Assembly: GCA_965242965.1 (NCBI GenBank)
Contig: OZ251518.1
Coordinates: 288,001-352,000, forward strand
Source: Candidatus Poribacteria bacterium
GTDB taxonomy: Bacteria > Poribacteria > WGA-4E > WGA-3G
DNA length: 64,000 nucleotides
Reading direction: 5' to 3'
This document shows, piece by piece, positions 1 through 64,000 of the stretch. The position numbers and the translations under genes are program-made. The notes under the pieces are model-generated. The model saw only the letters and a list, made by a program, of their open reading frames with translations, was not told the DNA's origin and did no database searches. The first letter of the stretch is position 1; each line of letters opens with the position of its first letter.

Positions 1-2
1 AC

Positions 3-317
3 GAAGCAGTGGCTGTGATGTTTATTGCGCAAGTGTATGGGATTACGATGGATCCAGCGCAACAACTCGTTGTCGTTCTTACGGCGACACTCGCCGCCAT
101 CGGTGCCGCTGGCATTCCGGAGGCGGGGCTTGTCACCATGGTCATCGTGCTCAGGGCGGTGGATTTGCCGATTGAGGGTATCACGCTGATTCTGTCTGTC
201 GATTGGCTGCTTGACCGGTTTCGCACCACTGTCAACGTCTGGGGCGATAGCGTCGGTGCCGGTGTGATTGAAACGTATGAAAACAGAGGGGCAGCCGAAT
301 CGCCTTCCTCAGCGTAG
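3..317 (+). CDS. Dicarboxylate/amino acid:cation symporter (DAACS/GltP family), C-terminal part; begins before the window
   Basis: GAAGIPEAG and [16 protein letters not shown] motifs of the SDF/DAACS family. Confidence 0.9.
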
Positions 318-329
318 AGAAAACTGTAT

Positions 330-600
330 GGCGAGGGAAACCTGTCTTCGCCATGCAACGCTCGCGGGGGGAACCCGCTCGGATGCGCGTATGGCATCCG
401 AGGGCCCCGCGCTACGGTAGGAGAGCGGTTGTCTCATCCCTCGTATGGCGAGGGAAACCTGTCTTCGCCATGCAACGATCGCGGGGGAAACCCGCTCGGA
501 TGCGCGGATGGCATCCGAGGGCCCCCGCGCTACGGTACCTGTAGGGCAAGATCGCCTGATCTTGACCCGTTCGGGAGCGGGCGCTCCCGAACTACAGAGG
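330..600. repeat. REP-like palindrome cluster containing two copies of a ~95-bp unit
   Basis: Repeated ggcgagggaaacctgtcttcgcc and ctcggatgc..gcatccgag..cgcgctac, plus a GTAG..CTAC doublet at 541-594. Confidence 0.85.
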
Positions 601-652
601 GTTATCCCACTCAGACAATGCCGAACAACCGCTAGGAACAACAAAAAAGAAA

Positions 653-2698
653 ATGGCTACAGAAAAGAACTCATCCACACAAAATTCGCCAATTACCGGT
701 GCGACGATTCTCGCCATCATTAGCGTGGTGCTAGCCGCCGGATGGATTGCGTTCGCCTACTACATAGGCGGCAGCACGGATGCAAACGGCAACCGCATCC
801 TGCTTTTACATCCGATTGTGGCGATGCTGCTCATCTTCCTACTAATTCGCGTTTACCGGTGGGTAGAGATAAAAATCATCGCGACGCTTGAAATCGTGAT
901 GATAGCCTTATGGCTTTTCGTCACGCTGCTCGGCGTGCTGACACCGTTCATTCTCGGTTTCGGGTTCGCCTATCTGCTGCGGTTTATCTCCAGTGCGATT
1001 CCGTTTAACAAGGCGTATCAACGCCGGCTCGCGATGGTGGCTATTTTGATTATCTGTGGCGGTGTCTTCTTTTGGACAAGTCGCCAGATTGGTAGGCAGG
1101 CGAGCCAGATGAGCAAAGGCTTGCAGCAGTTTTACCATGAATCGGTTCTACCGTTCGTCGTCGGTGAAACGCTGGAGGCACTGGCCATTGAGGCTGAGGC
1201 ATCTGGCGAGAAGACGAAATTCTATCTCGGCACCAACCACGGTGTCTATATTATTGAAGAGGATGTCCGTTCGGGAGTGACAAATGGCGACATCATCGGG
1301 AAACGGGTGCAGGCACTCACCCGCACGGATAAGGGGCTTTATGCAGGAACACCAGATGGGCTCTATCGACTTGAGGTGGGAACAGAGAAGGCAACTTGGG
1401 TGAAAGTTGAAAACATCCAGTTTGCTAATCCATCGGTGCAGGCCATCAGTCCCGGGCGTGATGCATCCAGCCTTTACGTGGGAACAGCCTCCGGACTCTA
1501 CGCCAGTTACGATGCTGGTGAGACGTGGTTTTCTGTTGCGCCTGAAATTTTCGCGAGCCTCGCCATCGTCAGCATCACAAGTGAGGACAACAACATCTAT
1601 GTGGTGGCGAGAGGAGAGGCATCGCAAGCACAGCAGACTGTCCTCTGGATGCAAGCAGGTTCAAACATGGAGTGGCAGGTTCTACCATCGGAAGGGTTAA
1701 CGTTTCAGTCCCTCGCCGTTGGCAACAGCACGCTCTATGCGGGGACAACGAGCGGGGTTTATACCTATGAAGGTGCAGTGGGACAATGGAATGAAGTTCA
1801 AGGCGAGGCGCACCTCCCAACCTCGATTTCGCTGTTAGCGGCTACGTCCTCGCATGTCTACGCGGGCGATAAAACGGTTATCCGACACAGTAGCGACGCT
1901 GGCGATTGGCCGCTCGCTATTGCACATAATGAGGGACGTTTTAACACGCTCAAAGATACAGCGATTGGGAGGCAGGTGCAGAAATACTTAACCGAAAGCA
2001 TCCCGAGTGTGGCACAAGCGGGTGGCACTGCTTTCAAATGGCTATCTGCGTCCGCGGGTTCATTCGCTTCCCAGTTCGGCGGGTTTCTCGCGACGCTCTC
2101 CTTCACGTTCATCGTTTTTGTCTACGCCGGTCAGAAGTTTGAGGACTATATCCGCGGGCTTACATTGCTCATCCCGGCAACGCATCGAGAGCAGGTGAAA
2201 GCGCACCTGCGCGAAATTGATAGGAATATGCAGGCGTATTTAAGGGGGCAAGTCGCCGTTATCGCGATTGTTTCTGTCATTTCAACTATTGCTTATGGGG
2301 TTATTGGCGTGCCGTTCGCGCTCCTGGTCGGCTTGCTGGCGGGGCTCTGCAATGCCATTCCGACATTCGGTCCTTTTATTGGCGGTGCGTTCGCGTTCGT
2401 TGCGATGCTGATGGGGCTCGCCGCTGGTGATTTCAGCATGGGTTTTGACTTCCTCATCCGTTGTTTCGCCGTATTGATTGCCATTTTGGGTATCCAAACT
2501 ATCGATAACTCGCTCATTTCGCCGAAAGTCATGAGCAAGGCTGTTGAGGTAGATGCGTTGCTGATTATGTTCGGTGTGATTGTCGGTGGTTCGCTGCTCG
2601 GTTTTTGGGGTGTATTGCTCGCCATTCCGATTCTTGTCGTGATCAAGTCCGTTATTGCGGTTTCGCAAGGGAAAATCAACACAACGGAAGAAGAATAG
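653..2698 (+). CDS. AI-2E family transporter with an inserted beta-propeller-like (BNR-type) domain
   Basis: N-terminal PFILGFGFAYLL; C-terminal YLRGQ, IPTFGPFIG, QTIDNSLISPKVM and GVLLAIP; central repeats of LYAGTxxGLY and SYDAGETW. Confidence 0.85.
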   Translation: MATEKNSSTQNSPITGATILAIISVVLAAGWIAFAYYIGGSTDANGNRILLLHPIVAMLLIFLLIRVYRWVEIKIIATLEIVMIALWLFVTLLGVLTPFILGFGFAYLLRFISSAIPFNKAYQRRLAMVAILIICGGVFFWTSRQIGRQASQMSKGLQQFYHESVLPFVVGETLEALAIEAEASGEKTKFYLGTNHGVYIIEEDVRSGVTNGDIIGKRVQALTRTDKGLYAGTPDGLYRLEVGTEKATWVKVENIQFANPSVQAISPGRDASSLYVGTASGLYASYDAGETWFSVAPEIFASLAIVSITSEDNNIYVVARGEASQAQQTVLWMQAGSNMEWQVLPSEGLTFQSLAVGNSTLYAGTTSGVYTYEGAVGQWNEVQGEAHLPTSISLLAATSSHVYAGDKTVIRHSSDAGDWPLAIAHNEGRFNTLKDTAIGRQVQKYLTESIPSVAQAGGTAFKWLSASAGSFASQFGGFLATLSFTFIVFVYAGQKFEDYIRGLTLLIPATHREQVKAHLREIDRNMQAYLRGQVAVIAIVSVISTIAYGVIGVPFALLVGLLAGLCNAIPTFGPFIGGAFAFVAMLMGLAAGDFSMGFDFLIRCFAVLIAILGIQTIDNSLISPKVMSKAVEVDALLIMFGVIVGGSLLGFWGVLLAIPILVVIKSVIAVSQGKINTTEEE

Positions 2699-2775
2699 GC
2701 GCGGTTTGAAACCGCGTCGTGCGAAAAGAGATGCAAGTCTTGACAGCATCAATGACGGATTACGGAGAAGAAATC

Positions 2776-4143
2776 ATGAGATCAGAAACATCCGCGAAAC
2801 GCCAAAAAATTGTTGCGATTGTCGGCAGACCGAATGTCGGCAAATCGTCCCTATTCAATCGGATGGCGGCCGTCGCTTCTGGGCGTGGGGCATCGAAAAG
2901 ATTCGCTGTCGTTCACGATACCCCCGGCGTAACCCGCGACCGGAATTACACCGACATTGAATGGGCTGATTGCGGTTTCACCATTGTTGATACCGGTGGG
3001 TTAGACACCGACCCGGGTGATAGGCTCATTGACAGGGTGCAGCTGCAAGTCGATGCTGCTGTAGCGGAAGCGAGTCTCGTGCTTTTCGTTGTCGATGTGC
3101 GTGATGGCATCATGCCGCACGATATGACAGTCGCCAATAAACTGCGTGCGGCGGATAAACCCATCTTCCTCGTCATCAACAAAGTTGACAGCGAACGGTT
3201 TTGGAACGACGCGGCAGAATTCTACGCGCTCGGTTTCGATGAACCGATATTTACCTCGTGTGTGCAGAACGAAGGCATCCAAGAAATTCTGGACCGGGTT
3301 GTCGAAGCACTACCTGAAACGGAGGCAGATGATACCAGTGGGGACAATGCGCAAACCGGGATAAAAATCGCCATCGTTGGTAAGCCGAACGTTGGCAAAT
3401 CGTCGCTGATTAACAACTTGCTCGGCGAAGAACGGATGATTGTGGATAACCGGCCCGGCACCACCCGCGATGCTGTCAACATCCATTTCGTCCACGATAA
3501 CATCGCCTTTGAAATAGTGGACACGGCGGGGATGCGGCGCAAGTCCGCGATTGACGATAAATTGGAATCGGCTACCGTGCAGCGCGCTATTCACAGCATC
3601 CGCCAGAGTGACATCGCTGTCCTCGTGTTAGACGTATCGGAAACGGTGTCGCAGCAGGATAAAGCGATTGCGAATTTCATCGCGCGCCAAGGAAAAGCCT
3701 CCGTGCTCGCTGTCAACAAATGGGATCTAATTGAGAAGGACCACGCTACGCACGGCATGTTTCTGGATATCATTGATGCGCAACTGCCGCAACTCGGCTA
3801 TGTGCCGCGCGTGTTCGTCTCTGCTGTCACGGGGCAGCGGGTTACGAGAATTTTAGACACCGCTCTGGAGGTTTACCGCGAGTATTGCACACGGATTCCG
3901 ACACCGCAGCTCAATACGTTGCTCGTTGAGTTGCGGAACGCGTATCCGCCGCCTCGCGTGAAAGGCACACGTCCTGCACTCAAATATATCACGCAAATTG
4001 AGACGAAGCCGCCGACGTTCCTGATTTTTGGACGGAACACGCACCGTTTGCGTCCGCCGTATGAAGCGTATCTGACGAACGCGCTTCGCAAGGAGTTCGG
4101 TTTCCACGGCACGCCGATCCGGATTTATTATCGCCATTCGTAG
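2776..4143 (+). CDS. der: Ribosome biogenesis GTPase Der (EngA); start placed at the ATG after GGAG
   Basis: Two GTPase domains (GRPNVGKS/DTGG/NKVD and GKPNVGKS/DTAG/NKWD) and a C-terminal KH-like FGFHGTPIR. Confidence 0.97.
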   Translation: MRSETSAKRQKIVAIVGRPNVGKSSLFNRMAAVASGRGASKRFAVVHDTPGVTRDRNYTDIEWADCGFTIVDTGGLDTDPGDRLIDRVQLQVDAAVAEASLVLFVVDVRDGIMPHDMTVANKLRAADKPIFLVINKVDSERFWNDAAEFYALGFDEPIFTSCVQNEGIQEILDRVVEALPETEADDTSGDNAQTGIKIAIVGKPNVGKSSLINNLLGEERMIVDNRPGTTRDAVNIHFVHDNIAFEIVDTAGMRRKSAIDDKLESATVQRAIHSIRQSDIAVLVLDVSETVSQQDKAIANFIARQGKASVLAVNKWDLIEKDHATHGMFLDIIDAQLPQLGYVPRVFVSAVTGQRVTRILDTALEVYREYCTRIPTPQLNTLLVELRNAYPPPRVKGTRPALKYITQIETKPPTFLIFGRNTHRLRPPYEAYLTNALRKEFGFHGTPIRIYYRHS

Positions 4144-4275
4144 TTGCACAATGCATCGGCGATAAATAGCGTGCTTTTGCAGATAGAAAACCTTTTTTGG
4201 AACTTTTTTGGGAGTTCGGTGTATAATCTAATCAGAGCAATTCAGTTTTTGCTGATAAGCGATATTCGCGCCAGA

Positions 4276-4510
4276 TAGGGGACATCCTTGTCGTGATACT
4301 GAGTAGGCGGGACATCCTTGTCCCGATAAAGCCCGGTAGGCGGGACATCCTTGTCCCGATATATCTCCTCGGTAGGCGGGACATCCTTGTCCCGATATGT
4401 TGAAAATCGAGCATCAAGACCGGGAGGTCTCTCCTACTCAAAGAAATCGAGACCGGGAGGTCTCTCCTACGGGGAGAAGGCATCGAGACCAGGAAGGCTC
4501 TCCTACGGGG
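4276..4510. repeat. REP-like cluster: four GGGACATCCTTGTC(C)-type copies facing three GAGACC..GGTCTC-type copies in the opposite orientation
   Basis: gtaggcgggacatccttgtcccga repeated; tcgagaccgggaggtctctcctac repeated. Confidence 0.9.
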
Positions 4511-4592
4511 GCGCGCTGAATCGCTGTTGCACGAAAAATATCTATTTCGCGAGAAGTCCGTTAGGGCTTTCATGTCTATAGGAGAAATGCAA

Positions 4593-5021
4593 ATGAAGAC
4601 TATATTGAACCGTCACTTGATGCTGCCCAGACTCAATCGGAGTTGGCTCAGCACTCTCAGCCTCGCGGTGTTATGCGCGATGGCATTTACCTTTACCGGT
4701 GCACTCTCCCCGATGATGAACACGGCGACTGCACAGGGTGCCTCGAGCGGCGCAGACCTTGCCCCGGCTCCCTCCAATCCTCCTCCATGCTATAATTCGG
4801 CACTTGCAGCCTTACGCACTGCTCGTGCGAACCATAACAGCGCGGTAGCAGCGCACCGGGAGGCACTCAACGAACTACGGAGGAGCCTGTCGGAAAATCC
4901 GCCAGTTTACCCCTTCGTCCTCTTAGCGGCGATAAATGTAGAGATCGCGAAGAGTAATTTGCAAGCGGCGGTGACTACCTTGAGGCAGGCAAAGGCAGCC
5001 CTCGCGCAATGCATAGGATAG
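4593..5021 (+). CDS. Putative secreted Ala-rich helical protein of unknown function
   Basis: AGGAGA RBS; hydrophobic signal-like segment ending ATA-Q; amphipathic helices. Confidence 0.6.
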   Translation: MKTILNRHLMLPRLNRSWLSTLSLAVLCAMAFTFTGALSPMMNTATAQGASSGADLAPAPSNPPPCYNSALAALRTARANHNSAVAAHREALNELRRSLSENPPVYPFVLLAAINVEIAKSNLQAAVTTLRQAKAALAQCIG

Positions 5022-5203
5022 AGGACGCAATTGCCAACCGCCATGCCGCGACGCGTGGGCAAAACGCTGAAAACGGGTGCTGAATTGAACGGCATGCGTC
5101 CACCGCGGATAACCTCAAAAACGACTGGGTGGCGCGTTACTGAAACGCGTCATCCAGTCCCTATCAAGTTTTCTACCCATGTCTTTCTGTAAAGGAGAAT
5201 CCC

Positions 5204-6184
5204 TTGTCTAAATTCAAAGTTTTTATTACACGTCCTATTCCGCAGCAGATTGTCGCGATGATGGAAGCGGATTGCGAGATAGACATGTGGCATACGAGTG
5301 CCATTCTGCCGCCTATCGCTGAGAAGATCGCGCCGCTTGATGGACTCATGACGTATGGGCACGAACCGGTTTCTGCGGCGATGATTGCCGCCGCCCCCAA
5401 TCTCAAGGCAGTCTCCGTCGTTGGTGTTGGCTATGACCACGTTGATGAGGATGCTTGCCGGGAACGCGGTATCGCGCTAGGGCATACTCCCGGCGTGCTG
5501 AGCGATACTACGGCGGATATGACGATGGCACTCTTGCTGGCGGCTGCTCGGAATATTGTCCCGGCGCACCAACACGTCCAAGTCGCCAGAGAGTGGACAT
5601 ATTACGATCCGAATATTTTGTGGGGGACAGATGTGCATCACACCACGTTAGGCATCGTCGGCATGGGGCGTATCGGTTACGCTGTCGCCAAGCGCGCGTT
5701 AGGGTTTGACATGCGCGTCCTCTACCACAAACGCAACCGCCGCCATGACTGGGAAGAAGAGCTCGGCATTGAATACGCCGAGTTGGAACACCTCCTGCAA
5801 GTCTCTGATTTTGTGACGTTGCACGTTCCCTTGACTGAAGAGACGACGCATCTCATCGGGGAGGCGGAGTTGGCGTTAATGAAACCGACAGCGATTTTAG
5901 TAAACATCGCTCGGGGTCCCGTGGTAGACCACGGTGCGTTATACGAGGCACTCGTATCGGGACAAATAGCAGGTGCCGCGTTGGATGTAACGGAGCCGGA
6001 GCCGATAGACACATCTCATCCGCTTTTGGGTTTAGAGAACGTTCTGATTGCGCCGCATCTCGGCAGTGCGACTGTTCAAACGCGCACGAAAATGGCGACG
6101 ATGGCGATGGAGAATTTGTTGGCGGGGTTGAAGGGTGAGCGTTTGCCGTATGCGGTGCTGCAACCGGGGCATCGTAAAAATTAG
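5204..6184 (+). CDS. D-2-hydroxyacid dehydrogenase (glyoxylate reductase/D-glycerate dehydrogenase type)
   Basis: GVGYDHVD, GMGRIG, NIARG, LDV..EP and PHLGSA motifs. Confidence 0.93.
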   Translation: MSKFKVFITRPIPQQIVAMMEADCEIDMWHTSAILPPIAEKIAPLDGLMTYGHEPVSAAMIAAAPNLKAVSVVGVGYDHVDEDACRERGIALGHTPGVLSDTTADMTMALLLAAARNIVPAHQHVQVAREWTYYDPNILWGTDVHHTTLGIVGMGRIGYAVAKRALGFDMRVLYHKRNRRHDWEEELGIEYAELEHLLQVSDFVTLHVPLTEETTHLIGEAELALMKPTAILVNIARGPVVDHGALYEALVSGQIAGAALDVTEPEPIDTSHPLLGLENVLIAPHLGSATVQTRTKMATMAMENLLAGLKGERLPYAVLQPGHRKN

Positions 6185-6254
6185 ATTTGCTTTTAACGCG
6201 AGTTGATGTTAAAATTAAACGTTAAGGGCGCGTCAAACGTCTTAAGTTTTAAAT

Positions 6255-6783
6255 GAGGGTGTTTCATAAATCGATGCACACCCGTAGGAGAAACCTCGGG
6301 GCATAATTTCTTTCCGGTAGGAGAGACCTCCTGGTCTCGATGTTCCCGTAGCGCGGGGGCCTGTCCCCCGCGATCGTTGGATTGTGTGAACGATGGCGAG
6401 GGACACCCGCTCGCATGCGCGTGTGGCATGCGAGGGCCTTCGCCCTACGGTGAGGGGGCGTTTTTTTTCGTAGCGCGGGGGCCTGTCCCCCGCGTTGGCC
6501 ATCGTCACAATGTGTGTTTCCCCATCTGTAGTTTGTGCTCGCCTGATCACAAACAGGTCAAGATCGGGCGATCCTGACCTACAGGGGTGAGGAGATCTGG
6601 CAGCAAAACGCTGGCGAGGGACAGGCCCTCGCCCTACGGTGAAGGCGGGCTTTCTGCCGCCGCGTCCCCGGGAGGAGCACCGCCCTATTGCATCGAGACC
6701 GGGAGGTCTCTCCTACCGGGAAAACGGAATCGTTCAGGGTGTCACGAAACCATTTTTACTACAACGAGTTAGGAAAGACTCTC
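6255..6783. mobile_element. TIR-headed REP cassette with a degenerate right end
   Basis: Left end GAGGGTGTTTCATA; right end TAGGAAAGACTCTC; interior of GTAG palindromes. Confidence 0.6.
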
Positions 6784-6812
6784 AACTTAACCTAAGTAGG
6801 AGGAAATGTAAA

Positions 6813-7073
6813 ATGAAAAAGCCATCGGTGCAAACCGACTCACTTCTCGCTTTGGCTGGAACGCTGGAATGCAATCTCGCCGAAATCGAGCCTGCGCCAG
6901 TGGCGGAAATGCGGAAGATTCCGCCGGACCGGAAAGCCGACACGCATGGCACAAATCACTTTCTATCGCTCTTGGGCACGTTGGAATGTGATGTCACCGA
7001 CATCGGTAAACGCCACGACGACTATATCGGCGACGCGTTAATCGTTGAGTTACGAGGAAATGACGATGACTGA
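6813..7073 (+). CDS. Putative antitoxin for the downstream PIN toxin (copy 1)
   Basis: AGGAGG RBS; stop overlaps the PIN gene start; internal repeat of GTLEC; acidic C-terminus. Confidence 0.75.
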   Translation: MKKPSVQTDSLLALAGTLECNLAEIEPAPVAEMRKIPPDRKADTHGTNHFLSLLGTLECDVTDIGKRHDDYIGDALIVELRGNDDD

Positions 7074-7479
7074 GGTTTTTGCAGATACATCCGGATGGGC
7101 GAGTTCCTTTATCAAGAGTGAATCTGATTATGCGAAAGCCTCGGAATTAATGAGAGGGTGGCAACAGGAAAACCGGCGCGTTGTCACAACGAATTATGTC
7201 CTCAGCGAACTCGTCGTTCTATTCACCCGTTTCCGTTTAGATCGAGAAAGCATTCTTGATTATATCAAGTCTATTCGCTCAAATCCGTTGTTTGAAGTTG
7301 TCCACATAGACAAAGCACTAGATGCAGAAGCTTGGTGGCTGCTTGAAAATCGATTGGATAAAGCGTGGAGCCTTGTCGATGCCGCTAGTTTCGTCGTCAT
7401 GCAAGAACGAGGGATAACCGAGGCTCTGACAACAGATCACCACTTTGAGCAAGCAGAATTTACACGGCTGCTGAAATGA
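7066..7479 (+). CDS. PIN-domain (VapC-like) toxin
   Basis: VFADTSG, TTNYVLSE, SLVDAASF and ALTTDHHF acidic PIN motifs. Confidence 0.92.
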   Translation: MTEVFADTSGWASSFIKSESDYAKASELMRGWQQENRRVVTTNYVLSELVVLFTRFRLDRESILDYIKSIRSNPLFEVVHIDKALDAEAWWLLENRLDKAWSLVDAASFVVMQERGITEALTTDHHFEQAEFTRLLK

Positions 7480-7532
7480 GATTGGTGCTTGTCTTGTCAA
7501 AATTTCCTTTCAAAATCAGGCGAATTTAACCT

Positions 7533-7797
7533 GAGGGTGTTTCATAACTCCGTTTCGGTAGTTATCCCCCTTGGGGGCTGGCGAATACCGGAAGGCATTG
7601 GGCCCACCTCTGTAGTTCGGGAGCACCCGCTCCCGAACGGGTCAGGATCAGGCGATCCTGACCTATAGGGGTGATGCGGTCTGACACCAAAACGCATGGC
7701 GAGGGACAGGCCCTCGCCCTACGTGAAGGGAAGGCGTTTTTTTCACCGTAGCGCGGGGCCTGTCACCGCGATGTCGAACGAGATATGAAACACTCTC
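7533..7797. mobile_element. MITE-like cassette: 14-bp TIRs, REP cargo, ~10-bp flanking direct repeat
   Basis: GAGGGTGTTTCATA...TATGAAACACTCTC; flanks AATTTAACCT and AACTTAACCT. Confidence 0.75.
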
Positions 7798-7826
7798 AAC
7801 TTAACCTAGATAGGAGGCAATATAAA

Positions 7827-8087
7827 ATGAAAAAGCCATCGGTGCAAACCGACTCACTTCTCGCTTTGGCGGGCACGTTGGAATGTGATCTTGCCGCTAT
7901 TGAACCCGCCCCGGTGGCGGAGTTAAGGGGAGTTCCCCAAGATTCGGAACTGGCAAAACATGCCACAACTCCGCTCCTCGCTTTGGCTGGAACGCTGGAA
8001 TGCAATGTTCCGGACTTCGGGAAACGCCATGACGAATACATCGTTGATACGTTAATCGCGGAATTACGCGGAAATGACGATGAATAA
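7827..8087 (+). CDS. Orphan paralogue of the 6813 antitoxin (copy 2)
   Basis: Identical N-terminus [20 protein letters not shown]; no PIN gene follows. Confidence 0.75.
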
Positions 8088-8110
8088 AGCCGCCGGAGGA
8101 AAACTCTAGA

Positions 8111-11100
8111 ATGCCCCGTATCTTCGATAACATCGCTCAGGCACTGCTGCCTGCACTCCGAGAAACGCTAAAAACCGCCACGCACGCCGACTTTTGTGTC
8201 GGATACTTTAACCTGCGCGGATGGAAGGCACTCGCCGATTCTGTGGAAGCATGGCACGGTGGAGAAGACAACTGCTGCCGAATCCTCGTCGGAATGCAAA
8301 GGTTGCCGGAAGAAGAACTCCGACACGCCAAACGTCTTCGTAAACAGGACGATAGAATTGATAACCAAACCGCTCTCCGCCTCAAACGGAGACTCGCAGA
8401 GGAATTTCGCGAACAACTGACGGTAGGCATCCCGACACGCGAAGATGAAGAAGGGCTCCGACAATTAGCACAGCAACTCCGTGACAAAAAGGTTCAGGTA
8501 AAGTTGTTTCTTCGGCATCCTCTCCACGCGAAACTCTATCTGCTCCACCGTCCCGATGCGATTACGCCGATTGTCGGCTACCTCGGCAGCAGCAACCTCA
8601 CCTTCGCCGGACTTTCAAAACAGGGAGAACTCAACGTTGATGTCCTTGATGCCGACGCGTGCCTAAAGTTAAAAGATTGGTTTGACGCGCGCTGGGAAGA
8701 CCGGTGGTGCATCGATATCTCTGCCGAATTGATTGAAATCATTGAGCAGAGTTGGGCGCGCGAGAAACGCATTCCGCCGTATCATATCTACGTCAAGATG
8801 GCGTATCACCTCTCACAGGAGGCGCGCCTCGGCTTAACGGAATTCCAAATTCCGCGTGAATTTCGGGACAAACTGTTTGAATTCCAGAGTGCCGCGGTCC
8901 AGATTGCGGCGCATCACCTCAACACGCGCGGAGGCGTGTTAATCGGTGATGTTGTCGGACTCGGTAAAACGATGATGGGCACCGCGCTCGCGCGCATTTT
9001 TGAGGATGACCACGGTGTTGAAACGCTCATCATTTGCCCCAAGAACCTCGTCAAAATGTGGGAAACGTATCGCGAGGAATATCACTTGCGCGGGAAAGTG
9101 CTTTCGCTGAGCAGCGTCATCCAAGAGCTGCCGAACCTTCGGCGGTATCGCCTTATCCTGATTGATGAAAGCCATAATTTGCGAAACCGCGAGGGAAAAC
9201 GCTATCGCGCAATTCAGGAATACATCCACGAGAACGATAGCCGCGTTATCCTGCTCTCGGCAACGCCTTACAATAAAACCTACCTCGATCTTTCCAGTCA
9301 ACTCCGCCTGTTCGTTGAGGAGGACAGAGACTTGGGTATCCGTCCGGAACATTATCTCCGTGAGTTGGGAGGCGAGCCTGAGTTTCTCCGCAAGCACCAG
9401 AGCGGGGTGCGCACGCTGCCTGCATTTGAGCAGAGCAAGCATCTTGACGATTGGCGCGAATTGATGCGTATCTATCTCGTCCGCCGCACGCGCAGTTTCA
9501 TCATGGAAAACTACGCCGAGACAGATACCGAGACAGCGCGGAAGTTCCTCGCTTTTCCCGATGGCACGCGCGCCTACTTTCCGCTGCGCGTTCCAAAAAC
9601 GGTGAAGTTCGCCATTGACGACGAAAACCCGGACGATACTTATGCGCAACTTTATTCGCAGCGCGTTGTTCAAATCATTAGCAACTTGCAGCTGCCTCGG
9701 TATGGATTGGCGAATTATATCGTTGATACGGACTTGAAATCGCTGACACCGGCGGAAGAACAGCAGTTAACAAATCTCTCCCGCGGTGGACAGCGGCTCA
9801 TCGGTTTTAGCAGGACCAACCTTTTCAAGCGGCTTGAAAGTAGCGGACAGGCGTTCCTCCAATCTGTTGAACGGCACATTCTGCGCAACTACGTTTACCT
9901 TGACGCGATTGAGAACGGCGAACCGCTTCCCATCGGTGGACAAAGCAGTGAAATGCTCGATGCGCGTCTCTACAATGAGGATGCCGATGTAGATGCGTTT
10001 GATGACGATAGTGATGTGCAACTGGACACTGCGCACTTGGAAACCGCGCCTACCGGAAACCTTTCTCCTGCTGAGGAAGACTTCAAACGGCGCGCCGCCG
10101 AAATCTATCAACTTTACACTACGAGATACAAAGGCCGGTTTAAGTGGATTCGTTCAGAGCTCTTCCGGCCCTCTCTTCAGAAGGCACTCGCCGATGATGC
10201 GAACGCGCTGCTCACTATCTTGCAAGACTCCGGCGCGTGGGATGCCGAAAAAGACGAGAAACTGAACGCGCTGGAGACACTCTTAACCCAAACGCATCCG
10301 AATGAGAAGGTTATCATTTTCACGCAGTTTGCGGATACGGTGCGGTATTTGAAGGCGGCACTTGCGGCGCGCGGCATCTCGCAGATTGGGGCAGTCACCG
10401 GTAACTCCGCAGATCCGACTGGGATGGCGTGGCGGTTCAGTCCGGTGAGTAACGATAAACGGGATAGAGTCTCTCCGGAAAACGAACTGCGCGTCCTCAT
10501 CAGCACGGATATTTTGAGTGAAGGACAAAACTTGCAAGATTGCGCCATTGTCGTCAATTACGATTTGCCGTGGGCAATCATCAGGCTGGTGCAACGTGCT
10601 GGCCGTGTTGACAGAATCGGGCAAACGGCTGAACAGATTTCGTGCTATTCGTTTCTACCGGCTGATGGTGTGGAACGCATCATCAATTTGCGTGGCCGCG
10701 TCCGGGAACGGCTTCGCCAAAACTCGGAGATTGTCGGCACGGACGAGGCGTTTTTTGAAGATGACGATGACGAAAACGGCATCTTGGCGTTGTATCACGA
10801 ACGCGCAGGCTTGCTGGACGATGAACCCGACAACGATGTCGATCTTGCCTCTTACGCGTATCAAATCTGGAAAAATGCGATTACGCGTGAGCCGCGCCTA
10901 GAACGTATCATCCCGGAACTGCCGGCCGTCGTCTATGCCACAAAAGCGCACGATGCTATGGGCGGCGCGCTCGTCTATACGCGAACAGGCGATGGCAACG
11001 ATGCACTCGCGTGGATAAATCGGGATGGCAAAAGCGTCACTGAATCCCAATTCGCAATCCTGCAAGCCGCCGCGTGCACGCCGAATACCAAAGCACTGCC

Positions 11101-11488
11101 GCCGCTTGAAGAACATCACGACTTGGTGCGAAAGGGCACCGAACTCATCCTCTCTGAGGAACGAACGGTGGGTGGACAACTCGGTAGGCCCTCGGGTGCG
11201 CGGTTTCGGACATATCAACGGCTGCAGCAATATGCCGAGCAGGTCCGCGGCACGTTTTTTGATACGCCGGAATTGAAACGCGCGATTGACGACATCTATC
11301 GTTACCCGTTGCGTCAGGCGGCGACAGATACGCTTAATCGTCAACTCCGCGCCGGTATTACTGACGATGCACTTGCTAATCTGGTGATGCTGTTGCGCGA
11401 TGATGATAGGTTGTGCATTGTGCAGCGGGAACGGCAATTAGGAGAACCACAGATTATTTGTTCTTTGGGGCTGGTTGCATCTGTCTGA
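8111..11488 (+). CDS. PLD-family nuclease fused to an SNF2-type helicase (restriction-like subunit)
   Basis: HAKLY..GSSNLT; DVVGLGKT; DESHN; SATP; SEGQNLQ; [10 protein letters not shown]. Confidence 0.9.
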
Positions 11489-11536
11489 AACAGGATTAGG
11501 CGATCCGTTTCAGAAAAGAAATAAAAGGAGAATCCG

Positions 11537-12382
11537 ATGGTAGAAAATGTTGCAGTGTTAACCCCGTCCTCATTCCGCGCGTGGGTGCGTGCTGTTGTCA
11601 TTGATGAGGCATTCTTTGCCGATAGAGCATCTCTCGCGGCGGTGCTGGCGAGCGGCAAACCCTGCATCTGCGGCAAGCGCGCTAGCACCGACCCGAGTTC
11701 CCCGGAAGAGCCGTTCCGTATTTTTTGGGATGGCTATTGGGACTTTGCGTTCACCTTAGGTGTGCCGGAAGATTCGCTGCTCGCACTGCTTGACTTGTGC
11801 GATGAGGTCGCGCGTCACTTACAGTTGCAAACCGATGTGCCGCTACTGCGGCATCGTTTGAAGGCCATTGAATCGCAGCGGAACATGTCGCCGGTGGGGC
11901 GCAAGGTGCGGCGAAATGGCGGTGATATCGCGATAAACGAGCCTGCACCGTCAATAAAGGTGCGGGATTTATCGGAAGCGGACTTCCGAGCGTTTGTGGA
12001 GAGGCTTGTCAACGGGCCGCTGTTCACTGCCCGTGCCCGGGTTGTGAAAGTGTTGCACACGCTGCCGCCCGTTTGCGCCACGGAGGTGCCGCTGTCCACG
12101 CTGCTCTCGCAGTGCCTCGGTGCCCCCGCGGCGCGGTGTCCGGAGGCGGTGGCAGTCGTTGCGACAGAGATGCCGTTGTTCTCGGCGTTCTTTGCCTTTT
12201 TCGTGGAGCACTTGGCGTTGGAAGTGTTCCTCGAAGAGTATTATTACGACTCCGACGAAGGGTTGGAGCTGCGCGCAGAATTGCTGGAAGAGATAGAACA
12301 CAATCTTGCAGAAAAGAAGGCAGGCAGAACTAAGGCGACTCCCCTGGCAGAGGTGGCGAAAAAGTTCGGGGTAGCGTTGTGA
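11537..12382 (+). CDS. Unusually long putative antitoxin of the RelE toxin (copy 1)
   Basis: Stop overlaps the relE-like start; C-terminal DSDEGLELRAE..TPLAEVAKKFG antitoxin-type tail. Confidence 0.7.
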   Translation: MVENVAVLTPSSFRAWVRAVVIDEAFFADRASLAAVLASGKPCICGKRASTDPSSPEEPFRIFWDGYWDFAFTLGVPEDSLLALLDLCDEVARHLQLQTDVPLLRHRLKAIESQRNMSPVGRKVRRNGGDIAINEPAPSIKVRDLSEADFRAFVERLVNGPLFTARARVVKVLHTLPPVCATEVPLSTLLSQCLGAPAARCPEAVAVVATEMPLFSAFFAFFVEHLALEVFLEEYYYDSDEGLELRAELLEEIEHNLAEKKAGRTKATPLAEVAKKFGVAL

Positions 12383-12642
12383 TGTATGCGCTAGAACTTG
12401 AACCTCGTGCCGAATCTGATTTGAAGCGGTTAGACGCGACGATACGGAAACGGATTTTTCAAAGTTTGGCAGATTTGTGCGAGACCTGCGAGACACGCCC
12501 ACACTATGCACTGCGTGGGCCCCATCGGGGTAAATTCCGTATCGTCGTGGCGAGAGTCTATCGCGTCATCTATACTTTTGATAAGTCAAGTCGGGAAGTA
12601 ACCGTTCATCGCATTCGGCACCGAAGCCGCGCCTATGATTAA
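12379..12642 (+). CDS. RelE/ParE-family toxin (copy 1)
   Basis: 87 aa, basic; AESDLKRLD, FRIVV, YRVIY and IRHRSRAY motifs. Confidence 0.9.
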   Translation: MMYALELEPRAESDLKRLDATIRKRIFQSLADLCETCETRPHYALRGPHRGKFRIVVARVYRVIYTFDKSSREVTVHRIRHRSRAYD

Positions 12643-12742
12643 CCGCGAAACCGAACTTCAATAGGACTTACGCAGTCCTAACTGCGTTGAAAGGTATCAT
12701 AATTGGGTATCGCATATTTCATAATAGTTTAAGGAGGCTCAG

Positions 12743-13585
12743 ATGATAGAAAATGTTGCAGCGTTAACCCCGTCCTCATTCCGCGCGTGGGTGCGTTCCG
12801 TTGTCGTTGATGAGGCATTCTTCGCGGATAGGGCATCTCTGGCTGCGGTGCTGGCGAGCGGCAAACCTTGTATCTGCGGCAAGCGCGCCAGCACCGACCC
12901 GAGTTCCCCCGAAGAGCCGTTCCGTATTTTTTGGGATGGCTACTGGGACTTTGCGTTCACCTTAGGTGTGCCGGAAGATTCACTGCTCGCGCTGCTTGAC
13001 TTGTGCGCTGAGGTCTCGCGTCACTTACAGTTGCAAACTGATGTGCCGCTATTGCTGCATCGTTTGAAGGCCATTGAATCGCAGCGGAAAATGTCGCCGG
13101 TGGGACGCAAGGTGCGGCAAAACGGGGGTGACATCGCGATAAACGAGCCGGCACCGTCAATAAAGGTGCGGGATTTATCAGAGGGGGATTTCCGGGTGTT
13201 TGTGGAGACGCTTGTCAACGGGCCGCTGTTCACTGCCCGCGACCGGGTTGTGAAAGTGTTGGACACGCTGCCGCCGGTTTGCACCACGGAGGTGCCGCTG
13301 TCCACGCTGCTCTCGCAGTGCCTGGGTGCCCCTGCGGCGCGCTGCCCAGAGGCAGTGGCATTCATTGCGACAGAGATGCCGTTGTTCTCGGCGTTCTTTG
13401 CCTTCTTCGTGGAGCACTTGGCGTTGGAGGTGTTCCTCGAAGATTACTACTACGATTCCGACGAAGGGTTGGAGCTGCGCGCAGAATTGCTGGAAGAAAT
13501 AGAGCGAGACATTGAGTATATCAAGGCAGGCGGCAGAACTTATACCCTTGAAGAGGTTTTCGATGAATTGGAGTCGGCACCGTAA
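12743..13585 (+). CDS. Unusually long putative antitoxin (copy 2)
   Basis: Near-identical to 11537..12382 except for the last ~25 aa. Confidence 0.7.
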   Translation: MIENVAALTPSSFRAWVRSVVVDEAFFADRASLAAVLASGKPCICGKRASTDPSSPEEPFRIFWDGYWDFAFTLGVPEDSLLALLDLCAEVSRHLQLQTDVPLLLHRLKAIESQRKMSPVGRKVRQNGGDIAINEPAPSIKVRDLSEGDFRVFVETLVNGPLFTARDRVVKVLDTLPPVCTTEVPLSTLLSQCLGAPAARCPEAVAFIATEMPLFSAFFAFFVEHLALEVFLEDYYYDSDEGLELRAELLEEIERDIEYIKAGGRTYTLEEVFDELESAP

Positions 13586-13845
13586 TGTATACGTTGGAGT
13601 TGCTCCCAGCTGCCAGAAGGGATATTCGACGCTTGGATGGCACTATCCGCGCCCGCGTCCGCGATGCCCTTGATAAGTTGTGCGCAACTTGCGACACGCG
13701 TCCGCACGAAGCACTCCGCGGACCGCATCGCGGCAAATTTCGCATAAAAGTAGCGAGGCACTATCGTGTCATTTATCGCTTTGACAAGTCAATCCGAGTC
13801 GTTACCGTTCATCGCGTTCGTCACCGAAGCCGCGCCTATGATTAA
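13585..13845 (+). CDS. RelE/ParE-family toxin (copy 2)
   Basis: Paralogue of 12379..12642; TAATG stop-start overlap. Confidence 0.9.
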   Translation: MYTLELLPAARRDIRRLDGTIRARVRDALDKLCATCDTRPHEALRGPHRGKFRIKVARHYRVIYRFDKSIRVVTVHRVRHRSRAYD

Positions 13846-13846
13846 C

Positions 13847-14233
13847 AAGGGGGTTTCATATATTGATGTTTTCCCGGTAGGAGAGACCAGGAGGTCTCTC
13901 CTACCGGAAGGCGTTGGGCCCACCTCTGTAGTTTGTGATCGCCAGATCACAAACGGGTCAGGATCAGGCGATCTTGACCTACAGGGGTGATGCGGTTTGC
14001 CAGCAAAACGCATGGCGAGGGACAGGCCCTCGCCCTACGGGAAGGGACGGCGTTTTTTTCATCGTAGCGCGGGGGCCTGTCCCCCGCGATCGTTATCGTC
14101 AAGCGGTGGCGTTTTAGGTCCTACGGATCTGCAGAGAACAAAACACGTTTTTTCCCTAGCGCGAGCGATGGCGAGGGACAGGCCCTCGCCCTACGGTAAA
14201 GTACCGTTTTTTTCCCGTTTATGAAATACCCTT
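13847..14233. mobile_element. MITE-like REP cassette with a 7-bp target-site duplication
   Basis: AAGGGGGTTTCATA...TATGAAATACCCTT; GATTAAC at 13840-13846 and 14234-14240; empty paralogous site at 12637-12643. Confidence 0.85.
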
Positions 14234-14260
14234 GATTAACCGCGAAACTGAAAATTGCAT

Positions 14261-14289
14261 TTGACAAAAATCGCGTTGCAAGGTATCAT
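14261..14289 (+). promoter_or_regulatory. Sigma70-type promoter of the methyltransferase
   Basis: TTGACA-17 nt-TATCAT. Confidence 0.7.
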
Positions 14290-14307
14290 AATTTCAGTCC
14301 AAATCAG

Positions 14308-14376
14308 GAGCAGGATTTCCACGATTTCCAGCAGGATTTTCGGGATTTCCAACAGGATTTCCACGATTTCTAAGAT
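14308..14376. repeat. Short-period (C)AGGATTT / ACGATTT repeat tract in the methyltransferase leader
   Basis: gagcaggatttccacgatttccagcaggattttcgggatttccaacaggatttccacgattt. Confidence 0.75.
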
Positions 14377-14415
14377 GATACCAAAACGCTTGTTTCTGCC
14401 GATGAGATAACTTTT

Positions 14416-17400
14416 ATGCAATTTAATGTCAACCAAACACGCAACTATCTCCAAGAATCCGAGTTTGAACCCCTCTTCGTTGAGGAACTCGGATGGGAGT
14501 ATCATACGCAGGCTTTCAGCGTGACGGTAGATGACACCAAATACGCACTCGCCGCTATCGCCGAGAAACGCGGCATGGTGGTATTCCGCTGCACCGCCAC
14601 CGATGGAAAACCGATGCCGAACTACGCCACGCGGCGCGCCATCCAACGGCAGGTGGCGAAATCGGTGCACGAACACGTTATCATTTATACCGACGCGGCG
14701 AAAACTACCCAAGTCTGGCAGTGGGTCAGACGCGAACAAGGAAGACCCGAGGCTTGCCGCGAACACCGCTATCATCACGAACAGGCCGGCGACGCACTCC
14801 TCCAAAAATTGCAAACCCTTGCGTTTAGCTTGGAGGAGGAAGAAGGCGTGTCAATCGTTGATGTTACGGGACGCGTCCGTGCCGCCTTTGACGTGACACC
14901 CGTCACCAAACGCTTTTATGAACGCTTCAAAAAGGAACACGAAGCCTTCCTTCAGTTCCTCAACGGCATCCCCGATATAGAGACGCAAGAGTCGTATGTC
15001 TCTGTCATGCTCAATCGGCTGATGTTTATCTACTTCATCCAGAAGAAGGGGTTTCTTAACGGCGATACCGATTATCTCCGCACGAACCTCAACCGCAGCC
15101 AAACCGAAGGCACCGACAGGTTCTATCAAGAGTTCCTCTGTCCTCTCTTTTTTGAGGGCTTCGCGAAACCGAAACCCGAACGCACCGCGGCGATAAACCA
15201 ACGCCTCGGCGAGGTGCCTTATCTCAACGGCGGCATCTTCCAACACCATCGCATTGAGCAACAGCACGGCGAAACTCTCCACATCCCCGATAAAGCGTTT
15301 GACCGGCTCTTCACGTTCTTTGAGCAGTATCAGTGGCACCTCGATGAACGGCCGCTCCGCAACGATAACGAAATCAACCCCGATGTCCTCGGCTATATCT
15401 TCGAGAAATATGTGAATGAACGGCAGAAAATGGGCGCATATTATACCCCAGAGGACATCACCAAGTATATCAGCCAGAACACGATCATCCCGTTCCTTTT
15501 CGACGCGGCGCGCGAGGCTTGCAAAATCGCTTTTGAAGGCGATGCCACCGTCTGGCAGCTGCTTCAAACTGACCCGGGCCGGTATATTTACGATGCCGTT
15601 AAAAAGGGTGTTAAACAACCCTTACCGCCAAAAATCGCCATCGGCATTGACGATGTCTCCAAACGCACCGCATGGAATACCCGCGCGTCAGCGGAATACA
15701 CATTGCCGACAGAAATCTGGCGGGAAGTCGTCGCGCGGCGGCAGCGTTACGAACGCGTGCATGCCAAATTGGTAAACGGCGAGATTACCGACATCAACGC
15801 GCTCATCACCGAAAACCTTGACATCCAGCAATTCGCGCAAGATGTCATCGAGACATGCGAAGGGCCAGACCTGCTCCGCGCGTTTTGGCATGCCATCACG
15901 CAGGTCACCGTCCTCGATCCGACGTGTGGTTCCGGTGCATTCCTCTTCGCCGCCTTGAATATCCTAGAGCCCCTCTACGATGCATGTCTTGAACGGATGC
16001 AAGCGTTTATTGACGAAGCAGATGCTTCCAGTAGGAGAGACCTCCCGGGCTCGATGAGAACCGACCTCCCGAACGGGTCAGGATCAGGCGATCCTGAACT
16101 ACAGAGTAGGAGAGACCTCCCGGTCTCGACATTTTCCGGTAGGAGAGACCTCCCGGTTTCGAACTCACCTCCCCACGCGCGCTACACCGACTTCCGCGAC
16201 ATCCTCGCACGCACCGCGCAACACCCGAGCCCCCGTTACTTCATCCTCAAATCCATCGTCATCAACAACCTCTATGGCGTGGATATTATGGACGAAGCCG
16301 CCGAGATTTGCAAACTCCGTCTCTTCCTCAAAATGGTGGCGCAGATCGATGACGTGAACCAGATCGAACCGCTGCCAGACATTGACTTCAACGTGCAGGC
16401 AGGCAACACCCTCGTCGGATACACCACCCTTAACGAGGTAGAAAAGGCAGTCACCGGACAGTTCGATTTTGACGACACGATGGCGCGCATCCGCGAACGC
16501 GCCGAGGACGTTGACGCGCTCTTTTCCCTGTTTCGTCAGCAACAGACAGAACTGGGCGGCGATGTAACGCTTGACGACAAACAGGCGTTGCAAGGAAAAC
16601 TGGCGGCGTTATCCGATGAACTGAACGGCTACCTTGCGGGGGAATACGGTGTGGAGACGAACAACGTCGAGGCGTTTCAGCAGTGGCTTTCGTCGCATCA
16701 GCCGTTCCACTGGTTCATCGCGTTTTACGGTATCCTTGACAAAGGTGGGTTTGACGTGATTATCGGGAATCCGCCGTATGTGGAATATAGCAAGGTGAAG
16801 AAGGATTACACGATTCGCGGGTATGAGACAGAGAGTTGCGGTAATCTCTACGCGTTTTCAACCGAAAGAAGTTTGAGACTTCTTAACAACTCAAGCAGTT
16901 TCGGTCTCATCGTTCCGATGAGCCTAGTCTGCAATCAGAGAATGGAAACGCTGCAAGAAATCACTCGGTCATCAAAGTCGGTCTGGCTGAGTAATTTCTC
17001 CGAAAGACCTAGTAAACTCTTCGTTGGTGCTGAAGTTCTTTTAACAATCCTGCTGAGTAGATCGGATCGGAAAGCCGAACAGATCCTTGCTACAACTGGG
17101 TTGACAAAGTGGACTAGCGAGGAACGAAAGGGTCTCTTTCATAATATCGCTTACCATTCCGGCGCGGATAAAATTAATCCGCATGTAATTCCAAAACTTC
17201 GCTCAAATGCGGAGTCCCGTATCCTCGAAAAATTGTCTTCCCAGACAGGATATCTGCGGAATCATCTATTGAAACATTCCGAGAACTCCATCTACTATCG
17301 CACTAGTGGTGGGCGATATTGGAAGGTGTTTACAGATTTCCCACCGGTGTTTAAGGTTAATGGCAAGTCAGAACCTTCTACTGCCGAAAAGTTATTGAGT

Positions 17401-17787
17401 GTTAAAGCTCCCGAAATATTGAAACCTATCATTGCAGTTTTGAGCAGTAATCTGTTTTGGTGGTGGTACACGATTACGACAGACTCTCGAAATCTTCCCG
17501 TGTATGCTATTCAGGATTTCCCTGTGCCTCAGTCTGCGCTGGAGGATCCTGAACTTGCAAGACTCGGCGAGGTGTATTTGGCGGACCTGCGTCGCAACAG
17601 TGAAATGAAGGTTCGCGAACAAAAGTCGAAAGGCAAAACCGAAACGCAGACGTTCAAGATCCAAAAGTCCAAACCGATTATTGACGAGATTGATCGGGTG
17701 CTTGCGGAACATTATGGTTTCACGGATGAGGAGTTGGACTTCATCATCAACTACGACATCAAATATCGGATGGGGCTCGGTGGTTGA
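14416..17787 (+). CDS. N6-adenine DNA methyltransferase, Eco57I/type IIG-like, with a C-terminal target-recognition region
   Basis: YLNGGIF, DVLGYIFEKY, GAYYTP, DPTCGSGAF (motif I) and IGNPPY (motif IV). Confidence 0.92.
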   Translation: MQFNVNQTRNYLQESEFEPLFVEELGWEYHTQAFSVTVDDTKYALAAIAEKRGMVVFRCTATDGKPMPNYATRRAIQRQVAKSVHEHVIIYTDAAKTTQVWQWVRREQGRPEACREHRYHHEQAGDALLQKLQTLAFSLEEEEGVSIVDVTGRVRAAFDVTPVTKRFYERFKKEHEAFLQFLNGIPDIETQESYVSVMLNRLMFIYFIQKKGFLNGDTDYLRTNLNRSQTEGTDRFYQEFLCPLFFEGFAKPKPERTAAINQRLGEVPYLNGGIFQHHRIEQQHGETLHIPDKAFDRLFTFFEQYQWHLDERPLRNDNEINPDVLGYIFEKYVNERQKMGAYYTPEDITKYISQNTIIPFLFDAAREACKIAFEGDATVWQLLQTDPGRYIYDAVKKGVKQPLPPKIAIGIDDVSKRTAWNTRASAEYTLPTEIWREVVARRQRYERVHAKLVNGEITDINALITENLDIQQFAQDVIETCEGPDLLRAFWHAITQVTVLDPTCGSGAFLFAALNILEPLYDACLERMQAFIDEADASSRRDLPGSMRTDLPNGSGSGDPELQSRRDLPVSTFSGRRDLPVSNSPPHARYTDFRDILARTAQHPSPRYFILKSIVINNLYGVDIMDEAAEICKLRLFLKMVAQIDDVNQIEPLPDIDFNVQAGNTLVGYTTLNEVEKAVTGQFDFDDTMARIRERAEDVDALFSLFRQQQTELGGDVTLDDKQALQGKLAALSDELNGYLAGEYGVETNNVEAFQQWLSSHQPFHWFIAFYGILDKGGFDVIIGNPPYVEYSKVKKDYTIRGYETESCGNLYAFSTERSLRLLNNSSSFGLIVPMSLVCNQRMETLQEITRSSKSVWLSNFSERPSKLFVGAEVLLTILLSRSDRKAEQILATTGLTKWTSEERKGLFHNIAYHSGADKINPHVIPKLRSNAESRILEKLSSQTGYLRNHLLKHSENSIYYRTSGGRYWKVFTDFPPVFKVNGKSEPSTAEKLLSVKAPEILKPIIAVLSSNLFWWWYTITTDSRNLPVYAIQDFPVPQSALEDPELARLGEVYLADLRRNSEMKVREQKSKGKTETQTFKIQKSKPIIDEIDRVLAEHYGFTDEELDFIINYDIKYRMGLGG
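16031..16162. repeat. In-frame REP insertion in the methyltransferase
   Basis: Three GTAGGAGAGACCTCCCGG copies plus one GGTCAGGATCAGGCGATCCTGAACTAC. Confidence 0.9.
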
Positions 17788-17808
17788 ACGCATTCCACTC
17801 CGGGGTCC

Positions 17809-18582
17809 GTAGCGATGCCCGTGGCCCGTAGCGCGAGGGCCTGTCCCTCGCGATCGTTGGAGTGCGCGGACGATGGCGAGGGACAGGCCCTCGCCCTACG
17901 GTGAGGAATGACGTTTTTTCATCGTAGCGCGGGGGCCTGTCCCCCGCGAGCGCCATTGTCACGATGAGTGTTTCCCCGCTGTAGTTTGTGATCGCCTGAT
18001 CACAAACAGGTCAGGATCAGGCGATCCTGACCTACAGAGCCTGGCGCGCGGACGATGGCGAGGGCCCAAGCCCTACGATGAAGGGGGGGATTTTCGCGGC
18101 CCGTAGCGCGGGGGCCTGTCCCCCGCGATCGTTGGAGTGCGCGAACGCTGGCGAGGGACAGGCCCTCGCCCTACGGGAACGCACGCCGTTTTTTCGGAGG
18201 CATCGTTCTTAGGTCCTTTAGGACCTTAATGTCTATAGAAATACGTGTCAGCCCGTTTTCAAGGTCTTTTAAGACCTTAATAAAAAATACGCGCGGCCCT
18301 GGCAAAACACATTAAGGACCTAAAGGACCTTAGGATTCTTCGCGGACGCGAGTGCTATAGACATTAAGGTCCTAAAGGACCTAAAGAGACGTGTTTTCAT
18401 CTGTAGTTTGTGATCGCCTGATCACAAACGGGTCAGGAGCAGGTGCTCCTGAACTACAGAGCCTGGCGCGCGGGCGATGGCGAGGGACAGGCCCTCGCCC
18501 TACGGTGAGGGAGGATTTTCTGCCGTCGCCCCGAGGGGCGCGCCGACGGTATTGCATCGAGACCGGGAGGTCTTTCCTACGG
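17809..18582. repeat. Large mixed REP-like cluster
   Basis: Many GTAG palindromes plus AGGTCC-TAAA-GGACCT units. Confidence 0.9.
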
Positions 18583-18633
18583 GGAGGGGAGAGCGAGATA
18601 AATATCAATCTGAATCATATAGGAGGAACAATC

Positions 18634-19536
18634 ATGACGCAAAACGTTTTTCTTGGAGAACACGAACTTACCTTTCCGGGGCCGCACCTCGGCACGCTTC
18701 GGGATTGCAACAGCGTGCTTGAGTCCGCCGAGGGATTGCATGCACAAATCGCTGAGGATGGGTATCTACTCGTCCGCGGCCTGATTGATAGAGAAAAGGT
18801 TATCGCCGCGCGGCGCGCGATTTTGGAATACGCTGAAGGCAACGGAAAGGACAACGTCTTCAAACCCGGCACCGAGATGATGGAGGCAGTCGCGGGCGAA
18901 GGAAGTCCCGGCCGGACGATGGGCGCACCCGCTGTGACGCATCATCCTGATGTGCAAGCCGTCTTGGAAGGCGATGAACTGTTCCGATTTTTCCGCAATT
19001 TTTTTGGCGGCGAGACGCGCACTTTTGATTACAAGTGGCTGCGGTTTATTCGGCCTACCGTCTGGTCTGGCCCGCATTTCGATGTCGTCTATATGGGGCG
19101 CGGTTCCAAGCAGTTGCATACCTGCTGGGTGCCGTTCGGCGATGTGCCTGCGACGATGGGGACGCTCGCTGTCTTGGAGGGTTCGCATAACCTGCCGAGT
19201 TTCGCACGGATACGCGAGACATACGGGAAAACCGATGTCGATAAGGACGGGACACCGGGGCATTTCGGGCGCGACCCGCTGGAAATTAGCGATACTTACG
19301 GCGGCGCGTGGAAAACGGCGGATTTCGAGATGGGCGATGTCATCGTCTTCACGATGCACACGATGCACACCTCAACGAAGAATCTGTCGGATAGATGGCG
19401 CATTAGTTGCGATATCCGCTTCCAACCGGCGGCAGACCCGATTGATGAACGGTGGGTAGGTAAAAACCCGATTTCGCATACGGGCAGCCAGAAGATTTCG
19501 TTTGAGGAAGCGAAGAAGCAGTGGGGGCTCGCGTAG
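18634..19536 (+). CDS. Phytanoyl-CoA dioxygenase (PhyH) family Fe/2OG oxygenase
   Basis: AGGAGG RBS; DGYLLVRG, HFD, WVPFGD, GSH, GDVIVF..H and RISCDIRF. Confidence 0.9.
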   Translation: MTQNVFLGEHELTFPGPHLGTLRDCNSVLESAEGLHAQIAEDGYLLVRGLIDREKVIAARRAILEYAEGNGKDNVFKPGTEMMEAVAGEGSPGRTMGAPAVTHHPDVQAVLEGDELFRFFRNFFGGETRTFDYKWLRFIRPTVWSGPHFDVVYMGRGSKQLHTCWVPFGDVPATMGTLAVLEGSHNLPSFARIRETYGKTDVDKDGTPGHFGRDPLEISDTYGGAWKTADFEMGDVIVFTMHTMHTSTKNLSDRWRISCDIRFQPAADPIDERWVGKNPISHTGSQKISFEEAKKQWGLA

Positions 19537-19579
19537 GATAAGGGATTGTCCTTCGCTGTTCACGTTCGCGGGGGACAGG

Positions 19580-19715
19580 GCCGAGCAGGTCAGGATCAGG
19601 CGATCCTGAACTACAGACTCGCCAGCGTCCGCGCACTTCAACGTTCGCGGGGGACAGGCCCCCGCGCTACGGGCCAGGAACGCCAAACTCACAGGGGACA
19701 GGCCCCCGCGCTACG
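19580..19715. repeat. REP-like cluster between convergent genes
   Basis: ggtcaggatcaggcgatcctgaactac; ggggacaggcccccgcgctac twice. Confidence 0.85.
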
Positions 19716-19736
19716 TTCTGGAAAACGCCAAACTCG

Positions 19737-21053
19737 CTACGGGCCGGGGGTTAGCAATGCCGCCGCAATCGCCGCGAACATTTCCTCCACTTCGGTTACC
19801 TCAATGCACGAATACGCAATCCGCAACTCTGATTCACCGAGTGCGATGGTGCCGATGCCGTGCTCGGTGAGGAGGCGTTGACGGACAGTTTCGGCGTTCC
19901 CTTTTTTCAGGCGCAGGCACGTGAAATAACCGGCGTGACTCGGATAGACCTGCCATAATTCGGCATATCGCGCATCGGAGGCAACCTGTTTGACTTTCAT
20001 CGCGCGTGCCTTGAGGGTTTCAAAGTTGCGCCGCTTTTGTTCGGCGTAATCTGGCGCGTTCATCGCTGCAAGAATAAGTGTCTGCGCGATTTGTGCTGCG
20101 CCGGAAGTATTCGCCCGGATAAGCCCGCTGATTTTTTGTTCAAGCGGTTGCATTACGGCATCGTCCAGCGCGAACGTGAGAAACCCGATGCGCATGCCCC
20201 AGGCGTATTCCTCTTTCGTCGCGCCATCTATTTTCACGGGGACGACGTTCGGATGGCATCCTGCCAACATGCCGAAAAGTGATTCGTGCATCACGTCATC
20301 GTCATACCAGAAGCCCGCGTAGGCATCGTCAAGCATGACGAGGAGGTGGTTATCGGCATCTGCACATTCTGCACATTCGACAATTGCGTTGACAATTTCC
20401 TGCGCTTCGGCGCGCGTGATGGCGTAACCGGTGGGGTTATGCGGAAAATTGAGAAGGACGAGCGTCTTTCCAGCCGAATGTGCGCGCGTTGTGAGCGCGC
20501 CAACCTTGATAAGTGTCTCGCGGAAACCGTCGGTGTTAAAACGGTATTCGGCATCGTAGAAGGGATAAGTCATAACCTGCGCCTGCGCTTTGGTTTCAAA
20601 GATGAGCCGATAGTTGCCCCAGATTTTGTCGGGCAGCACTAGCGTATCACCACTATTGACGAAGAGCTCGGCGAGGAGACTGAGTCCGTGCGTCATGCCG
20701 TTCGTCACGATGGGTGAACTGAACGTCGCTTGGGCAAGCGATGGGTTTGTTTCGCGGAGGTGTGTCTTCCATTTCTGACGTAGTGCGGGTTGTCCAAGCA
20801 CGGGCGCGTAGCCGTAGACATTTTCCAGCGATGGGTTCGGCACGAGGGTGCGTGAGACAGGGAGGTGCATCATTTCTCCGTTTTCTAGTGCGATGGCGCG
20901 CGTTGCATTAAACCGATGCGCTTGCGCGTTCGCCTCGGCTGTCTGGCTTAAGATGCCTTTCGGCAGGTAGATGCGTTTCCCTAATTCGGAGAGGAGCGCG
21001 AAAAGTGCGGGTGATGCCGCGCGGATGTGTTCGTTTAATTCGGTTGCTGGCAT
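19737..21053 (-). CDS. Class I/II PLP-dependent aminotransferase
   Basis: NFPHNPTG, DDAYAG, GATKEEYAWGMRIG (PLP lysine) and LRIAYS. Confidence 0.9.
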   Translation of the reverse strand: MPATELNEHIRAASPALFALLSELGKRIYLPKGILSQTAEANAQAHRFNATRAIALENGEMMHLPVSRTLVPNPSLENVYGYAPVLGQPALRQKWKTHLRETNPSLAQATFSSPIVTNGMTHGLSLLAELFVNSGDTLVLPDKIWGNYRLIFETKAQAQVMTYPFYDAEYRFNTDGFRETLIKVGALTTRAHSAGKTLVLLNFPHNPTGYAITRAEAQEIVNAIVECAECADADNHLLVMLDDAYAGFWYDDDVMHESLFGMLAGCHPNVVPVKIDGATKEEYAWGMRIGFLTFALDDAVMQPLEQKISGLIRANTSGAAQIAQTLILAAMNAPDYAEQKRRNFETLKARAMKVKQVASDARYAELWQVYPSHAGYFTCLRLKKGNAETVRQRLLTEHGIGTIALGESELRIAYSCIEVTEVEEMFAAIAAALLTPGP

Positions 21054-21149
21054 AGTTTTTTCTAACAGAGGAAAATAGTTGTTGAAATTGTGCCGCATAA
21101 TCAATTTAATGTCAACCAATTTCGCCAAAATACGTCTTAAAATATAAAT

Positions 21150-21429
21150 AAGGGTGTTTCATAACTCCGTTTCGGTAACTATCCCCCCTTGGGAGGCGCG
21201 CATCGGGCCCATCTCTGTAGTTCGGGATCGCCTGATCCCGAACGGGTCAAGAGCAGGCGATCTTGACCTACAGGGGTGACGCGGTCTGCCAGCAAAACGA
21301 TGGCGAGGGAAACCCGCTCGCATGCGCGTGTGGCATGCGAGGGCCCTCGCCCTACGTAAAGGGGAGTCGTTTTTTTCACCGAGCGCGTGACCTGTCACCG
21401 CAACGTTGAGCGATTTATGAAACACCCTG
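21150..21429. mobile_element. MITE-like REP cassette with an 11-bp target-site duplication
   Basis: AAGGGTGTTTCATA...TATGAAACACCCTG; AAAATATAAAT at 21139-21149 and 21430-21440; interior colinear with 7533-7797. Confidence 0.85.
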
Positions 21430-21466
21430 AAAATATAAATAGACTACAAAAAGGACTCACATCAAA

Positions 21467-22597
21467 ATGAAAGCACTCCTCAAAAGCCTTGCAGTGGCGA
21501 TACTCTTTATCCTCGCGGTGGGCGCGATTCTCGGTGCCTATATCCTTCAGGCACCGCCGGTTGCGCGACCCGGGCCGCCGAAATTACAAATCCATACGCG
21601 GACTGCGTTACGCGGCAGACCGGATGTGAATTCCAAACCGCTCGCCTACACGAAAGATGTCTACCGACACAGTTTGGCACCGGATTACATCAGCAACTTG
21701 AACAGCGGGGAATTCTCGCCGAAACTGCTGTTCAGCGCGGATTTGGCGCGGCGCGCGCCGTTGGAAGCCGAACGGTTGGACGCAGAATTGCGAGACGGCA
21801 TTGATTGGGAGAAAATGTTCGCCGATTTGACAGAGAACGTTAGGTTCAATGCCCGTTCGTCTGATTTAAAGGTGTTGCTCAGCGGGAAAGAGTGGCATCT
21901 CTTCGATGGGGCTGGCGCGAGGTATAAGGTGGCCCGGGTCCAAAATCGGTTGCATATCTCTCTGCCGGACTTAAGAGAGGCGTTTGAGATTAATAAGGTG
22001 CAGCTCTCCGACAAAACCGAGGCATCTGTTGAAAAGCCGGGGAGACAGTGGATTATCCGCGACATCGGCTATCAGCAGGCGTATACCGTAAAACTTGGCG
22101 GGCAAAAAGGTGAGAAGAAACTGAATGTCTTCCAGCAATCGAAAGTCGAGATTCTCCACTCGCTGTTTGATGCGGATGTGACATCGCAGCCCGCGTTGAC
22201 ATCTGGGCTTCTGAAAGCATCTTCGCAACACTACATTTCGGCAGAACTCCGCGCCGAGTTTGTGGAACAGAACATCGCGCTGACGCGGAAGGCGAAACTA
22301 TCGGTAATTGAAGAAGATAGAGAGTGGCTGATAACCGATGCCGGCCAGAAGTATCGTATCCGTTTGGAAGACGCACCGCAAGATGGCGGAAAAACCTCAA
22401 GGTTGAAGGTATACCTTGACGTGGATAGCGAATGGCTTCGCGTGCGGGTTGATGATAACCTGAAAGGCTGGGTGCAACGGCGGCGCGGGACGGTATTCCA
22501 ACCGCCGCCACCGCAGTTGAGCTCACGTCAACAAGCAAAAGCACGACTTCTGGTGCTGATTGACGACTTAAAATTGAAAATAGGAATAGGAGAATAA
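21467..22597 (+). CDS. Membrane-anchored or exported protein with three ~55-60 aa repeats and SH3b-like ends
   Basis: N-terminal hydrophobic helix; repeats with ELR/DLR..F, W-x-[IL]-x-D-x-G and Y; WLRVRVDDNLKGWV. Confidence 0.7.
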   Translation: MKALLKSLAVAILFILAVGAILGAYILQAPPVARPGPPKLQIHTRTALRGRPDVNSKPLAYTKDVYRHSLAPDYISNLNSGEFSPKLLFSADLARRAPLEAERLDAELRDGIDWEKMFADLTENVRFNARSSDLKVLLSGKEWHLFDGAGARYKVARVQNRLHISLPDLREAFEINKVQLSDKTEASVEKPGRQWIIRDIGYQQAYTVKLGGQKGEKKLNVFQQSKVEILHSLFDADVTSQPALTSGLLKASSQHYISAELRAEFVEQNIALTRKAKLSVIEEDREWLITDAGQKYRIRLEDAPQDGGKTSRLKVYLDVDSEWLRVRVDDNLKGWVQRRRGTVFQPPPPQLSSRQQAKARLLVLIDDLKLKIGIGE

Positions 22598-22642
22598 GCC
22601 ACGCCGATAGGGGCGCGTTAGCCGCTTAATGTCTATAAGACG

Positions 22643-23974
22643 ATGAAAATCCTTTTCCTCTCTCCCACTGTGCCGTTTCCGCTGACTGATGGTGGACGGA
22701 TTCGGGTGTTTAATCTCCTCAAACAGGTTTCCCAGAAATGCGAAGTAACTCTATTGGCATTGGAGACATTGCCTACCGATGCGGAGAGCATCGCGCATCT
22801 GGAACGCTTCGGGATTCAGGTGCATCTCGTCCGACACGGCGGAGAACTTCCACCGGTATCGCTTGGCACAATTCTGAGTGCGTTTCTCAGGCGAGTGCCT
22901 ATCACCGTCGCGCGCTATAACGTGCCTGCCTATCGACAGAAATTTAAAGAATTGGTGGCAACTGAAACCTTCGATCTGGTGCATTATGAAATGTTCCACG
23001 TCGCCCAATTCCACACTGAAACAGATTTGCCAAGCCTTCTTTCACAGCAGAACGTCGATTCTGCCATCTGGCGGCGGCTCTGTCAGGAGACAGCGAATCC
23101 TCTCCGGAAATGCCTGTATTGGACGCAGCAACGCGCTTTTGAACGTTATGAGCGGTTGATTAACCCAAAATTTGACATCGTCACCTGCGCTTCCGAGATA
23201 GACAAGCAGGCATTTCAACGGACAAGCGCGGAAAGCCGTTTTGAGATTATCCCTAATGGGGTGGATATTGAGGACTATCAACCGGATTCCACCCCCGTAG
23301 GCGAGACCTCCCGGTCTCTACTCCCCGTAGGAGAGACCTCTGGTCTCGATGCAATAGAACAAACCTCCGGTCTCAATGCAATAGACGAAACCTCCCGGTC
23401 TCAACACCCCGTAGGAGAGACCTCCCGGTCTCGATTTGACGCGCAAGAACCCCATCTCATCTACATCGGCAGCATGGATTGGTATCCCAACGAAGACGCG
23501 GTAACCTTTTTCGCCGACGAAGTCTTGCCGCGAATCCACGAGAAACTCCCGAACGTTCAATTTTCCGCCGTTGGCGGTAATCCATCGCCGCGCGTGCAAA
23601 AATTAGCGGAGAACCCACAGATTCAGGTTACTGGGCGCGTGCCGGAAATCAAACCGTATTTTGCACGGGCGACTGTGTTTGTCGTGCCGTTGCGCATCGG
23701 GAGCGGCACGCGATTGAAAATTCTTGAGGCATTGGCGATGGGCAAGGCTGTCGTTTCAACCACCGTCGGCGCGGAAGGGTTAGACCTGGGTATCGGGGAG
23801 GAAATTCTCATCGCCGATGAACCGAAAGCGTTTGCAGAAGCGGTGCTTCGTTTGCTCACCGATGTATCTCTGCGTCGCAGACTCGGTGAAAAGGGCCGCG
23901 CGCGCGTGGAACGAGATTACGATTGGCGCAGCATCGGAGAAAAACTGCTTAGGCTTTATGAGTCGCTTTGTTGA
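22643..23974 (+). CDS. GT4-family glycosyltransferase with an in-frame REP-derived insert
   Basis: PFPLTDGGRIR, IIPNGVD, GSMDWYPN and GSGTRLKILEALAMG. Confidence 0.92.
   Translation: MKILFLSPTVPFPLTDGGRIRVFNLLKQVSQKCEVTLLALETLPTDAESIAHLERFGIQVHLVRHGGELPPVSLGTILSAFLRRVPITVARYNVPAYRQKFKELVATETFDLVHYEMFHVAQFHTETDLPSLLSQQNVDSAIWRRLCQETANPLRKCLYWTQQRAFERYERLINPKFDIVTCASEIDKQAFQRTSAESRFEIIPNGVDIEDYQPDSTPVGETSRSLLPVGETSGLDAIEQTSGLNAIDETSRSQHPVGETSRSRFDAQEPHLIYIGSMDWYPNEDAVTFFADEVLPRIHEKLPNVQFSAVGGNPSPRVQKLAENPQIQVTGRVPEIKPYFARATVFVVPLRIGSGTRLKILEALAMGKAVVSTTVGAEGLDLGIGEEILIADEPKAFAEAVLRLLTDVSLRRRLGEKGRARVERDYDWRSIGEKLLRLYESLC
23297..23434. repeat. In-frame tandem REP insertion in the glycosyltransferase
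   Basis: Five variably decayed GTAGGAGAGACCTCCCGGTCTC copies (protein PVGETSRS). Confidence 0.9.
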
Positions 23975-23986
23975 TTTAGATTCCCC

Positions 23987-24325
23987 GGTAGGAGGGACAT
24001 CCTTGTCCCGATACCTCGGTAGGAGGGACATCCTTGTCCCGATGCAATAGGGCGGCGCGCCTACCGGGGTCGCGGCGGCAGAAGGTCCCCCTTCATCGTA
24101 GGGCGAGGGCCTGTCCCTCGCCATCGTCCGCGCGCCAGACCCTGTAGGTCAGGATCGCCTGATCCTGACCCGTTTGTGATCAGGCGATCACAAACTACAG
24201 AGGGAAACACACATCGGGACGATGACGCTCGCGGGGGACAGGCCCCCGCGCTACGGTAAAGTATCAAGCCCCTTTGTCTCTCCTACGGGAAGAAATCGAG
24301 ACCCGAGGTCTCTCCTACCGGTAGG
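23987..24325. repeat. Mixed REP-like cluster
   Basis: GTAG-headed palindromes of several families. Confidence 0.9.
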
Positions 24326-24398
24326 AAATTTCTCTTGCATTTCTATCTTGTTTTTGGTAGAATTATCCATCATCTTTAAAAAATAGGATGGAAACGAA

Positions 24399-25670
24399 AT
24401 GGCACTTCCAAAAATGACGCGGATACAGCAGCAGTTTGAGGCACCTGTCCTCACGGATATCCGCGCGACAATTCACGAGGAATTAGCACGGATTGACGCA
24501 TCCTCCATTGTGCGTCGCGGTGATACCGTGGCGATTACCGCCGGTAGCCGCGGCGTTGCGAACGTCGCCACCGCGGTGAAGGCGACAGCAGATTATCTCA
24601 AAACTATCGGCGCGCAACCTTTCGTTGTTCCCGCGATGGGGAGCCACGGCGGCGCAACTCCCGAGGGCCAACGAAGCGTGTTAGAACATTACGGCATCAC
24701 CGAAGAAACCGTTGGGGTGCCAGTGAAGGCGACAATGGATGTCGTGGAACTCGGTAAAACAGCACTCGGTTTACCCGTGTTTCTCGACCGGTTCGCCGCT
24801 GAGGCAGACCACGTGGTGCCGATTAACCGCATCAAAGCGCACACCGATTTCAACGGCTCAATTGAGAGTGGAGTGATGAAAATGATGGTGATCGGCCTTG
24901 GGAAACAGAAAGGCGCGAATCTCTATCACCGCGCCTTCTTTCAATACGGATTTGAAAACGTTATCACGGCTGTCGGCGGGTTTATGCTTGATACCGGGCG
25001 GATTGCTTTTGGCATCGGGCTCCTTGAAAACGCGCACGAGCAGACTGCGAAGGCGGTTGCGATGCCCGCGCGCCAACTCCTCCAGACCGAACGTCAGCTG
25101 CTCGTTGAGGCGAAATCGTTGATGGGCAGGCTTCCGTTCGATGAACTTGATTTGCTGATTATTGACTGGGTTGGCAAGAACATCAGCGGCACCGGTATGG
25201 ACACGAACGTCATCGGCAGAATGATGCAGAACTTTGAACCGGAACCGGCGAAACCGGCCATCTTGCGGATATTTGTCCGCGATTTGACAGAAGAGAGCGA
25301 TGGCAACGCGACCGGCATCGGCTTGGCGGATTTCACGACGACACGGCTCGTGAACCAGATCGACAGGCATGCAACCTACATGAACGGCATCACCGCGCTT
25401 GGCCCGCAGAAGTCGAAGATACCTTTCTACTACGACACTGACAAGGAAGCAATTTCGGTGGCACTGGATACCATTGGGCTTACCGCACCAGAAGACGCGC
25501 GCGTCATTCGGATTGAAAGCACGTTGAGGTTAACCGAGCTTGACATCTCCGAGGCTCTCCTTGAGGATGCGCAACTCCACACAAGCCTCAAGGTAATCAG
25601 TGAAACCAAGCCGTTCGATTTTGATGCCGCTGGCAACCTGATGCCGTTTTCCAAGGAGACACCGCATTGA
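24399..25670 (+). CDS. LarA-like / DUF362-DUF2088-type protein (lactate racemase superfamily)
   Basis: AGSRG, PAMGSHGGAT, NRIKAHTDF and GKNISGTGMDTN. Confidence 0.75.
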   Translation: MALPKMTRIQQQFEAPVLTDIRATIHEELARIDASSIVRRGDTVAITAGSRGVANVATAVKATADYLKTIGAQPFVVPAMGSHGGATPEGQRSVLEHYGITEETVGVPVKATMDVVELGKTALGLPVFLDRFAAEADHVVPINRIKAHTDFNGSIESGVMKMMVIGLGKQKGANLYHRAFFQYGFENVITAVGGFMLDTGRIAFGIGLLENAHEQTAKAVAMPARQLLQTERQLLVEAKSLMGRLPFDELDLLIIDWVGKNISGTGMDTNVIGRMMQNFEPEPAKPAILRIFVRDLTEESDGNATGIGLADFTTTRLVNQIDRHATYMNGITALGPQKSKIPFYYDTDKEAISVALDTIGLTAPEDARVIRIESTLRLTELDISEALLEDAQLHTSLKVISETKPFDFDAAGNLMPFSKETPH

Positions 25671-26257
25671 AAAGATTGATTGTAGGTATCACTGGTGCGA
25701 GCGCGGTTATCTACGGCGTTCGCCTGCTAGAAGTGCTCACCAAGCAAACGGAAATTGAGGTGCATCTGACGATCTCCGCCTCCGGTGCGCGCGCTTTGTG
25801 GGAAGAACTTCAGATTGAGGTGGATATTGATAACTTTCGGCTGGACTCGCTGATTGGGATTTCGTCGGAGCGCGTCATTTATCACCATCAATCCGACATC
25901 GGTGCCGCCATCGCCAGCGGTTCTTTCCGCACGGAAGGGATGATTGTCGTGCCGTGTAGCATGGGGACTGTCGCTTCGATTGCATCGGGAATTTCGCGTA
26001 ATCTTATCCAGCGCGCCGCAGATGTGTGCATCAAGGAACGCCGCAAACTGGTAATTGTCCCGCGCGAAACGCCGCTGAGTGCCATCCATCTGGAGAATAT
26101 GCTGAAGTTGTCGCGCCTTGGAGTGTGTGTGCTGCCGGCGATGCCGGGGTTCTATCACTTCCCCAAAACCGTCGATGATCAGATTAATTTCGTGGTGACG
26201 AAAATCTTGGATCAGTTCGGCATGGATACCGGGTTGATTCAGCGATGGAAGGAGTAG
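25667..26257 (+). CDS. ubiX: Flavin prenyltransferase UbiX
   Basis: GITGASA, IASGS, PCSM, RAADV, PRETP and PAMPGFY. Confidence 0.95.
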   Translation: MKRLIVGITGASAVIYGVRLLEVLTKQTEIEVHLTISASGARALWEELQIEVDIDNFRLDSLIGISSERVIYHHQSDIGAAIASGSFRTEGMIVVPCSMGTVASIASGISRNLIQRAADVCIKERRKLVIVPRETPLSAIHLENMLKLSRLGVCVLPAMPGFYHFPKTVDDQINFVVTKILDQFGMDTGLIQRWKE

Positions 26258-26329
26258 GTGTAGCAATTGCTGCTGACACGAATCTGAGCCAGATTTGCGG
26301 TTCAGTCCGGGAATGGAAATCTCACGAAA

Positions 26330-27178
26330 ATGCGCAAACTCAAAATTATCTTAGAGATGATTAAGTTTGAACATACCGTCTTCGCGCTGCCGTTTGCGGT
26401 GATGAGTGCCTTCATCGCCGCTGATGGGTTGCCATCGCTGGATAAACTGGGTTGGATTCTCGTTGCGATGGTGGGGGCTCGCAGTTGCGCGATGGCGTTC
26501 AACCGCCTTGCTGATGCTGATATCGACAGGGTTAACCCGCGGACTGCGGCGCGTGCAATTCCCGCCGGTCTCATCACGAAAGGGGCAGTGTGGGGCTTCA
26601 CCATTGTTTCTGCGGGACTCTTGGTGCTTGCCGCATGGCGACTCAATCCCCTCGCCTTAGCACTATCCCCGGTTGCCATTGCCGTGATTATGGGATATTC
26701 CTATACCAAACGTTTCACGGCGATGTCTCACTTTTGGTTAGGGCTTGCGCTCTCTATCTCACCTGTCGGTGCGTGGATTGCGATAAAAGGCAGATTTGAC
26801 TGGCCGCCGGTGGTGCTTTGTCTCGTTGTCTTGCTCTGGACAGCCGGATTTGACATCATCTACGCTTGTCAAGATGTCAACTTTGACAGGAAGCATGGTC
26901 TCCATTCGATACCGGCGCGGCTCGGTATCCGGTGGGCATTATGGCTTTCGTCTGCGTTGCATGTCGTCGCGGTGTTGCTCCTCCTCGGTATTCCTTTGCT
27001 CACTGAATTGGGCATCCTCTATTTCGTAGGGGTGGGGATTGTGATGATAATCTTTGTTTATGAACACGCCATCGTCAAGCCGAACGATTTGTCCCGTGTC
27101 AACCTCGCCTTTTTTACGCTAAACGGCATGATTAGTTTGGTTTTGATGGTGCTTTCTATCGCTGATATTTTGCTGTAG
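26330..27178 (+). CDS. UbiA-family polyprenyltransferase (MqnP-like)
   Basis: KFEHTVFALPFA, NRLADADIDRVNPRT and GFDIIYACQD. Confidence 0.92.
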   Translation: MRKLKIILEMIKFEHTVFALPFAVMSAFIAADGLPSLDKLGWILVAMVGARSCAMAFNRLADADIDRVNPRTAARAIPAGLITKGAVWGFTIVSAGLLVLAAWRLNPLALALSPVAIAVIMGYSYTKRFTAMSHFWLGLALSISPVGAWIAIKGRFDWPPVVLCLVVLLWTAGFDIIYACQDVNFDRKHGLHSIPARLGIRWALWLSSALHVVAVLLLLGIPLLTELGILYFVGVGIVMIIFVYEHAIVKPNDLSRVNLAFFTLNGMISLVLMVLSIADILL

Positions 27179-27206
27179 AAACGATTTCTGGAGAAAAATT
27201 CTAACG

Positions 27207-28031
27207 ATGAAACTTTCACTTTCCGTCCGCGTCGCAGAAACCGCATCCAAAAAGGATGCAACCCATACCTTCAAGCAACTGACCGGATTGGCGGCAGAAC
27301 TGGGCTACGAAGCGGTTTGCATGCGGGCATCGCAAGTCGGTATCCAATCGCCTCTGGAGCAGATTACCGCCGCACGTAAACAGGCGCAATCCCATAACTT
27401 GCACATCTCCATGGTTACGGGCGATTTTGCCGTGCCTATCAATAATGACGAAGGACCCGACGGACTCCGCAACATCACGCCTTATCTCGATTTAACGGAG
27501 CTTCTCGGCGCAGACCTGATTCGCATCGCGATGAAGGTGGAAGCGGATATTCCGTGGGCGCAGCGCGCCGCCGATGAGGCAGCTGAACGCGGCATTCGTC
27601 TCGCGCATCAGTCGCATACGCAAAGCCTCTTTGAAACGGTGGCGGGTTCTATTGACGTGCTGAAACGCATCGGCAGAGCCAATTTCGGGATTATCTATGA
27701 ACCGGCGAACCTCGATTTGTGTGGACAAGATTACGGCGTTGAGACGCTCAAGCGGTTTTCACCGCATCTCTTCAACGTCTATCTTCAGAACCACATCCGC
27801 CGCCCGGAAGGGAAAACGCATCTCTTAACATGGATTCAGGGAGTTGTCCCGCACGACATGATTCCTTTGCAACAAGAAGGCGGCATCGATTTCCCGCTTG
27901 TCTTTCGTGGACTCGAGGCGATTGGTTACGATGGCTACGTCACGGTGCATCAGGCGTTCCGCGAGATAATGGAACCTGAAGACGCAGCGGCGCAGAGTTA
28001 TGCGTATCTCAAGCCGTTTTGCAAGGGGTGA
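27207..28031 (+). CDS. Sugar phosphate isomerase/epimerase (xylose isomerase-like TIM barrel)
   Basis: LGYEAV, GIIYEPAN and GGIDF..GYDGYVTV. Confidence 0.8.
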   Translation: MKLSLSVRVAETASKKDATHTFKQLTGLAAELGYEAVCMRASQVGIQSPLEQITAARKQAQSHNLHISMVTGDFAVPINNDEGPDGLRNITPYLDLTELLGADLIRIAMKVEADIPWAQRAADEAAERGIRLAHQSHTQSLFETVAGSIDVLKRIGRANFGIIYEPANLDLCGQDYGVETLKRFSPHLFNVYLQNHIRRPEGKTHLLTWIQGVVPHDMIPLQQEGGIDFPLVFRGLEAIGYDGYVTVHQAFREIMEPEDAAAQSYAYLKPFCKG

Positions 28032-28035
28032 TTCT

Positions 28036-29538
28036 ATGAGCACGCAACGTCCTAATATCCTCATCGTTACGACGGACCAGCAGCGGACGGATAGCCTCGG
28101 TTGCTATGGCTCAGCGTTTACAGATACCCCGCATCTTGACAGATTGGCAAGTGAAGGTGTCTGTTTTGAGCGTGCATATTGCGCGAATCCGGTCTGCACG
28201 CCTGCCCGCGCGTCAATCTTTTCTGGACGATACGTTAGCCGGCACGGCGCATGGAATGTCGGCATGAACGTGCCTGACGATGAATTAATGATTTCGCATC
28301 GACTCGCCGATGTCGGGTATCGCACGCACTATATTGGTAAGGCGCATTTTCAACCGTTCGGCGCATCCGCCGCGCAATCTGTGGAAGCGCGAGGCGACAC
28401 GAATCGCTATCCCGAATTCAGCGGGCCTTACTACGGATTTGAGACGGTAGAACTCGCTCTGGGCCATGCCACTTACGGCATTGCTGGCCATTATGGAGAG
28501 TGGGTAAAAACCCAGGTATCGGGGGAGGTGTTTGCGAGTTATTCCAAAGCGACGCGCCTTGCAAAAACCGGCTTCGGCGGCGAAGCGTATGATTGGCATA
28601 TACCGCTGAAATATCACAATAGCGTCTGGACAGCAGATAGGACGATAGATTTCCTGACAAACCGAGACAGAACTCAGCCGTTCCTCTTGGCGGTGGGATT
28701 TCAGGATCCGCACCATCCACACTGCGTCCCTATTGACTTTGAAGAACGCATTAACCCGGGAGAAGTTCCGCTCCCCGATTTTGTGGCAGGCGAATTAGAG
28801 GATAAGCCGCCCCATTTTTTGGAAGCACACTGTGGGCAGCTTGAAAAATCCGACATCCGCGGCACATTTCCGATTGCTGGACAAGGGGGTGGTGCCGATT
28901 TCCGACGAGTCTCCGATGATGATGCCCGATTGGGAAGAGCATATTACCATAATATGGTGAAAATCATTGATTCGCAGATGGGACGCATTTTGGCGTGTTT
29001 AGATGCGTGCGGGTTGACTGAAAACACGCTGGTGATTTTCACGACAGACCACGGTGAATTGCTCGGGGACCACGGATTGTGGATGAAAGGTCCTTTTCAC
29101 TACGAACAACTTATCCGTGTGCCGATGTTAATGCGGATGCCTTCAGCCATGCCCGCAGGCCTCCGCACGCAGGCGTTATTCAGCCACGTCGACATTGTGC
29201 CGACAATTCTTGGGGCTGTTGGATTGGATGCGCCATCAGATACAGATGGTATAAGTGCTTTGCCGCTGTCCACCGGCGGAAGAGATGCTGTGCTGGTTGA
29301 ATGCGTGGATGATCCGCGCGGTTTACGCCTCAAAACTGTCGTGACTGATACACGGAAATTGACTTGGTATTGTGGGGAAACCTACGGTGAACTCTACGAT
29401 TTGGAGGCAGACCCGGGTGAGCGGATAAATCAGTGGGATAACGCCGCCTACGCCGCTGACAAGGCACATCTCCTCAGCCGTATTCTAGAGGAAATGGAGC
29501 CTTTGGAGAGACGCGTGGAACGGCTCTCTTACGCATAA
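28036..29538 (+). CDS. Cys-type sulfatase
   Basis: PNILIVTTDQQR, CTPARAS, GKAH, TTDHG and ELYDL. Confidence 0.93.
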   Translation: MSTQRPNILIVTTDQQRTDSLGCYGSAFTDTPHLDRLASEGVCFERAYCANPVCTPARASIFSGRYVSRHGAWNVGMNVPDDELMISHRLADVGYRTHYIGKAHFQPFGASAAQSVEARGDTNRYPEFSGPYYGFETVELALGHATYGIAGHYGEWVKTQVSGEVFASYSKATRLAKTGFGGEAYDWHIPLKYHNSVWTADRTIDFLTNRDRTQPFLLAVGFQDPHHPHCVPIDFEERINPGEVPLPDFVAGELEDKPPHFLEAHCGQLEKSDIRGTFPIAGQGGGADFRRVSDDDARLGRAYYHNMVKIIDSQMGRILACLDACGLTENTLVIFTTDHGELLGDHGLWMKGPFHYEQLIRVPMLMRMPSAMPAGLRTQALFSHVDIVPTILGAVGLDAPSDTDGISALPLSTGGRDAVLVECVDDPRGLRLKTVVTDTRKLTWYCGETYGELYDLEADPGERINQWDNAAYAADKAHLLSRILEEMEPLERRVERLSYA

Positions 29539-29552
29539 AAAAGGATCTTTCA

Positions 29553-30311
29553 ATGTCACAAACTGCAATTTTTCATCCATACACTTTCGGTGAGGAAGAA
29601 CGGAAAACCATGGACAGGGACGGGCATTTCGTTTTCCCCGGGCTGCTGGTGTCGGATGCACAGGAACAATTACAAAAATCCCTGTCGCACATTCAGACAT
29701 TAGCACGCGACGGTAAGGCGGGCCACGAACCGAACCGATTTTCAGCGGAGTATGACAGTTATCTTGAAAGCCTCATTGCGCATCCGCAGCTGCTGGAGCT
29801 CGCGCGGAAAGTGCTTGGTGACGAAATCCGATTTGACCATTGCGTCAGCCTAAATCGTCCCGGTGGCAACCGCGGTATCGGCTGGCACAGTCACGGATAC
29901 GCCGAGGATGAACCGCGCTTAGGGTTCGTCCGAATCTTCTTCTACGTCAACGGATTTGAGGCTGACGATGGCGGGTTGAAGGCGGTGCCCGGAAGTCATC
30001 TGTATCGGGATGCTAAAATTCATGCCGCGTCGGATGAGGTGTTACGAGCAGGGTGGATGGCAGGCAAAACGCATCCGGAGACAGGAGAACTCTTGGAAAT
30101 TGAAGCGTTATCCGCACCGCCGGGGACGGTAGTGTTGATGTGGACACACGCCGCACACGCGGTTAATCCAAGAAAACCGGGGAGTCATACGCGATGGTGC
30201 GTCGTCTACGCCTACCGAAACCCCGGTAGCCCCTCGGGTGCCAGATGGATTACCCCTGAATTTGAGAGGAAACCGATTCCGGGTGCGGAAGGGTTGATGC
30301 CGCTATACTAA
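29553..30311 (+). CDS. PhyH-family dioxygenase
   Basis: DGHFVFPG, WHSH, VPGSH, PGTVVL..H..H and R. Confidence 0.8.
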   Translation: MSQTAIFHPYTFGEEERKTMDRDGHFVFPGLLVSDAQEQLQKSLSHIQTLARDGKAGHEPNRFSAEYDSYLESLIAHPQLLELARKVLGDEIRFDHCVSLNRPGGNRGIGWHSHGYAEDEPRLGFVRIFFYVNGFEADDGGLKAVPGSHLYRDAKIHAASDEVLRAGWMAGKTHPETGELLEIEALSAPPGTVVLMWTHAAHAVNPRKPGSHTRWCVVYAYRNPGSPSGARWITPEFERKPIPGAEGLMPLY

Positions 30312-30416
30312 CCGTTGAAACGCCCGGGTAGGAGAGACCTCCTGGTCTCAATGCGCAGTTGATGCCGCTATACTAGCCGTTGAACAAACCCAGTAGGCGC
30401 GGTTTCAAACCGCGCC
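30293..30416. repeat. 27-bp direct repeat of the gene end, each copy followed by a different REP
   Basis: gttgatgccgctatactaRccgttgaa at 30293 and 30358; REPs at 30328 and 30393. Confidence 0.8.
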
Positions 30417-30444
30417 TCCAGAAATAATCGTGATTCCGAATGCG

Positions 30445-31236
30445 CTACCGCATCCGTTTGATGCGCGCCCATGTACTCGCCAACTTGCCAACGGCAGAGA
30501 CATCGGAAGCCGTCTCCAGTCCGTTGTCCATGATGTCCTTGAGCACGTCATCAGTGAGTGGCGTGTTAAAAACGCCGACATCGTCCAGCACTCCCCTGAA
30601 GTCCCAACCCGGATTTTTCCATGTCGCGAGCCAGATTGAGCCTTGGTGTTGCGCGGGCGTTGCCGCATGCGGCTTGTCATCAGCTTTTCCGACGGCTTTA
30701 TCGGCGACGAACTCTCCATCAACGTAGAGTTGAATCACATCGCCATCGTAAGTGATTGCGACAAAACTCCACGCATCCTGTTTCCACGCGCCGCCTCGGA
30801 CATGCGTTGCCGCCTGATCAGCGTTGACAGCGATGCTGCCATAAAAATCAGCGGGACCGATTTGTATGGTAGGATTGTGCCAATCCCGTTCGATCACGCG
30901 CGTGTTGACGTTGGGTGGATCCTCGGTGGGTTTTACCCAGAGTAGGTAAGTGAAGCCGTTGAGATAATCATCGGTTGTTTTGCTCGCCGGTATCTCAACG
31001 TGCCCGGTGCCATCGAACTCAAGTCCCTTTCCGAATTTTCCGTTCACCCATTTCGCCTTCACGCTCTTCCCATCGTTTCCGTTTCCGGAAGAGTCTTTGA
31101 CAGTGTCGCCCTGTCCTTCGTCAAGCAGCCAGATGCCGACAATTGAACCCGGATCGATTTTGGCATTGGCGTTCTCGACAGAGATTGCCAGCAAACTTAT
31201 GAGACAGAGCATTATTATCCATGTTAGATTTTTCAT
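30445..31236 (-). CDS. Secreted LamG-like jellyroll protein
   Basis: Signal peptide; WLLDEGQG..DSSGNG, GKFGKGLEFDG, LYVDG and GVLDDV; C-terminal VGKLASTWARIK. Confidence 0.88.
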   Translation of the reverse strand: MKNLTWIIMLCLISLLAISVENANAKIDPGSIVGIWLLDEGQGDTVKDSSGNGNDGKSVKAKWVNGKFGKGLEFDGTGHVEIPASKTTDDYLNGFTYLLWVKPTEDPPNVNTRVIERDWHNPTIQIGPADFYGSIAVNADQAATHVRGGAWKQDAWSFVAITYDGDVIQLYVDGEFVADKAVGKADDKPHAATPAQHQGSIWLATWKNPGWDFRGVLDDVGVFNTPLTDDVLKDIMDNGLETASDVSAVGKLASTWARIKRMR

Positions 31237-31300
31237 CGTAGATTGTTCTCCTTTTAGGGGCCGTTAATGGCCCGACGCGGATAGCATAATGTTAAACCGC

Positions 31301-31329
31301 ATTATACCAAAATCTCGGCGGGATGTCAA
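31301..31329 (-). promoter_or_regulatory. Consensus sigma70 promoter for the LamG gene
   Basis: TTGACA-17 nt-TATAAT on the minus strand. Confidence 0.8.
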
Positions 31330-31408
31330 GGGATACGCAAATGCCATACTCCACCGTTCTGGAAAATTCCTTCGGGATACTCAGTTATCTGGCCAGAAGT
31401 GACTCTCT

Positions 31409-31864
31409 TTACGGCACAGCATCGGCGTTCAACACTGAACCTTCCACAAAGATACCCCGCTGATCCAACATTTTGCGTTGACGGCTCCCTGGCAAAATCG
31501 TTGTGGTTGTTCCACTGGAAACCCAGTGATAACTACTTGACCTTTTCAGATTTTCAAGACTTTGTGCGGCAGATTTACGCCACTGCCTTAACCACTCGAA
31601 TTTCGCGACAACGCTTTTCACTTCGCTCAAGCGACTCGGATGCACCTCAACGTAATAGAGATGCCCGTTATAGCCGAACACGTAATCCCAACGATGTGCT
31701 TCCGGATAACGCTTTTTGAGGCAATCATCAATGTTAACGCTGCCTTCTAACTTCGGGGTAGAGGTAACCTTTACCTTTTTGCTATTTGAGCCCAACGCCT
31801 GTAACCCGTTTTTTAGACAAGCAGCGAGTTCAGGGACGCGCCGAACTGCCTCTTCAAAATTCAC
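31409..31864 (-). CDS. Small putative PD-(D/E)XK-like nuclease partner of the ATPase (copy A)
   Basis: GTGA overlap with the ATPase stop; RWDY..YYVEVH..K-x-x-W. Confidence 0.65.
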   Translation of the reverse strand: MNFEEAVRRVPELAACLKNGLQALGSNSKKVKVTSTPKLEGSVNIDDCLKKRYPEAHRWDYVFGYNGHLYYVEVHPSRLSEVKSVVAKFEWLRQWRKSAAQSLENLKRSSSYHWVSSGTTTTILPGSRQRKMLDQRGIFVEGSVLNADAVP

Positions 31865-33012
31865 AAATCTGCCCTCCACATGGTATCGGAGATGATGTCC
31901 GAGACCTTCGTGCTGAAGCCAGTGAGTCCGCCCCAGTCTGATACATCTTCGTCCGGATTCTCGGGGTTAAGGGTTGAAATGTCTTTGACGTTCACGACAC
32001 TTTTCTGCCGAGAGAAATAGTAGGTTATGAACGTCTTTTTGAGTCCCGTTTCCGCTAGTTTCTTGGAAAAAGGAGCCGGATTCAATCCCAATATATCCAA
32101 TAACGGCCGTGGACCGGCATCTGCTTTGACAATCAACTGCATCGCCCAGATTAGCTCAAGGATTTGCGGTGAATGCGTGGAGACGATGACTTTGTAGCCG
32201 CGCTTCAGGAGCTCAAGAAAAATAAGCAGCAGTGCTGAAACGGCTTTCGGGTGCAGTCCCATCTCCGGTTCTTCAATGATAACCCAGTCAAGACCGGTTT
32301 TCTTCTTCGCGCCACCGGAAGGCATTAACCAATAAAGCCCCATCAGCAGTGGCGTAAATTCGCGTTGGCCGGCAGACCAGGCCATGAAAGGCAGGCGGTT
32401 GTCTGCAACATCCAAGACAATGCGTCGACGCGGCCCGGATTTGTCCAATCTGACTTGCGCCTCTGCAAAGATGCTTTTGCTGATTGCATCCCGAATGGTT
32501 TTGTTCATGCGGCCCTCTTGTGGAAAGATGGCACTTTCACCTGAGCCCAATCCTGTTTCCATCAAGAGCCGCAATTGCTCACTGAACCGCTTGACGACAT
32601 ACGGATCTCCGAAAGCGTAGTCTGTAAACGGGCGAGGCCATCCATCTTTAAGCGTGATGGCCCGGTGCGCGGGAATCAGGAATAGCGATTCCTTTTTTTT
32701 CCCGGCTTTTCTCAACAACGTTTCGTCTAGGGAAAACTCCGCGTTATCCACAGCAATTTGAGTCGCGCTGTTCCAGATGCCCTCCATCCCTTCACCGAAG
32801 TAAAGAGGTAGAAATGCCTCGGGCTCTTTCCTCCAATCAAACCCATGCGTTTTGAGGGTGCGGGTGATGTCGCTAGTGTCTAAAATTAATTTCACGAGTT
32901 GGAGCAGGATGCTTTTCCCACTCGCTTGCTCGCCGACAAATACCGTTAAATCTCCAAAGGAGATATCGGCTTCCGGAATTTGTCCGAGTGAAGTTAGATG
33001 AATACGTTTCAT
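31861..33012 (-). CDS. Soluble ABC-type ATPase (AAA_15/AAA_21-like) (copy A)
   Basis: GEQASGKS, SAGQRE, IIEEPEMGLHP and STHS. Confidence 0.9.
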   Translation of the reverse strand: MKRIHLTSLGQIPEADISFGDLTVFVGEQASGKSILLQLVKLILDTSDITRTLKTHGFDWRKEPEAFLPLYFGEGMEGIWNSATQIAVDNAEFSLDETLLRKAGKKKESLFLIPAHRAITLKDGWPRPFTDYAFGDPYVVKRFSEQLRLLMETGLGSGESAIFPQEGRMNKTIRDAISKSIFAEAQVRLDKSGPRRRIVLDVADNRLPFMAWSAGQREFTPLLMGLYWLMPSGGAKKKTGLDWVIIEEPEMGLHPKAVSALLLIFLELLKRGYKVIVSTHSPQILELIWAMQLIVKADAGPRPLLDILGLNPAPFSKKLAETGLKKTFITYYFSRQKSVVNVKDISTLNPENPDEDVSDWGGLTGFSTKVSDIISDTMWRADL

Positions 33013-33049
33013 AGTTTGCTCTTGCTATGTCCAGCTGGTTTGGGAAATT

Positions 33050-33077
33050 ATTCTAACAAATTTCCGGAATTTGTCAA
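33050..33077 (-). promoter_or_regulatory. Sigma70-type promoter for ATPase copy A
   Basis: TTGACA-16 nt-TAGAAT on the minus strand. Confidence 0.65.
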
Positions 33078-33126
33078 GGAAAATAAAATTCCCATGGCAG
33101 AACGATTTCTGGGGCGCGGCCGCTGT

Positions 33127-33585
33127 TTACGACACAGCATCGACATTCAAGACAGAATCTGGCCCCAAGATTCGACTTTTCGCCAATCTCCTGCGATATT
33201 TGTGGTCTGTCACAAATGCTCTCGCAATTTTACCTGTGGAAACCCAGTGATAACTACTCCGCCGCTCTAAATCTTCCAGCGGTTTTGAGGCACGTTTACG
33301 CCACTGCTTTAACCACGCTAATTTCGCGAGAACGTTTTCCACCTCGCTCGTGCGTCCCTGATGAACTTCAACATAGTAAACCAGGGCTTTGTAGCCGAAT
33401 ACATAATCCCAACGAGGGGCATTCGGATACTCCCTAGCGAGACATGTGTCAATGTCAACACTTCCGGACAATTCGCGCGTTGCGTTCACTTTGACTTTAT
33501 TGCTATTTGGACCCAACGCTTGTAATCCCGGTTTGAGACACTCGGCAATGTCAGGCGTGTTCCGAACCGCGTCGGCAAAACTCAC
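33127..33585 (-). CDS. Small putative PD-(D/E)XK-like nuclease (copy B)
   Basis: Paralogue of 31409..31864; RWDYVFGY..YYVEVH. Confidence 0.65.
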   Translation of the reverse strand: MSFADAVRNTPDIAECLKPGLQALGPNSNKVKVNATRELSGSVDIDTCLAREYPNAPRWDYVFGYKALVYYVEVHQGRTSEVENVLAKLAWLKQWRKRASKPLEDLERRSSYHWVSTGKIARAFVTDHKYRRRLAKSRILGPDSVLNVDAVS

Positions 33586-34733
33586 AACTCCCCCTCCTTT
33601 ATTGCCTGCGTGATTGTCTCAAACACTCTTGAACTGTAAAGCGTCAACCCACCCCAATCCGATACCGCCTCGTCTGCATTGTCCGGATCGAGGGTTGAAA
33701 TATCCTTGACAGTCACACCTTCGTCTGTCGGGGAGAAATAGTAGGTTTTGAAGGTCTTCTCAAATACCGTCTCCGCCAACTTCTTGGAGCCAGCATCGGA
33801 TTTTAACTGCAGCAATTCTAACAGCCATTTTGGTCCCGCACTTCCTTCGGCAAGGAATTGGATGGCCCATATCAATTCCACGATTTGTGAGGCATGCGTA
33901 GAGATGACAACTCGGTAGCCGCGCTTCAAGAGTTCTAAAAGCATCAGGAGCAGTGCCGAAACGGCTTTCGGGTGCAATCCTGCTTCCGGTTCTTCGATGA
34001 CAACCCACTTGCGCTGATTTTTGTTCGCCGTGTCTTTCGCAGGCATTAAGGAATAAAGCCCCAGCAACAGCGGCGTAAACTCGCGCTGCCCCGCATCCCA
34101 GGTCAGAAACGGCAAGCAATTGCCCGCAACATCCAGAACGACGCGTTTCCGCGGACCAGCCCACTCCACTTTGACCTGGGCCTTTCCAAAGACGCTTTCT
34201 CCGACAACATGCCGGAGGGTTTTGTTCAGAAAACGCGCCTGTGGAAAGATGAGCCCATCGCCTTGGCAGAAATCCATGTCCAGCAGGTGCCGCAATTGTT
34301 CACTGAATTGCTTCACGGCGTAAGGCGCGCCGTTCGCATAATCGGTGAAGCTGCGCGGCCAGCCATCTTTGAACGTGACACCTCGCTGCGCGGGAATCAT
34401 GCAGACTGACTCGGCTTTCCTCCGGCTTTTTCTCGCGCAAACTTTCGGCAGCGAAAACTCTTGGGTATCAACGGCAATCTGCGTCGCGTTTGACCAGGTG
34501 TTCTCCATCCCCTCACCGAAATAGAGGGATAAGAACGCCGCGGGGTTTTCGTGCCACTCAAACCCGTGCGTTTTGAGGGTGCGGGTAATAGGTTCTGCGT
34601 CTAAAATTAACTTCACGAGTTGGAGCAGGATGCTTTTCCCGCTCGCTTGCTCGCCGACAAATACCGTTAAATCTCCAAAGGAGATATCGGCTTCCGGAAT
34701 TTGTCCGAGTGAAGTCAGATGAATCCGTTCCAT
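33582..34733 (-). CDS. Soluble ABC-type ATPase (copy B); start at MERIHL
   Basis: AGGAGGAG RBS; 383 aa like copy A; GEQASGKS, DAGQRE, EEPEAGLHP and STHA. Confidence 0.9.
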   Translation of the reverse strand: MERIHLTSLGQIPEADISFGDLTVFVGEQASGKSILLQLVKLILDAEPITRTLKTHGFEWHENPAAFLSLYFGEGMENTWSNATQIAVDTQEFSLPKVCARKSRRKAESVCMIPAQRGVTFKDGWPRSFTDYANGAPYAVKQFSEQLRHLLDMDFCQGDGLIFPQARFLNKTLRHVVGESVFGKAQVKVEWAGPRKRVVLDVAGNCLPFLTWDAGQREFTPLLLGLYSLMPAKDTANKNQRKWVVIEEPEAGLHPKAVSALLLMLLELLKRGYRVVISTHASQIVELIWAIQFLAEGSAGPKWLLELLQLKSDAGSKKLAETVFEKTFKTYYFSPTDEGVTVKDISTLDPDNADEAVSDWGGLTLYSSRVFETITQAIKEGEL

Positions 34734-35017
34734 CAGTTCTCCTCCTATTTTTTCCCTATAGGCTCGCTCGGCAAGCGCAGCGTCGGGTGGATGTTTTCGC
34801 CGCACCGCGGACAGCGTGTCCGACCTTGCGTATGCAGAAATGACGGAATTTTCACATGAAAATTCTGTCCGGCAGTTCCGGCACCAGCACACCTCGTTAG
34901 CGAGTGCCGACTTAACGCCGAACCGCCGTTTCAATTCAAGCACAATGGCGTAAGCATCCACAGGACGCACGCCCCTTCAGCTAGCCCTTCCAGTTGCGCG
35001 TGTCATCTCGCGGAGTT

Positions 35018-35233
35018 TCATAAGCCGTATTTCTCCTTGAACGCGTCAAGGTGCTCCTGTTGTAAGACGCGGCGGAAGCGGACATCCATGAGCTCGTCGA
35101 TGAGCCGCCGGCTCTCGCGCTCGGTGCGCGCTGTCGCGAGTTGAAGCATGAGCTCGGCATCGCGTGCATCGAGCTCCTGCACCCTTTGTTGCAAATGGTC
35201 CAAGGCGAGTTGTTGGTACAAAGCATCTGTCAT
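35018..35233 (-). CDS. Small helical/coiled-coil hypothetical protein
   Basis: AGGAG RBS; plausible composition; upstream TTGACA-16-TAGAAG near 35345-35372. Confidence 0.55.
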   Translation of the reverse strand: MTDALYQQLALDHLQQRVQELDARDAELMLQLATARTERESRRLIDELMDVRFRRVLQQEHLDAFKEKYGL

Positions 35234-35467
35234 GATTCGCATCTCCTGCGGGACTGAAAGTCCCAGTAACGTCCGGCCGCGTTGTCGCGGCCGGTGCCTT
35301 CACTTAGCACGGTTCATATATGAACGTGAACGTGCTGTCTTCCTCTTCTATCAGAATGTGGGAGGCTGTCAAGCGAAACGTTCAGCACGCCTGTAAGGAT
35401 AGATTGCTATATCCATCTGCAGCGCGGGTGAGGGCGGATGTCGTTTATATCCGCCCTCATCTACAGA

Positions 35468-37024
35468 TTAGGCGTAGATATTCTGCATCTGCCACGCATC
35501 CAGCGATTTGAGCTCGCACGCTTGCCCTTGCGAACGCAACGAAACTCCAACGCTTTCTTCCTTGTCTGGATAGACGCGCATCGCAACGCATTGCCGCCCG
35601 TTGGCGAAAACCTCGACGACGCTCTTATCAACGAAAACGCGCAACTTGAGCGTTTCGTTCTGCGCGATAGAAACCGCACCTGTCTCAGGCGCGCGCGAAA
35701 GCACATCAGGCGCGATTGACGAATACGAGGAGTCGATTGTGAGCAGGCTATCCCGAACGCGGTTTGGCGCATCCGGATTGCGCAACCCGCGTTCCCTGAA
35801 AAAGGCGATGCGGGTAAACTCCTCTTTCTGCGGCGAACGCAGGACGTTCAATTCAACCATCGGCGCGGACTTCACGTCAATTTCGACTTCAAGTTCCATC
35901 GCATTACCGTTGATATTCTCAAGCACGACTTCCTCGTTCGCGGGGAGCGTCATCGCATTCACACGCTGATGCGCATAGCGTAACGATTCAATGTCGCCGG
36001 CAGGTTCAACGCCGACTTCGTCCTTGGAGAGGAGCGTCAAGCGGCGCGGCAACGTCATAATCTGATTCCAGCCTTTCGTCGGCTTCGCGGGGTTCATGTT
36101 GTAGATGACGATGAGCCCGCCTTTGCCATCGGGTGTTGCGGAGGGCGCATGCACGCCAGCGGGAGACGCAGCCCCGAAGTTGTTCTTCGCACCCGCTGTC
36201 ACGATGAACTTGTCGCGGGCAGTGTCATAATCACCGAGCAGATATTGTCCACCGCTCATGTGGCTGAAAAAGAGGAGCATGTGCCGGTCACCGATGGGCC
36301 AGAAATAGGGACACGCGCCGTCATCGCCGACTAGCGTATACAGATCATCCTCAACGAACGGATGCAAGTAAACCCAGTTTGCCAAATCCGCGGAACGGAG
36401 GAGGAAGTTGGCTCGGACTCGCTTGCCGCCGGGCCCGTGCGGGAGTGTCCCACCCGACAGCGAGTAATACATGCCGTCTTTTTTCCAGATACAAGGGTCA
36501 AAGACGCGGTAGACAGGCGTTGTGCCATCGGCATGCTTCGCGGGAATAACCGCCTTGCCCGAAACCTTCTCCCAATTCAGTAGGAGCGGGTCGCGGGATA
36601 CCGCCACCATATTACCGACGACGGTGCCGTGATACATCGCGATGACTCTGTCTTCTTCGACGAGCGTTGTGCCGGAGAAACAGCACCGTTCCGGGTTCGG
36701 ATAAATCGCATACGGCAGGTCGCGCCAGTGGACGAGATCATCGCTGATGGCGTGCCCCCAGTGCTGCCTCGGGTCTTCCGGCGGATACGCCTGATAGAAG
36801 AGATGCCACCGGTCCTGCCAAAAGCAGAGCCCGTTCGGGTCATTGAGCGTATGTTCGGGGTTGACGTAGTGGTAAATCGGACGATGCGCATCGCCTTCAA
36901 AAGCCTCGCGCGCCGCGTTCATCCGCTGTAGCAACGGATTCGTTGTGAGTTGTGCCTCCTGCGCCTCCAGCGTCTCCGCGAAGGTATAATGAGGCACTTT
37001 CGAGGTATAGTCTTCAGTCGCCAT
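35468..37024 (-). CDS. Glycoside hydrolase family 32
   Basis: LNDPNG, HLFYQ, HWGHA, FSG, FDP and DKSVVEVF. Confidence 0.9.
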   Translation of the reverse strand: MATEDYTSKVPHYTFAETLEAQEAQLTTNPLLQRMNAAREAFEGDAHRPIYHYVNPEHTLNDPNGLCFWQDRWHLFYQAYPPEDPRQHWGHAISDDLVHWRDLPYAIYPNPERCCFSGTTLVEEDRVIAMYHGTVVGNMVAVSRDPLLLNWEKVSGKAVIPAKHADGTTPVYRVFDPCIWKKDGMYYSLSGGTLPHGPGGKRVRANFLLRSADLANWVYLHPFVEDDLYTLVGDDGACPYFWPIGDRHMLLFFSHMSGGQYLLGDYDTARDKFIVTAGAKNNFGAASPAGVHAPSATPDGKGGLIVIYNMNPAKPTKGWNQIMTLPRRLTLLSKDEVGVEPAGDIESLRYAHQRVNAMTLPANEEVVLENINGNAMELEVEIDVKSAPMVELNVLRSPQKEEFTRIAFFRERGLRNPDAPNRVRDSLLTIDSSYSSIAPDVLSRAPETGAVSIAQNETLKLRVFVDKSVVEVFANGRQCVAMRVYPDKEESVGVSLRSQGQACELKSLDAWQMQNIYA

Positions 37025-37159
37025 GAAAATTCTCCTGTTGTCAAGTGAAAGTTTGTCTATCCTTCAATGATGGACATTATAGCATAGAATTCAATGCATG
37101 TCTAGGTTTTTCTTGGTGAATCATTATACCGCATTAAACTTCATATTTCGATGCGTTCG

Positions 37160-37720
37160 GTAGGAGAGACCTCCTGGTCTCGATGCATTCCCCGTAGGAG
37201 AGACCTCCCGCGTCTCGATGCATTCTCCCCATAGGAGAGATCTCCCGCGTCTCGATGTTCCCGTAGCGCGGGGGCCTGTCCCCCGCGTTGTCTATCGTCA
37301 AGAGTGGCGTTTTAGGTCCTTAATAAAAAAACGCGCGGCATGTCAAAACCTATTAAGGACCTAAAGGACCTTAGGGTTCTTCGCGGGCGCGCATGCTATA
37401 GACATTAAGGTCCTACGGACCTAAGAACCGTTTTTTATCGTAGTGCGGGGGCCTGTCCCCCGCGAGCGTTGGAGTGCACGTCTGGCAGGCGAGGGCCCTC
37501 GCCCTACGGTGACGTGCCGTTTTTTATCGTAGCGCGGGGGCCTGTCCCCCGCGATCGTTGGGGTGCGTGGACGATGACGAGGGACAGGCCCTCGCCCTAC
37601 GATGAAGGGGGCCTTCTGCCGCCGCGGCCCCGGTAGGCGCGCCGCCCTATTGCATCGAGACCGGGAGGTCTCTCCTACTGGGACATCGCTTATATCAAGA
37701 CCGTGCTCTTAACCTACAGA
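37160..37720. repeat. Mixed REP-like cluster between divergent genes
   Basis: Multiple GTAG/ATAG palindromes. Confidence 0.9.
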
Positions 37721-37828
37721 AGAAGGAGAACTGAATCGTCCTGCAATGAGAAATTCGCCCTTGATTCAAAACCCAAATTCTGATAGAATCCCTTCAAAAC
37801 CGATTCTAACAACCTACGGAGAAAAACT

Positions 37829-39115
37829 ATGGCGCAATCCCCGAACATTCTCTTAATTCTCGCCGATGACCACGGTTATGGCGACTTATCCGTGCATAAC
37901 GGGCCTTCTATTGAGACACCGAACCTTGACAGAATTGCCGATGGAGGCATGCGGTTCACTAAGTTTTATGCCAACTCCTCGGTCTGCTCTCCGAGTCGTG
38001 CTTCCCTCATGACAGGCCGTTTTCCCGACAGGGTAGGCGTGCCGGGGGTGATTCGCACGCATGCGCAAAACAACTGGGGCTACTTTCGACAAGATGCAGT
38101 CACGCTCCCTTCAATGCTCAAACAAAAAGATTACGCCACCGCGCTCATCGGCAAGTGGCACCTTGGGCTTGAAACCGAAAACCATCCGTGTCGAAGAGGG
38201 TTTGACCATTTCCACGGCTTCCTCGGCGATATGATGGACGACTACTACACGCACCTCAGGCACGACAACAACTATATGCGCCGCGACTTTGACACTATTG
38301 TTCCGAGAGGGCACGCCACAGAGCTCTTCACAGAATGGAGTGTGGAATTCCTTCGGGCACAAGCGCAGTCATCGTCGCCGTTTTTCCTTTACCTCGCCTA
38401 TAATGCGCCGCACACCCCCATCCAACCTCCGGAAGAGTGGATAGCGCGCGTCCGTGAACGCGAACCGGATATCTCCCCACAGCGAGCGAAATACATCGCG
38501 CTCGTAGAGCACATGGATGCCGGCATCGGCCGCGTGTTGGATACCCTTGAGGAGACTGGACAGTTATCCAATACCCTCGTCATCTACACCTCTGACAACG
38601 GCGGCGATATGAAGGTCGGTGCGCATAACGGCGAACTGCGTGGGCAAAAGGGTGATATGTATGAGGGCGGCATCCGAGTTCCCGCGTGCGCGATGTGGCC
38701 CGGGCATATCCCCGAAGGACATGTCACAGAACAGGAGGCGATGCTCATGGATGTCTTTCCGACAGCATGCGAAGTGGCCGGTGTGCCGCTCACGCATGAG
38801 ATTGAGGGACGTTCTATCTGGCAAACGCTCCAAGGCGAAAAACAGGACTTCTCCGAACGCGTCCTCTATTGGCTGCGCCGAGAGGGGAATCAACGGTTTC
38901 TGGGGCAATGCCAACGTGCTGTCCGCCTCGGCGATATTAAGTTATTGCATAACAGTCCGTTTGAGCCGTTGGAACTCTATAATCTCGCCACCGATGCGCT
39001 AGAGACAACCAACGTCGCGCGGACAGATGCAGAGCTCTTTAGGGAGATGAGTGGGCTGTTTCAGGCGGAGACACAGAAGGCGGGGAGTGTTCCGTGGCAG
39101 CGGGATGCGTCGTAA
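37829..39115 (+). CDS. Cys-type sulfatase
   Basis: PNILLILADDHG, CSPSRASLMTG, GKWHLG, SDNG and YEGGIRVP. Confidence 0.95.
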   Translation: MAQSPNILLILADDHGYGDLSVHNGPSIETPNLDRIADGGMRFTKFYANSSVCSPSRASLMTGRFPDRVGVPGVIRTHAQNNWGYFRQDAVTLPSMLKQKDYATALIGKWHLGLETENHPCRRGFDHFHGFLGDMMDDYYTHLRHDNNYMRRDFDTIVPRGHATELFTEWSVEFLRAQAQSSSPFFLYLAYNAPHTPIQPPEEWIARVREREPDISPQRAKYIALVEHMDAGIGRVLDTLEETGQLSNTLVIYTSDNGGDMKVGAHNGELRGQKGDMYEGGIRVPACAMWPGHIPEGHVTEQEAMLMDVFPTACEVAGVPLTHEIEGRSIWQTLQGEKQDFSERVLYWLRREGNQRFLGQCQRAVRLGDIKLLHNSPFEPLELYNLATDALETTNVARTDAELFREMSGLFQAETQKAGSVPWQRDAS

Positions 39116-39198
39116 AAATCAACTGGCATTTTTCGCGGAAATAAGGTATCATAATTGGTATGTTTAATTTTTCGCGGGAAGGGAAGGAGGTGGCAATT

Positions 39199-39894
39199 TT
39201 GTGCAAAGAGACCGGAACGGACGAGACAACGCTAGAACCGAAAACGGCAGCGGAGAACGCCGCTGCCGTTGAACCCGCATCGGCACAGCCAGACGCGTTG
39301 GCTGGAATTCATCAAACTTTGGAGGGGCTGCAGGAACTGTTTGATAAGCAGATCTCCCGTAACCAGAACCAGATGAAGATGTTCGACGCGCTCTATCGCG
39401 AAATGAAGGACTATAAAGAGGGCTTCCTGCTGGAGGCACTTCATAAGCCGATTATCAAGGACCTGCTCAGCGTCTATGATAGTTTCGTGTCGCTGGAATC
39501 GCAACTTGATGGGGTGCTGAACGCCGTGAAAAAGATTCGTCCGAAAGCTGTGGCAGAGGAACTCACACAGTTTCGGCAGAATCTGGAGAACGCGCGCTTT
39601 GAATTGGAAGAAGTGCTATATCGCATGGACGTAACCCCTTATGAGGAGCATCCGGAAACGTTGGACCGGCAGTTGCACAAAACGCTTAAGGTGATTTCGG
39701 CGGATACTCCGGAACAGGATTGGCAGGTGGCGGAGGTTCACAAAACCGGGTTTCATTGGCGAGGGAAAGTGTTTCGCCCGGAAGAGGTGACAATTTTCCG
39801 CTATACGCCGCCCATATCGGAGGATGTGGAGAATTCGCAAGGTCCGCTCGCTGGCGGCGCGCCAAAAACTCCGCCCAAGAGAAGTAAAGAATAA
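39199..39894 (+). CDS. grpE: GrpE-family nucleotide exchange factor (specialised paralogue); start is TTG 39199 after AAGGAGG, or ATG 39160
   Basis: Long helix; IIKDLLSVYDSF, LDRQLH and VAEVHKTGF..VFRPEEV. Confidence 0.8.
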   Translation: MCKETGTDETTLEPKTAAENAAAVEPASAQPDALAGIHQTLEGLQELFDKQISRNQNQMKMFDALYREMKDYKEGFLLEALHKPIIKDLLSVYDSFVSLESQLDGVLNAVKKIRPKAVAEELTQFRQNLENARFELEEVLYRMDVTPYEEHPETLDRQLHKTLKVISADTPEQDWQVAEVHKTGFHWRGKVFRPEEVTIFRYTPPISEDVENSQGPLAGGAPKTPPKRSKE

Positions 39895-39943
39895 GTTACT
39901 CGTAGGCCGCTAGTGCCCACTTCCTACATTATAGGAGGCAATT

Positions 39944-40516
39944 ATGCCAAACCAAGATAAACCGTTGGTGTATTTTTTTGGAAAGAGCAATTTCGGCGAT
40001 GACCAGACTGATTTCATAAAAATCGGTCACACTCGCAACGATCTTTCAATCCGACAAGCCGCCCTTCAGACAGGGAACGAGGCCCGTATATGGGAAATGG
40101 GGGTCATTCCTTTCAATACGGTGGACGAGGCGACCCGAGAAGAAGAGCGGATAAAATATATGTTCGGAGCGTTTCGTGCTCAAGGGGAATGGCTCTATGC
40201 TACCCCTCGGATAATACAATATATTGAGGATTATGCAGTGCAGCACACCGCACTGCTCACCGACGATCCGCCACCGCCGGAAAATACAGCTGGCCCTTCA
40301 TTGGGGAAACAGCTTCGTAGTCGCAGGAAAGATGCAGGAATAAAGGTCGCAGACTTAGCTGAGAAAGTGGATTGTACTCCGGGTTACATCTACTTCATTG
40401 AAAATGATTGCGGCAGACCTGGAAAACGCATCCGTAAGGCATTAGTTGACCTATTCGGTGAATTTGACTGCCCTACCCGCGAACAAGGATCAGATACGGA
40501 GGAAGCAAATGGGTAA
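39944..40516 (+). CDS. T5orf172/GIY-YIG-like nuclease domain fused to an XRE HTH
   Basis: VYF, IKIGHT, R..LQTG, E and GEW; LRSRRKDAGIKVADLAEKVDCTPGYIYFIEND. Confidence 0.8.
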   Translation: MPNQDKPLVYFFGKSNFGDDQTDFIKIGHTRNDLSIRQAALQTGNEARIWEMGVIPFNTVDEATREEERIKYMFGAFRAQGEWLYATPRIIQYIEDYAVQHTALLTDDPPPPENTAGPSLGKQLRSRRKDAGIKVADLAEKVDCTPGYIYFIENDCGRPGKRIRKALVDLFGEFDCPTREQGSDTEEANG

Positions 40517-42080
40517 AGTTGTTGGAATCGATCTGGGAACAACCTTCTCAGCAATTGCGCATGTCAATGAACACGGACAACCGGAGATTATCCCGAACGC
40601 CGAAACCGAACGGATTACGCCATCGGTAATTCTGTTTGAGGATGATCTCGTCACCGTTGGAAAAATCGCTAAGCAGAACGCGAGAGCCGTGCCGGAACAG
40701 ATTGTGGAGTTCGTCAAACGCGAAATGGGAAAATCCAAAGAGGAGTTCTTCCGAACTTTTGATGGCAAAGACTACTCCGCTGAAGAGCTCTCCGCGCTCA
40801 TTTTGACGAAACTCAAGCAAGATGCCGAGGCGTATCTCGGTGAAGAAATCACCGATGCTGTCATCACCGTGCCAGCCTATTTCCATGACGCGGAAAGGGA
40901 TGCAACGCGCAACGCTGGCACAATCGCCGGGTTAAACGTTTTGCAAGTGCTAAACGAACCGACAGCGGCCGCGCTCGCCTACGGCATCGATCAACTCGGC
41001 AGTAATCAGAACGTCTTCGTGTTCGACCTCGGCGGTGGCACCTTTGACGTAACCATCATGAAAGTCTCCGAATCGGCAATCCAGATGATTGCGACAAACG
41101 GGGACCACCGGCTTGGCGGCAAAGACTGGGACGACAAAATCATCAGGCATGTTGCGGAAAACTTCGATCTTGAGCACGATGAAAACCCGTTGGCTGACCT
41201 GCACGCATATCAAGACCTCCAACTGAACGCCATTGGTGCGAAAGAGTCTTTATCCCAGCGGCAAAAGGCGCGCATTATCTGTGGATACAACGGTAAAACA
41301 TCTCGTGTGGAATTAACGCGCGAAACGTTTAGCGAACTCACCGCGGACCTCCTTGAAAAATGCCGTTCGCTGTGCGATGTAGTCCTCGCGGAGGCCAAGA
41401 TGACGTGGGACCAGATCGACACAGTGCTATTGGTAGGTGGTTCAACCCGCATGCCGATGGTGCGGGAGATGATCTCCGAGATTAGCGGAAAAGAGATTAA
41501 CCCGATGGAAGTCAATCCCGATGAAGCAGTCGCGATTGGCGCGGCCCTTCAGGGAACCCTCCGACAGATTTCCGAAGAATCTGCTGCAGAACTCCCGGAT
41601 GCGGTTGTCGATCGGTTCATCGGCGCAGATGGCGAGGCAAAAGTCACGGTTACCGATGGAGCCACGCATAATCTGGGACTCGTGATTCTTAACGCGCAAG
41701 AAGACGAAGTTGTTCACGTCATGATTCCCAAAATGACTACCGTCCCTTGCGAGAGGGCAAATCAGTTTGGAACCGTGCGTGCCAACCAAAGTTCGGCGTT
41801 AATCCGAGTCGTGCAGGGACTTGGGCAAGACCAACAAGAAACCGATGGCACCATATTTGAAGAACACAAATTGGGTGAGTGTATCCTTGAACTGCCTTCT
41901 GGTTTGCCGCGAGGGGCCCGCATTGACGTTACCTACAAATACAATCTGGACCAGACGCTTGAGGTGACAGCCCAGGGACCCGACGGCAGAGTTGCAAAGG
42001 CGACGATTGAGCGGCGAACGCTTGACGTGGAGGCAGTTGCACAGGCCGCCAAAAATTTGCAAACGCTGGAAGTTGAGTAG
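40509..42080 (+). CDS. Short (523 aa) specialised Hsp70, not housekeeping DnaK
   Basis: GIDLGTT, TVPAYF, NEPTAAA, FDLGGGTFD and LVGGSTRMP; ends soon after the beta substrate-binding domain. Confidence 0.93.
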   Translation: MGKVVGIDLGTTFSAIAHVNEHGQPEIIPNAETERITPSVILFEDDLVTVGKIAKQNARAVPEQIVEFVKREMGKSKEEFFRTFDGKDYSAEELSALILTKLKQDAEAYLGEEITDAVITVPAYFHDAERDATRNAGTIAGLNVLQVLNEPTAAALAYGIDQLGSNQNVFVFDLGGGTFDVTIMKVSESAIQMIATNGDHRLGGKDWDDKIIRHVAENFDLEHDENPLADLHAYQDLQLNAIGAKESLSQRQKARIICGYNGKTSRVELTRETFSELTADLLEKCRSLCDVVLAEAKMTWDQIDTVLLVGGSTRMPMVREMISEISGKEINPMEVNPDEAVAIGAALQGTLRQISEESAAELPDAVVDRFIGADGEAKVTVTDGATHNLGLVILNAQEDEVVHVMIPKMTTVPCERANQFGTVRANQSSALIRVVQGLGQDQQETDGTIFEEHKLGECILELPSGLPRGARIDVTYKYNLDQTLEVTAQGPDGRVAKATIERRTLDVEAVAQAAKNLQTLEVE

Positions 42081-42151
42081 GTAACCAGCGATTCTTCGTG
42101 AGAGCGGATTGCTATATCCGCCTATAGATTTCATTGATTAAGGAGTGACGT

Positions 42152-43624
42152 ATGCCCAACCGCGACGCATTCATTGCAATTATCGACACCTTCAAGGCTG
42201 CCTCACCGGCAATTACAAAGGAACAGCGTATCGGCCTCCTCCGGCAAGCGACACAGCAGTACGGCCTGTCCTTTGAGGATGCTGAACAACTGCTGAAATC
42301 TTCCGGCTTAGTCGTCGGCGATGTCGTGAACTACTTTGAGGTGCTGGAACTTTCTATTGAGGAACTCCAGAACCAAACCGAGGCGGAGATAGCAACGCGC
42401 GTCGATACCGCCTACCACAAACTCTATCGCGCGTCATTGATTGCCGGTGTCCGCCCTGGCGAAGCGGAGCGGCGGACTACCCTGAATGAGGCACGGAAGA
42501 TTCTGAAAGACCGCGAGAAGCGGCGCGAACACATCGCAACACTCCAACCTGAAAGAGAATTAACTCCGATGCCTGACGAGAGAATACCCAGGCGCGAGAA
42601 CCCCTCACCTAGAGGCCCGAAAAGCTACTCCGTTGAGCAGAAGTTGGATGCGATTCTTCTTGTTATTGAGAAGGGTTATTCCGGTGCAGATGCCGCGAGA
42701 ACATTGGATCCGCCTGCTACCTCATCCACGGTCAACACTTGGGTTCGTCAGTTCACGGGCAGATACCGTTCAGGAGACCCGATGCCGGCAGACCGGATTC
42801 CTGCTTGGGTTGAGGAAGCGAGACAACTTCACCGGCAGAAATCGGGACAGGGAGATTCCTCCCACAGGGCCTCTGTGCCTCCCGGCATGGTCCTTATCCC
42901 CGCCGGCGATTTTCTGATGGGGAGCTACGATGGAGAAGACGACGAACAGCCGGTGCACACCGTCTATGTTGATGCGTTCTACATGGACACATGCCAAGTG
43001 ACGAATGCACAGTATAAGGTGTTCGTGGATGCAAACCCGCAGTGGCAGCAAGACAACATCCCGGATAAATACCACGATCTAGCAGCCTACCTTGAGCACT
43101 GGAGCGGCAACAGTTATCCGAGTGGGAAAGGCAACCATCCGGTGGTTAATGTGAGTTGGTATGCGGCGATGGCGTATGCGGAGTGGGCCGGCAAACGGCT
43201 GCCGACAGAGGCAGAGTGGGAGAAGGCGGCGCGCGGCGGCTTGGTGGGCAAGGAATACCCGTGGGGCGACACTATTGATACCACCAAGGCAAATTACGAT
43301 CTCAATGTTGGCGATACCACGCCGGTTGGGAGTTATGCCCCGAACGGATATGGTCTGTATGACATGGCAGGAAACGTGTGGGAGTGGTGTATTGATGCAC
43401 ATGATATCTATCCGCTTCCGGCGCGTCGGAATCCAGTGGCGGACTGGGCTGACAACGACTTCGCCCATGTTCAGCCCTACATCTTGCACGTGTTGCGCGG
43501 CGGCTCGTGGTACGGCGACGCGCAAGCACTGCGCGTCGCCGATCGCGGCTTCGATACGCCGGCGTATGCGGCGTATGCGTGCGACGAAGGCGGTTTTCGT
43601 TGTGCGAGGGACATAACGCCTTGA
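42152..43624 (+). CDS. J-domain-like + HTH + FGE-sulfatase (SUMF1-like) domain protein
   Basis: NYFEVL..AYHKL..LNEARKILKD without HPD; YSVEQKLDAI..TVNTWVRQF; RLPTEAEWEKAARGG, DMAGNVWEW, RGGSW and GFRCAR. Confidence 0.85.
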   Translation: MPNRDAFIAIIDTFKAASPAITKEQRIGLLRQATQQYGLSFEDAEQLLKSSGLVVGDVVNYFEVLELSIEELQNQTEAEIATRVDTAYHKLYRASLIAGVRPGEAERRTTLNEARKILKDREKRREHIATLQPERELTPMPDERIPRRENPSPRGPKSYSVEQKLDAILLVIEKGYSGADAARTLDPPATSSTVNTWVRQFTGRYRSGDPMPADRIPAWVEEARQLHRQKSGQGDSSHRASVPPGMVLIPAGDFLMGSYDGEDDEQPVHTVYVDAFYMDTCQVTNAQYKVFVDANPQWQQDNIPDKYHDLAAYLEHWSGNSYPSGKGNHPVVNVSWYAAMAYAEWAGKRLPTEAEWEKAARGGLVGKEYPWGDTIDTTKANYDLNVGDTTPVGSYAPNGYGLYDMAGNVWEWCIDAHDIYPLPARRNPVADWADNDFAHVQPYILHVLRGGSWYGDAQALRVADRGFDTPAYAAYACDEGGFRCARDITP

Positions 43625-43662
43625 ACCTTTATCTCCTTACCTCTTTCGATTTGTTAAACAAT

Positions 43663-43691
43663 TTGACAAACGAGTTTTCTCATGGTATCAT
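43663..43691 (+). promoter_or_regulatory. Sigma70-type promoter upstream of the thermonuclease
   Basis: TTGACA-17 nt-TATCAT with an extended TG. Confidence 0.7.
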
Positions 43692-43831
43692 TTACTGAGA
43701 ACGTTTGCTTGCGTGTCAATTGCGATGGTTCGTGAACGGCCGCAATCGATGCGCGTCACTCGGCCTGTCGCTGCCCAATACGAGGATTCCAATCGTTAGT
43801 TATGAGATGTCTCTGCGAGAGGAGTGAAAAA

Positions 43832-44227
43832 ATGCAACAGTTTGCTCCAACACAAAACTTTGTCGTGACGAAAGTCATTGATGGGGATACGCTGGAAATT
43901 AGTCCTGAAATCCCCCTGCACGTTGCGCTCCAGCCGGCTGTAGAGAAATTAAGGGAAGTGCGTTATGCTGGCACTTCACCGGCATGGATGGTGAGCCCGC
44001 GGCCGCTCAAGCGGGTGCGTTTAGCGCATATAAACACCCCGGAACTCGGCACTCCTCGCGGAGACCGAGCTGCTCTCTATCTGAAGCATCTTTTAGAGGG
44101 AAAACGCGTGACGTTAAGACCCCTCGGTGTTTCCTATGACCGCGTTGTCGCCGACGTATGGCGATATCCCGACAACGTTTCTGTCAATGCAGCGATGCTT
44201 TATAAAGGCTATGCGAAACGCGCGTAG
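43832..44227 (+). CDS. Thermonuclease (SNase-like), no signal peptide
   Basis: VIDGDT, VRLAHINTPE, YDRVVADV and VNAAMLYKGYA. Confidence 0.88.
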   Translation: MQQFAPTQNFVVTKVIDGDTLEISPEIPLHVALQPAVEKLREVRYAGTSPAWMVSPRPLKRVRLAHINTPELGTPRGDRAALYLKHLLEGKRVTLRPLGVSYDRVVADVWRYPDNVSVNAAMLYKGYAKRA

Positions 44228-44310
44228 ACTTCGCTTAACAAAAATGCCGAGCAAATTTGACTTTTTTCTCAAAATAGTGTATCATTTTACCTATGATTGA
44301 TAACTAAGGT

Positions 44311-44830
44311 GAGGGTGTCTCATATCTCGCTCAATGTCGCGGGGACAGGCCCCCGCGCTACGATGAAAAAAACGCGGCCTCTTCACGTAGGGCGAGGGCC
44401 TGTCCCTCGCCATGCTCCGGTCTGCGCAGCAACCATCTGTCGGCTCTGGGCTGCGGACGTTTTCCGCAAAGGTTGAGAGATCGCGGGGGACAGGCCCCCG
44501 CGTTACGATGACAAAAAACGCCTCTCCTTCACGTAGGGCGAGGGCCTGTCCCTCGCCATGCTGCGATCGCGGGGGACAGGCCCCCGCGCTACGGTGAAAA
44601 TAACGCAGCTCTTTCACCGTAGCGCGGGGGCCCTCGGATGCCATACGCGCATCCGAGAGGGTTTCCCTCGCCATGCTGCGATCGCGGGGGACAAGCCCCC
44701 GCGCTACGGGAAAAAACGGCATCCCTTTCACCGTAGGGCGAGGGCCCTCGCAGGTTTCCACACGCCCATGCGTTTGGCTGGCAGACCGCATCACCCCTGT
44801 AGGGCAGGATCGCCCGATCCCAAACTACAG
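44311..44830. repeat. TIR-headed REP cluster lying between a promoter (TTGACT-17-TATCAT, 44257-44285) and the GH95 gene
   Basis: GAGGGTGTCTCATA left end; no clear right TIR. Confidence 0.8.
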
Positions 44831-44852
44831 ACTGATAGAAAGGACATAACCA

Positions 44853-47189
44853 ATGACAGACCCAAACAACCTCACACTCTGGTATCAAAAACCGGCCGAA
44901 GAATGGACAGAGGCTCTCCCTGTCGGAAACGGACGGCTCGGTGCCATGGTCTTCGGGGGTGTGGCACGAGAACGCATTCAACTTAACGAAGAAACGCTCT
45001 GGGACGGCGGTCCGCGCGATACGACGAATCCGCAGGCACTCGCGGCTTTGCCCAAGGTGCAACAACTCCTCTTTGAAGACAAGAACGAAGAGGCTACGAA
45101 ACTCGCCGGTGAAACGATGCTCGGCATCCCGGAACGCATCAAATCTTACCAATCCTTGGGCGAACTGGTTATCAATTTCTCTCACGATGGCGAGATAACC
45201 GATTATCGGCGCGAACTCAATTTAGATACCGGCATCGCGCGGACAACCTATCGCTGCGGCAATACAACCTTCACCCGCGAAGTGTTCGCAGCAGCCGTGA
45301 ATAACCTGATTGCTGTCCGAATTGAGTGTGACAGAGCAGCACAACTCAATATTCGCGCAACAATGACACGACAACAGGGTGCCATCTGCAACGGTATCCA
45401 CCTAGATACTCTCAGACTTGATGGAGAATGTAGCGATGAGGGGATGCGGTTTTCTGCCTACGTGAGGACGTGGGAAGACGGTGGTGTCCTGACTAACCGA
45501 AATGACGGTTGGCTCTCTCTCCGCGGCGCAGATGCAGTCACGTTCCTGCTCGCCGCGGCGACGAGTTATGTCAATCAGAACGATGCTACTGCTGAACCGC
45601 ACAACCGTTGCGAGGACACCTTCAAAACGCTAGGCGAAAAAGTTTACGAAGAAATCAAGGCTGAACACATCGCCGAGCATCAATCCCTTTTCCGGCGCGT
45701 TGAGTTGGATTTGGGGACAACCGACGCAGTCCATCTTCCTACCGATGAACGCTTGGAAGCCGTGAAGACTGGCGGGTTCGATCCGCACCTCATCGCGCTC
45801 TATTTCCAATTCGGACGGTATTTGCTGATGGGGAGTTCGCGGCCAGGGTGCTTGCCAGCGAATCTGCAAGGCATCTGGAATGAGCACATGAACGCGCCGT
45901 GGAACAGCGATTTCCACACCAACATCAATCTCCAGATGAACTATTGGGTGCCGGAAGTCTGCAACCTCGCCGAGTGCCACACGCCGTTGTTTGATTACAT
46001 GGACACGCTCGTGGCATCCGGAAACCGCACGGCGCAACGCCACTACGGTGCCGATGGTTGGGTGGTGCATCACCTCTCGGATGTGTGGGGTTTCACAACG
46101 CCGGCGGATGGCATCTGGGGTATCTGGCCGGTAGGCGCGGCGTGGTTATGTCAGCATGTGTGGGAGCATTATCTCTTCAGCGGCGATACGGAATTCCTCG
46201 CAAGACAGGGTTATCCGCTGATGAAAGGTGCCGCCCGTTTCATCCTTGATTTCCTTGTTGAGGCACCGGAAGGCACGCCTGTCGCGGGGAAACTGGTGAC
46301 GAATCCATCGCATTCGCCGGAAAATAGTTTTTTGAAGGCAGACAAAACGCGCTCGCTTTTCACCTACGCTGCTACCATGGATCTTGAGATTATCCATGAG
46401 TTGTTGACGAATTGCATCGCGTGTCTTGATGTTTTGAGGGGAGAAAACATCGAGAGCGGACAGGGTGACGTAGATTTCCGTGCAGAGTTGGTGTCCGCGC
46501 TGGAACGGCTTGCGCCGCTGCAAATTAGCGAGAAGACTGGGCGGCTTCAGGAATGGGTGTTTGACTACGATGAGCCGGAGCCGGGACATCGGCACATGTC
46601 GCACATGTATGCGCTCCATCCCGGTTGCCAGATTACGTTACGCGGCACACCAGAATTGGCAGCGGCGGCGAGGAAGTCATTGGAATATCGGTTGGCTCAC
46701 GGTGGTGGGCATACAGGGTGGAGTCGCGCGTGGCTTGTCAATTTCTGGGCGCGCCTTGAGGATGCCGAAGAGGCACACGCGCACCTCCAAGCACTGCTGG
46801 CGAAATGCACCTTGACGAATCTGTTTGATACACATCCCCCGTTCCAGATCGATGGTAATTTTGGCGGAACGGCTGGCATCGCAGAGATGTTGCTGCAGAG
46901 TCATGCCGATGAGATTCATCTGTTGCCCGCGCTGCCGAAAGCGTGGCGCACTGGACATGTCAAAGGATTACGTGCGCGCGGCGGGTTTACGGTGGACATC
47001 GCCTGGGAAGACGGCAGTCTCACCGAAGCGAAGATTCACTCCACGCTCGGGAGAGACTGCACGGTGCGGAGTGCGTCAGCGGTTAACGTCACCTGCGATG
47101 GAGAATCGATTGAGACAGCGCGGGCGGCGGCAGTTGTGAAGTTTCAAACTGAAGTGGAGCAAACCTATCTCCTTCGTGCTTTCGTTTAG
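44853..47189 (+). CDS. Glycoside hydrolase family 95 (alpha-L-fucosidase-like)
   Basis: [44 protein letters not shown] and PFQIDGNFG. Confidence 0.95.
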
Positions 47190-47246
47190 GGCGCATTCGC
47201 GTGGTATGGCGAAGAGTCATCGGGAACACGCCCGACATACTCAAGT

Positions 47247-48515
47247 TCAGTACCGGTCTGGGGCCCAGAAGATGACATCGCGTTTAGGAAACAGCGCGGT
47301 TAAGAATGCGCCAGTTTCTGGGGGCACGGAAGTGCCGGGGTTTGCTTGTTCCCAGCCAAATTCTCCAAATAGGAGTTTCCAGAGTTCGTCTTCGGTTAAG
47401 GCTAAGTTAACCGCATTAACATCATTGACATCATTGACATCGTCGTTCACGATTTGCAGCGTCTCATCTCCATCGAACCGAAGCACTGCCTGCTGTCCGT
47501 TGAGCGTAAACTTGACTGCCAGCGCGGGAAACTTCTCGCCTGACGCGGCAAGCCGCGATTGCCATTCCAACACCACTCGCCGTAGGAGAACCGGAAAGTT
47601 CACGGCGTAGAGCATCATCGCGGAATCCCAGTTCTGATTGACAGGCGCATTGCATTGATGCACTAGGCGCGCTACAAACGGATGATTCGGTGGGAACATG
47701 CCAGATATGTCGTGAATGCCTTCCTCTTTGCACAAGCGCAGCAGGTGCGAAGCGAGCGCGTCTAAAACCGCCGGTTCTTCGTGGCGATACGCCACCTCGC
47801 GCACCTCCGCTGTCTCGCCATCGAGATGATAGTTGAGATACCCCGCAGTGGAGTCTGCATCCTCTGCACGATTTGTGGGCGTAGGCGCGAACCCCCGGTC
47901 TTGACGGACAACGACGGTAGGCAAAACCTCACGGATGCGAGAGGGTTGCATATCCCAATAAGCGCGCGTCCGAATGAGGCTGCCGCTCTGCACCGCGTTG
48001 CACGTATCATAAAGCCGCGCCACCGAATCTAAATGGGTTTCCAAATCGAAGGAGACAACCTGTCCGCGGTCGCCGTTGGCAACAGATTTTGCATCGCCTT
48101 GCGCGACGTGGAAGCCTTGCAACGGGAACGTCGTCCATCCCAATTTCTGGTAAAAATCGTTCGGGATGATGGTAAAAAGCATGCCGATGTCGCATCCGAT
48201 TGTCCGCAGGTACCCGATGATATCGCGCATCAGTGCTGAGGCATAGCCGACACCGCGATATTTTGGATGTGTGCAAACTCCGCCGATGCCGCCCATCGTC
48301 ACGATGGAAGTGCCCATCCGGATGCGCCGTTCCCAGACCCGGAGGGTTGACACTACTTTTTCGTTGACGACGACAACGCGCGTCTGCGAGGGGCGATAAC
48401 TGCTGTCCCCGTGCAAGTATTGCCAATAGCGTTCATGTCCATCGGGGTTGAAGGCGCGGCATGAAAGTTCAACTACCTGTGCTAATTCTGATTCGTGAGC
48501 TGCTCTGATTTCCAT
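47247..48515 (-). CDS. Eis-like GNAT acetyltransferase
   Basis: GIGGVCTHPKYRGVGYA and FYQKLGW. Confidence 0.85.
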   Translation of the reverse strand: MEIRAAHESELAQVVELSCRAFNPDGHERYWQYLHGDSSYRPSQTRVVVVNEKVVSTLRVWERRIRMGTSIVTMGGIGGVCTHPKYRGVGYASALMRDIIGYLRTIGCDIGMLFTIIPNDFYQKLGWTTFPLQGFHVAQGDAKSVANGDRGQVVSFDLETHLDSVARLYDTCNAVQSGSLIRTRAYWDMQPSRIREVLPTVVVRQDRGFAPTPTNRAEDADSTAGYLNYHLDGETAEVREVAYRHEEPAVLDALASHLLRLCKEEGIHDISGMFPPNHPFVARLVHQCNAPVNQNWDSAMMLYAVNFPVLLRRVVLEWQSRLAASGEKFPALAVKFTLNGQQAVLRFDGDETLQIVNDDVNDVNDVNAVNLALTEDELWKLLFGEFGWEQANPGTSVPPETGAFLTALFPKRDVIFWAPDRY

Positions 48516-48532
48516 ATTTTTTAAGATTGCAT

Positions 48533-48803
48533 GAGGGTGTTTCATAAAACCGTTGGTGCGCCCTCCCAGTCTCGGTGCAGGCGATGTTCCCGGTAGGAGA
48601 GACCTCCCGGTCTCGATGCAACACTTTACACCTTATTAAGGTCCTACAGACCTTGATAGGGTGCGGCACGTTTTTCTATAGACATTAAGGACCTAAAGGA
48701 CCTAAAAGAGGTATTTGATGGACGAAACGTTAGCGCGGGGGCCTGTCCCCCGTGAACGTTCGGTAACCCGAGGCATGGCGAGGGACAGGCCCTCGCCCTA
48801 CGG
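48533..48803. repeat. TIR-headed REP cluster
   Basis: GAGGGTGTTTCATA followed by GTAG/ATAG palindromes. Confidence 0.8.
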
Positions 48804-48843
48804 TGAAATCGGCGGATTGCTACAGAGGTGATTGAAAGCGGGC

Positions 48844-49884
48844 CTACATTTCAAAGATGACCCCCAATGCCTCGTTTGGATGTTGGATTAACTTCTCGCA
48901 TCCTTCCGCCGCCTGAGTTATCGGCAGCATATCCGTGATGAGTGGTTGCACCTGAATTTTTCCTTCGGACATCAGCCGTAGCGCGAGTTCCAAATTGCGC
49001 TGTGTCGGCCAGGGGACAAACACCGGCGGATAATCCGCTCCGTGTTCATAATCTTCGTCGTGGTAGCCGGGGCCGGTGCGCGCCGCGCTGATAACATCCA
49101 CATTGCCGAGTCCCGCTGCAAACCCGTGCGTAATGCTTGCGCCGCCGACGATGACGATGCGTCCGACTTTGTGCGTGTCAGGTGCAGTCTTGAGCATCGC
49201 GCGGATCTGCTGAAACGCGCTCGTTGCATCGCCGCCGAAAGCGATGATGCCGCAATCCATGCCGTATCCGTTCGTGAATTCTTGCGCAACAGGCACTGCA
49301 TCGGTTTCCGAGACGTTGATGGTGCGATGAATACCTGCCGATTCAGCAATGTTGAGCCGTAACGGCAGCCTGTCCATGCCAATCACGTAAGCCCCCGCCG
49401 CCTTGGCTATCTGGCATGCGAATTGCCCGACGATGCCCAATCCTGCTACGACGACGTTTTCGCCGATGCGGATGCGCCCGCGTTGCACGGCGTGCAGTGC
49501 TGTCGCGGCGAGGTGGTTTGAGGCGGCTTCGGCATCACTGACGTTCGCCGGAATCTTCGCGCAGAGGTTATGCGGAACACAGGCGTAGGTGGCGTGTAGC
49601 GCGTAGCCGCCGCCCATGCCGGAGACTCTGTCGCCGATTTCAAACTCGTCGCAGTCGCCCTCTTTTCCGATGACGACCCCGGCGTTGGTATACCCGAAGG
49701 GCCTTTGCCGTTTGGTAGAGCCGGGGTTCTCCCTGCGCCGTTTGACACCGCCGAGTTCTGTGCCGGGGCTCACCATGGAGGCGCGCACTTCGATGAGCAG
49801 TTGTCCCGGTTTCGGTGCAGGCGTTTCCTGTTCTTCTGTCCAGATGTGGCCGGCTTCGTTCATCATTACGACTTTTCTGTTCAT
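48844..49884 (-). CDS. MDR/zinc-type alcohol dehydrogenase-like oxidoreductase
   Basis: SPGTE, GYTNAGVV and GLGIVGQ; TTGACA-17-TAGAAT promoter at 49944-49916. Confidence 0.85.
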   Translation of the reverse strand: MNRKVVMMNEAGHIWTEEQETPAPKPGQLLIEVRASMVSPGTELGGVKRRRENPGSTKRQRPFGYTNAGVVIGKEGDCDEFEIGDRVSGMGGGYALHATYACVPHNLCAKIPANVSDAEAASNHLAATALHAVQRGRIRIGENVVVAGLGIVGQFACQIAKAAGAYVIGMDRLPLRLNIAESAGIHRTINVSETDAVPVAQEFTNGYGMDCGIIAFGGDATSAFQQIRAMLKTAPDTHKVGRIVIVGGASITHGFAAGLGNVDVISAARTGPGYHDEDYEHGADYPPVFVPWPTQRNLELALRLMSEGKIQVQPLITDMLPITQAAEGCEKLIQHPNEALGVIFEM

Positions 49885-49963
49885 GAATGTTTTCCTTTCT
49901 CTGCGTTTTTACTGAATTCTAGCCGATTTCCCGGTTATTGTCAATATTTACACTGCTTTTATC

Positions 49964-51362
49964 GTAGCGCGGACGTAGCGGTGACAGGCCCCACGCTGCG
50001 GTGAAAAAAACGCCACCCTTCATTGTAGGGCGGTGGGAAAACCTGTCCCTCGCCAGCGTTTTGCTGCCAGATCTCCTCACCCCTATAGGTCAGGATCGCC
50101 CGATCCTGACCTGTTTGTGATCAGGCGATCACAAACTACAGAGGGGAAAACACATATCGAGACGATGGAACTCGCGTGGGAAACCCGCTCGGATGCGCGT
50201 ATGGTATCCGAGGGCACCCGCGCTACGATGAAAAAAAAACGCCCCCTCACCGTAGGGCGAGGGCCTGTCCCTCGCCATCGCTCGCGCAATCCAACACTCG
50301 CGGGGGACAGGCCCCCGCGCTACGGTGAAAAACGGTTCTTAGGTCCGTAGAACCTAGAAACATAACTTGACGATGGAGATCGCGGGGGACAGGCCCCCGC
50401 GCTACGGGCGGCGAAAATCCCCCCCTTCATCGTAGGGCGAGGGCCTGTCCCTCGCCATCGCTCGTGCTACGGAAAAACGTCTCTTGTTCTCTTCAGGTCC
50501 GTAGGACCTGAATGTCTATAGCAGCCAGCATGCAAAGAGCCCTAAGGGCCTTTAGGTCCTTAATATGATTTGCCATGCGGCGCGTGTTTTTTATTAAGGA
50601 CGTAAAGGACCTTGAAAAGGGGCCGACACGTTTTTCTATAGACATTAAGGTCCTAAAGGACCTAAAACGCCGCCCTGATGCACGAAAAAAACGGCGTGCG
50701 TTACCGTAGGGCGAGGGCCTGTCCCTCGCCATCGCTCGTGCTACGGAAAAAACGTCTCTTAGGTCCTTTAGGTCCTTAATGTCTATAGCCGCGCGCCTGC
50801 GAAGAACGCTAAGGTCCTTTAGGTCCTTAATGGATTTTGCCATGTCCGCGCGTGTGTTATTAAGGACCTAAAGGCCCTTGAAAACGGAAACGATACGTTT
50901 TTCTATAGACATTAAGGTCCTAAAGGACCTAAGACGGCAAATCGAGACCAGGAGGTCTCTCCTACCGGGAACGCTCGCGGGGGACAGGCCCCCGCGCTAC
51001 GGTTTGCCAGGCTGTCTCCCTCGTTACCGTAGGGCGAGGGCCTGTCCCTCGCCAGCGTTTTGCTGCCAGACCTCCTCCCCTCTGTAGGTCAGGATCGCCA
51101 GATCCTGACCTGTTTGTGATCAGGCGATCACAAACTACAGTGGGAGGGGCGCGGAGCGATCACAAACAACAGAGCACGAAACCTCTCCCCTCACCGTAGG
51201 GCGAGGGCCTGTCCCTCGCCATCGTCCGCGCACTCCAACGCTCGCGGGGGACAGGCCCCCGCGCTACGATGAAAAAACGCCACCCTCTCACCGTAGGGCG
51301 AGGGCCCCCGCGCTACGTGCGGCGAAAATCTCCCCCCTACACGGAATATATGAAATACCTTA
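49964..51362. repeat. ~1.4-kb REP mosaic ending in a right-TIR-like TATGAAATACCTTA
   Basis: Dozens of palindromes of most families; no credible CDS. Confidence 0.9.
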
Positions 51363-51407
51363 ACTTAATGATACCTTAAAAAGGCGTTTTTTGCAAGGAA
51401 TCTTCGG

Positions 51408-54101
51408 TTAATTTTCCGTAACATGGGCACGGAACCAACAACGCCTCCCATCCGTTTTCAACGTAATGGCACCGAGTTCATCAGTGCGGAACAGCACACA
51501 TTCCCGTTCACGATACCGCGCAATGACCTCGGCATTCGGGAATCCAAACCGATTCCGAATGCCTAACGAAAAAAGGGCGAATTTCGGCTGGACGGCGGCT
51601 ATAAACGGCACGGTGCTTGACGTTCGGCTGCCGTGATGCGGCACTTTCAACACTTCGGCGCGCAAATCTTGCCCGGAGGCGAGGAGGCGCGTTTCTGCCT
51701 TCGCTTCAATATCACCTGTAAATAAGATGTCCACCTCGCCATAACTGAGTTTCATAACGAGGGAGTCGTCGTTGGTATCCGTGTCCGTGAGATCTGTGGA
51801 TGCAGCATCAATAGGATGCAGAAGATTGAGCGTGGCTGTCGGAGTCAATTCGATTTCTCCTGCGTATTCAAATGTTACCTCCAGGCCCTCTTCCTTGGCA
51901 TCGTTGGCAAGGTTGCGCAACTCCTGAATTGTTTGGGAATAGTCTGCATCATCCGATATGCCGAGGATGCGTTTCATCTCAAAGTTCTCCAAGATATGCG
52001 CGAGCCCGCCACCGTGGTCGATGTCTTGGTGCGACATTACTACCAGTTCCAACTCTCGGATCCCGTTCACATCAAGGTAAGGCGCGACGACGCGTTCGCC
52101 CATGTCATATTCTGCCTGCCGCTTTTTCTTTTCATTGTAATAGGAAAGCTGGACACCGCCATCAACAAGCATCGCGCGTCCATCGGGGAACTTCACCACG
52201 GCAGCATCGCCTTGCCCGACATCCAGCGTGACCACCTCTAGCAGTCGTCCTTCTTCATGAAACGCGCTGTCCCATACCCAAATTGCAACGACAGACAGCC
52301 CGATAAGGGTCGCAACCCTCCAATTTTTGTGGACGAACTGCCAATGCGTTATGCCTAAACAGACAGCAATGTAAACGACGAAGATGCCAAACGTAGGCGG
52401 TGTCATCTTCATGACGAATGATGCGTCTCCAAATGGGCCGATGAGTTTTAAAAGGATGATGATGATTAGATGGTTGAGCACGGCGAAGAGTTTCACTAAT
52501 AGGCCGATGAGTTTTAAAAGGATGATGATAATTACATGGTTGAGCCCGGCGAAGAGTTTCGCTAATGACAGCGAGATAAGCCCTACGCCTACCGATGCTA
52601 TGCCTAACACGAGGATAAGTGAAACGAGCCCGACTGCCAGGGGCCCGATGAGGATACCCCACGGATAGGCGCGGTAAAAGTGGAACGCGATGATAGGAGT
52701 TGTGCCGAGCAGTGCCGCTAACGTCACGAGATAGGAGAGAATGAGCCATTTTAATACGTGCCTCCAAGTTCTGATGTTCCAGATTCGTGAGTCGTCATCA
52801 TTTGAAGAGTCAGTGCCTTCCAAAAACCTATGAAGCGGCGTTTGCAGTTTCGGGACAAAAAAGCCAATTCCTTTCACTGCCTCAAACGACAACCAACGAA
52901 TTGTATTTTCCATTTTCGGGACGAAATAGACAATTGCTGTCACGGCGACAAACGACAACTGAAACCCGATATCCCACAATTGTGTTGGGTTCAAAAGGAG
53001 CAAAATTAAGGCGGCGAGCGCGAGTAGGTTGTAGATGTCGGCATCTCTATCAATGACAGTTGCAAGCAGAAAGAGGATTGCCATCAGTGCGGCGCGGAAA
53101 ACGGATGCCCGAAATCCGACTAGGCACGCGTAAATCAGCACTGCCGCGATGGTGATGAGCCTTATCACCTTTGTTGTTAGGTGTGGATGCTTGGGACGCA
53201 CACCGAGGACAAACGTGAATTTCATCAGACTAAAGTAACAGAACGCTGCGATGAAACCGACGTGTAATCCCGATACCGCCAAGAGGTGAAGAGTGCCGCT
53301 GTTGCGGAAGGTTTTCACCGTGTCAGTGGGTAAATCGCTCCGTTTGCCGAGCATGATGCCCTTGAGGACCTGGGCATCCAACGATTCGTTTTCATCTGCC
53401 TTATCAATGCGTAGGAAACGCAGTATGCCTTTGGTGAGACGTTCGCTCCATAGATTGTCTTGATAAACTTCATCGATAACTTCTTCGGTGCGGAGGCGCA
53501 GGGATTCTGTCCATCGGAGTGGTGGAAATCCCGCTTGCTCGCCGATTTTCAGCAGGCCTTGGTGATAGATTGTCCCGAAAACGGCTCTTCGCGCGAGATA
53601 GGCGCGGTAGTTAAAGCCGCCGGGATTGCGCTGCAGTTCGGGTTGACGTAGTGTGCCTGTCAATGTAAAACGTTTGCCGTAACGGAGCGGCTCAAGCCTC
53701 TGAAATCGGATGAGCAGTTTTGCCTGCACCGTTTCCCCTGTTTTAAGCAGTTCCAGCTCTCCGTTCGCGTAGCAAGCTTCCCACTCCTTGCCGCGTTCGG
53801 GTTGATACACAGTCTGTCCTGAAAAACTGACAGGCTCATTATAGAAATGAGAGGGGATTGGCGACGGCGTGGCGATGTCTAACCGCAGGATGCCGCTGGC
53901 GAAGATGGCGAGATGGAGCAGCGCGTAGAAAATTACTTTGCTTTTCAGGCGCGCAACCCACTGAAATAGCAAAGCGCAACTCAGACATACCAGCGTGAAG
54001 AGCCATGTCCAGAGCGGCGGCACCGCGGTGTATTCTCCTACAACGATGCCGAGCAGATAGGGGAGTAAGAAACGAAGAGCGAGTTGTAATTTGAGATGCA
54101 T
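51408..54101 (-). CDS. comEC: DNA internalization competence protein ComEC/Rec2
   Basis: NPGGFNY, HLLAVSGLH, GFQLSF, DVGQGD, SHQDIDHGG and KVPHHGS. Confidence 0.95.
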   Translation of the reverse strand: MHLKLQLALRFLLPYLLGIVVGEYTAVPPLWTWLFTLVCLSCALLFQWVARLKSKVIFYALLHLAIFASGILRLDIATPSPIPSHFYNEPVSFSGQTVYQPERGKEWEACYANGELELLKTGETVQAKLLIRFQRLEPLRYGKRFTLTGTLRQPELQRNPGGFNYRAYLARRAVFGTIYHQGLLKIGEQAGFPPLRWTESLRLRTEEVIDEVYQDNLWSERLTKGILRFLRIDKADENESLDAQVLKGIMLGKRSDLPTDTVKTFRNSGTLHLLAVSGLHVGFIAAFCYFSLMKFTFVLGVRPKHPHLTTKVIRLITIAAVLIYACLVGFRASVFRAALMAILFLLATVIDRDADIYNLLALAALILLLLNPTQLWDIGFQLSFVAVTAIVYFVPKMENTIRWLSFEAVKGIGFFVPKLQTPLHRFLEGTDSSNDDDSRIWNIRTWRHVLKWLILSYLVTLAALLGTTPIIAFHFYRAYPWGILIGPLAVGLVSLILVLGIASVGVGLISLSLAKLFAGLNHVIIIILLKLIGLLVKLFAVLNHLIIIILLKLIGPFGDASFVMKMTPPTFGIFVVYIAVCLGITHWQFVHKNWRVATLIGLSVVAIWVWDSAFHEEGRLLEVVTLDVGQGDAAVVKFPDGRAMLVDGGVQLSYYNEKKKRQAEYDMGERVVAPYLDVNGIRELELVVMSHQDIDHGGGLAHILENFEMKRILGISDDADYSQTIQELRNLANDAKEEGLEVTFEYAGEIELTPTATLNLLHPIDAASTDLTDTDTNDDSLVMKLSYGEVDILFTGDIEAKAETRLLASGQDLRAEVLKVPHHGSRTSSTVPFIAAVQPKFALFSLGIRNRFGFPNAEVIARYRERECVLFRTDELGAITLKTDGRRCWFRAHVTEN

Positions 54102-54141
54102 CTATCGGCACATCGAAAACCCGAGGGCTTCCTAACCAACC

Positions 54142-55572
54142 TTAAAAGTTGGCGAGGCGGGTTTGCAATTCTTCGGTTTGGACGGGCCGCGTGAAGTCCA
54201 TCAGATAAATCCGCATGTGATCACTCCGGTCGGAGCTGAACACCAGTTTTTTGCCGTCTCGTGACAGACTTGGTTCAAAATGCGCGCCGATGTGGTTCGT
54301 GAGTTGGATTTTGCGCGTGCCATCGGCGTTCATTATCCAGAGGGTATAGTGTCCGTGCGCGTTTGAGATGTAAATGATGCGCGTGCCATCCGGCGTGAAA
54401 ATCGGCTGATAATGGCTATTTGATGCCGCGGTGAGTTGTTTCACGTCGCCATCTTTCGCGCCATTTTTCACACTGAGAATGCAGAGTTGGTAGGCATCCT
54501 CCACGCTGGAAATGAAAGCAATCTGATTGCCATTGGGAGCCCACGCGGGATGCCCATCGTCAACTTCGTTGTCGGTGAGTTGCACTTTACCGGTGCCGTC
54601 TGTATTGACAACGTAGATTTCCAATTCATCGCTATTTTCGTTGGATTCAAAGGCGATTTTCTTTCCATCGGGTGAAAAGGCGGGGGCACTTTGCATCCCC
54701 TGCATTTCAACGAGGGGTCTTTGGTGTCGGCCATCAACTTCCATCAGATAGATTTTGGCGGTGCTTGGCACGGAGCCGCTTGCCTGAATCGGTGGCAGCA
54801 TCATCATCCCTTTGGTGCGTTCTGCAACGAAGGCAAGCGTCTTGCCATCGGGTGAAAAAGTAGGCATGTATTCGTCAAATTCTTCGGTGTGCGTGAGTTG
54901 CCGGAGTTCGCGCGTCTCTAAGTTCATCAGGTAAATCTCCCCGTTTTGAAGCCGATATGAGGCGAACGCGAGCCATTTCCCATCAGGCGAAATCGCCGGA
55001 CTGTAATCGTCGGTATATTTCGCCGTGAACGTCATGATATTGCCCTTTTCAGTGAAGGCTTGCTCGTAGTCGTCACTGCCTTCGGTACGGAGGCGTTGGA
55101 CGTGATACGCATCACCGGTGAGCCCCGCCAATTGCACAAGCACATCGGAATTCGGGGAACCGGAAGTTAGCAGGCGATGGAACTGCTCGTGTGCCAATTG
55201 CCGCTGATTCCCAAACCAATAGACGCGCCCAAGTGCGAACCTGACATCAGCTCGCTTCGGCGCGAGGCGCAACGCATTCTGAAACGCCTTAATAGCCTGC
55301 GCGTCTTCTCTTAACTGCGCATAGACGAGGCCGAGTTGATAGTATGCCTCGGCGTTAGAAGGCGCGCGTTGAAGCGTCTCCTCAAATTGGCGGACCGCGG
55401 CGGCAGTATCGCCTGTTGCGGCGAGCTGCTTACCGCGCTTAATACCCGGGTCTTCGCCGCATCCAAAGATGAGCAGGATTTGCAAGATTAGCACGATTTC
55501 CAGGATTATAGGAAATCGGGTATTGACGGTTTTCCCGGAGGCCGGGAGAGTAATGAAATGTGGCATTTTCAT
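54142..55572 (-). CDS. Putative lipoprotein with TPRs and a TolB-like (PD40) beta-propeller
   Basis: IFG-C lipobox; AYYQLG TPR; repeated P-x-F-SPDGK. Confidence 0.85.
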   Translation of the reverse strand: MKMPHFITLPASGKTVNTRFPIILEIVLILQILLIFGCGEDPGIKRGKQLAATGDTAAAVRQFEETLQRAPSNAEAYYQLGLVYAQLREDAQAIKAFQNALRLAPKRADVRFALGRVYWFGNQRQLAHEQFHRLLTSGSPNSDVLVQLAGLTGDAYHVQRLRTEGSDDYEQAFTEKGNIMTFTAKYTDDYSPAISPDGKWLAFASYRLQNGEIYLMNLETRELRQLTHTEEFDEYMPTFSPDGKTLAFVAERTKGMMMLPPIQASGSVPSTAKIYLMEVDGRHQRPLVEMQGMQSAPAFSPDGKKIAFESNENSDELEIYVVNTDGTGKVQLTDNEVDDGHPAWAPNGNQIAFISSVEDAYQLCILSVKNGAKDGDVKQLTAASNSHYQPIFTPDGTRIIYISNAHGHYTLWIMNADGTRKIQLTNHIGAHFEPSLSRDGKKLVFSSDRSDHMRIYLMDFTRPVQTEELQTRLANF

Positions 55573-55598
55573 GGTTTTTGTTGTGCGCTGGCAAATAT

Positions 55599-55957
55599 GA
55601 GCAGGATTGAGCAGGATTTGCAAGATATGAGCAGGATTTACAAGATATGAGCAGGATTTACAAGATTGAGCAAGATTTCACAGGATTAGGGATCTGGTGC
55701 ACCGGCGCGGTTTTGGCCTGCCATGGGGATTTGATGCATCAACATCTATAATCGTGATAATCGTGATAATCGTGATAATCCTGCTCGGATTTGCAAGATA
55801 TGAGCAGGATTTACAAGAGAAGACAAGATGAGCAAGATTAGGTTTTTGATAACCTGGGCCGTCGTGGCATGCCAGAACTGCATCGGTACATCGAAGTGAT
55901 AATCCTGTGAAATCTTGGTAATCTTGGAAATCCTGCTCCTAATCGTGATAATCTTGT
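55599..55957. repeat. GAGCAGGATT/CAAGAT short-period arrays arranged as two forward-spacer-inverted units
   Basis: Tandem gagcaggatttRcaagatat; inverted aatcgtgat and aatcctgctc tracts. Confidence 0.8.
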
Positions 55958-56008
55958 AAGAGTGACGATCAGGAAAACCTGATCGTCTTGACAGGCGTGA
56001 CCCTGCTC

Positions 56009-57679
56009 CTATTTTTGGTGAATATCTATGCGTTGGTTTACTGTGAACTTGTCATGCATCCGTTGCGTTTCGCCGTTCGGCCAGGTGACTTCAAGCCACT
56101 CAATCTTCGTTGCTGAACCCAAACCGAATTCGGCGAGGTAACTGTTAGACGACAGGTAACTGTCACCGGCGCAAATTTCTCGCATCTGGATGGCGTTCGC
56201 CGTTTTAAGTCGGATTTTCGCGCCGATGGCGTTCCGGTTCGCACGCTTGCCGTGCAATTTAACGTGCAGCCAATTCATCCCCGTGGCATCATTTCGCAAA
56301 AGCGTCGGCGGCGCGTGGTTATTGACGATAAAAATGTCCACATCGCCATCGTTGTCGTAGTCGCCGAAGGTGGTGCCGCGCGCAACGCGGTGTGGCAACT
56401 GCGCAATGCCAGCCTCGGCACTGACATCAGTGAACGTCTCATCGCCGTTGTTGCGGAATAACGCGTCCTGTTGCGCAATGAGCACTTCGGGCTGATGTAG
56501 CTCTTGAAAAGTGCTGCCGTTCGCGACGAAGATGTCCAAATCGCCATCGTTGTCGTAGTCAAAAAGGGAAGTGCCCCACCCAATCTGCTTGATACTCACC
56601 TCCGCCAGCATCGTTGAATAGGATTCGTCAACAAATCGGATGCGCGCCTGGGTATCGTTTTCCTCTTTTAAAAGATTCCGATAGAGCGCGTTTTCCTCGT
56701 CCACCCAGTGGCTCATAAAGAGATCGGTGTCGCCATCGTTATCATAATCGCCAGTGGTGACACCCATAGAGCCGCGAAAATCCGCCGCCCACGAATCGTC
56801 ACTCACATCGGTGAACGTGCCATCGCCATTGTTGCGATACACATGGTTGACGGTGGTATCGTTCGCGACATATAAATCCAGCGCGTTGTCCCCGTTGAAG
56901 TCACTGAAGACTGCCTGCATGCTTCTGCCGCCGGTTGCTGCAACGCCTGCCTCGGCAGTAACATCGGTGAAAGTCCCGTCGCCGTTGTTACGATAGAAGA
57001 CATTATCCTGCGGTTCAAAGACGTGCGGGTTGAGCGCGCTCGGCACCGGTTTACCGGATTGCATGGACTCCGCCTTCATCTCCTCCAACTTTTCCAAATC
57101 ATAGGTAACATAGTTGCAAACGTAAAGATCCAAGTCGCCATCAGCATCTGTATCCGCGAAGGAGGCTCCCGTGCTCCACAACGGTGCGCGCGTAGAAAGC
57201 GCGTCAGCAGCATTTGGAAAAGCAACATCGGTTACGTCCGTGAACGTGCCATTCCCGTTATTGCGATAGAGGACGTTTGGACCGTAGTTGGTAACATAGA
57301 GTTCGATGTGTCCGTCACCGTTGTAATCGACGAAGACGCAACCCATGCCGTACCCGGTATCCCCTACGCCGGCGGTTTTCGTTATATCCGTAAACGTGCC
57401 ATCGCCGTTGTTGCGATAGAGCGCGTTGCGCGCCGGATGCCGATGCGTGACACCGAACGGCCCGGGAATATTGACAACGTAAATATCTAAGTCGCCATCG
57501 TTATCAATATCAGCAAACGCCGCGCCAGAGCCCATATCTTCCGGTAGCAAGGACGTGCGTTTTGGCTGCGCGCCCGCGTGTCGGAAATCGATGGCTGCCT
57601 CGCGCGTGACATCGGTAAAGGTTGCGGCGTGCGCAATCAACGGGAAAAAAGAGATGAAGAAGGCGATGATTTTTAGCAT
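56009..57679 (-). CDS. CRTAC1/ASPIC-UnbV family FG-GAP repeat protein
   Basis: Many DxDNDGDxD and YRNNGDGTFTDV repeats; AIGA..FGLG..WPNG. Confidence 0.92.
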   Translation of the reverse strand: MLKIIAFFISFFPLIAHAATFTDVTREAAIDFRHAGAQPKRTSLLPEDMGSGAAFADIDNDGDLDIYVVNIPGPFGVTHRHPARNALYRNNGDGTFTDITKTAGVGDTGYGMGCVFVDYNGDGHIELYVTNYGPNVLYRNNGNGTFTDVTDVAFPNAADALSTRAPLWSTGASFADTDADGDLDLYVCNYVTYDLEKLEEMKAESMQSGKPVPSALNPHVFEPQDNVFYRNNGDGTFTDVTAEAGVAATGGRSMQAVFSDFNGDNALDLYVANDTTVNHVYRNNGDGTFTDVSDDSWAADFRGSMGVTTGDYDNDGDTDLFMSHWVDEENALYRNLLKEENDTQARIRFVDESYSTMLAEVSIKQIGWGTSLFDYDNDGDLDIFVANGSTFQELHQPEVLIAQQDALFRNNGDETFTDVSAEAGIAQLPHRVARGTTFGDYDNDGDVDIFIVNNHAPPTLLRNDATGMNWLHVKLHGKRANRNAIGAKIRLKTANAIQMREICAGDSYLSSNSYLAEFGLGSATKIEWLEVTWPNGETQRMHDKFTVNQRIDIHQK

Positions 57680-57715
57680 GTTTCAGTCTAGCGCGGGCTT
57701 GTCCTGCTCCCTACG

Positions 57716-59083
57716 TTATGGGACACGGGTGTCTAAAAAATTGGTGAAGACATGCCCATTCAGAAAGCGTTCATCGTTCAGAATGCTTTGATAGAGGGGT
57801 ATCGTCGTCTTAATTCCCTCGATTTTGAATTCCGAGAGCGCGCGTTTCATGCGGGTAATCGCTTCGTGCCTGTCTCTGCCGAACGCGATGAGTTTCGTGA
57901 CGAGCGAGTCGTAATGCGGCGGCACCCGATAGCCGGCGTAAATATAGCCGTCAACGCGGATACCGATTCCCCCCGGCGGTTGATAAGCCGTTATTAATCC
58001 CGGTGATGGCATGAACCCGTTGCCCGGGTCTTCGGCGTTAATGCGGCACTCGATGGCATGTCCCTCTTGGCGAATATCGGATTGGCCGTAGCCGAGTTCT
58101 TCGCCCATAGTTATCCGAATCTGCTCCTTAATCAGATCTGTGCCGGTGATGCATTCGGTAATCGTATGCTCGACTTGGATGCGGGTGTTCATCTCCAGAA
58201 AATAGAAGTTGTCGTCTGTATCAACGACGAACTCAATGGTGCCGGCGTTCGTGTATCCTATCGATTTTACCGCCTTCGCGGCGGCTTTGCAGATTTCGGC
58301 GCGGAGTTTCGGCGAGATTGATGCCGCGGGGGCTTCTTCTAGCAGTTTCTGTTGATTGCGCTGGATGGAGCATTCGCGCTCGCCGAAATGGACGGCGTTC
58401 CCGTGTGTATCGGCTAACACCTGCACCTCAATGTGCTTTGCATCTTCGATCCACTTTTCAACGTAAACTTCACCGTTGCCGAACGCCGCTTCCGCTTCCG
58501 CCTTCGCGGTATGGAAAAGGTTGAAAAGGCTCGGCTGATTGTGCGCAATACGGATGCCGCGGCCGCCACCGCCCGCGACGGCTTTGATACCGACAGGGTA
58601 TCCGATTTTTTCGGCGAGTTGCACCGCCTCTTCAGCCGTATCAACGGTGCCTTTTTTGCTATGTTTCCGTTTGCCGCCTCGGCTACCGGGGACGAGTTTC
58701 AGCCCTGCCTTCGCGACTTTCTCACGCGCTTGGACTTTGTCACCCATCGTCGCTAAATCGGTGATAGTGGGACCGATGAAGCGGATCTGGTGTGCTTCAC
58801 ACATCTCAGCAAACTGCGCATCCTCCGCAAGAAATCCTGCACCGGGATGGATAGCATCGACGTTGGCAAAATCGGCGACAGAGATGATGTTGAAATACTT
58901 CAGGTAACTATCTGCAGACGGGGGCGGCCCGATACAGTACGCCTCGTCGGCGTGTTGGACATGCAGCGCATCGGCATCCGCCGTGGAGAAGACTGCGACG
59001 GTTTTAATGCCCATATCTTTGCACGCGCGGATAATGCGGACGGCTATCTCACCTCGATTGGCGATAAGGATTTTTTTGAACAT
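57716..59083 (-). CDS. accC: Acetyl-CoA carboxylase biotin carboxylase
   Basis: [31 protein letters not shown] and RINAEDP. Confidence 0.96.
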
Positions 59084-59224
59084 TTTTGTTGTTCGCAATG
59101 CGTTTGATTAACAATATTGGTGCGAGAACGTCTCTCTACGTAAGCTAGCGTTGACTCGGTTTTCGATGCTATTCTTGACATTCTTGACGTTGCCAAGAAC
59201 AGTGACGAATCAACGTAATTTAGT

Positions 59225-59692
59225 GAGGGTGTTTCATATCTTGATGGCTTCCCGGTAGGAGAGACCTCCCGGTCTCGATGCACACCGTATCGGGACAAGG
59301 ATGTCCCTCCTACCTAAAGGCACCGGGCCCACCTCTGTAGTTCGGGAGCACCCTCCCTGTCTTGATGCCCACCGTATCGGGACAAGGATGTCCTTCCTAC
59401 CGGAAGGCATCGGGCCCACCTCTGTAGTTCGGGATCGCCTGATCCCGATCGGGTCAAGATCAGGCGATCTTGACCTACAGAGGTGAGGCGGTCTGACAGC
59501 CAAACGCATGGCGAGGGACAGGCCCTCGCCCTACGTGAAGGGCGGCTGTAGTTCGGGATCGCCTGATCCCGAACGGGTCAAGATCGTTTGGCAAATATGC
59601 CAGAACTTCAGATGATCTTGCCCTACAGGGGGGATGCGGTCTGACAGCAATACACATGGCAAGGGACAAAAGTTCCCTCGCCAGATGCCAGG
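59225..59692. repeat. TIR-headed REP cluster between accB and accC
   Basis: GAGGGTGTTTCATA at 59225 followed by GTAG palindromes. Confidence 0.85.
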
Positions 59693-59694
59693 GT

Positions 59695-60150
59695 TTACGT
59701 GAGCCGCGCGATTCGGAAGAGCGGCTCTCCGTATTCAACCGCTGCGCCATCCTCAGCGAGGATTTCGAGAATCTCGCAGCTGAAGGATGCCTCGACCGGG
59801 TTGTAAGTTTTCATCACTTCCAAAACGGCTAACGGGGCACCGGGGCTAACGGTATCGCCTACCTGAACGAAGGGAGGTTCGTCAGGTGCAGGCGAACGAT
59901 AGAACCGTGAGGGCATCGGCGCGGTAATAAATTCGCCTTTTTCCTCCGCAGTGGTGCCGGTGGATGTTTCAACCGGCACCATCGGCTGCGGCTGCATCGG
60001 TGTCGCGGCGGATTGTCGCGAGAGCTGCACCTCCAATTCGCCATCTCGGATGCGCAGCTCCGAGAGTTTGGCGCGCTCGGCAATAGTCACCAGGTTTTCA
60101 ACGAGCTCCAGGAGATGGTTTTCATCCTGCTCGTGCTTTTTTCGGTTCAT
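59695..60150 (-). CDS. accB: Biotin carboxyl carrier protein
   Basis: FYRSPAP, EVMKT biotinylation motif and VEYGEPLF. Confidence 0.92.
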   Translation of the reverse strand: MNRKKHEQDENHLLELVENLVTIAERAKLSELRIRDGELEVQLSRQSAATPMQPQPMVPVETSTGTTAEEKGEFITAPMPSRFYRSPAPDEPPFVQVGDTVSPGAPLAVLEVMKTYNPVEASFSCEILEILAEDGAAVEYGEPLFRIARLT

Positions 60151-60167
60151 AAATCCGTCCTTACAGT

Positions 60168-60725
60168 TTAGACCCTTTCCACATATTTACCTGTCCGGGT
60201 GTCAACTTTGATGGTAGTTTCGTTTTGAACGAAGAGCGGAACGTTGACTACTGCGCCTGTTTCCAGCGTGGCGCGTTTAGAACCGCCGCTGACTGTGTCA
60301 CCCCGTAACCCCGGGTCTGTCTCGACGATTTGGAGTTCCACGAAGTTGGGCAGTTCCAGCGCGAGCGGCACCGTTCCTTCCATCTTAACGGTGACGGTGA
60401 CACCCTCCTTCAGGAACTTCATGCTGTCGCCGACGAGAGCCGTCGGCAGCGAGTGTTGCTCAAAGGTTTCGTTGTCCATGAAACTCAACATATCGCCATC
60501 ACGGTAGAGATACTGCATCTCGTGGTCCATCAGGCGTGCGGTTTCTATGGTTTGGTTGGCCCGGAACGTCCGGTCCAAGACTGCGCCATCGGTGATGCGC
60601 TTGATTTTCGTCCGAGCGAAGGCACCGCCTTTTCCCGGTTTGACGTGCTGGCAATCTACAATCGTGTAGAGGGTATCGTTGAGTCGGATTACCAACCCAT
60701 TTCGTAAATCGTTCAGTGCTGCCAT
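60168..60725 (-). CDS. efp: Elongation factor P
   Basis: HVKPGKGGAF, GDT and VPLFV..DTRTGKY. Confidence 0.97.
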   Translation of the reverse strand: MAALNDLRNGLVIRLNDTLYTIVDCQHVKPGKGGAFARTKIKRITDGAVLDRTFRANQTIETARLMDHEMQYLYRDGDMLSFMDNETFEQHSLPTALVGDSMKFLKEGVTVTVKMEGTVPLALELPNFVELQIVETDPGLRGDTVSGGSKRATLETGAVVNVPLFVQNETTIKVDTRTGKYVERV

Positions 60726-60888
60726 TTTTTGGTCTTTCACAATGCGTTTGATAACACGGCTTGTGCAATGATATTAAACGCTGTAGAACTGTCATTGACG
60801 TTGAGTTGACATTGTCGATGACTATTTTTGGATTTGGGTAGGCGCGGTGGACAACGTGCGCGCTGGCACGTTTCATAGCCTGAGGCAC

Positions 60889-61677
60889 CTACCGGTGTTG
60901 TTCTAACTCTAGCCAAGGAATCGCTAACTGCAACGCCTTAGCCCTGTGGCTGATGCGGTTCTTGCATTCATCGCCGAGTTCCGCAAACGTCTTGTCATAT
61001 CCAGCGGGAACAAAAACCGGGTCATAGCCGAAACCGCCCTTTCCTACAGGAGATAGTGTGATGTGGCCTTCACAAACCCCGATAACGACCTGGGTGCTAT
61101 CAGCATGGCGAGGGACAGGCCCTCGCCCTACGAACCTAGCCGATTGGGTGCTATCAGCATGGCGAGGGACAGGATCATGTTCTATGAACCCAGCCGATTG
61201 GGTGCTATCAGCATGGCGAGGGACAGGCCCTCGCCCTACGAACCCAGCCGAGTTGCTAGGGACAGGCCCTCGCCCTACGAACCTAGCCGAGTTGCTAGGG
61301 ACAGGTTTCGCGATGGCGACGGCCGCGACGAAACGCGCGTCTCTATTCGGGTTTCCTTCCAATGCGGCGAGCAATTTTGCGATGCGCATCTCGTCAGTGG
61401 CATCCTCGCCTGCCCAACGTTTTGAATGGACACCCGGGGCCCCGTCAAGTGCAGCAACCTCTAACCCTGCATCATCGGCGAGGGTGAGATGGCCTGTGTA
61501 ATCGGCGATAGCGTTCGCTTTTTTGCAGGCGTTCTCGGCGTAGGTTTCGCCATCTTCCACGATGTCCGGCGCGTCCGGAAAGTCGTGCAAGGCGCAAATC
61601 TGCAGGTATCGCGATTTAAGCATGTCCCTCAACTCACGGACTTTGCCGAGGTTCCGGGTTGCCAAGACGAGCTTCAT
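60889..61677 (-). CDS. rdgB: Non-canonical purine NTP pyrophosphatase (RdgB/HAM1) with a ~72-aa repeat insert
   Basis: ATRNLGK, DDAGL, PGVHS, GFGYDP and KNRISHR. Confidence 0.93.
61091..61305. repeat. In-frame tandem amplification of a REP-containing unit (54- and 39-bp periods) in rdgB
   Basis: gggacaggccctcgccctacgaaccYagccga repeated. Confidence 0.9.
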
Positions 61678-62410
61678 CTAATTTCTCCAACATTATGCGG
61701 TTTTGTAAGCGGACAAGCTGCTGGATGCCGCCAACGGCGAGGTCCAACAGTTTGTCGCTTTCCTCGCGCGAGAAGGGCTGTTCCTCGGCGGTGCCTTGCA
61801 CCTCGATGAACTTTCCGTTCCCTGTCATAACGATGTTCATATCAACATCAGCGGTTGAATCTTCGGCATAACAGAGGTCCAGCATCGGTGTGCCGTTGAT
61901 AATTCCGACGCTCGTGGCGGCGATGTTATCCAGTATCGGGAATGCCTTGATTCGCTTTTGCTCCACCAAGTATTGGCATGCGTCCCAGAGGGCGATGAAT
62001 CCGCCGGTAATGGCGGCGGTTCGGGTGCCGCCATCGGCTTGGATGACATCGCAATCTATCCAGATTGTTTGTTCCGCCAGTGCGTCCAAATCTACGGCGG
62101 CGCGCAAGGAACGTCCAATCAGCCGTTGGATTTCCTGTGTTCTTCCGCCGGGTCCGCCGCGTGTTGCTTCGCGCTGCATCCGTCGTGACGTAGAGCGCGG
62201 GAGCATGGAATACTCGGCTGTCACCCAGCCTCTATCCCGAATCCGTTGCTCGCGCATGAACCGAGGTTGCGCGTCTTGAACAGAAGCGGTGCAAATAATT
62301 CGGGTATCCCCTGTCGTGATGAGGACAGAACCTTCCGCATGTTTGATGTAGTGCCGCTGGATGGTAATCGGACGCATCTCGTCTGCGCGGCGGCCATCAA
62401 CTCTTTTCAT
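61634..62410 (-). CDS. rph: Ribonuclease PH
   Basis: [31 protein letters not shown] and EVQGTAE. Confidence 0.97.
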
Positions 62411-62496
62411 GTGCCGTTTCCTCTTTTTCGTCCTTCGCAAAAGGTAGCGTGCTTATGCGAGGCAACGCACGGTTGTCAATTGTCAATTGACAGTCT

Positions 62497-62715
62497 CTAC
62501 GTTTTTGAGGCTAGTTCTTCTTCCAAAAACGCCAATGCTTTCGTGTAACTCCGGCGTTCAAGGTAGTGCTTGAGCATCGCCGGGGCAGTGGGGGCCATCT
62601 CCTGCGCCAGTTTATCAATGCGCAACACCTGGTCGGCGATGTCTTCCCCTGCCTCAATTCGCTCAAACATCGTGGATAACGTCTGTCTGAGGTCCAACGT
62701 CATGTCAGTTACCAT
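62497..62715 (-). CDS. Small hypothetical protein
   Basis: GGAG RBS; overlaps the upstream PhyH stop; LKHYLERRSYTKALAFL. Confidence 0.7.
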   Translation of the reverse strand: MVTDMTLDLRQTLSTMFERIEAGEDIADQVLRIDKLAQEMAPTAPAMLKHYLERRSYTKALAFLEEELASKT

Positions 62716-63652
62716 TTTGATTCTCCATTTCCTGCACGGCTTTGCAGGTTCGCAGGTGGACATTTTTCGGCGGTGCATCGTAGCCTTTCCACGCGTAAGG
62801 ATCTACCCCGGAAACGGGGATGATGCATCGCCTGTCCGCGCTCGCCGGTCGCTCGCCTTCTCGGAGAGTCCACGGTAACAACGACCAGGCGTTACAGTAA
62901 TGGTTTACTAAAACGCGCCGGAACGTCTCGCCGCGGTTCTTACGAGAACGGTGCAACAGATACCCGTTAAAAAAGACGAGTGCGCCAGTATTGACTTCAA
63001 CGGGCACTTCATCCGATTCATCAAAGCCGAAGCTCTCCTCGGCGAAGTCGAATTCGTCGGGGTTCTCGTGCGGTTTCTGTGGGTAGAGATACCCGCGTTG
63101 ATGTGAACCGGGCAGAATCCAGAGGCATCCGTTTTCAACCGTTGCGTCGTCCATCGCAATCCACGCGCCTATCAACGACCGGTCGCGAGTCGGGATGTAG
63201 ATTTCGTCCTGATGCCACGCCTGTCCCTGAAAATTGGGCGGCTTGACAAAGAGCATTGATTGCATGCACTTCACACTGCCGTCCCAATGGGGAAGATGCG
63301 CGGCGGTTATCTGGCTGAGGATACCGCAGATTTTCGGGTGTTTGACGTATTTCTCCATCACCGGACTGACAAAGTGCGGCTGATGGATGCAGAGGATGCT
63401 GCTGATTGCGTCTTCATCGCTGACGGTATCGGGAAGCGGTTGGATGCTGTCGCACGGATACCCGCCTCGCGCGATGTTGGCAGCGTCTTGGCGCAACTCC
63501 GCGATTTCGTCAAGCGACAGCAGTTCCGGCACGACTAGGTAGCCGTTGTCCACAAAAAACTGCGTCTGTTCGTCTGATACGATTTTCGGTACCTCAATGG
63601 CATTGCCATCGGCGATTGCGCCTGCCTTGAGGGAGTTTTCTTGGAAATTCAA
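62705..63652 (-). CDS. PhyH-family dioxygenase
   Basis: NGYLVV, WHQD, WIAMDD, GCLWILPGSH and LHRS. Confidence 0.92.
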   Translation of the reverse strand: MNFQENSLKAGAIADGNAIEVPKIVSDEQTQFFVDNGYLVVPELLSLDEIAELRQDAANIARGGYPCDSIQPLPDTVSDEDAISSILCIHQPHFVSPVMEKYVKHPKICGILSQITAAHLPHWDGSVKCMQSMLFVKPPNFQGQAWHQDEIYIPTRDRSLIGAWIAMDDATVENGCLWILPGSHQRGYLYPQKPHENPDEFDFAEESFGFDESDEVPVEVNTGALVFFNGYLLHRSRKNRGETFRRVLVNHYCNAWSLLPWTLREGERPASADRRCIIPVSGVDPYAWKGYDAPPKNVHLRTCKAVQEMENQNGN

Positions 63653-63664
63653 GGTTTCATGCTC

Positions 63665-64000
63665 CTACAAACGATTGGCAAAAAACATCTCAATGATTGC
63701 GAGTGCGAAGACCGCGAATAAGAGATATGTCCACAGATTTTGATTTTTTTCAACGTCTTTGTGATACTGCGCGACCAGCTCTCCCGAAGCCGCGCCGTTT
63801 TCGCCATCGGCATCCGTTGGCGTTCCAATAAGCATGCTGGTGAGTTCTTCAACGTCACGAGATGCCAAGTTGGATTCAGTGGCATCAATGTTGACAACGA
63901 AATGCCGAGTTTCGGTTCCCGATGCATGCACCGAGTAGATGCCGGGGAGGTGCGTGGTTTTATAGATTACCGTATCTTCTTCAGCATGCACGCGCGTTTC
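63665..64000 (-). CDS. C-terminal part of a BatA/vWA-associated-type membrane protein; begins outside the window
   Basis: PGIY..FVVN..ESNL..LW..LL..E C-terminal pattern. Confidence 0.65.
   Translation of the reverse strand, partial: ETRVHAEEDTVIYKTTHLPGIYSVHASGTETRHFVVNIDATESNLASRDVEELTSMLIGTPTDADGENGAASGELVAQYHKDVEKNQNLWTYLLFAVFALAIIEMFFANRL

Follow-up and report, generated by a model that had tools for sequence, protein, structure and literature searches.

A REP-filled MITE behind a ParE/RelE-type toxin gene in a Candidatus Poribacteria genome and an intact IS with the same termini in a related genus

We analysed a 64,000-nt stretch of DNA (the window) from the genome of a Candidatus Poribacteria bacterium (5.7 Mb; assembly 94.66% complete, two contigs). 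Two tandem genes for toxins of the ParE/RelE superfamily lie on the forward strand of the window, paralogue 1 at 12379–12642 (Pfam PF05016 ParE_toxin, 41.9 bits) and paralogue 2 at 13585–13845 (42.6 bits), and a megablast self-comparison aligned the two tandem units over 773 bp at 92% identity. As an earlier note on this DNA had recorded, both relE-type paralogues share the downstream sequence gcctat-GATTAAC-cgcgaaac, which is uninterrupted behind paralogue 1, where a single GATTAAC occupies 12637–12643. Behind paralogue 2, we confirmed the reported 387-bp insert (13847–14233) between two direct copies of GATTAAC (13840–13846 and 14234–14240), bounded by the terminal inverted repeats (TIRs) AAGGGGGTTTCATA on the left (13847–13860, forward strand) and TATGAAATACCCTT on the right (14220–14233, reverse strand). 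These 14-nt TIRs are imperfect, with 12 of 14 positions complementary (87% over 15 nt), and each shows two mismatches to the family consensus GAGGGTGTTTCATA. The TAA stop codon of paralogue 2 (13843–13845) lies inside the duplicated target, and the insert begins 1 nt downstream of it. The clean duplication at this copy is thus 7 bp long, compared with a family mode of 8 bp. An 8-bp duplication, TGATTAAC, fits equally well (13839–13846 and 14233–14240, with the empty site at 12636–12643), and under this reading the right TIR is shorter by one base.

The insert is non-autonomous and has no credible ORF, as all of its ORFs of at least 40 aa run through palindromes. It had been described as filled only with GTAG palindromes. 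Indeed, we found five perfect and one imperfect GTAG hairpins, but these cover only ∼168 of the 387 bp, and the rest is a non-REP spacer that is itself conserved across the family. From left to right, the insert contains REP hairpin A (13874–13907; stem 15, loop 4, GTAG on both arms), a REPIN-like doublet (13926–13984; 736 occurrences genome-wide) made up of CTGTAG, a hairpin at 13931–13954, an imperfect hairpin and CTACAG, REP hairpin D (14014–14038, reverse strand; GGCGAGGG stem followed by CTAC) and REP hairpin E (14064–14088, forward strand; GTAG and CGCGGGGG stem). A second D-type hairpin (14170–14194, reverse strand) sits in an extra right-hand segment that is absent from canonical copies. 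Element positions 56–248 align at 85–92% to the interiors of dozens of canonical family members. As single-stranded DNA, the insert is predicted to fold with −110.7 kcal/mol (z = −11.1 against 100 shuffles). By consensus match only, weak terminator-like hairpins were seen within the insert, and a strong sigma-70-like site just 3′ of it, at 14261–14289.

All sequences from four public runs were contigs, and no listed piece ran across the whole stretch. A 97-nt contig (run X1) bridges the left junction, from 13786 to 13882, with no mismatches; run X1 may be the source sample, so this contig gives no independent support for the junction. Furthermore, the alignment of one contig of run X5 starts exactly at 14233, preceded by 35 unaligned letters, and three contigs of other runs end at 13833. 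This could mean that an empty allele exists, but we do not count it as evidence. Empty orthologous sites were found for sibling elements, in two sister species (G001 and G002), but neither an orthologous nor an allelic one for the 387-bp copy: both sister genomes align here only from the downstream gene on, without the toxin cassette, and when metagenomes were scanned with the toxin protein, a single relative (32% identity) came up. The empty site known for this copy is paralogous rather than allelic.

[quoted passage not shown] A 13-nt core of the TIR matched the genome 582, 931 and 1080 times with 0, 1 and 2 mismatches, respectively, compared with 0, 0 and 47 matches for the reversed core. 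We obtained 308 tight TIR pairs (+/−, <1500 bp apart) with a modal length of 250–300 bp; the elements measure from ∼70 to 960 bp and differ in end type. The tabulation of duplications at TIR pairs that the earlier note had called for revealed an exact direct repeat of at least 7 bp at 139 of the 308 pairs (45%) and none at the remaining 169, whereas in three shuffled pairings the counts were 4, 3 and 2 of ∼308 (∼1%). The commonest form was an 8-bp duplication immediately abutting G...C, and the target flanks had the consensus AnTTAAnT (396, 518, 453, 528, 440 and 577 of 719 at positions −8, −6, −5, −4, −3 and −1). Hundreds of copies carry unique flanks in the two-contig assembly. Two siblings lie in the window: a canonical 265-bp MITE with the same TIRs and an ordered four-REP bundle (7533–7797), and a 280-bp MITE (21150–21429) whose orthologous site is empty in both G001 and G002. 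Exact TIRs numbered 530 in this genome versus 5 in G001 and 1 in G002. The family thus shows the features by which MITEs are recognized, namely TIRs, a fixed-length duplication, small size, the lack of a transposase gene, a cognate insertion sequence (IS) and filled as well as empty sites, the latter being orthologous for siblings and paralogous only for the 387-bp copy.

The palindromes in the interior belong to a second, separately dispersed class of repeats. On contig C1, 5310 of the 6910 perfect hairpins with a stem of at least 8 are GTAG-adjacent, about one REP per kb, and hairpins of all kinds amount to 1633 per Mb versus 77 per Mb in shuffled sequence. The classes of hairpins D and E comprise 1495 and 1639 perfect copies genome-wide; D-type REPs number 1500 here, versus 282 in G001 and 100 in G002. 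Doublets number 736 (B-C) and 996 (D-E), and 279 and 558 of them, respectively, have no TIR within 500 bp. The attribution of GTAG REPs to an HUH-type (RAYT) system held up as well. Our search for REP-flanked RAYT genes yielded one (NCBIfam REP_Tyr_transpos NF047646, 120.5 bits, cut-off 80; G000:C1:3147502-3147972), which has CTGTAG-TTCGGGAGC REPs on both sides, the type that forms the left half of the doublet and is also present in the canonical element. A second Y1_Tnp match in the genome is an IS605-type remnant with TnpB. The interior units therefore have the hallmarks of a REP/REPIN-RAYT system: GTAG plus a palindrome in high copy number, inverted doublets and a single REP-flanked RAYT.

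An insert packed with the palindromic repeats of its host suggests that one type of mobile DNA ferried another, and the proposal that the shell moves bundles of REPs is borne out by collinear copies. A bundle of four REPs, in one order and orientation and with conserved non-REP spacers, is common to 76 copies at different loci. Pairwise identity among them is 80% at the median and reaches 96%, 35 of the 76 have an exact duplication of at least 7 bp, and, short REP matches aside, their flanks show no relationship. The identical four-REP bundle is also present in a copy in the sister species G001. The complete B-to-E block occurs 249 times, in 186 cases within 500 bp of a TIR, and 283 of the 308 paired elements contain at least one perfect GTAG hairpin (25 do not). 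Only 882 of the 5310 GTAG hairpins (17%) are located in paired shells and 2122 (40%) within 700 bp inward of any TIR, so the shell is not the main vehicle of the REPs. In addition, otherwise collinear copies differ by REP-sized indels, one of 40 bp that corresponds to an A-type REP and another that corresponds to a 32-bp hairpin inside a REP loop, indicating that REP content also turns over in place.

An intact partner of the family was found in a related genus (G022), as an IS of 1107 bp bounded by the exact 14-nt family TIR and present in seven copies, all identical. Six of them are flanked by perfect 8-bp duplications and one by a duplication matching at 7 of 8 positions (for example, AATTATCT, AGATAACT and AATTAATT), and TIR, duplication length and target preference are all as in the MITE family. 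The interior of the IS is REP-free. Its 332-aa ORF matches PF13612 DDE_Tnp_1_3 (39.3 bits, cut-off 27) and PF01609 DDE_Tnp_1 (26.9 bits, cut-off 23), and 1329 homologues of the protein were found. That the same TIR bounds an element encoding such a protein agrees with the claim that TIRs and target duplication indicate DDE transposition. Members of the IS982 family are ∼1.1 kb long, with a single ORF and termini that start with AC. The G022 IS resembles them in its length, its single ORF, its best NCBIfam match (transpos_IS982) and its Pfam domain (DDE_Tnp_1_3), whereas its termini start with GAGGG. We rejected an assignment to IS982, as the 55.2 bits scored on the equivalog model NF033520 fall far short of its cut-off of 130, and place the element no more narrowly than in the DDE_Tnp_1 / IS982-like clan.

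In contrast to G022, the genome under study yielded no cognate transposase, with no match to PF13612, PF01609 or the G022 protein at E ≤1e−5 and two fragments only in a tblastn search. When the ORFs of at least 180 aa near 464 unpaired TIR hits (n = 1047) were clustered, inspection by eye revealed no transposase-like cluster, and the largest clusters resembled ordinary paralogue families. Six loci retain a TIR, the 5′ UTR and the first ∼30 transposase codons, followed by REP arrays, and these remnants speak for descent of the family from the IS. The shell tier therefore appears to be orphaned in this genome. Of the two-tier mobile system envisaged in the earlier note, the carriage of REPs by the shell stands, but one tier has lost its enzyme here and the coupling looks like passive hitch-hiking rather than a functional link.

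Some siblings with the same TIRs carry whole genes. Elements of this kind measure 2.9, 3.9 and 5.5 kb, and for the 2.9-kb and 3.9-kb ones we found empty sites with a single target copy in sister species. Long TIR combinations (1.5–12 kb) had an exact repeat of at least 7 bp in 6 of 616 cases, which is about the chance rate, so the long elements are evidenced by the empty sites and not by this statistic. REPINs are usually held to be strictly vertically inherited and slow to duplicate. It is conceivable, though rather doubtful, that the GAGGGTGTTTCATA shell serves as a general cargo vehicle that spans the range from MITEs to mobile insertion cassettes (MICs) in a genome now without the transposase, spreading REPINs, genes for ankyrin/LRR eukaryote-like proteins and a Type ISP restriction-modification-like gene. 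If so, IS copies arriving horizontally from related community bacteria would have mobilized it repeatedly in trans, and REPINs would acquire a rapid means of amplification driven by a DDE enzyme, possibly across genomes. Genes characteristic of defence and of life in association with a host are also borne by the shell, which may therefore matter for the multiplication of such gene families in this lineage.

Taken together, we propose that the MITEs are non-autonomous derivatives of a ∼1.1-kb IS with a transposase of the DDE_Tnp_1_3 / IS982-like clan. Only the IS termini, with the consensus GAGGGTGTTTCATA, would have been kept, and the interior would have been replaced by GTAG REPs and REPIN-like units of the host lineage. 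A transposase supplied in trans would cut at the TIRs and insert the element into an AT-rich target of the AnTTAAnT type, duplicating 7–8 bp; at this locus the target would have been (T)GATTAAC, including the stop codon of the toxin gene, and the insertion probably came after the tandem duplication of the toxin cassette. The interior REPs would be copied passively along with the shell. The same REPs, which also exist as thousands of free copies and are presumably tied to the single RAYT, would be gained and lost within individual MITE copies. With the family orphaned in this genome, movement would be expected only if a related IS entered the cell. We put the probability of this explanation as a whole, an IS-derived shell with a REP interior that was mobilized in trans, copied its REPs passively and is now orphaned, at roughly 85%.

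Other histories of the REP interior were weighed against this one. Empty MITEs could have spread first and been colonized in place, copy by copy, the shell never having carried a REP. Such a history would suit the REP-sized indels between collinear copies (the 40-bp A-type REP and the 32-bp loop hairpin), the varied lengths (∼70–960 bp) and end types, and the ubiquity of REPs at ∼1 per kb. It would leave unexplained how one arrangement of four REPs, identical in order and orientation and with conserved spacers, came to be shared by 76 copies, why a sister-species copy holds the identical bundle, why 186 of 249 B-to-E blocks are within 500 bp of a TIR and why merely 25 of 308 paired elements are without a perfect GTAG hairpin. 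Since the collinear alignments already suggest that the REPs follow the copy tree of the MITEs, we regard colonization in place as the sole process as distinctly unlikely. An opposite possibility is that the two tiers are functionally coupled and both still moving here, the shell depending on REPs or the RAYT to move, or the REPs on the DDE enzyme to spread. The search for a DDE transposase of this clan, which found none in the genome, speaks against such a system, as does the intact G022 IS, which is REP-free and still exists in seven identical copies, so that REPs are unnecessary for transposition. The copies are also old (median pairwise identity 80%) and the majority of REPs (60–83%) are outside shells. 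An active coupled system is unlikely for these reasons, even though the RAYT has an intact, REP-flanked reading frame, the interior is extremely structured (z = −11) and REP class and shell are both most expanded in this genome (D-type REPs 1500 versus 282 and 100; exact TIRs 530 versus 5 and 1).

Doubts about the transposition event itself carry less weight. Inverted ends and flanking repeats could, in principle, have arisen without a DDE enzyme, through the action of the RAYT, recombination between short AT-rich repeats or slippage during replication. With an AT-rich target of low complexity, flanking repeats also come about by chance, in 1–2% of shuffled pairs, and the long TIR combinations (6 of 616) do not rise above that background. 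Exact duplications at 45% of tight pairs, against ∼1% after shuffling, and the presence in sister species of clean empty sites that hold the target only once are hard to reconcile with such an origin, and it is contradicted by the intact DDE-encoding IS with the identical TIR, duplication length and target preference. It is therefore very improbable. It is less credible still that this one locus reflects faulty assembly or a resemblance by chance: short-read public contigs do break within the repeat, none of the listed pieces running across the whole stretch, but there are hundreds of copies with unique flanks in a two-contig assembly, the interior matches other family members over ∼190 bp, and the mismatch-free 97-nt contig bridges the left junction.

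With REPs nested physically in a MITE and amplified along with it, the IS-derived shell provides a tangible example of hitch-hiking by one mobile element in another. Moreover, the intact G022 IS and the orphan MITE family form a ready experimental pair for studying mobilization in trans and the expansion of REPs by hitch-hiking. A full-text literature search retrieved no description of a DDE-type MITE with an interior made of REPs. The sections of PMC3733652 and PMC3189936 that deal with small bacterial repeats keep REPs/REPINs apart from MITEs and assign a distinct enzymology to each class.

Among the bacterial MITEs named in that part of PMC3733652 are RUP, NEMIS/Correia, Nezha, ERIC and EFAR, and MITEAba12 is a further IS-derived example, according to the portion of PMC6382973 that describes it. 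Like such IS-derived MITEs, the present family has short TIRs, a target duplication and no transposase gene, occurs in many copies that adjoin coding regions and is presumed to be mobilized in trans. It differs in its interior, which consists of ordered host GTAG REPs and REPIN-like doublets instead of an IS remnant, in that no cognate IS was found in the same genome, and in its high copy number (∼1000 TIR ends in 5.7 Mb). GTAG hairpins, inverted doublets and a single REP-flanked RAYT are shared with the REPIN-RAYT systems as outlined in PMC3116915 and PMC3337134. The REPINs in those outlines come without a TIR shell or a duplication, whereas here two doublets are inside a DDE element and were amplified with it. 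REP mosaics with alternating orientation and conserved spacers also recall the enterobacterial BIMEs (PMC3184786, PMC2817692). We considered and rejected an identity with these, as BIMEs, in the descriptions concerned, have neither TIRs nor a duplication and the 387-bp element has both.

An interior made of a different repeat, with a variable number of units, is likewise known from the minisatellite MITE of Porphyromonas gingivalis and from tandem-repeat MITEs of a clam, as characterized in the relevant parts of PMC4596501 and PMC3879986. Those interiors are, by the same accounts, tandem repeats without a transposase of their own, and the units here belong to a separately mobile, RAYT-associated family. 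A parallel to the gene-carrying siblings is offered by MICs, of which MIC231 of Bacillus cereus is an example. Like them, the 2.9-, 3.9- and 5.5-kb elements have IS-type inverted repeats around transposase-less passenger DNA; the passenger of the 387-bp element is not a gene but another class of mobile repeat. MICs and MITEs alike are presented, in the passage of PMC3129680 devoted to them, as IS derivatives without a transposase that can be activated by a cognate one.

The insert (387 bp, window 13847–14233) starts with AAGGGGGTTTCATA and ends with TATGAAATACCCTT, termini with complementary bases at 12 of their 14 positions, and lies between two copies of GATTAAC (13840–13846 and 14234–14240) at the 3′ end (...GAT TAA) of a ParE/RelE-type toxin ORF (13585–13845; PF05016, 42.6 bits). 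This ORF is the second of two paralogues; downstream of the first (12379–12642), the sequence gcctat-GATTAAC-cgcgaaac is intact at 12637–12643. The anatomy proposed in an earlier note, namely a GATTAAC pair, a 387-bp insert, terminal inverted repeats (TIRs) and an uninterrupted paralogue site, was thus recovered. As all three GATTAAC copies are preceded by T, the duplication can equally well be read as 8 bp long (TGATTAAC), which takes one base off the right end. Six GTAG-tagged hairpins, five of them perfect and one imperfect, account for ∼168 of the 387 bp and the spacers between them are conserved family sequence, so that the description of the insert as filled only with GTAG palindromes was too strong. 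Folded as single-stranded DNA, the insert reached −110.7 kcal/mol (z = −11.1), and it showed every testable feature that defines a MITE. The toxin genes belong to a tandemly duplicated two-gene cassette (11537–12642 and 12743–13845; 92% identity over 773 bp), in which a 280-aa protein without Pfam match, unusually large if it is an antitoxin, precedes the toxin with overlapping stop and start.

Globally, the 5.70-Mb genome (2 contigs) contained 582, 931 and 1080 matches to the 13-nt TIR core at 0, 1 and 2 mismatches, compared to 0, 0 and 47 for the reversed core, with GAGGGTGTTTCATA as the most frequent form (530 of 719 collected variants). Neighbouring plus-then-minus matches formed 375 pairs, 308 of which were <1500 bp apart (mode 250–300 bp). 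Exact flanking direct repeats of at least 7 bp, the genome-wide check suggested in the note, were present at 139 of these 308 pairs but at only 4, 3 and 2 of ∼308 in three shuffled pairings. The most frequent class of duplication was 8 bp long and immediately adjoined the G...C termini, and the flank consensus was the palindrome A-n-T-T-A-A-n-T. Besides the insert, the window contains two complete copies (7533–7797 and 21150–21429) and five solo TIR ends (6255, 44311, 48533, 51362 and 59225) with no partner within 1500 bp; genome-wide, 464 of the 1080 matches were unpaired, with ∼47 expected by chance.

We searched the genome and 40 relatives for exact TIRs and counted 530 in the genome itself, five and one in the same-genus sister species G001 and G002, and 14 in G022, a member of another genus of the same family. 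At ≤2 mismatches, the sister species were at background level (65 versus 42 in G001, 49 versus 54 in G002), and among the genomes searched the burst of the TIR family is specific to the window's genome. The 14 TIRs of G022 form seven pairs, each exactly 1107 bp apart, which bound seven identical insertion sequence (IS) copies with 8-bp duplications (perfect in six, a 7/8 match in one) at targets of the same A...T, TAA-centred character as those of the MITEs. Each copy codes for a 332-aa protein matching DDE_Tnp_1_3 at 39.3 bits (cut-off 27) and DDE_Tnp_1 at 26.9 bits (cut-off 23), which bears out the reading of TIRs plus duplication as DDE transposition. The best NCBIfam match was IS982, at 55.2 bits far below the cut-off of 130, and we therefore file the partner only as IS982-like. 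The transposase has 1329 homologues, the few named ones coming from 'Candidatus Poribacteria bacterium'. Homologues were present in 9 of the 40 relatives; neither G001 nor G002 yielded one in this search.

Searches of the window's genome with PF13612, PF01609 and the 332-aa protein gave zero matches, and tblastn returned two fragments, both at one locus. Six IS remnants (contig C1, ends at 5629918, 539167, 2371746, 4939921 and 2778973 on the minus strand and 1232824 on the plus strand) retain the TIR, the 5′ UTR and the first ∼30 transposase codons, followed by REP arrays. They directly record the descent of the MITE from the IS, and their common-looking breakpoint suggests a single ancestral derivative that spread later. 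The same-TIR transposase that the note had asked for therefore exists intact in G022, but only as fragments and remnants in the window's genome, and the TIR-bounded shell probably derives from a DDE insertion sequence now gone from that genome.

A near-full-length partner was found for 137 of the 308 elements, the largest cluster comprising 76 copies of 227–451 bp. Their common order runs from the TIR and subterminal sequence through a doublet of two hairpins (CTGTAG...CTACAG), a GGCGAGGG REP, a spacer rich in T and a CGCGGGG REP to subterminal sequence and the second TIR. Conservation was ≥0.9 in most alignment columns (pairwise identity median 80%, maximum 96%), exact duplications of at least 7 bp flanked 35 of the 76, and the flanks had nothing in common beyond short REP matches. 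A G001 copy carries this REP bundle too. One REP order in 76 copies and the same bundle in a sister species uphold the proposal that the shell moves REP bundles, and such sequence comparisons indicate that it carried the REPs. The insert itself matches the canonical core at its positions 56–248 (85–92% identity to dozens of family copies), with an additional A-type REP at the left and ∼110 additional bases, including a second D-type REP, at the right.

A hairpin scan (stem ≥8, loop 3–7) gave 1633 hairpins per Mb versus 77 per Mb in shuffled sequence, and 5310 of the 6910 distinct hairpins on C1 were GTAG-adjacent. Their stem classes were CGCGGGGG (1639), GGCGAGGG (1495), TTCGGGAG-like (508), GTCAGGAT-like (418) and TTTGTGAT-like (292). 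The genome has two Y1_Tnp matches. One belongs to an IS200/IS605-type remnant (L001, C1:3123891–3127127), in which a Y1 transposase fragment, interrupted by two in-frame TGA codons, lies next to an intact 408-aa TnpB-like ORF. The other is a 157-aa protein (NCBIfam REP_Tyr_transpos, 120.5 bits, cut-off 80) with CTGTAG-TTCGGGAGC... REPs on either side, and this single RAYT supports the association of the GTAG REPs with HUH/RAYT enzymes. A search of 41 genomes for RAYT homologues was positive in 25, among them the window's own, and at the sequence level the interior units have the features of a REP/REPIN-RAYT system. The GGCGAGGG REP class is restricted to the window's genus (1500 copies in the window's genome, 282 in G001, 100 in G002 and 0–1 in other genomes); since the TIR also occurs in another genus, the shell ends are common between genera and the filling is local. 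In 291 of 456 cases genome-wide, the loop of a D- or E-type REP encloses a ∼33-nt palindrome (stem CTCGGATGC or CTCGCATGC), so that one hairpin is nested in another (for example window 21150–21429). Another repeat family without the GTAG tag, with AAGGTCCTTTAGGTCCTTAA-like palindromes and CTATAGACAT motifs, often adjoins REP arrays (C1 ∼54400–54700 and other loci).

Paired elements make up 2.25% of the genome and contain 882 of the 5310 GTAG hairpins (∼seven-fold enrichment); 2122 lie ≤700 bp inward of any TIR. With a naturally occurring canonical copy as query, we found no TIR within 500 bp for 279 of 736 B-C doublets, 558 of 996 D-E doublets and 63 of 249 whole B-to-E blocks. REP-sized indels distinguish related MITE copies, and the intact G022 IS has no REPs inside. 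On these grounds, we regard the coupling as passive hitch-hiking rather than a functional system: of the two-tier mobile system put forward in the note, the travel of REPs within the shell stands, but the tiers are largely independent.

An empty site for the insert, allelic or orthologous, was not found in the sister genomes or in a metagenome scan. Public short-read contigs end inside the repeat, and the left junction was bridged by one contig, possibly from the source sample. In sequencing run X5, a contig alignment begins exactly at the right edge (14233), preceded by 35 unaligned letters, and contigs of three runs end at 13833; these ends may reflect an empty allele in related strains. The note's call for empty sites was answered for siblings of the insert, but not for the insert. 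The MITE at 21150–21429 is missing at the orthologous G001 and G002 sites, where the target is single. The same holds for a 2902-bp element (L030, C1:54311–57212; duplication ATTTAAGT) carrying a 588-aa ankyrin and dockerin protein. A 3920-bp element (L035, C1:188873–192792; AATAAATT) with a 1023-aa Type ISP restriction-modification-like protein has an empty G001 site. For a 5454-bp element (L031, C1:1404312–1409765; AGGTTATC) with a 1392-aa LRR/Big_1/dockerin protein and secretion tail, the G002 flanks are 18 nt apart and thus near-contiguous, though the last 74 nt at the left are unaligned. All three duplications are 8 bp. Exact duplications flanked 6 of 616 long TIR combinations, not above chance, so the case for long gene-carrying elements rests on empty sites.

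Downstream of the insert, three tandem 21-bp units (CAGGATTTCCACGATTTCCAG-like, 14311–14379) lie between a promoter-like site and the start of a restriction-modification gene; one public contig is short of one unit (21 nt missing at 14351), and similar AGGATT/CACGATT-rich runs border REP arrays elsewhere. This Eco57I/MmeI-type gene (ORF 14416–17787) contains an in-frame GTAG REP cluster (16030–16175) translated as ...RRDLPGS...RRDLPVS.... Across this region, a paralogue in the same genome and the G001 and G002 orthologues differ in length by ∼33, 36, 60 and 108 nt. Each value is divisible by three; the values are approximate because they derive from alignment-piece coordinates with imprecise ends. 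The cluster resembles the palindromic elements reported in frame within Rickettsia genes, as described in part of PMC3733652.

Overall, the reading of the insert as a REP-carrying DDE-type MITE is supported, with the caveats that the tiers are largely independent, that no cognate transposase was found in the genome and that neither an allelic nor an orthologous empty site was found for the insert. The REP-filled MITE involves no new mechanism; it offers a clean and testable example of mobile DNA nested within other mobile DNA, in a genome very rich in REPs. Within the main-text portions of the full-text literature covered (including PMC3184786, PMC3733652, PMC3189936 and PMC11602168), we found no published DDE-type MITE with a RAYT-type REP interior. 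The gene-carrying elements match what part of PMC3129680 names mobile insertion cassettes (MICs), IS derivatives that bear passengers and lack a transposase. Together with minisatellite-carrying MITEs, as far as the covered portions describe them, MICs are the nearest parallels to the REP-filled MITE.
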